Shown here in pieces: positions 1 through 28,247 of a stretch of DNA of 28,247 bases. The notes beneath the pieces are model-generated. The model did not search any database, was not told the DNA's origin, and saw only the letters and a list, made by a program, of their open reading frames with translations. Every line of letters begins with the position of its first letter. Positions within the stretch are counted from its first letter, which is position 1. The stretch comes from an uncultured Dehalococcoidaceae bacterium (GTDB taxonomy: Bacteria > Chloroflexota > Dehalococcoidia > Dehalococcoidales > RBG-16-60-22): NCBI GenBank assembly GCA_964489415.1, contig CAZAYK010000001.1, positions 7,324 through 35,570 on the forward strand, in the 5' to 3' direction. The position numbers and the translations under genes were made by a program.

Positions 1-1084
1 CCGCCAGCTGCGTTACCCCGGGGATGTTTAGGGCAACCTCGGCTTCCAGAACTGGGAAGGGAGATAGCACCGCCGGGTCAGTACCTAACAGGTATCTATC
101 GTATTCTATGGTAAAGGCTAGTCCTTGCGGCAGGGCGATTTTCCTCCCCGCCGGCTTGTTTAGGGCGTTGATTAGCTGTTCAATGTGGCTGGCTTCAATG
201 TCCTTGAGATTCCCTAACAGCTTCTCCAGGCAGGTGCGGAGCAGGTGCCGCTGGAGCACCACATTTAGTTGACATAATCTTTCTTTGTTGAGGATGATGG
301 TGTTGTCTTGCTGGGCAACCACTTCATGCCACAGTTTGCTGACCTCTTGGTCAAGGAAGGCAAGTTCGTCTCTGGCGAGGCGGGCAGTCCGCAGCAATGC
401 TTCGGTTACCTGCGGGTTGTAGCTCTGAAGCAGCGGTAAGAGCTGCTGGCGGATTCTGTTTCTCAGCGGTGACAGTGACAGGTTGGAGGTATCCACCCGG
501 GGCATAAGCTGGTGCTGGTGACAGTAAGCGGCGGTTTCCCCTCGGCTTATCTCCAGTAGCGGGCGGATGATAGTCAGTTTATTCCCGGCATATTGCCAGC
601 AGCTGATTGGTTGCAGCCCTCGCAACCCCCGGGTGCCACTGCCCCGGATGAGGTGCATCAGTATTGTTTCCACCTGATCGTCAACGGTGTGCCCCACGGC
701 AAGGCGCTCCGCCCCGATAGACTTGGCCACCTCAGCCAGGAAGGTGTAGCGCACCTCACGGGCCGCTTCTTCTAGGGAAAGCCGGTGCTGGGTTTGGTAG
801 GCGGTTACGTCACGGCGCTCAATGGTGGCCGGGATGCCCCATTGCTTGGCCAGGTTACCCACAAAGCGGGCATCAGCCTCAGCCTCAGCACCGCGTAGCT
901 GGTGGTTGAGGTGAGCAGCATGCAGGCTGATGCCCAGTTGCTTGCGCAGTTTATTAAGAACGTGGAGCAGGCACACTGAATCCGGGCCGCCGGATACGGC
1001 CACCACCAGCTTGGCTTGCCCTTCAAGCAGGCGGTGCTGCTGGATGAAGCGCAACACGCGTTGTGGTAAGGTTAGTTGTGTCAT
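1..1084 (-). CDS. tilS: tRNA(Ile)-lysidine synthetase, 3'-truncated by the window edge
   Basis: Not in the ORF track because no stop lies in the window. My translation from ATG 1084 gives MTQLTLPQRVLRFIQQHRLL...VVAVSGGPDSVCLLH (PP-loop SGGxDS), AHLNHQLRG, EEAAREVRY, VGHTVDDQVETILMHLIRGSG, IRPLL, DTSN and RNRIR. The frame continues to position 2. Confidence 0.95.
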   Translation of the reverse strand, partial: MTQLTLPQRVLRFIQQHRLLEGQAKLVVAVSGGPDSVCLLHVLNKLRKQLGISLHAAHLNHQLRGAEAEADARFVGNLAKQWGIPATIERRDVTAYQTQHRLSLEEAAREVRYTFLAEVAKSIGAERLAVGHTVDDQVETILMHLIRGSGTRGLRGLQPISCWQYAGNKLTIIRPLLEISRGETAAYCHQHQLMPRVDTSNLSLSPLRNRIRQQLLPLLQSYNPQVTEALLRTARLARDELAFLDQEVSKLWHEVVAQQDNTIILNKERLCQLNVVLQRHLLRTCLEKLLGNLKDIEASHIEQLINALNKPAGRKIALPQGLAFTIEYDRYLLGTDPAVLSPFPVLEAEVALNIPGVTQLA

Positions 1085-1095
1085 TGGCGGATGGG

Positions 1096-1743
1096 TCAGC
1101 TTGTCTTTAGAATAAGTTTGGTGCGGTGGATGGACTGGGGATAATCGGCAAAGCCCAGGGCCAGAGTCACCTGCTCCGGCCTGCCCGAACCGCGATTATC
1201 ACAGCGCAGGCTCATCCCTATCGTGCAGTAGCCGGGGTGCCAGTCAATGAGCCAGAGGTCATCAATTAGCGCCCTCAGGTCATAGTGATGGGGGCCGGTG
1301 TCCCTCTGGTGCTGCCAGGGCAGGTGCTCCACGGCCAGCAGCGAGGTGATGGCTGATTCTATTTCCTGTTGCCCCCGGCTGGTCTGCATGACCACTTCAT
1401 ATTCGGCATAGCTGACTTGAGATTGTAGGGAGGGCAGGGTGAGGGGTATGGGGTGCACTTGGAGGAGTTCAATGCCGGGAGGTAGCTGCCGGCTTACCAC
1501 GGTGGTAAAGGCATGGGGTGACATCCATTTCCCCAGAAGGACATCCATTAGCTCGGCTTCGCTGGTAACACCTAGGGGGAGGGGCGCCGCCAGGGAGATT
1601 TTGGGATGGGGGTTAAATCCCTCGGAGTAAGCCAGGGGGATTCCCGCCCGGACAAACACCCGCTGCCACAGGCGCATCAGATCAAGGTGGGAGATGAACT
1701 TGACCTCTTCCCCGCGGCAAAACCGGATACGCAACCGTTGCAT
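1096..1743 (-). CDS. TIGR03936/DUF2344 family radical-SAM-associated protein (stand-alone)
   Basis: N-terminus RLRIRF.RG..VKFISHLDLMR.W.R...RAGIPLAYSEGFNPHPKISLA.PLPLGV.SEAE is typical of DUF2344; C-terminal GSGRPE. Confidence 0.85.
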   Translation of the reverse strand: MQRLRIRFCRGEEVKFISHLDLMRLWQRVFVRAGIPLAYSEGFNPHPKISLAAPLPLGVTSEAELMDVLLGKWMSPHAFTTVVSRQLPPGIELLQVHPIPLTLPSLQSQVSYAEYEVVMQTSRGQQEIESAITSLLAVEHLPWQHQRDTGPHHYDLRALIDDLWLIDWHPGYCTIGMSLRCDNRGSGRPEQVTLALGFADYPQSIHRTKLILKTS

Positions 1744-1784
1744 GTTCTTCCTTATCCATTAGGGTAGTGGCTTGTTTATTTTCG

Positions 1785-3098
1785 CTAGGTTTTGTTTTTG
1801 GCTTGGCTCTTGGTCTTCGGCTCACCCTTCTTGGCGGCTATTGCCTGGCGTTCCTTAGTCAGCAGGATTTTCTCGATTTTCATTCCCCGCATTTCGGTGA
1901 TTACTATCTTCAGCCCCTTATAGCGTAGCTGCTCGTTGGGTTGGGGGATATGCCCCAGCAGGTTGAGGATAAACCCGGCCACCGTTTCATAGTCCTCACC
2001 CTCGGGTAAATCCAGCCCCATCTCTTCATTGGCTTCTTCGATGCGCATGTTGCCATCAATCTGGAAGGTGTATTCATTGATGACCTCGAAGTCCTTTTCC
2101 ACGGCAGCCAGCTCATCACCTACCTCACCGACAATTTCTTCAACGAGGCGGCTGAGGCTGACCACGCCGGCAGTGCCGCCGTACTCATCAACCACCACGC
2201 ACATGCGGTAGTTTTTATCCCGCATTTCCACAAAGAGCTCGTCAATATGCTTGGAATCAGGGGCGAAGTACGCCGGGCGGACAAGGTCATCAATGGTGCT
2301 CTCCTCGGTAACATTGCCCTTGGCCAGAGCCATGAGGACATCCTTCACCGAGAGGATGCCGATGACATTATCCATGTTTTCTTTATAGACGGGGAAGCGG
2401 GACAGGGGTGATTGGGTATATAGTTTGAGGAAGTCGGCGATGGTGGAGCCCTGCTCAATGGAGACGACCTCGGGGCGGGGCACCATGACCTCGCGGACGG
2501 GACGGTCGCCAAACTCAAAGACCCTGTGCAGCATCTTGGCTTCATGTTCCTCAACAGTGCCCTCTTTGTGCCCCACAGAAATCATGGTGCGGATCTCATC
2601 GGGGCTGGCCAGCAGTTTGGAGGGGGGTGTTCCCCCGATTAGTTTGGTAACCCCGGAGGCAATCCAGCTCAGGATGATGACGAACGGGGTAAGCAGCCAG
2701 GCGATGGTCTCGATGGGTCGGACGAAGGCTAGCGATAGCTTCTCGGCATGCTGGGTGGCCAGGGTCTTGGGGGTGGTTTCGGCAAATATCAGCAGGATAA
2801 TGGTGACGCCAATAGTGGCAATGAGGATGCCGCGCTCTCCCCATACCGCCACCGCCAGCACCGTGCCCAGAGCAGCGGCCGCGGTGTTCACCAGATTGTT
2901 GCCCAGCAGGATGGTGGACAGTAGCTTTTCTGGTTTCTCCAGCATTCGGGCGACACGGCTAGCCCCCCGAACGTTTCTTTCAATCAGGTGCTCTAACCTT
3001 ATCCTCTGCACGGCAATAAAGGCAGTTTCCGAGCTGGAAAAGAAGGCAGAAAGCAAGAGGCAGACGATGAAGAGTGCTAGATAGGCCTCAGTGGACAT
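1785..3098 (-). CDS. Hemolysin-family/CNNM (DUF21)-CBS-CorC_HlyC membrane protein, probable Mg2+/Co2+ transport
   Basis: LSAFFSSSETAF, LSTILLGNNLVN, FAETTPKTLA (DUF21); VREVMVPR, SRFPVY, VVDEYGGTAGVVS (CBS pair); YETVAGFIL (CorC_HlyC). Confidence 0.92.
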   Translation of the reverse strand: MSTEAYLALFIVCLLLSAFFSSSETAFIAVQRIRLEHLIERNVRGASRVARMLEKPEKLLSTILLGNNLVNTAAAALGTVLAVAVWGERGILIATIGVTIILLIFAETTPKTLATQHAEKLSLAFVRPIETIAWLLTPFVIILSWIASGVTKLIGGTPPSKLLASPDEIRTMISVGHKEGTVEEHEAKMLHRVFEFGDRPVREVMVPRPEVVSIEQGSTIADFLKLYTQSPLSRFPVYKENMDNVIGILSVKDVLMALAKGNVTEESTIDDLVRPAYFAPDSKHIDELFVEMRDKNYRMCVVVDEYGGTAGVVSLSRLVEEIVGEVGDELAAVEKDFEVINEYTFQIDGNMRIEEANEEMGLDLPEGEDYETVAGFILNLLGHIPQPNEQLRYKGLKIVITEMRGMKIEKILLTKERQAIAAKKGEPKTKSQAKNKT

Positions 3099-3137
3099 AG
3101 ACTATCACCACACTAATGCAAGACTCCCCTCGCCATA

Positions 3138-3166
3138 ATCATAGCATTGGTGTAAGGGGGTGTCAA
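3138..3166 (-). promoter_or_regulatory. sigma70-type promoter for CNNM-DUF2344-tilS
   Basis: Minus strand TTGACA (3166-3161), 17 bp spacer, TGc then TATGAT (3143-3138); 40 bp upstream of ATG 3098. Confidence 0.75.
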
Positions 3167-3194
3167 AAAGAGGGTTTAGGAGGGGCCTCTTCCC
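3164..3194 (-). terminator. Possible weak intrinsic terminator after nrdJ
   Basis: Minus strand GGGAAGAGG-12 nt-CCTCTTTTT; large loop and short U run that abuts the next -35. Confidence 0.25.
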
Positions 3195-3208
3195 CAGTTA
3201 ATTCCTCC

Positions 3209-5761
3209 CTAACACCTGGTATACCCGCATGCCGGGCAGATGAAGCAGCCCTCCTGGTAGACGAGCATATTGCTGCATTCCGGGCACTGCCCCGCCAGAT
3301 TCTTGGCTAGCCCGTAGTCCTCCAGCTGGGGCTTGGCCTCATCGCCGGTGGTGTGCTTTTCCAGCACGCTGGCAATGGCATCAGCGCAGGAAAGGATGGA
3401 TTTCCCTTCTTCCCAGGCAATGGAGGGGCAGCGGATGCCGCGCAGTTGCTTGACAATTGACGCTACATCCACCCCTGACCTCAGGGCTAGGGAGATGAGG
3501 CGGGAGGTGGCTTCCAGCTGGGCGGAGGCGCAGCCACCGGCTTTACCCAGTGCCGAGAAGACCTCACATATCCCCTGCTCGTCAGAGTTTACTGTTACGT
3601 AGAGGGTGCCACAGCCGGTGGTTACCCGTTCGGTGATGCCGGTGGTTACCTTGGCTCGCTTGCGTGGGGTGCGCATGCTGGTTTCTGCCTTATCTTGCTT
3701 GCCGGTGGTGAGCACCTGGGCGTCACGGCTCCGGTCACGGTAGATGGTAATCCCTTTGAGACCCTCCTCATAGGCGAGCATGTACACCCGGGCAACGTCT
3801 TCCCGGGTTGCCTCTCGGGGGAAGTTGACCGTCTTGGAGACGGCATTATCCGTTGACCTCTGAAAGGCGGCCTGCATCCGGATATGCCACTCCGGGGTAA
3901 TCTCATGGGCGGTGACAAACACCCGTTTGATTTCTTCGGGGACGCCGTCAATATCGCTGAGGTGCTCACCGTCAGCCAGCCTCTGCATCAGTTCCTCAGA
4001 GTAAAAGCCTCCCTTCCGGGCGGCTTCCTCAAAATAGGGGTTTACCTCGGTCAATCGGGCACCGTCTAGGATATTCTTGGTATAGCTCAGGGCAAAGAGT
4101 GGCTCGATGCCGCTGGAGCAACCGGCGATCAGACTCAGCGTCCCGGTGGGGGCAATGGTGGTGCGGGTGGCATTCCTGACCCGGGGGCCGCCGGGGACAT
4201 CGTAGATGCTTCCGGCAAAGGCAGGGAAGACGCCACGCTCCTCGGCTAACTCCACTGAGGCTTTGGTCGCCTCGTCATTGATGAAGCGCATAACCTCAGT
4301 GGCAACCTGCAATGCCTCCTCGGAGTTGTAGGGGATGCCCAGCTTGATCAGCATATCGGCAAAGCCCATTATCCCCAGCCCGATCTTCCTGGTCTTCTTG
4401 GTCATCTCCTCGATCTGAGGTAGCGGGAATTGGTTAACGTCAATAACATTGTCCAGAAACCTGACCGCGGTCTTTACCGTCTGCGCCAGCTTGGGATAGT
4501 CGATCTCGGCGGTGCCCTTGGTGGTGCGCAGCATCTTGGTCAGGTTGATTGAGGCGAGGTTGCAGGATTCGTAGGGAAGCAGGGGCTGCTCCCCGCAGGG
4601 ATTGGTGCTTTCAATTCTGCCGAGGTGTGGGGTGGGGTTATCCTGATTGACGCGGTCAATGAAGACGATGCCGGGGTCACCGGTTTTCCACGCCATATCA
4701 ACCATTTTGTCAAAGACTTCCCTGGCATTGAGCTTACCGGCTACCTCATTAGTATGGGGATTAATTAGGTCATAGTCCGTGCCTGCCTTGACCGCTTCCA
4801 TAAATTCGGCGGTTACCGCTACGGAAATATTAAAGTTGGTCAGGGAGGTCATGTCTTCTTTGGAGTGGATGAACTTGAGAATATCGGGGTGGTTGACATT
4901 AAGGATACCCATATTTGCCCCCCGGCGCATGCCCCCCTGTTTGATGACATCGGTGGCGGTATCAAATGCCCGAATGAAGGAAACCGGGCCACTGGCGACA
5001 CCACCGGTGGAACCAACCCGGTCCCTTTCCGGTCTTAATCGGGAGAAGGAAAACCCGGTGCCACCACCACTCTTGTGGATGAGCGCCGTGTACTTTACCG
5101 CATCAAAGATGGACTCCATGGAGTCCTCAACGGGCAGGACAAAGCAGGCGGAGAGCTGCCCCAGTTCCCGGCCGGCATTCATCAGGGTCGGGGAATTGGG
5201 GAGGAATTCCAGATTGGCCATCATCTGGTAGAATTCCTCCTCCCTGGCGGTGACATCCGCCTTGGGGTCATAGATGAGCTCGGCGGCAGCCACCGCTTTG
5301 GCCACACGGCGGAACATTTCCTCGGGTGTCTCGATAACGTTTCCTGCTTTATCCTTCTTGAGGTACCTTTTCTGGAGAACATGAAGGGCATTTGGGGTGA
5401 GGTTGATGCTGGGTGCGGCACTAGCCGTTTGATTGATTTTGGTTGGTGTTTCCATCTGAGCCCCTTTCTGCGCTGGTTGTTCAGCATCCAGGATTTCTCT
5501 CACCATAGCCTCAATTTCGGCCTCGGTGGGCAGGGGTCGGCGCTGGCGATGCTTGGACACCAGGTGCTCCATCCCCGGTAGTGGCCGTGATGGTGATGAC
5601 TGCGGCTGTTCCAGGCGCTCAATTACCTGTGCCGTAAGCCGTTCAATCAGCTTTCTATCCGGTATTCCCATGGACTCGGCGGCAGCAAAGATGACCTTGG
5701 CAATCTGATTGTGATTGAGCCGAGCTGGTGGTTTATTTTGTCTCTGATTGGCGGTGTTCAT
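3209..5761 (-). CDS. nrdJ: Class II (adenosylcobalamin-dependent) ribonucleotide reductase with fused TSCPD domain and C-terminal Zn ribbon
   Basis: [41 protein letters not shown] (thiyl Cys), [41 protein letters not shown]; C-terminal LSCAD and CPEC...[13 protein letters not shown] overlap with the nrdR stop. Confidence 0.95.
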
Positions 5762-6297
5762 TTCCCTGTTACCGGCTGTCTTTTGGCTAGCTCGGCTAGC
5801 TCTTGTGAAGGGAGCAGGGGTAACTGGCTGGTGGGTGGGGCGGTGCCCGATTCGCTATTGACCAGCGTATCCACTTCTTGCTTTAGCGCGGTGATATCAG
5901 CAAATTCCCGGTAAACACTGGCAAAGCGGATGTAGGCGACATGGTCCAGTTTCTTTAACCCCGCCATCACCATGTCCCCGATGACCTGGCTGGGTATCTC
6001 GGTCTTGCCCAGCCGGTAGAGCCCGGCTTCAATGTCATCAACCAGCCGGTCAACCGCTCCACTGGGGAGCGGGCGTTTTTCACAAGCCTTGAGTATGCCA
6101 GCGAGCAGCTTGTTTCGGCTGAATCCCTCACGCCTCTGGTCCTTCTTGATGATAAACAAGCCGGCGGGCTGGACTCGCTCATAGGTGGTGAAACGAGCCT
6201 GACACTTCAAGCACTGGCGCCGCCGGCGGATGCCATCGTTGATATTGCGAGAGTCAATAACCTTAGAATCATAGTAACCACAATAGGGACAGTTCAT
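5758..6297 (-). CDS. nrdR: Transcriptional repressor NrdR
   Basis: MNCPYC...SKVIDSR...[19 protein letters not shown] Zn ribbon, ATP cone, and [16 protein letters not shown]. Confidence 0.97.
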
Positions 6298-6306
6298 GGT
6301 ACCGCT

Positions 6307-6353
6307 CTACTTTATATAGGGTCGGAACAATAAGGTAGCACAATATATGGGGT
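6307..6353. promoter_or_regulatory. Two tandem NrdR boxes (6307-6322 and 6338-6353)
   Basis: Minus strand ACCCTATATAAAGTAG and ACCCCATATATTGTGC versus consensus acaCwAtATaTwGtgt; starts are 31 bp apart; directly upstream of nrdR-nrdJ. Confidence 0.85.
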
Positions 6354-6360
6354 TTGTCAA
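6332..6360 (-). promoter_or_regulatory. sigma70-type promoter of nrdR-nrdJ
   Basis: TTGACA (6360-6355), 17 bp spacer, TGc then TACCTT (6337-6332); the upstream NrdR box fills the spacer. Confidence 0.75.
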
Positions 6361-6427
6361 GATGTTTTTCTAGGTAACCGGGATCATTTTCCCGGAAAAT
6401 TTTTTAAAAAATTTTTGATGGGCGGGC

Positions 6428-6456
6428 TTTACCTGAGGTGCGGTAAAGAGTATGAT
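6428..6456 (+). promoter_or_regulatory. sigma70-type promoter of folC
   Basis: TTTACC (6428-6433), 17 bp spacer, TATGAT (6451-6456). Confidence 0.55.
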
Positions 6457-6481
6457 AGGTTAGTGTCTTAACTAGGGCGTT

Positions 6482-7792
6482 ATGGATTATCAGGAGGCTC
6501 TGGACTATATTCTAAAGTTTGCCGATTATGAGCGCCAGCCACGCTCAGCGGTGGTCTTTGATCTGAGGCGTGTTGAGCTGCTGCTGGAGAGGTTGGGTAA
6601 TCCCCAAAAAGCTGCCAGGTCAATCCATGTTGCCGGCACCAAGGGGAAGGGCAGCACGGCGGCGATGATTGCTACCATCTTAACCCGTGCCGGCTATCGG
6701 GTGGGGCTTTACACCTCTCCCCATCTGCTCAGTTTCACGGAAAGGATACAGGTCAGTGGTAAACCGATAGCTGAAGATGCCTTTGCCCGGCTGACCCAGC
6801 TTCTTCAACCGGAGGTTGAGGCGGTCAATCGTGATGGAACCTTTGGGGAACTCACCACCTTTGAGCTGCTAACTGCGCTGGCTTTTGCCTATTTCCGGGA
6901 GATGGGGGTTGATTATCAGGTGGTGGAGGTTGGGCTGGGGGGTAGACTTGATGCCACCAATGTGGTCCAGCCGATGGTTGCCGTCATCACTTCAATAAGC
7001 TATGACCATACCGATGTGTTGGGTGATACCCTCACCAAGATAGCCACCGAGAAGGCGGGCATTATCAAGCCGGGCAGCACCGTGGTCTGCTCCCCTCAAT
7101 TCCCCGAGGCCATGGCGGTAATCAAAGGGGTGTGCCGGGAGCGAGGTGCCCGGCTGGTCCCGGTGGATAGTCAGTGCTGGCAGCGGACGGCGTTTACCCC
7201 GGAAGGGCAGTCATTTACCCTTAAGGGGCGGCATGGCGAATATAATTTAACCATTCCCCTGCTCGGCGAGCATCAACTGGAGAATGCGGCAGTGGCGGTT
7301 AGCGTGGTTGAGGTGATGACTGAGATGGGGGTGAAGATAGCGCCGGCAAGTATCACCGCCGGGCTGGCCAATGTGTACTGGCCGGGGCGGTTGCAGATAG
7401 TGCATCGCCAACCCTGGGTGATTGTTGATGGTGCCCACAATGCTTACTCAGCGAGGCGACTGGGGGAAGCCCTCCGGCAATATTTTCCCTTTGACCGGCT
7501 GATTCTTATCTTCGGTGCTTCTTCGGACAAGCAGGTGGGGGGAATGGTTGCCCAGCTCGCCCCTTTGGCTAGGGAGGTTGTCGTTACCCGTTCCCGTCAC
7601 CCCCGTGCCGTAGCCCCGGCGGTGCTGGTAAGTGAATTTTCAACGTGGGGGACGGTTACCGAGGTAGCCGGGAGTGTTGCCGCCGCCGTGGAGTTGGCCT
7701 TGGCCAAGGCCAAGCCCCAGGACCTTATCTGCGCCACGGGCTCCATCTTCGTCATCGCCGAGGTAATGGAATATCTGGCGAAGCCGGGCTAG
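6482..7792 (+). CDS. folC: Folylpolyglutamate synthase/dihydrofolate synthase
   Basis: IHVAGTKGKGST, YTSPHL, TTFELLTA, VEVGLGGRLDATNV, ITSISYDHT, EKAGIIK, WPGRLQ, IVDGAHN. Confidence 0.96.
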   Translation: MDYQEALDYILKFADYERQPRSAVVFDLRRVELLLERLGNPQKAARSIHVAGTKGKGSTAAMIATILTRAGYRVGLYTSPHLLSFTERIQVSGKPIAEDAFARLTQLLQPEVEAVNRDGTFGELTTFELLTALAFAYFREMGVDYQVVEVGLGGRLDATNVVQPMVAVITSISYDHTDVLGDTLTKIATEKAGIIKPGSTVVCSPQFPEAMAVIKGVCRERGARLVPVDSQCWQRTAFTPEGQSFTLKGRHGEYNLTIPLLGEHQLENAAVAVSVVEVMTEMGVKIAPASITAGLANVYWPGRLQIVHRQPWVIVDGAHNAYSARRLGEALRQYFPFDRLILIFGASSDKQVGGMVAQLAPLAREVVVTRSRHPRAVAPAVLVSEFSTWGTVTEVAGSVAAAVELALAKAKPQDLICATGSIFVIAEVMEYLAKPG

Positions 7793-8904
7793 GCTGCCGG
7801 GCGGTTAATCTGGGCTTCAATAACTAGGTCAGCACCCCGCCGATAGGTCTTGATAAACGATAGCTTCAAGGCTTGGCGGACATCACTAATATTTAGTTCC
7901 CCCACCGCCTCAATGCCCTTACCCATTATCTTGGGGGCAATGAAGATGACCAGCTTATCCACCAGGTTCAGGCGCAGCAGGGAGGTGATAACTTGTGCCC
8001 CTCCCTCCACCAGCAGTGAAGAAATGCCCCGGTTTCCCAGCATGGGGAGCAACTGCTCCAGGCTAACCTCGCCGTGCTGGTCCGCGTTGATTACCGAAAT
8101 TTCAACCCCCATCTTGCGGAGTTGGGCTACCTTCTTCTCACTGGCGTGAGTGGTGGTGGCGATGATGGTCGGGCTGGTTTCCTGCTCCATGAGTACCTTT
8201 GCCCCCAGCGGGATTCTTAATCGGGAGTCAAGGATGATACGGGTGGGGTTTCTGCCCCTGACCCGGCGCACGGTGAGCTGGGGGTCATCAGCGAGGATGG
8301 TGCCGATACCTACCATGACAGCATCGTGGCTAGCCCGTAGTTTATGGGTCAACTTTAGTGACTCCCCACCACTTATCCACTGGGAGCTCCCGGTGGCGGT
8401 GGCAATCCGTCCGTCTAAGGTCTGGGCAAACTTTACGGTGACGAGGGGTAAGCCGGTGGTCATGTATTTAACGTGGGCTTCATTCAGGGAGCGGCATTCC
8501 TCCTCAAGAACGCCGACGGTGGTCTCGATCCCGTGCTGGCGCAATAGGTCAACACTCTTGCCATTAACCTGGGGATTGGGGTCGAGCATGCCGATGACCA
8601 CCCGGCCGATATTATGCTGAATCAGGGTGTTAACGCAGGGGGGTGTCTTACCGTGGTGGCAGCAGGGCTCCAGGGTGACGTAGATGGTCGCCCCGGCGAC
8701 GCTCTCGTTAGCGTTCTCAATGGCGTTGATTTCAGCATGCTTGCCGCCGAAGTGGTGGTGATAGCCCTGGCCAATAATGCGGTCGCCTTTGACAATGACG
8801 GCGCCCACCATGGGGTTGGGGCTGGTTCTGCCCCGCCCGCGGCGGGCCAGCCGCAGGGCCAGCCTCATGTAATCTTCATCGGTGCGGGTTGGCTTGCTTG
8901 CCAT
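7789..8904 (-). CDS. ribD: Bifunctional diaminohydroxyphosphoribosylaminopyrimidine deaminase/reductase
   Basis: TSPNPMVGAVIV, HAE, TLEPCCHHGKTPPC (Zn deaminase); KFAQTLDGRIA, DAVMVGIGT...DDPQLTVR, LLVEGG (reductase). Confidence 0.97.
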   Translation of the reverse strand: MASKPTRTDEDYMRLALRLARRGRGRTSPNPMVGAVIVKGDRIIGQGYHHHFGGKHAEINAIENANESVAGATIYVTLEPCCHHGKTPPCVNTLIQHNIGRVVIGMLDPNPQVNGKSVDLLRQHGIETTVGVLEEECRSLNEAHVKYMTTGLPLVTVKFAQTLDGRIATATGSSQWISGGESLKLTHKLRASHDAVMVGIGTILADDPQLTVRRVRGRNPTRIILDSRLRIPLGAKVLMEQETSPTIIATTTHASEKKVAQLRKMGVEISVINADQHGEVSLEQLLPMLGNRGISSLLVEGGAQVITSLLRLNLVDKLVIFIAPKIMGKGIEAVGELNISDVRQALKLSFIKTYRRGADLVIEAQINRPAA

Positions 8905-8917
8905 GTTACTTTAGCAC

Positions 8918-8926
8918 AGTATAGCA
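8918..8926 (-). promoter_or_regulatory. Extended -10 promoter of ribD (near-leaderless transcript)
   Basis: TGcTATACT on the minus strand, 13 bp upstream of ATG 8904; no SD; the -35 is weak. Confidence 0.5.
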
Positions 8927-8984
8927 CGCCGGTAGGCGGGATAAAAAGGAGGGGTGAGATTTTTATTGCGCAGCAAGGTTTTTT

Positions 8985-9749
8985 TCACTTGGTGAGGCGC
9001 TTACGCATGGTTACCAGGGTTATGGAGAAGAACAGGGCTGATATGACAAGGATAAGGGCCAGCGCCAGCAGCAGGTCAGGGCTAAATTCCCCGCGAAACA
9101 GCGCCCGGGTGAGGTGGACGGCGGGGGTTAGGGGGGCTATCCAGCTTATTTTCTGCAAAATCTCGGGGAAGGCGGAGAGGGGAAAGAAGACGCCACTCAA
9201 GAAGAACATGGGGCTGATGAACAGGGTAAAGAAGTAATTGAAGCTGTAGATGGCGGGCACAATTGAGGTAAACCACAGGGCGATGGCGGCAAACATGATG
9301 CCTTCAAGGAAGGAAACGAGGGGTATCAATACTGCCCAGGGGGAGGGTACCAGTTGAAAGGCAGCAGCAATGACCAGAATGATGGTACCGGTCATTAATG
9401 AGCGGGTTGCCCCCCAGAAGATCTCCCCGGCGGTAATATCCTCAACATTCAGCGGGGTTGCCAGAATGGCATCATAGGAATACTGAACCTCCATGCGGAT
9501 AAAGCTGGCATAAGTGCATTCGAAGCAGGCGCTGAACATGGCATAGGCGGCAATGATGCCGGGGGCAATGAATTCAATGTATCTCTGGCCATCAACCAGC
9601 CCGATATAGGTACCCAGCCCCATCCCGAAGGCAAGGAGGACAATAATCGGCTCGGCAATAGAGCCCGGTGCCTCAGAATGCCATAACCGGAAGAAGACAT
9701 CGCGGTTGCGCTGCCAGACGCGGATGAAGCGCCAGGAGAAGGGCCTCAT
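8985..9749 (-). CDS. ABC-2 type exporter permease (NodJ-like)
   Basis: About six hydrophobic segments; FIAPGII, YDAILATPL..EDI..GEIFWGA, PMFFLSGVFFP, PLT.AV.L.R. ATGA overlap with the ATPase gene. Confidence 0.9.
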   Translation of the reverse strand: MRPFSWRFIRVWQRNRDVFFRLWHSEAPGSIAEPIIVLLAFGMGLGTYIGLVDGQRYIEFIAPGIIAAYAMFSACFECTYASFIRMEVQYSYDAILATPLNVEDITAGEIFWGATRSLMTGTIILVIAAAFQLVPSPWAVLIPLVSFLEGIMFAAIALWFTSIVPAIYSFNYFFTLFISPMFFLSGVFFPLSAFPEILQKISWIAPLTPAVHLTRALFRGEFSPDLLLALALILVISALFFSITLVTMRKRLTK

Positions 9750-10639
9750 TCGGACAAAGCCCTCCCGGTGAGTCTGAAGAAGACATCCTCCAGGGTGGCT
9801 GACCGCGGTCGGGCGGGGAGCACCTTGGCCAGGTCATCATCAGCGTGGAAGATCTGGATGGTATTACCCGTCTCGTCAAACTCAAGCTGGCGACGGGTTA
9901 GCTCCTGGATAATCTTATCTCTACCTTCTGGGGTTATTTCCATCTCCCATACCTTGCCGCCCACATATTGGTGGATGAGCCCCTGCGGGGTGTCACAGGC
10001 CAGGACTCTGCCCAGGTGCATTACGGCTACCCGGTCACAGAGGAAGGTTGCCTCCGCCATGTTCTGGGTACACAGCAGCTGGGTAACCCCCTGGGACTTG
10101 AGCTCCATTAGTTTCTGCCAGACGAGGTGCCTGGCTTGCGGGTCAAGGCCGATGGACGGCTCATCCAGGATGAGGATTTTGGGGTGGTTAATCAGGCTGC
10201 GGGCAAGGAGTAAACGGCGCTTCATCCCCCCGGAGAGCTCTTTAATCCGGCTCTTCTGTTTATCTTCCAGCTGGAACAGCTTGAGGACTTCCCGGCTGCG
10301 GCGGTAGGCTTCCTCCTTGGGGATGGAGAAGTAGCGGGCGAAGGTGGTCAGGTTCTGCAGTACGTTCAGGTCCTCGTCAAGGTTGTTTACCTGGGGCACA
10401 ACGCCTAAGATGGCTTTTATCTGGCGGGGGAATTGGGCCAGGTTCTTGCCATCCACCCAGATATCGCCCTCGGTGGGCGGGGAGACGGCGGTTATCATCC
10501 TGATTAGTGAGGTCTTCCCGGCACCGTTGGGCCCCAGTAGCCCAAAGCACTCGCCGTCATTTATTTCCAGATTTAGCCTGTCTACCGCTACCAGTTCGCC
10601 AAATTTCTTGGTTAGGTTTGAGGTTCTAATGATTGCCAT
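9746..10639 (-). CDS. ABC exporter ATP-binding subunit (NodI/DrrA-like)
   Basis: Walker A GPNGAGKT, signature LSGGM, Walker B ILILDEP, C-terminal TLEDVF; the H-loop reads TQN instead of TH. Confidence 0.92.
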   Translation of the reverse strand: MAIIRTSNLTKKFGELVAVDRLNLEINDGECFGLLGPNGAGKTSLIRMITAVSPPTEGDIWVDGKNLAQFPRQIKAILGVVPQVNNLDEDLNVLQNLTTFARYFSIPKEEAYRRSREVLKLFQLEDKQKSRIKELSGGMKRRLLLARSLINHPKILILDEPSIGLDPQARHLVWQKLMELKSQGVTQLLCTQNMAEATFLCDRVAVMHLGRVLACDTPQGLIHQYVGGKVWEMEITPEGRDKIIQELTRRQLEFDETGNTIQIFHADDDLAKVLPARPRSATLEDVFFRLTGRALSE

Positions 10640-10655
10640 GGGATTCCGCTTGGGG

Positions 10656-11891
10656 TTAGGCTCCCCGCTCCCGGATCAGCCTCTCCCCATACTCGAGGAG
10701 CACCTTAGCCCGCTCGGTGGGTACCTTCTTGGCGTCGAGGTAGGCTTTCAGGGCGGTGGTGGGGGTTAGTGCCTCGGCGGTAAAGCTGCCCAGCCTGAGG
10801 CGTGTCTCCTGCTTTATCTCCCGGGCGATAGTTGAGTAATGGGCTTCTTTCAGCGCATTTCTCAGGTCATTATCCCGTAGGTGCCCTTCTATCGGGGCGG
10901 GTAGGGTAATGTTGAGCCGCACGATGGCATCTCTGACCTTGTCTTGGTGGTGGGCAATAGCGGTGAGTATCGTGGCGGTGGGATCAGGGTCATGGGGCTC
11001 CAGGGTCACGTTGATGGTAACAAAGCGGCGCCCGGCTACCGGGTGGAAGGTGAAGGAGACTCGCCGTTTCCCGGTTGCCGGGTCCGGCTCAATCTCGACC
11101 AGGTAAAACCCTTTGTCATCATCCTCATCGCCAAAGTCAAGCCGCTCCACGCTGCCGGCATACACCACTGGGGGGTTATCGTGGAGCACCTGGTGGCGGT
11201 GGATGTGCCCCAGCGCCACATAGTCAAAGGCGGGCAGGGCGAGGTTACTTACCAGCAGGGCATGGTCCTGCCCGATGGTCATCTGTTTTTCCGTCCCGGT
11301 CTGAGCCCCGAACACCCAGACATGGGCGGCCAGTATGGTGGGCAGGGTGGGGTCAATTTGGCTAGCGCTGGTGGCGATGATATTGGTCAGCACCTGGGCC
11401 AGTTTTTGCTTGATCTGGTCAAAATCAAGGTTTCGGGTATCTTCTTTGGTGAGTATGGCGCTGCGCCTCAGCCAGGGCAGGGAGACTACCTGCACCGTGC
11501 CACTGCGGGTGGGGATAAGGTGGATATCGGGGCGGTTAGAGATGTAGACATTCCTGACATCGAGAGTGCCGAAAATCTCAATTGAGGTTGCCCGGCCGAT
11601 GGCGTTGGACAGATCATGATTGCCCACCAGCAGAAAGGTGGGGATATCGTTGGTGGCGAGGCGATTGATGCGCTTGGCGAATTCCCGCTGCTGGGTCGGG
11701 GTGGGCTCACGGCTCTTGTAGGCATCGCCACAGAAGAGGACGAGGTCAACGCGGTGGTCAATGGCGTAGTCAACAATCTGGTCCAGTGCCGAGAGGAAAT
11801 CGAGCAGGCGTGATGGCAGCCCGGTAGCCGGGTCAAGACGCCCGTAGGTCTCAACGCCGAGGTGCAGGTCAGCAAAGTGGAGGATTTTCAT
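10656..11891 (-). CDS. sbcD: SbcD/Mre11-family metallophosphoesterase nuclease
   Basis: All five motifs present: ADLHLG, GDAY, GNHD, AHV, ALGHIH. Start placed at ATG 11891 (MKILHF), which overlaps the glyQS TAA as TAATG. Confidence 0.88.
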   Translation of the reverse strand: MKILHFADLHLGVETYGRLDPATGLPSRLLDFLSALDQIVDYAIDHRVDLVLFCGDAYKSREPTPTQQREFAKRINRLATNDIPTFLLVGNHDLSNAIGRATSIEIFGTLDVRNVYISNRPDIHLIPTRSGTVQVVSLPWLRRSAILTKEDTRNLDFDQIKQKLAQVLTNIIATSASQIDPTLPTILAAHVWVFGAQTGTEKQMTIGQDHALLVSNLALPAFDYVALGHIHRHQVLHDNPPVVYAGSVERLDFGDEDDDKGFYLVEIEPDPATGKRRVSFTFHPVAGRRFVTINVTLEPHDPDPTATILTAIAHHQDKVRDAIVRLNITLPAPIEGHLRDNDLRNALKEAHYSTIAREIKQETRLRLGSFTAEALTPTTALKAYLDAKKVPTERAKVLLEYGERLIRERGA

Positions 11892-13249
11892 TACTCCTTC
11901 CATACTGAGCCGCCGGGGGGGAGGACAAACAGGTCTTCCCCGGCCAGCTTGGCCCGCAGGGTGTTCTTCAGCTGGCTGATGGGGACTCGTATCTGGTTCA
12001 TGGTATCGCGCTCCCGTATCGTCACCTGGTTATCCTCCAGCGACTGGAAGTCAATGGTAACGCAGAAGGGGGTGCCGAGCTCATCCTGGCGCCGGTAGCG
12101 GCGGCCGATGCTCTGGGTATCATCATACCGCACCATCCAGCACGGGCGCAGGTCAGCATAGATCTCTTTGGCAAGCTTGACCAGCGGCTCCTTGCGGCTC
12201 AGGGGCAGCACGGCCACCTTAACCGGAGCCAGTGCCGGGTGAAAATGCAGCACCACTCTGATCTCATCCTGATCCGGTTCTTCATCATAGGCCTCGCACA
12301 GGAAGGCCAGCACCGAGCGGTCCACCCCGGCCGAGGGCTCGATAACATAGGGCACAATACGCTGCCTGGTCTCATCATCATAGTAGTCCAGGCTCTTGCC
12401 ACTGTGTTGAGCGTGCTGCTTGAGGTCATAGTCACCGCGGTTGGCGATACCTTCTAGCTCCGCCCAGCCCATGGGGAACAGGTAGTCAATGTCATAGCAG
12501 ACTATAGCATAGTGGGCCAGTTCATCCTTAGAGTGCTGGCGCAGCCGCAGGTTTTCCCGTTTGATGCCCAGCTTGACATACCAGTTGAGGCGTTCCTCGA
12601 CCCAGTAGTTAAACCATTCCTCATCGGTTCCCGGCTTGACAAAGTATTCAATTTCCATCTGCTCAAATTCCCGGCTGCGGAAGATAAAGTTACCGGTGGT
12701 AATCTCATTACGGAAGGACTTACCAATCTGGGCAATGCCGAAGGGCAGCCTCATTCGGGTGGTATTGACCACGTTCTGGAAATTAACAAAGATACCCTGA
12801 GCCGTCTCCGGGCGCAGGTAGACCACATTGGCCTCCTCCTCAACGGGGCCCATAAAGGTCTTGAACATTAGATTGAAGAGGTGGGGCTCGGTCACTTCAC
12901 CGCCACAGGAGGGGCAGCGGTTGTCCTGCAGCTCGTCGGTGCGCCATCTCAGGTGGCAGTTCTTGCACTCCACTAGGGGGTCAGTAAACTGCTCCAGATG
13001 CTTGCTGGCGACCCATACCTGGGGGTGCATGAGGATGCTGGTATCCAGCCCCACCATGTCATCGCGGGCGTGGACAATGTCATGCCACCAGGCCTGCTTG
13101 ATATTGCGCTTCAGTTCCACGCCCATGGGGCCATAGTCCCAGCAGCTGGACAGACCACCGTAGATCTCGCTGCTGGGGAAGATGAACCCCCGCCGCTGAC
13201 ACAGCGATACCAGCTTTTCCAGGCTAACCTTGCTTGATGCTTGCGCCAT
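11891..13249 (-). CDS. glyQS: Glycine--tRNA ligase, homodimeric (alpha2) type
   Basis: RRGFIFPSSEIYGG, WDYGPMG, FNLMFKT, YLRPETAQGIF, AQIGKSFRNEIT, FRSREFEQMEIE, ELEGIANR, VIEPSAGVDR, IGRRYRRQDE. Start revised to ATG 13249 (TAATG overlap with DUF1648). Confidence 0.96.
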   Translation of the reverse strand: MAQASSKVSLEKLVSLCQRRGFIFPSSEIYGGLSSCWDYGPMGVELKRNIKQAWWHDIVHARDDMVGLDTSILMHPQVWVASKHLEQFTDPLVECKNCHLRWRTDELQDNRCPSCGGEVTEPHLFNLMFKTFMGPVEEEANVVYLRPETAQGIFVNFQNVVNTTRMRLPFGIAQIGKSFRNEITTGNFIFRSREFEQMEIEYFVKPGTDEEWFNYWVEERLNWYVKLGIKRENLRLRQHSKDELAHYAIVCYDIDYLFPMGWAELEGIANRGDYDLKQHAQHSGKSLDYYDDETRQRIVPYVIEPSAGVDRSVLAFLCEAYDEEPDQDEIRVVLHFHPALAPVKVAVLPLSRKEPLVKLAKEIYADLRPCWMVRYDDTQSIGRRYRRQDELGTPFCVTIDFQSLEDNQVTIRERDTMNQIRVPISQLKNTLRAKLAGEDLFVLPPGGSVWKE

Positions 13250-13794
13250 TACTCTTGCTCCCTTGAAACCCTGGCCGTAGCCTGAACCCGGCGGATGGCT
13301 TGGAGGAAAAATAGGCTCAGGATAATACCACCTACCCCCATAACCAGCACAGCGAATATCCACAGGGGTATCAGGTGGATCTGGTAGGCATTGTAGCTGA
13401 AAATGTCGAGCATTGCAAAGCCGAGGATGACCTGGGGTAGGGCCACCATATTGCCCATGAGGGTTAGGATTATCTTTACCGCGGTGTTTTCGGTTTGGGG
13501 GAAGCGGGTGCCCAGCATTAGCATTCCCCAGACAATGGCTACCGCCAGCAGGGTAAACAGTAGCTGGGGGATGAGTAGCCAGGCGATGATGCTGCCGCGG
13601 CTCATCCATTTATCCGGTGAGCCATTCTCAAAGTGATAGGCTACCTCACCCGGCAGCCGGGGGTAGAAGCAAGCCGTCAGGATTATGGCAATGAGGAGGA
13701 TGGCGAGGGGTAAAGCGAGATATGCCCAGCGGAAGGTGATACCCTTCCCCGAGGCTGCCTCTCTCGTTTGTTGGGTGAGGTTAATGGTGATCAC
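13249..13794 (-). CDS. DUF1648 (SdpI-like N-terminal domain) membrane protein
   Basis: TM helix followed by YPRLPGEVAYHF..GSPD.W (LP..V..HF...G.PD pattern), then further TM segments. Confidence 0.75.
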   Translation of the reverse strand: MITINLTQQTREAASGKGITFRWAYLALPLAILLIAIILTACFYPRLPGEVAYHFENGSPDKWMSRGSIIAWLLIPQLLFTLLAVAIVWGMLMLGTRFPQTENTAVKIILTLMGNMVALPQVILGFAMLDIFSYNAYQIHLIPLWIFAVLVMGVGGIILSLFFLQAIRRVQATARVSREQE

Positions 13795-13828
13795 CTATGT
13801 ACTGTTGCCGCAATTTACAATTATAAGA

Positions 13829-13857
13829 AAGTTACCAGCTTTAAGCGCCGATGTCAA
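13829..13857 (-). promoter_or_regulatory. sigma70-type promoter for the DUF1648-glyQS-sbcD-ABC operon
   Basis: TTGACA (13857-13852), 17 bp spacer, TAACTT (13834-13829); a further TATAAT at 13825-13820. Confidence 0.6.
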
Positions 13858-13931
13858 AGGGGGTGGTAGCTTCCATAAGCCTGATTAACGGCCCTTATTC
13901 CGGTAGGCTGGCCTCCCTAAAAATCTGAATC

Positions 13932-15023
13932 TCAGTATTGTCCCCTGAGCCTCTCCAGGCGGTGAAGGGCCTCATTCTTCTCGGTTATACCGATTTTCGT
14001 CCGGCGGATGGCTCGGGAGAGAAGCTCGATACTCTGGTCATAGGTTTTTCTGTCCACAGGATAGGGGATGCCATCCTTGCCACCGTGGGCAAAGCTGTAG
14101 CGCGCCGGGTCACGGTAGCTGGGGGCAACTCCGTAAACCAATTCGGAAATCAGGCAGAGGGCCCGGATGGTCTTGGCCCCAACCCCGGGAAGACCCAGTA
14201 ACTGCTCGAAGTCATGCGGCTGGCGCTCGTAGGTAGTGAGCAGAATCCGGCGGAGACTATCGGGGTGCAGGTCGTCAGCCACTATTTGATGACGGTGGGG
14301 CAGATTCAGGGTCTTTATCTTGTTGAGTTCTGCGGTGAGCCTTTCCGGCTTTTCCGTGGTGGCAATCTCGGTGATGGTGGTTCGTGCCGGGTCACTTTCG
14401 CTGGCGGTGAGGTTTAAGGCTTCTCCCCGGGCTTCAGATAATATGGCGCAGTGGGGCTCGTTAACAAGGTTGGTTACTGCCTCCCCCAGCCAGTGGTAGC
14501 GGCGGGCATAACGGTTAACCTCGTTCATCCCCTGCTGGATAACCGCCCAGGAGCCGTTCCTAGTGAACAGAAAATTGTGGTGATAGAGCTGGTAGCCGTC
14601 CTGGACGGCGGCGCTGTCCACCTTGGCTGACATGCGGCTGGCATAGACCAGGGGGGCCGGGTCCAGGCAGACCCGGTTCCCCCACTCCTCTATCTCCGCC
14701 GGCGCTTTCCGTGACGTTTTCCCCTTGCCCCCGGCAACAAACAGCCCCAGGTCAGCCTCGATCCCTTTTATCCCCTCTTTGAGGGCACCGCCGAGGGTGG
14801 TGGTGACGCCACTGGAGTGCCAGTCAAAGCCAAGGATGCAGCCCAAGGCCTGGAACCAGTAGGGGTGGGAGAGCCGCCGCAGCATCTCTTCAGGACCAAA
14901 GTCAGTGACGATGGCGATGGTGATTTCACGGGCTAACTTCACCATGCGGTCAAACAGCCATTTCGGTGCCTTCCCGTGGTGCAGGGGGAGATTAGCAATG
15001 CCCGTTCTTCTGGGGGTGATCAT
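13932..15023 (-). CDS. DUF763 domain-containing protein
   Basis: GIANLPLHHGKAPKWLFDRM, LSHPYWFQALGCILGFDWHSSGVTT, MSAKVDSAAVQDGYQLYHH, WAVIQQGMN, ARRYHW, YSFAHGGKDGIPYPVD; HhH-like LLGLPGVGAKT. Start revised to ATG 15023 with SD-like AAGGGGG. Confidence 0.88.
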   Translation of the reverse strand: MITPRRTGIANLPLHHGKAPKWLFDRMVKLAREITIAIVTDFGPEEMLRRLSHPYWFQALGCILGFDWHSSGVTTTLGGALKEGIKGIEADLGLFVAGGKGKTSRKAPAEIEEWGNRVCLDPAPLVYASRMSAKVDSAAVQDGYQLYHHNFLFTRNGSWAVIQQGMNEVNRYARRYHWLGEAVTNLVNEPHCAILSEARGEALNLTASESDPARTTITEIATTEKPERLTAELNKIKTLNLPHRHQIVADDLHPDSLRRILLTTYERQPHDFEQLLGLPGVGAKTIRALCLISELVYGVAPSYRDPARYSFAHGGKDGIPYPVDRKTYDQSIELLSRAIRRTKIGITEKNEALHRLERLRGQY

Positions 15024-15048
15024 GGCGTTTTTTAAGCCCCCCTTATCT

Positions 15049-15285
15049 TTAGAGACCGCAGGTGCTGCAGTTGGTGGCGCTACAGCCAGTACAGGAACTG
15101 CCGGTGCCCGGAACCGGAGTGGACAGTCCTGATTCATCGGTGGTGAAGGAGGCAAAGAGGGACAATTGCCGTTTTGCTGGCTTCTGGCAGCGGGGGCAGG
15201 GAGCCTCACCGTCAGCCTGGCTAACCGGGCGGATTTGCTCGAACTTCAGGTCACAATCGGGGCAATGGTACTCGTAGAGTGGCAT
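15049..15285 (-). CDS. FmdB-family zinc-ribbon protein with Cys-rich tail
   Basis: MPLYEYHCPDC..KFE...CPRC; tail SCTGCSATNCSTC. Confidence 0.88.
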   Translation of the reverse strand: MPLYEYHCPDCDLKFEQIRPVSQADGEAPCPRCQKPAKRQLSLFASFTTDESGLSTPVPGTGSSCTGCSATNCSTCGL

Positions 15286-15303
15286 CGTTATTCTCCTAAT
15301 ACA

Positions 15304-15332
15304 ATTTTACGGCAGGGCGGGTGGTCAGTCAA
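15304..15332 (-). promoter_or_regulatory. sigma70-type promoter for FmdB-DUF763
   Basis: TTGACT (15332-15327), 17 bp spacer, TAAAAT (15309-15304). Confidence 0.7.
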
Positions 15333-15383
15333 CCTTGGGTTCGGGAAAGGCGGGGGCAATTATCTACAGTGGTTTTCCTGCTG

Positions 15384-15403
15384 TATAATAGTTGGGGGAG
15401 GTG
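15384..15403 (+). promoter_or_regulatory. -10 element and SD of xth
   Basis: TATAAT at 15384-15389 and GGGAGGTG at 15396-15403; no convincing -35. Confidence 0.5.
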
Positions 15404-15409
15404 ATAGTG

Positions 15410-16186
15410 ATGACGGAGTTAAAGCTATTCTCGTGGAATGTTAACGGGGCGAGGGCGGTGAGACGGAAGGGTTTTTTAGAGTGGTTGTATCAGGAATCTC
15501 CGGACATTCTCTGTATTCAGGAGACGAAGGCGCGCCCGGAGCAGCTTGATGATGAGATGAAGGCGCCACGGGGGTATCATGCCTACTGGAACTACCCGGA
15601 GAAGGGGGGGTATAGTGGGGTGGCTACGTTTAGTAAGGAAGAGCCCCTGGCGGTGGATTATGACTTTGATGTGGCTGGTTTTGACACCGAGGGAAGGGTT
15701 CTGATTACGGAGTATCCGGCATTCAGTTTACTAAACATCTACTTCCCCAACGGGAAACAGAGTGCGGAACGGCTGAAATACAAGATGGATTTTTATGATG
15801 TTTTTCTTGATTTTGCCGATAGGTTAAGGGCGGGGGGCAAGAAGCTGGTCATCTGTGGAGACCTGAATACGGCTCACAAGGAAATAGACCTTGCCCGGCC
15901 CAAGGAGAATGAGAAGGTATCGGGATTTTTGCCCATGGAGAGGGAATGGATAGATAAGTTTATTGGTCACGGTTATGTGGACACCTTCCGCCACTTTAAC
16001 CAGGAGCCGAATCAGTATACCTGGTGGGACCTGAAGTCTGGTGCCAGGGCGAGGAATGTGGGCTGGCGGCTGGACTACTTCTTTGTCAGTGAAGGCCTGC
16101 TGCCCTCGGTTACCCAGGCGTTCATTATGCCCCAGGTAATGGGCTCGGACCATTGTCCGGTGGGGATTATATTAAAGATAGATTAG
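15410..16186 (+). CDS. xth: Exodeoxyribonuclease III / AP endonuclease
   Basis: SWNVNG, LCIQETK, GYSGVA, EGRV, YFPNG, GDLNTAH, WRLDYFFVS, GSDHCP. Start placed at ATG 15410 after the SD. Confidence 0.95.
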   Translation: MTELKLFSWNVNGARAVRRKGFLEWLYQESPDILCIQETKARPEQLDDEMKAPRGYHAYWNYPEKGGYSGVATFSKEEPLAVDYDFDVAGFDTEGRVLITEYPAFSLLNIYFPNGKQSAERLKYKMDFYDVFLDFADRLRAGGKKLVICGDLNTAHKEIDLARPKENEKVSGFLPMEREWIDKFIGHGYVDTFRHFNQEPNQYTWWDLKSGARARNVGWRLDYFFVSEGLLPSVTQAFIMPQVMGSDHCPVGIILKID

Positions 16187-16842
16187 CCAAGCGGTAGCCG
16201 CTTCAGGCCGCTGGCCACATCATTAAGGTCATTAAACGGTGTGCAGGGGAGACCCTCCTGCTGGCACTGCTTGAGCAGGTCGCCGGTGGCGAAGACGTGG
16301 TGAGCCCGCCGTGCCGGGTAGATGTCGGAAGCGCCATTACCCACGTAGATGACCCGGTAACCCCGGTCCAGGAAAAGCCGGGTATACGCCTCCTTGAAGT
16401 TATCCTCCAGTATCCTGCCGTCGGGCCCGATGTAGTTGACCTCGATACCTTGCGGGGTGAACCGGCTCCGGGCGGCAAATGCCTTAAGGTGATTTATGCC
16501 CAGTTTGGCCAAAATGGCGTCAATATAAAAATCCTGCCCGTTGCTAACAATGACCAATTCCACGCCATTCTGGGAGCAATAGCTGAGCAGCTCGGGGAAG
16601 CCAGGTCGTATCTTTATCTTATCGCTATTCAGCACAAAGTTAAGGAGGGTTGGCTTGTCGGCCTTAATCATGGCAAATGCCCTGGTATTAAATGCCCCCA
16701 CGGAGATCCTGCCCTCGGTGTAATCCTTGAGCAGGTTTCGCCAGCTGGGGTCGGCAAAATTATCCAGTAACAGGAAGCTAACGTCTTGTTCGGTAATGGT
16801 GCCGTCAAAATCACATTGAATTAGGGTTTTCATTGTGGTCAC
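16183..16842 (-). CDS. HAD-IB family phosphatase (MtnX-like)
   Basis: Motif I CDFDGT, motif II VSNG, motif III K, motif IV GNGASD. No methionine-salvage genes nearby, so the substrate is uncertain. Confidence 0.8.
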   Translation of the reverse strand: MTTMKTLIQCDFDGTITEQDVSFLLLDNFADPSWRNLLKDYTEGRISVGAFNTRAFAMIKADKPTLLNFVLNSDKIKIRPGFPELLSYCSQNGVELVIVSNGQDFYIDAILAKLGINHLKAFAARSRFTPQGIEVNYIGPDGRILEDNFKEAYTRLFLDRGYRVIYVGNGASDIYPARRAHHVFATGDLLKQCQQEGLPCTPFNDLNDVASGLKRLPLG

Positions 16843-16872
16843 AATCCCTGGGGGTATCTTCTCAGCTATTCC

Positions 16873-16901
16873 ACTATATAGGATAGGGTTAGGCCGGTCA
16901 A
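16873..16901 (-). promoter_or_regulatory. sigma70-type promoter of the HAD-IB gene
   Basis: TTGACC (16901-16896), 17 bp spacer, TATAGT (16878-16873). Confidence 0.65.
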
Positions 16902-16915
16902 GCCAGGTGCCGTAA

Positions 16916-16945
16916 TTGATAGCCGGCGGTTCGTGATGCTAGAAT
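16916..16945 (+). promoter_or_regulatory. sigma70-type promoter of DUF72-Cof
   Basis: TTGATA (16916-16921), 18 bp spacer, TGc then TAGAAT (16940-16945). Confidence 0.65.
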
Positions 16946-16967
16946 GATACGGGAATAGGGGGCTCAG

Positions 16968-17696
16968 TTGGCGGAATACCTAATCGGTACCTCAGGCTGG
17001 CATTATGACCACTGGCGTGGCCGGTTCTATCCAGAGAGGCTGCCCAAGGGAGACTGGCTTGAATTTTACGCCCGTCATTTCACCACTGTTGAACTCAATA
17101 ATAGTTTTTATCGCCTGCCTTCGGAGGGTGCCTTGGCTAACTGGCGTGACTTGGCACCAGCTGGTTTTACCTTTGCGGTAAAGGTCAGCCGCTTTATTAC
17201 CCACATCAAGCGGCTGAAGAATTGTGGCGAGGCGGTGGCTAATTTTATCACCCGGGCACGGATTTTGGGGGATAAGCTGGGCCCGCTGCTCTACCAGCTG
17301 CCGCCGAATCTGCACCGTAATGACAGTTTGCTGGACTCATTCCTGTCCGGTTTACCTGAGGGCATGGAGCATGTGGTTGAATTCCGGCACCAGTCCTGGC
17401 TGGAGGACGAGGTCCTGGCCATTTTGCGCAAGCATAAAGTTGGTCTTTGCGTCTTTGATATGCCCTCACTGCCCTGCCCGTTACTGGCTACTGCTGATTT
17501 TGCCTATATCAGGTTTCATGGTAGCTCAAGCCTTTACTCCAGCTGTTACTCTGATGAGGAGCTGGCTTGCTGGGCACGGCGGCTGGCTGGGTTGGCGCCC
17601 CACCTGAGAGCCGTCTATGTCTATTTCAATAACGACGCCGAGGGCTTTGCCGTGAGGAATGCGCTAACCCTGCGGGGTTATCTGCACAGTCAATAG
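16968..17696 (+). CDS. DUF72 (YecE-like) TIM-barrel protein
   Basis: IGTSGWHY.HW...FYP, TVELNNSFY, FAVKVSRFITH, LYQLPP, VEFRHQSW, YIRFHG, YVYFNND. Confidence 0.92.
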   Translation: MAEYLIGTSGWHYDHWRGRFYPERLPKGDWLEFYARHFTTVELNNSFYRLPSEGALANWRDLAPAGFTFAVKVSRFITHIKRLKNCGEAVANFITRARILGDKLGPLLYQLPPNLHRNDSLLDSFLSGLPEGMEHVVEFRHQSWLEDEVLAILRKHKVGLCVFDMPSLPCPLLATADFAYIRFHGSSSLYSSCYSDEELACWARRLAGLAPHLRAVYVYFNNDAEGFAVRNALTLRGYLHSQ

Positions 17697-17716
17697 GCGA
17701 GATAAGGGAGATAACA

Positions 17717-18538
17717 GTGGCACAGCACCCCTACAAGCTGCTGGTGGTCGATATTGATGGCACCCTGGTGGGCAGGAGCCCCCGGGTATCCGATGAGAAT
17801 AAACAAGCCCTGGCTAAGGTTGGTGAGCTGGGGATACAGGTTGCCCTGTCCACAGGGCGCTCGTTGAAATCCAGCCTCGGTATTATTGAGCAGCTATCGC
17901 TGGACGGCTATCACATATTCTTTGATGGTGCCCTGATTAGCCGTGTTGACCCGCTTGAGGAGGTTTATGTGCAGCCTGTGGATAGGTCGGTGGTGAGGCA
18001 GATGGTCGAGTTTGCTTACTCACATGACATTGACCTTGAGCTCTTTTCGGTGACGCAGTATTTCGCCCGGCGGGAGACATGGTGCACCTGGGCACGCCGC
18101 CACTTTTTCGGACATGAGGTGACCATCACCGAGCTTACCGGGCTCGGGGAGCGGGAGAGAATCATCAAGGGAGGGGTGGTGACGGCTAGCCCTGAGGAGG
18201 AGGCTAAGGCGGCACTATTCTGCCGCCAGTTTGCCGATAGCCTCTGCTTTTCCCAGGCGCGAACCCCGGCTTATCCCGGGGTTACCTTTTACAATCTGCT
18301 GGCGCCGGAGGTGTCCAAGGGGAAGGCGCTGGCCGCCCTGGCCTCGCGTCTGGGGGTGTCTCGGGATGAGGTTATGGCGGTGGGTGATGGCACCAATGAT
18401 GTCTCCCTGCTGGCGGCGGCCGGTCTGGCCGTGGCCATGGGTAACGCCGGTGACGAACTCAAGGCAATTGCTGACTACGTTACTCTTGATGTCGAGGATA
18501 ACGGTCTGGCGGCAGCGATTAACCGGTTTCTCTTATGA
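17717..18538 (+). CDS. Cof-type HAD-IIB hydrolase
   Basis: VDIDGTL, STGRS, VSKGKAL, MAVGDGTNDVSLL, AMGNA; SD AAGGGAG before the GTG start. Confidence 0.92.
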   Translation: MAQHPYKLLVVDIDGTLVGRSPRVSDENKQALAKVGELGIQVALSTGRSLKSSLGIIEQLSLDGYHIFFDGALISRVDPLEEVYVQPVDRSVVRQMVEFAYSHDIDLELFSVTQYFARRETWCTWARRHFFGHEVTITELTGLGERERIIKGGVVTASPEEEAKAALFCRQFADSLCFSQARTPAYPGVTFYNLLAPEVSKGKALAALASRLGVSRDEVMAVGDGTNDVSLLAAAGLAVAMGNAGDELKAIADYVTLDVEDNGLAAAINRFLL

Positions 18539-18646
18539 GCCGGCCCGGTACCAGCACCCCGGGGGGTAACCGGAATCCTCCGCCTAGTTGACATTGCGCG
18601 GCGGCCGAAGCTCGGCTCGCCGATGGGGCCAAACGGCTGATGGGGC

Positions 18647-18916
18647 TTAGGATGGTTTTTTCTTCGCCTTTTTCGCCTGTTTGGCTTCAAGCTTGGCTCG
18701 TTTCTTCTCCAGCTTGAGGAGGCTTCTTTGGGCAAGGTCATACTGGGCGGGCACCTCTTTTACCGGCTCGGGGGTGGACTCAAGTTTCCTCTTGCGCAGT
18801 CGCTCAATGATGAGCATGCTTAGGTAGCGCCCGAAGTAGCCGATAAAGCCGGCAGCAAAGGCCAGCCCCACCCATTTGAAGATTTCGGAAAGCGGATTTT
18901 CCGCCGGAATTTCCAT
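18647..18916 (-). CDS. Small hypothetical membrane protein with Lys-rich C-terminus
   Basis: 89 aa; one TM helix (IFKWVGLAFAAGFIGYFGRYLSMLII) and a basic tail; has its own candidate promoter. Confidence 0.7.
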   Translation of the reverse strand: MEIPAENPLSEIFKWVGLAFAAGFIGYFGRYLSMLIIERLRKRKLESTPEPVKEVPAQYDLAQRSLLKLEKKRAKLEAKQAKKAKKKPS

Positions 18917-18971
18917 ATTTCGGTTCCTTAAAATTTATATCAGCGCCATCCGGGAAGCTAGGTACTAGAAT

Positions 18972-19000
18972 ACTTTAAATAGCTGGTGGGGACTTGTCAA
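18972..19000 (-). promoter_or_regulatory. sigma70-type promoter of the small membrane protein
   Basis: TTGACA (19000-18995), 17 bp spacer, TAAAGT (18977-18972). Confidence 0.6.
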
Positions 19001-19083
19001 GAATCCATTTTCGTGGAGACGGCCAAGATAGGGTTGTCCTTCAAGGTCAAGGAAAAGGAGATGGTCTCGGCGAGGGCGGTTCA

Positions 19084-20052
19084 TTATACGTGGAGCTCGA
19101 TAACATCACCGTCCTGCAGGATGTGGTCTCTTTTGACCATAATGCCATCGTGCTTTCCTGAGCCCCAGAGACGGGCATATCTCAGCTTGGTGGCAAAGTC
19201 TTTGTGGATGCAGATAGCGGCGTCTTCCAGGGTGCTTCCCCGGTCAAGGACGATGGGATCGGTAAAGTCGGGCTTCTTGCCCGGGGACTTGGTGTAAACA
19301 CGGATAATATCCAGTGTTTCGTAGAGTTTACCTTTGAGTTCTTCTAAGCCAGTTCCGGTGGTGGCGGAGATGGCCACGAGCGGTAATTGGGCGCCGTACT
19401 TATTGTGCAGGGCGCGGTAGTTATTGCCATTGTCCAAATCCACCTTGTTAGCCGCCACCAGGGCCTTTTTGGGGTTCAGGGTATTCTCCCCCGGCGGTGT
19501 GGGCACCAGCCCGATTCTTAGTTTTGCCAGCTGGTTGATGACCTGCTCCATCTGTTCTATTGGTGAATTAGTCAAATCAACCACCACCATCAGGGCGTCC
19601 GCCCGCCGGATGATATTGGCCAGCCACCACTCGGGGGGCTGGTTGCTCAGGGGCGGGGTATCAATTAGCTGGATCTGGATATTCTCAAAAGGCATCATTC
19701 CCGGGGTGGCGTTGTGCGTGGTGAAGGGATAGGGGGCTACGGTGGGGGAAGCCTTGGTCACACTGCTGACCAGCTGGGACTTGCCGGCATTGGGCATGCC
19801 GATTACCGCCACCTGAGCGGCGCCCACCTTCTCAATGGTCATTGAGGCTCGCTGGGTGGCTGACTTCTTATCCAGGGATTGGGTTAGCTTGGCGATCTTC
19901 GCCCTCAGTTCGGCGCGGAGGTGGTCAGTGCCTTTGTGCTTGGGCATGACCGCCAGCATTTCCTCCAGGGCGGCTATCTTTTCCAGGGGGGTCTTGGCGG
20001 TGCGGTAGTTCTTTTCCGCGTCAAAATATTCTGGTGGTAGATTGGCGGGCAT
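19084..20052 (-). CDS. OBG-superfamily, DRG-like GTPase with TGS domain
   Basis: N-terminal helical hairpin with PKHKGTDHLRA; G1 GMPNAGKS, G2 YPFTT, G3 DTPP, G4 NKVD, G5 ISA; C-terminal TGS (IIRVYTK...IH...YARLWG...LQDGDVIELH). Confidence 0.85.
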   Translation of the reverse strand: MPANLPPEYFDAEKNYRTAKTPLEKIAALEEMLAVMPKHKGTDHLRAELRAKIAKLTQSLDKKSATQRASMTIEKVGAAQVAVIGMPNAGKSQLVSSVTKASPTVAPYPFTTHNATPGMMPFENIQIQLIDTPPLSNQPPEWWLANIIRRADALMVVVDLTNSPIEQMEQVINQLAKLRIGLVPTPPGENTLNPKKALVAANKVDLDNGNNYRALHNKYGAQLPLVAISATTGTGLEELKGKLYETLDIIRVYTKSPGKKPDFTDPIVLDRGSTLEDAAICIHKDFATKLRYARLWGSGKHDGIMVKRDHILQDGDVIELHV

Positions 20053-20055
20053 GGG

Positions 20056-21876
20056 TCACAAATGCTCCTTGATTCGTTTCGCCTGGCTGGGGCTGATACC
20101 GGTGGTGGCGGCTAGCTCGGCCGCTGATGCCTCCCGGATAGCCCGGATAGAACCGAACTGCTTGAGCAGGGCTCGCTTGCGTTTGGGGCCGATGCCGGGG
20201 ATAGTGTCCAGAGCCGAGGTGAAGGTAGCCCGCTTACGTAGTTTGGTATGGTAGCTTACCGCAAAGCGGTGTGCCTCATCCCTGAGGCGTTGCAGGAGCT
20301 TAAGGCCGGGGGAGGAGGGGGGCAGGATAACCGGCTTGGCTTTCTGCGGGATGAAGATTGCCTCATTTTCTTTGGCTAAACTGGCGATGGGCACGTTACT
20401 GCCGATCTCTCTCAGGGCTGCCAGGGCGGCATTAAGCTGCCCCCTGCCGCCATCAATGAGGACAAGGTCAGGCACCACTGCCCAGCTATCCGCGGCGGTG
20501 GTTTCCGTGAGGTGTTTGAAGCGCCGCTGGAGCACCTCCTGGAGCATGGCGTAGTCATTAATCCCGGCGACGGTTTTGATTCTAAAGCGGCGGTAGTGGG
20601 CTGGTTTGGGCCTGCCGTTGTCGAAGACCACCATACTGCCCACGGCGGCCTTCCCCTGAATATTGGAGACATCGTAGGCTTCCATGCGCCGCGGGGGGTG
20701 GCTGAGTCCGAGCTCCCTCTCTATTTCGGCTAGGGCAGCCTCCACTGCCTTGGGTGTGGCGAGCTGCTTGATCTTGAGCTGCTCTAAGCCCTGGCGGGCA
20801 TTTTCGGCGACAATGTCAATCAGCTCCTTCTTGTTACCCCGTTGTGGCACCTGAAGCTCAACCCGGCCGCCCCTCTTGCCCCGGAGCCATTCCTTAATAA
20901 CCGCCATATCTTCTACCGGGTGCTGGAGCAGTATTAGCGGGGGTATAGCGGGGCTGGAGGCATAAAACTGCTTGATAAAGCTGGTCATGATTTGTTGGGG
21001 CTCTTCATGGCGGGTGCCCTGCAGAACGAAGCTCTCCCGGCCGGTCAGTTTGTCATTGCGGATGAAGAAGACCTGCACATAAGCTAGGTCTCTATCCTGG
21101 GCAAAGGCAATGACATCCTGCTCCCCCCTGACCTTGGTGGCGATACGCTGCCCTTCAATGACCTTGTGGATGGCCTGGATCTGGTCTCGGAAGAAAGCGG
21201 CTTTTTCAAAGTCTAGGGCTTCAGCAGCCTGGTTCATCTTGCGCTCCAGCTCATGAACCACCCTTTCCTGTTTCCCCTCGAGGAAGAGGATTACCTGCTT
21301 GATTATTTGGGCATACTCCTCGCGGCTCACCGCGCCGATACACGGAGCCACACAGCGCCCCAGATGGTACTCGAGGCAGGCGCGGGTGTCAGTGCCGGTG
21401 ATGGGCTTGGTGCAGATTCGAAACGGGAAAATCGTCTTGATCACCTTCAGGGTCTGGCGCACCGATTTGGCGTTGGTAAATGGCCCGAAGTAACGTCCCC
21501 CGTCCTGCTCCAGGCGGCGGGTAACATAAACCCGGGGCCACTCCTCACCGGTTTCTATCTTGAGGTAGGGGAAGGTCTTATCGTCCTTGAGCCGGACATT
21601 ATAGTAGGGGTGGTGCCTCTTGATCAGGTTCAACTCAAGGATGAGGGCCTCCTGTTCTGAGGTGGTGACAAAGAAGTCAACCTCAGCCACCCGGGCCACC
21701 ATGCGTTTCATCTTGGGGGATAGCTTTTGCCCGGCGCTAAAATAGGACCGCACCCGGTGCTGAAGATTGGCCGCCTTGCCGACATAAAGGATATTCCCCT
21801 CGGCATCCTTCAGCAGGTAGACGCCCGGGCTGTTGGGTAACCGGTTCAGTTGCTCCGTTATCAGACTGCTGGCCAA
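20056..21876 (-). CDS. uvrC: Excinuclease ABC subunit C
   Basis: GIY-YIG (GVYLLKD...LYVGKA), Cys-rich segment, UVR domain (LDFEKAAFFRD), RNaseH-like EAYDVS/DLVLIDGG/RDEAHRFA, and HhH LDTIPGIGPK. Confidence 0.97.
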   Translation of the reverse strand: MASSLITEQLNRLPNSPGVYLLKDAEGNILYVGKAANLQHRVRSYFSAGQKLSPKMKRMVARVAEVDFFVTTSEQEALILELNLIKRHHPYYNVRLKDDKTFPYLKIETGEEWPRVYVTRRLEQDGGRYFGPFTNAKSVRQTLKVIKTIFPFRICTKPITGTDTRACLEYHLGRCVAPCIGAVSREEYAQIIKQVILFLEGKQERVVHELERKMNQAAEALDFEKAAFFRDQIQAIHKVIEGQRIATKVRGEQDVIAFAQDRDLAYVQVFFIRNDKLTGRESFVLQGTRHEEPQQIMTSFIKQFYASSPAIPPLILLQHPVEDMAVIKEWLRGKRGGRVELQVPQRGNKKELIDIVAENARQGLEQLKIKQLATPKAVEAALAEIERELGLSHPPRRMEAYDVSNIQGKAAVGSMVVFDNGRPKPAHYRRFRIKTVAGINDYAMLQEVLQRRFKHLTETTAADSWAVVPDLVLIDGGRGQLNAALAALREIGSNVPIASLAKENEAIFIPQKAKPVILPPSSPGLKLLQRLRDEAHRFAVSYHTKLRKRATFTSALDTIPGIGPKRKRALLKQFGSIRAIREASAAELAATTGISPSQAKRIKEHL

Positions 21877-21897
21877 CCTTGCCCCCGGTGATACTAC

Positions 21898-21915
21898 CTA
21901 GAATTTATTCTAGCA
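21898..21915 (-). promoter_or_regulatory. Extended -10 promoter of uvrC-DRG, overlapped by a palindrome
   Basis: TGcTAGAAT (21915-21907) lies within CTAGAAT-TT-ATTCTAG (21898-21913). Confidence 0.55.
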
Positions 21916-22019
21916 TAGCCTGGTTGATGAGCAAAGGGCTTGGGGAATGGCGGGGCTTCAGTTGATGGGTGCCCGATGTTACTCGGGTGGTTAAACCGGT
22001 TGCCTCGGGGAGTAATAGA

Positions 22020-22703
22020 CTAGCTTAGCTTGATCAGTCCCTGCTTGATGGCTACCACTACCGCCTCGGTGCGGGCATTGGCGTTCAGCTTGCGCAGGAT
22101 GGAGGTAACGTGGTTTTTGATGGTCTGCTCGCTGATGCCCAGTTCGGCAGCAATCTGTTTATTGAGGAACCCCTTGGCGATGTAGTCAAGGATTTCCGTT
22201 TCCCGGGGGGTGAGTGGGGACAGGAAGGCTTCCGCCTCGCTTCGCCAGTACAGTTCCTGAAACTGGTGGAGGACCTGCTCGGCTACCTTGGGGCGGGTGG
22301 TAAGGCTCTCATTTATGGGGTGCTCACCGCGAGCCACCCGCCGGATGATATCAGTAAGCTGGTCAGCGGTAACCTCTTTGCTCAAATAAGCCACCGCCTG
22401 GGCCTTGAGTGCCTGGAAGAGCTGGGCATCATTAGGGTTGGAGGTGAGCACAATTACGCCGATATTCGGGGAGCGTTGCTTTATGCGGTGGGCTAGGTTC
22501 AGGCTGTCATCAGAGGGGCCATCAATATCAACCAGGGCGACATCAGGGGGCAGGTTATCAATGGCGGTAAGTGCCTTCTCGCCAACCTCAACCACGCCGG
22601 AGATTTCAATATCTTCAACATCGGCGAGGGAGTGCTCTACCCCTTGCTGAAACAGGGATTGCTGACTGACGATGAATACCTGTATTTTACTACGCATGTT
22701 CAT
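22020..22703 (-). CDS. NarL/LuxR-family response regulator with atypical receiver
   Basis: REC fold (VALVDIDG, IVLTS, YLSK) and LuxR HTH (LTPRETEIL..IAKG..NKQIA.ELGISEQTIKNHV..IL.KL). The N-terminal acidic pair reads SQ. Confidence 0.92.
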   Translation of the reverse strand: MNMRSKIQVFIVSQQSLFQQGVEHSLADVEDIEISGVVEVGEKALTAIDNLPPDVALVDIDGPSDDSLNLAHRIKQRSPNIGVIVLTSNPNDAQLFQALKAQAVAYLSKEVTADQLTDIIRRVARGEHPINESLTTRPKVAEQVLHQFQELYWRSEAEAFLSPLTPRETEILDYIAKGFLNKQIAAELGISEQTIKNHVTSILRKLNANARTEAVVVAIKQGLIKLS

Positions 22704-22751
22704 GGCCGGGCATATTAGCTAGTTCCCAAAAGGGTTTAGCCTAAAGCAGCT

Positions 22752-25700
22752 TCACCTCCTCCCTTCTTGTGGTAGCGGTGCCGCCGTTTTGATCACGGAG
22801 CAGAAAAGCTCAACGAGGCGGGGGTCGAACTGTTTACCGGCCCCCAGCCTTATTTGCTCGAGGGCCCTCTCCGCAGGTAGCGCCTCGGCGCCCCACTGGC
22901 CGGTTGTCAGGGTGGCAAAGGCATCAGCTAGCGCCACAATGCGGGCTTCCAGTGGTATCTCGTCACCTTTCAGTCCCTCGGGGTAGCCGGTACCGTCGTA
23001 GTGCTCATGGTGATGGAGAATGCAATCAACGCAGGGAGCCAGTTGGTGAGACTGGCTGACAATAGCCGCGCCTAATTGCGGGTGGGTTTTGATTACTTCC
23101 TGCTCCTCGGCGGTGAGCTCATCTTGCTTGTTTAGTATCTCATCGCTGATGCCAATCTTGCCAATATCGTGCAGCAGGGCACAGGTTTCCAGCCTGTTTT
23201 TCTCTAGGGGCTCTAGGTTGAGGGCATCGGCCAGGGCCAGGGAGTATTCCACCACCCTCTGGGAATGCTCCCCGGTGTAATGGTCTCTGGCGTCCACCGT
23301 GGCGGCCAGGGCATATATGGAGCTTAGCGCACCGCTGCTGTCATGGGGGATTATGGCGCCGGCGGTGATCCTGCCTGATGGTTGCCGTGTTGCCGAGGCA
23401 CACCGGGTCTGGTTGCCGCCGTTTCGCTTCGCCTGGTAGAGAGCGGCATCAGCGGCGGCGATAATCTCATTGGCCCCGATGCCGTCAGCCGGCCAGGTGG
23501 CCAGCCCCAAACTGGCGGTAAGGGGAACATCTCCGGCGTTCACTGTTTTGGCCACCTTGCGGCGGACTCGTTCCGCCACTTGCTGGGCAGCCTCAACGCC
23601 GGTCTGGGGGAGGAGAATGGCAAACTCATCACCACCGTAGCGGAAGGCCTGGTCAGCGCTTCTTATGGTATTCTTCAGGGTGGTGCCGACCTGCTTGAGG
23701 ATTTTATCCCCGGCGAGGTGGCCGTAGTTATCATTGAATGTCTTGAAGGAATCCAGGTCAAGGATGATTAGTGAGAAGATGCCGCCATAGCGGGAATGGC
23801 GGCCAATTTCGCTGGAAATCATTTCGTCCAGAGAGCGGCGGTTAAGCAGCCCGGTAATCTCATCAACGCGGGCCCGTTCCTCGGCTTTGGCGTAGAGGCG
23901 GGCATTCTCCACAGCGATGGTGATTTGGGGGGATAGATACTCAAGGATCTTGATGTGGCGCTGGCTGATGGCATTGGGCTTAGTGCTGGCTATAACCAGG
24001 CTGCCGATAACGTCACCATCCATCCTTAGGGGTAGGCAAGCTATGTAGCGTATCCCCTGCTCGAGGTGGTAATTGCCGATATCAACGGTGGTGTGCTTCG
24101 CCAGGTCAGGCTCAATCAGCGGTGTTTTGTGCTCAACCACCCATTCGGTAAAGGTGCCCTTGATTGGTATCCTGTCCCCCACGTGAAAGTTGGGGTCTGC
24201 CTTGGCAGATAGCGCCAGGACAAGAAGCTCGTTCTCCTCAACAAGAAGGATTGATGCCCAGTAGATATCTATCAGCTTGTTTAGCTCGACGACGAAGCTA
24301 TCGAATATTTCGTGAATATCCAGCCGGGAGGTAATAATGGCAATTGAACGGTTAAGCAGGGACAGTTCCTCTTCACGTTCCCTGAGCTGCTCCCGCAGGT
24401 ATTCCTTTTCCATGCTTACCGCTACGCGATGGGTGACATCATCGAGCAGATTGAAGTCTTCAAGGGAGTACCGCCCAGACTGTTTTTTACCCAGTACCAG
24501 AATGGCAATTAACTTCTCCCGGCTGATTAGGGGCAGAAATAGTTCTACTTCATGTTGGTTGATTGCTTCCTTTTCCTGCCGCCACAGGCTGCGGAATTCA
24601 GGCAGGATGGACAGGTCCTCCCGGGTCAGCGGTTTTTGTTCAAAACTGAGGTACTTCACAATGGGATTGTCCTCTTTCAGAACAAGCCTGGCCAGGGGGT
24701 TATCCTTACCCTTGGGTTCCGCCAGGTGAAGGGTAAAGTTCCTGCTGTCAGCCTCAGGGAAGAGCAGGCAGGCATGCTTGCAGCCGATGGCTTTGGTGAT
24801 TAGGGATAGCAGCTCACCCCCCTGGGCTTTTAGGCTGAAGACATTGTGTATGGTGTTGGCAAATTGAGATAGCTCTTGGCGGTAGTCATAGCTTTGCCCT
24901 TGGAGGCTGCGGCTAATCAAGGTGAAGATAGAACCGCGCAGTCTGAAGATAAACCAGGCTACAGCAATAGCCACCACGGTGGCGGCCGCCGTGGCGGTCA
25001 GGCTGAGTTCAAAGTCAAGCGCGGCATGAAGGATAAACAGCAAGGTCCAATAGCTGGCAGCACCAATAATCGCCAAGACGACCCAAGCCAATCCTCGCCG
25101 CAAGACAATCCGTATATCAACCAGCTCATGCCTGATGGTGGCAAAGCTGAGGATGAAGGCGTTGATAAGGTTGCCAAAGTGGCTTATGGGGTACTCCTTG
25201 CCCCAGGGTAGCAGCGCTGCCAGGGTGAAGATGGTCAGCGTGCCGAGGCCGAGGAGGAGGGAGATGATTTGATTATACAGGACGGGATTATCGAGGACCT
25301 TTAGCCGTTTCCATAAAGCATAAGCGCTCCGGCCGAGCAGGGTCATCAGGGGCACGAGGAGGAAGATAACCCCGGGGCCGTAGTCAGGATAGAGCTTATC
25401 ACCAATGGCAGTAACCCCTCGGGGGAGAAGGCCCAGCAGCACCGCGGCAACAATCCCGGCTAGGGAAATGTAGGCAAAGGGTAACCAGCGCCCCTGCCCG
25501 GGGGCAAAGAAGGAGGAAACAAAGGTGTAGAACTGGACGGCCATTAAGGGGAAGAAGATGATGATGGCTTTAAGGAGGGGGAGGTTGTACTGGGGGTAGA
25601 AGTTACTGCGGAAGATGTAGTCAGCAAGGCTCCACAGCATAGCCGGAATGAGGAACAGGATGAAGAGCAGATGGCGCCGCTGCCAGGGCCGGCTGCTAAC

Positions 25701-25766
25701 GGTGGTCACCAGCAGTGGTATATAGGCGATTATCGCAATTAAGGGGAATAAAGAATAAATGTTCAT
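22752..25766 (-). CDS. Multi-TM sensor (HisKA_7TM-like)-GAF-GAF-GGDEF-HD-GYP protein (diguanylate cyclase / phosphodiesterase-like)
   Basis: About 280 aa hydrophobic N-terminus; two GAF-like regions; DEITGLLNRR, DLDSFKTFNDNYGHLAGD, RSAD I-site, RYGGDEF; HDIGK, HHHEHYDGTGYP. Start placed at ATG 25766 because the ORF-track TTG coincides with a -35 box. Confidence 0.9.
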   Translation of the reverse strand: MNIYSLFPLIAIIAYIPLLVTTVSSRPWQRRHLLFILFLIPAMLWSLADYIFRSNFYPQYNLPLLKAIIIFFPLMAVQFYTFVSSFFAPGQGRWLPFAYISLAGIVAAVLLGLLPRGVTAIGDKLYPDYGPGVIFLLVPLMTLLGRSAYALWKRLKVLDNPVLYNQIISLLLGLGTLTIFTLAALLPWGKEYPISHFGNLINAFILSFATIRHELVDIRIVLRRGLAWVVLAIIGAASYWTLLFILHAALDFELSLTATAAATVVAIAVAWFIFRLRGSIFTLISRSLQGQSYDYRQELSQFANTIHNVFSLKAQGGELLSLITKAIGCKHACLLFPEADSRNFTLHLAEPKGKDNPLARLVLKEDNPIVKYLSFEQKPLTREDLSILPEFRSLWRQEKEAINQHEVELFLPLISREKLIAILVLGKKQSGRYSLEDFNLLDDVTHRVAVSMEKEYLREQLREREEELSLLNRSIAIITSRLDIHEIFDSFVVELNKLIDIYWASILLVEENELLVLALSAKADPNFHVGDRIPIKGTFTEWVVEHKTPLIEPDLAKHTTVDIGNYHLEQGIRYIACLPLRMDGDVIGSLVIASTKPNAISQRHIKILEYLSPQITIAVENARLYAKAEERARVDEITGLLNRRSLDEMISSEIGRHSRYGGIFSLIILDLDSFKTFNDNYGHLAGDKILKQVGTTLKNTIRSADQAFRYGGDEFAILLPQTGVEAAQQVAERVRRKVAKTVNAGDVPLTASLGLATWPADGIGANEIIAAADAALYQAKRNGGNQTRCASATRQPSGRITAGAIIPHDSSGALSSIYALAATVDARDHYTGEHSQRVVEYSLALADALNLEPLEKNRLETCALLHDIGKIGISDEILNKQDELTAEEQEVIKTHPQLGAAIVSQSHQLAPCVDCILHHHEHYDGTGYPEGLKGDEIPLEARIVALADAFATLTTGQWGAEALPAERALEQIRLGAGKQFDPRLVELFCSVIKTAAPLPQEGRR

Positions 25767-25776
25767 ATTTAGAGAA

Positions 25777-25805
25777 ATTATCGGGGTAAACGTGGAGGCT
25801 GTCAA
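25777..25805 (-). promoter_or_regulatory. sigma70-type promoter of the DGC/HD-GYP gene (near-leaderless)
   Basis: TTGACA (25805-25800), 17 bp spacer, GATAAT (25782-25777); 10 bp to ATG 25766; no SD. Confidence 0.7.
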
Positions 25806-25810
25806 GTGAA

Positions 25811-25848
25811 ACTAAAGTATATAGGCTAAGGTAAGGGAGACTAAAGTA
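25811..25848. repeat. Direct repeats ACTAAAGTA / GCTAAGGTA / ACTAAAGTA
   Basis: Plus-strand copies start at 25811, 25825 (2 mismatches) and 25840. Confidence 0.6.
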
Positions 25849-27513
25849 CTATCTGGTTGTTGCCCGCTCCGCCTCAGTGGTTACCCTAACCGGAGGTACC
25901 GCCTCGGGCTTGCCGAGCAGTTGTGCCAGCACCCTTTCCGGGGGGTTGATGTGGGGGGGCTTGAGATGGGCGAGGTCAGCACCCTCGGCTTGCCGTTGTG
26001 CGGTGTAATTGGCAAAGGCACCGGGAGGCAGCAGGGTGACCTCTACCCGGAAGTTAATCATATCAGCCAGGTCATCATGAGCCGCTGATGATGTATAGGT
26101 GTCGTTGTCAAGGTGCAGAAGCTGCTGGTGGACGGCGGTGGCAATGTCGGTCTCGTTACCCTTAAAGCTGTCTTTGGGTTCAATGAGCAGGCGCAGTACC
26201 GGCTCCCCCGGTTTCTTAAATGCTGTCCAGTCTTGATAAGCAATTCCGGTATTCTCGATGGCCTGCCAGATCATCTTCTCGGTGAGCCGGATGACGACAA
26301 AATCAAGGAGCCCATCGGCTCGCCTGTCAAAGACCATCTGCGGGATATTAATGCCCAGTTTTTCATTGCGCAGTGAGGTTATCCTGACTATATCGCCGAT
26401 CCGGTAGCGGACCATAGCCCCGCCGTGGAAATTGGTGATGACTATCTCATAATTCTCCCCGGGGTTTACCTCATCAAGCAGCACCGTCTTGGGCTGGTAG
26501 CTGCTGTCCAGCTGCCGTTTGAAGTGCTCATCTTCCGGGATAAACTCAAGGAAGTTAAGGCTGGGGATGAAGGTCATGCTGCCATAATCCCAGGTCTGGG
26601 TGGCGACAATGCCAGCTTCAGTGCTGGCGTAAACATCCAGGGGGTATCTCCCCCATAATTCCTTGATTTTTTCTTTGTAAACCCAGCTGTCCAGCCCGCC
26701 ACTTATAATGCCTTTGACCTTCCAGATATCCCGGGGCAGTAGTGGGCGGCGGGCAAGCTTGCTCTTAATCAGCCCTTTAGTTAGCCGGAGGAGGGCCCGG
26801 GGCTGGGAGAGTAGGGGGAGGGGGTTTGGTTTATCCCGGGACTGGCTAAACCTTTCCCCAACCGCGGCCAGCACCAGAGACAGTCCGAAGAAGTAGTCAA
26901 GCCCCTCGGACAGGGCTTGCTGAAAGGCGAGCTGTATCCTTTCCTCAAAGGATAGCCTTTCCGCTTCTTCCAGGGGGGGCAGGTATTTGGACGGGCTTTG
27001 CAGTTCCAGCATCTGGGCCATGGTACCGGACATATACGGCCGGGGGGCTACGGTATAGACAATCTTGGGGCACTCCCTGAGCTGGGAGGTATCCCCCCGC
27101 CCCTTACATCCGGAGAGAATGCCTACGCCGTACATTACCGCGCTTAATTCTTCACAAAATGCCCGGGGCAGCGGTACCCACTTGCAGGGGTATTCGCCAG
27201 ACCTGCCCGAGGTGTGCACCCACATGGCCGGTTTGGCGGGTAATATGTCTTCTCTCTGCTCAGCAAGTTCCGGGCAATAATCAGCATAGGTGGTTAGCGG
27301 CACCCATTGCCGAAACTCGTCAACCGTCCTTGGTTTTGCCCCGCGCATAATCTTCTCGCCCAGCTTGCTGCGGTTTAACAGTTCCAGTTGTTCCAGCAGT
27401 AGGCGTCTCTGGATAGCCATGAATTGCTCAATATCCAGGCTGGTAAAGCCACAGCACATTTGCCATAGCTCTCCGTTCCTGCCCTGCTGCAGAAGCTCAA
27501 CTGCCCGTGGCAT
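25849..27513 (-). CDS. GH3-family (auxin-responsive promoter family) acyl-acid amido synthetase
   Basis: GH3/ANL motifs TSGRSGEYPCKWVP (P-loop), YASTEAG and YRIGD; also PLTTYADY, FLEFIP and YEIVITNFHGG. SD GGGAGGT before ATG. Confidence 0.88.
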   Translation of the reverse strand: MPRAVELLQQGRNGELWQMCCGFTSLDIEQFMAIQRRLLLEQLELLNRSKLGEKIMRGAKPRTVDEFRQWVPLTTYADYCPELAEQREDILPAKPAMWVHTSGRSGEYPCKWVPLPRAFCEELSAVMYGVGILSGCKGRGDTSQLRECPKIVYTVAPRPYMSGTMAQMLELQSPSKYLPPLEEAERLSFEERIQLAFQQALSEGLDYFFGLSLVLAAVGERFSQSRDKPNPLPLLSQPRALLRLTKGLIKSKLARRPLLPRDIWKVKGIISGGLDSWVYKEKIKELWGRYPLDVYASTEAGIVATQTWDYGSMTFIPSLNFLEFIPEDEHFKRQLDSSYQPKTVLLDEVNPGENYEIVITNFHGGAMVRYRIGDIVRITSLRNEKLGINIPQMVFDRRADGLLDFVVIRLTEKMIWQAIENTGIAYQDWTAFKKPGEPVLRLLIEPKDSFKGNETDIATAVHQQLLHLDNDTYTSSAAHDDLADMINFRVEVTLLPPGAFANYTAQRQAEGADLAHLKPPHINPPERVLAQLLGKPEAVPPVRVTTEAERATTR

Positions 27514-27520
27514 CTATACC

Positions 27521-27575
27521 TCCCAAGCTAAAACAGTAACAAATTTAACTATGGCAGGTGTCGCTTAGCTTGGGA
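27521..27575. repeat. Perfect 11-bp inverted repeat with 33-nt spacer covering the GH3 SD
   Basis: TCCCAAGCTAA (27521-27531) and TTAGCTTGGGA (27565-27575). Confidence 0.8.
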
Positions 27576-27576
27576 A
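27548..27576 (-). promoter_or_regulatory. Candidate promoter of the GH3 gene
   Basis: TTCCCA (27576-27571), 17 bp spacer, TGc then CATAGT (27553-27548); both hexamers match consensus at 4/6. Confidence 0.4.
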
Positions 27577-27665
27577 GTGATTGGGTTCTAGAACGCAGTT
27601 CTATTAGGGGAAAGTGCCCGCTTGCTGGTGAGGACAGGTATGTTGATGGTGGTATCGGGGGGTGA

Positions 27666-28022
27666 TTAGAGGTCGGTGGTGGCTTCTTTAGAATCGGACA
27701 GCTCTTGTAGCTGCTCCTTCAGCTCCTCGAGGCTTTGTGCCCGGGGCAGCTTAAATAGATCCAGCCCGTAGCCGAGGAAGAACTCGAGGAAATTGCGGAG
27801 TAGCTCCCTGACCCGGTGCATGAACTGGAAGAATTCTTCTCGGGTGATGTATTCGGCAGGGCTGGGGGCTTCACTGGGCTGTAATTGGCGATCAATGAGG
27901 TGATGGAGGTATTCGGGGCGGCTCATATCGCCCCGTCTTTGGTCAATCTTTCTGACCAGGGCATCATCAATGACGAGGATTGCCTGGTTTTCATCAACTA
28001 TAAGTACCCGATTCGCGGCCAC
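27666..28022 (-). CDS. Hypothetical protein with ribbon-helix-helix (CopG-like) signature
   Basis: ILVIDDALVRKIDQRRGDMSRPEYLHHLID fits the strand-helix-G.SR..Y-helix pattern; amphipathic helical C-terminus; GTG start with SD AAGGGG. Confidence 0.7.
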   Translation of the reverse strand: MAANRVLIVDENQAILVIDDALVRKIDQRRGDMSRPEYLHHLIDRQLQPSEAPSPAEYITREEFFQFMHRVRELLRNFLEFFLGYGLDLFKLPRAQSLEELKEQLQELSDSKEATTDL

Positions 28023-28066
28023 CTGGTGCCCCCTTGGCTAGGTATTATTTGCATTCTACCTTAAAT

Positions 28067-28075
28067 AAATATAGC
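28067..28075 (-). promoter_or_regulatory. Extended -10 promoter candidate for the RHH-like gene
   Basis: TGcTATATT on the minus strand; no recognisable -35; phased repeats lie just upstream. Confidence 0.45.
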
Positions 28076-28247
28076 ACCAGGGCATAAAGCCGAGTATAAA
28101 GGTAATAAACATTACATAAAGTTTTCATTAAGGTTTTGTTAACAGGGGCTGGGGCCGGGGGTAAAAAGGAATAGCCCGAAGACTTAACTGTCCTCAGGCT
28201 ATTAATCGGCGGTTATTGTTAACTGGGCAGTGGCTAGGCAGCGTTCT

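Follow-up and report, generated by a model that had tools for sequence, protein, structure and literature searches.

A conserved inverted repeat shared by a predicted promoter and a Shine-Dalgarno sequence may make translation of a bacterial GH3-family gene depend on transcript origin

Gene organization at the locus

The window is the 28,247-nucleotide stretch of DNA analysed here; the assembly from which it comes is 1.19 Mb in size and 84.5% complete. Three minus-strand genes of the window concern us, together with the features between and around them (Table 1). GH3, the controlled gene, has orthologs with 59–75% identity in 22 loci of the same family. A homolog of the GGDEF/HD-GYP gene follows GH3 on the same strand in all 15 loci checked, and this gene is probably the operon partner of GH3. 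For GH3 in Dehalococcoidia, the matches listed in a literature search concerned plant GH3 only.

The small gene upstream of GH3 has homologs in the same place in 16 of 29 other loci searched with tblastn, and a co-directional open reading frame of ~106–129 aa stands upstream of GH3 in most of 71 loci (50 of the 71 by a strict motif). Its 118-aa protein has no Pfam match and no PDB sequence or profile match below E = 0.029, and a Foldseek search with the AF2 monomer model found nothing. That model (mean pLDDT 73.7) places a strand at residues 14–19, helices at residues 20–29 and 35–47 (pLDDT ~88) and then two long helices, an order that would fit a ribbon-helix-helix (RHH) head followed by a helical tail. 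Since Pfam, PDB and Foldseek gave no match, the label RHH, provisional as we use it, rests on this order of predicted elements and on a sequence pattern recognized by eye. The block upstream of the small gene, in which its likely promoter lies, is conserved in most of 50 orthologous loci.

Some relatives are arranged differently, the immediate upstream neighbour of GH3 being divergent and encoding an HTH_17 protein of 63–72 aa. At these loci a unit of the HTH_17 gene and a ketoacyl synthase gene is inserted in the opposite direction, and in four of five such genomes searched an RHH-like gene is found 1.7–1.9 kb upstream on the GH3 strand.

Table 1. Positions of the features at the GH3 locus, in window coordinates.
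Feature	Position	Strand	Remarks
Membrane-GAF-GGDEF-HD (GYP-type) gene	22752..25805	-	44 nt downstream of GH3; Pfam
GH3-family gene, 554 aa, controlled gene	25849..27513	-	Pfam GH3_M 1.1e-15, GH3 5.9e-07
Downstream arm TTAGCTTGGGAGGT	27518..27531	-	holds Shine-Dalgarno GGGAGGT (27524-27518)
Extended -10 TGcCATAGT	27548..27556	-	17 nt past TTCCCA; predicted start ~27541-27540, between arms
Upstream arm ACTTCCCAAGCTAA	27565..27578	-	would be anti-Shine-Dalgarno in RNA; holds -35 hexamer TTCCCA (27576-27571)
Operator-like element TAGAACTGCGTTCTAGAAC	27585..27603	.	three alternating AGAAC/GTTCT half-sites including palindrome GTTCTAGAAC
Small gene, 118 aa, RHH-like N-terminus (provisional) and helical C-terminal part	27666..28022	-	open reading frame; co-directional, upstream of GH3
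Likely small-gene promoter region	28068..28125	-	extended -10 TGcTATATT (28076-28068) after phased TTTAT repeats; by eye
Terminator-like hairpin ending the unit upstream of the small gene	28170..28203	-	14 pairs, T-rich tail

An inverted repeat over the GH3 Shine-Dalgarno sequence

Small gene and GH3 are separated by 152 nt, and this gap contains both arms of an inverted repeat. A repeat search returned arms of 14 nt that are 93% complementary across a 33-nt gap. On the coding (minus) strand, ACUUCCCAAGCUAAG and UUUAGCUUGGGAGGU form a 15-bp helix with two G·U pairs and an 11-bp Watson–Crick core, which is the repeat that an earlier note on this DNA had described; we quote its length as 14–15 bp. 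The same note had set the arm centres 44 bp apart; they measure 46–47 bp. The Shine-Dalgarno sequence (SD), GGGAGGU in RNA, lies wholly inside the downstream arm, with 4 nt between it and the GH3 ATG (27513–27511). A short motif from the 16S rRNA 3′ end matches at only four sites on four contigs of this genome, and the search with it identified no rRNA gene there.

The uninterrupted helix over the SD is exceptional for its length. At 15 bp it ranks first among 334 GGAGG-led open reading frame starts of the same genome (mean 6.5, next-best 13). Its RNAduplex energy of −25.3, in contrast, ranks 131st of the 334, whose mean is −24.1, and because energy is undiscriminating as a genome-wide null we used uninterrupted helix length instead. 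Folding energies of longer segments are similar in this respect: a 101-nt fold has −26.8 kcal/mol (z = −1.53; 13 of 200 shuffles equally stable) and a 177-nt fold has z = −0.95. Folding energy by itself is unexceptional, and it is conservation that settles whether the repeat is more than chance.

A dedicated operator-like element and a predicted internal promoter

Just upstream of the −35 hexamer sits an element with the form TAGAAC-N3-GTTCTAGAAC, the most conserved block in 71 aligned leaders and the holder of most of their invariant columns. At divergent-neighbour loci it is a full double TTCTAGAA palindrome, flanked by −35 boxes that stand back to back. Each motif of the operator and of the block around it occurs only at this locus in the 1.19-Mb genome, making this a dedicated local element, not a regulon motif. 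The idea that the TAGAAC/GTTCTA element is a LexA-like or other regulon motif was rejected, as the genome has it at this one locus and its half-sites are 3 nt apart. The earlier note had missed this operator; judged by its conservation, a protein probably binds here rather than at the two arms.

The operator begins a longer block that precedes GH3 in relatives. In order, this comprises TAGAAC-N3-GTTCTAGAAC, 7–8 nt, CACTTCCCAAGC, C(A/T)TAG(T/G)C(T/A), a variable stretch, TAGCTTG(G/A)GAGGTG and the start codon. Searched with a degenerate pattern (operator, CACTTCCCAA, C(A/T)TAG(T/G)C(T/A)), 69 genomes out of 110 in the family gave matches, most of them with one copy; the reversed control gave 0. 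The pattern has 81 instances: 71 stand no more than 200 nt upstream of a GH3 start, 8 point towards a small divergent gene and 2 towards a membrane-protein gene preceding GH3. The block is conserved across at least 31 of 41 genera sampled in the one family; the relatives of the window's assembly are Dehalococcoidales/Dehalococcoidia MAGs. In the 71-leader alignment two further stretches are both conserved and complementary, AGCTA in the promoter spacer and TAGCTTG upstream of the SD, and neither the −35 box nor the SD accounts for them.

The promoter itself was predicted in the earlier note as TTCCCA-17-TGcCATAGT. A consensus promoter scan of positions 27300–28247 returned 0 sites, the hexamers matching the sigma-70-type consensus at only 8 of 12 positions, so that the promoter is too weak to be seen in this way. 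Comparison among relatives nevertheless supports it well, through the conserved box, a mirrored promoter and leaderless loci. The −10 box is conserved in 69 of the 71 leaders (2 have no box) and occupies one of two registers after CTTCCCAA, each of which offers a TAnnnT-type hexamer at a 17-nt spacer. In the +16/+17 register, used by 18 of the 71 leaders including that of the window, the hexamer is CATAGT and is preceded by TG in every case. In the +14/+15 register it is TAG(T/G)CT; 26 leaders were assigned here by regular expression and another 25 by eye, the expression having registered the box early in these.

The loci with a divergent HTH_17 gene present the same arrangement in mirror image. 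Across the operator from the GH3 side, CTCTTC(A/C)CA is followed after 17 nt by TATGCT, TATACT, TATCCT or TAGGCT in 9 of 11 loci, and as a predicted promoter this HTH-side copy is the better, canonical one of the pair. Two orthologs from more distant families (L028 and L029) retain the operator and TTCCAA-N17-TGcCATA(T/G)T, and their ATG codons follow the −10 by 6 and 10 nt; their mRNAs would therefore be leaderless or nearly so. Such leaderless use, as predicted, leaves no room for any role of these elements besides that of a promoter. Another distant ortholog, L025, has a promoter nearer consensus and no repeat. The comparative evidence, rather than any consensus match, thus supports well an authentic internal promoter for GH3, with a predicted start between the arms. 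Relative to this start the operator would have its centres near −48 and −61, a placement fitting for an activator, or for a control region common to two divergent genes.

Since the predicted start (~27541) is downstream of the upstream arm, pairing between the arms could matter only in RNA begun further upstream. Most simply, such RNA would be read-through from the co-directional RHH-like gene.

Conservation and covariation of the arms

An explicit 20-pair helix was scored over the 71 aligned leaders, giving 1335 cells, and compared with 500 shuffles. Pairing cells make up 75.3% of the total against 72.0±0.5 in the shuffles, and fall to 30–46% if the partner columns are shifted along. Both-side changes occur in 69 cells against 34.9±6.5, and the covariation score is 0.139 against 0.103; none of the 500 shuffles reached the observed value in any of the three measures. 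Changes in step are seen both at the distal end, where pair 53/139 covaries (UA 25, CG 16, UG 9), and in the core, where CCCC accompanies GGGG in L013, L065 and L097. A further example is CCCAAGCTAAG/TTAGCTTGGG of the window versus CCCAAACCAGT/ACTGGTTTGGG of L005. RNAalifold did not call the SD helix in the 71 leaders and returned only a 5-bp TAGAAC hairpin, which is why the helix was tested with an explicit structure. Covariation in orthologous leaders, which the earlier note had named as a check on its proposal, gives a divided answer: the register is specific and the signal exceeds all 500 shuffles, but it is modest, and the complementarity comes mostly from two conserved arms, not from compensation.

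This last result raises an alternative that we judge unlikely but of real weight, namely that complementarity is a by-product. The upstream arm would be conserved for the −35 box and for contacts with a regulator or RNA polymerase, the downstream arm for a long SD and an unknown element, and their pairing would have no function of its own. Permutation of partners among 107 leaders (the 71 plus 36 further metagenomic leaders) speaks for it, as the longest helix only drops from 9.58 to 9.14 bp (composition shuffles, 6.35 bp); in a separate permutation the distal pairs drop only from 5.63 to 5.04 of 10. Relatedness among leaders can inflate such tests. Helix length across the 107 leaders ranges from 5 to 19 bp (median 9). 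Pair 47/145 is broken in 27 of the 71 leaders, and 22 of these carry a GAGAGG variant that leaves an uncompensated C·A mismatch at the helix centre. G·U cells (116) are not commoner than A·C cells (122), hence nothing here points to selection acting on the sense RNA specifically, and duplex energies for sense and antisense are alike (−21.9 and −21.4). The unremarkable rank of the RNAduplex energy in the genome points the same way.

The by-product explanation has to contend, however, with the sharply specific register, with the excess of both-side changes and with the core that changes in step. It also needs unexplained reasons for AGCTA and TAGCTTG being conserved and complementary. Moreover, the mirrored promoter lacks such pairing. 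In nine divergent loci the −35 region was paired with the SD of its own gene; the duplex has −16.6 to −30.0 kcal/mol on the GH3 side versus −5.5 to −13.3 on that of the HTH gene, so the pairing at GH3 is not a general consequence of a TTCCCA box meeting GGAGG.

Alternative roles of the arms

The earlier note had offered a second reading, in which the arms are operators in DNA about four helical turns apart. Both arms would be bound by a single protein, such as the RHH-like or the HTH_17 one, with DNA looping or obstruction of the promoter and of the first transcribed stretch as the result. The symmetry of the repeat, with no strand bias, would suit this, as would the two small DNA-binding proteins encoded nearby (the RHH-like one provisionally so) and a third AGCT-containing motif, TGTAGCT, seen by eye close to the predicted start in many long leaders. 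The idea drew on phasing and is weakened by the orthologs, in which the span between the CTTCCCAA box and the start codon varies from 52 to 97 nt without helical phasing. Distally the arms vary, in part together, which is not expected of a site that one protein recognizes in both, and the far better conserved, locus-unique TAGAAC/GTTCTAGAAC is the obvious protein site. We consider the arms improbable as DNA operators.

Predicted folds bear on the RNA-level readings. In long leaders, that is, those containing both arms, the SD pairs with the upstream arm with a mean probability of 0.77 over 68 orthologs, in agreement with the earlier proposal that the SD is buried in any RNA that holds both arms. 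The companion proposal, a free SD in the short mRNA, fared less evenly. The mean unpaired probability of the SD over the 68 leaders rises from 0.09 (long) to 0.33 (short), but in the short leader of the window itself it is only 0.04, from predicted pairing with codons 9–11; this helix is weak, the fold (−11.6 kcal/mol, z = +0.26) being no better than shuffles.

A stable SD-sequestering helix would also be expected of a leader that is always transcribed. Here the GH3 start would lie upstream of the operator, the helix would be an SD switch opened by a ligand, a protein or temperature, and the conserved CAUAGUCU would be an RNA element. The helix does enclose a box that is conserved and unpaired, many leaders also have a hairpin UUUGCC-N4-GGCAAA inside it, and the repeat persists, equally strong, in nine loci with a divergent immediate upstream neighbour. 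Against this stand the promoter results: the same −35/−10 pair drives the genes predicted to be leaderless in L028 and L029, a canonical promoter mirrors it on the HTH side, and the 2-nt shift in box register goes along with another −10 hexamer and with a TG motif. Nor does the RNA match a curated cis-regulatory family, whether riboswitch, thermometer or leader. Rfam gave 0 matches at the gathering score for the whole window and, for positions 27450–27720 at E < 10, only an unrelated sRNA (12.2 bits versus a gathering score of 37.8), which bears out the earlier statement that the region does not look like c-di-GMP-I or c-di-GMP-II riboswitches; the RNAalifold consensus is limited to the operator hairpin. 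With no apparent mechanism to open a helix of −22 to −30 kcal/mol in addition, an always-transcribed leader is very improbable.

An invertible promoter segment, with the arms as recombination sites that flip the −10, is the least probable of these readings: inverted repeats do flank part of the promoter and HTH_17 domains occur in excisionases too, but the segment between the arms is just 33 nt in the window, neither the Pfam scan of the window nor the divergent cassette has a recombinase (the gene beside the HTH gene is the ketoacyl synthase), and the box has one orientation in all 69 cases found among the 71 leaders scanned, with no flipped copy seen by eye in 36 further leaders.

Comparison with known systems

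The closest precedent is fold-back inhibition in IS10/Tn10 and IS50. For IS10/Tn10 (and IS50/Tn5), Davis, Simons & Kleckner reportedly described in Cell in 1985 how externally initiated transposase transcripts are inhibited: only transcripts from outside are said to hold the arm that pairs with the transposase ribosome-binding site, so that they are translationally silent, while transcripts from the resident promoter are translated. As in those elements, one arm at GH3 covers the ribosome-binding site; the other would lie upstream of the start predicted by comparison for the resident promoter. The GH3 locus differs in being a conserved chromosomal operon of a small regulator gene, GH3 and the GGDEF/HD-GYP gene instead of a mobile element. 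It differs too in that the resident promoter supplies the upstream arm from its own −35 box and spacer, and in that this promoter carries a dedicated operator. The controlled gene being GH3 in conserved chromosomal synteny and not a transposase, the arrangement would work like fold-back inhibition and is not a member of that element family. Sequestration of IS10 translation signals in secondary structure is mentioned in a published account (PMC13181058).

A cis-encoded inverted repeat also hides an SD in the tnpA 5′ UTR of IS200, where a stem-loop represses translation (PMC4513863). Both IS200 arms are within the normal 5′ UTR, so that repression is constitutive, and a separate terminator guards against impinging transcription, whereas at GH3 the upstream arm is outside the predicted native transcript. 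SD-sequestering riboswitches and RNA thermometers share an anti-SD:SD helix as the off state. At GH3, unlike these, there is no Rfam match, no conserved structure resembling a ligand pocket and no RNAalifold consensus fold, and the anti-SD is in promoter DNA upstream of the predicted start.

Retroregulation of phage lambda int by sib is likewise a case in which the expression of one gene depends on promoter origin and one form of the transcript has the complete RNA helix. There, the sib element is located downstream of the gene and works by RNase III cleavage and decay, in place of SD hiding.

A model for origin-dependent translation of GH3

The best available reading is the one that the earlier note put first, in which the origin of the transcript decides whether GH3 is translated. 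According to this reading a regulated internal promoter would drive GH3, and the same DNA would act as an anti-SD in RNA made from further upstream. Transcription from ~27541 would yield an mRNA with a ~27-nt 5′ UTR lacking the anti-SD. The promoter of the small RHH-like gene would give RNA that runs through into GH3 and carries both arms; in the window, the stretch from the small gene to the operator has no predicted terminator, from which we infer the read-through. In this two-arm RNA the 14–15 bp helix would bury GGGAGGU, leaving GH3 presumably untranslated. The GGDEF/HD-GYP gene would escape silencing unless its translation depends on that of GH3. GH3 would then be made only when a regulator bound at the operator lets the internal promoter fire, and the protein that decides the timing would probably be the RHH-like protein, the HTH_17 protein or both.

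We hold this reading and a wider form of it with different confidence. The reading itself, in which read-through transcripts are kept from translation in the manner of IS10 fold-back inhibition and translatable mRNA comes from the regulated internal promoter, seems to us evenly balanced between true and false. The wider statement we offer more tentatively, at somewhat less than an even chance: a dual-coded element, kept throughout one family of Dehalococcoidales, in which −35 box and spacer double as the anti-SD, so that GH3 is translated only from messages started there and every upstream-derived message is silenced.

If the model is true, the locus would be a chromosomal counterpart of transposon fold-back inhibition, an insulator built in between regulator gene and target within a single transcription unit. 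Promoter DNA would then carry a second, RNA-level meaning by which transcript origin decides translation, and bacteria could insulate a gene from read-through without a terminator. Such logic has so far been documented mainly for insertion sequences; a conserved chromosomal case with a dedicated operator would turn it into a testable general design principle. Coverage of GH3 mRNA would also not imply protein, which matters for how operon structure and RNA-seq are read in uncultured bacteria. The element would further offer a way into how an uncharacterised bacterial operon, in which GH3 is joined with a c-di-GMP enzyme, is regulated.

Terminators and possible sources of two-arm RNA

Where a strong terminator does separate GH3 from upstream transcription, the repeat tends to be weak or absent in the few cases at hand. 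Two family members (L009 and L091) have such a terminator between the small gene and the operator, and their repeats are weak (6–7 bp, −9.1 and −16.4 kcal/mol). The distant L028 and L029 have one just upstream of the operator and no SD, hence no repeat. These cases fit insulation against read-through, resting as they do on very few loci: a survey of 106 loci gave 10 terminator-like hits, only 2 of them convincing, which is too few to test for a correlation with repeat strength.

In the nine loci with a divergent immediate neighbour, read-through would need another source. One candidate is the RHH-like gene found 1.7–1.9 kb upstream. A second was seen by eye in about six of the nine, where TTGAC(C/T)-N16-(T/C)AG(C/T/G)AT faces GH3 and shares the −10 of the HTH promoter; this GH3-facing pair could be a second, distal start.

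A conserved operator-like element upstream of GH3

The operator-like element TAGAAC-N3-GTTCTAGAAC is the most highly conserved of the non-coding elements of the region, and no second copy of it was found elsewhere in the window's genome. At nine related loci with a divergent neighbour (L004, L005, L007, L010, L011, L056, L069, L071 and L072) it takes the form of a double TTCTAGAA palindrome, the centres of which are 13 bp apart, flanked by two back-to-back -35 boxes.

Some genera carry an inserted divergent unit that separates the RHH-like gene from GH3 (L239, G009:C26:9900-12300; L240; L055). This unit comprises an HTH_17 protein of 63-72 amino acids and a beta-ketoacyl synthase of 422 amino acids, and the operator is common to it and GH3.

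Between the upstream gene and the operator, convincing terminators were detected at only two loci, L009 and L091 (see also L173), and each coincides with a degenerate repeat of 6-7 bp. In two other families of the order (L028, G033:C1; L029, G028:C3) the same operator and promoter lie immediately after a strong terminator, and there the promoter drives an apparently leaderless gene for a membrane protein of ~196 amino acids that precedes GH3; in L029 this gene and GH3 apparently form a single fused frame of 744 aa.

Features of the window, with the basis on which each is listed
Feature	Position	Strand	Basis or context
LuxR-type response regulator gene	22020-22703		next after the membrane-GAF-GGDEF-HD(GYP-type) gene
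Membrane-GAF-GGDEF-HD(GYP-type) gene	22752-25805	same as GH3	
Operator-like element	27585-27603		conservation
Conserved block upstream of the small RHH-like gene	~28068-28125	minus	comparison of orthologous regions

Gene neighbourhood and paralogs of GH3

In all 15 loci checked (among L003-L023), the next gene after GH3 on its strand is the membrane-GAF-GGDEF-HD(GYP-type) gene, whose homologs share 48-65% identity across the first ~460 residues. This pairing ties the GH3-family enzyme to c-di-GMP turnover. Two or three GH3 paralogs are present in many genomes of the family (G002, G005, G006, G007, G019 and others), and the additional copies have ~40% identity to the window's GH3 protein; the conserved GH3 leader is in most cases present once per genome.

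Variation within the leaders and upstream of the RHH-like gene

In many leaders of the +14 class, whose -10 box lies at the +14/+15 register, the stretch from this box to the SD arm includes TTTGCC-N4-GGCAAA, a palindrome or hairpin. Its half-sites are conserved and its central 4 nt variable, as exemplified by the long leaders L012, L016, L046, L070 and L099 (columns 97-114 of A1, the alignment of 71 GH3 leaders); it is absent from the window's leader. This class also has a conserved TGTAGCT near the predicted transcription start. Locus L006 has ATA as the codon aligned to the GH3 start (L006:1501), which may reflect an unusual start codon, a start elsewhere or a sequencing error.

The block before the small RHH-like gene has four TTTAT repeats spaced by ~10 nt and, after them, an extended -10, which reads TGcTATATT in the window. 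Other orthologs form a second group, in which no promoter is visible and the place of the TTTAT block is taken by a terminator hairpin ~25 nt before the SD of the small gene.
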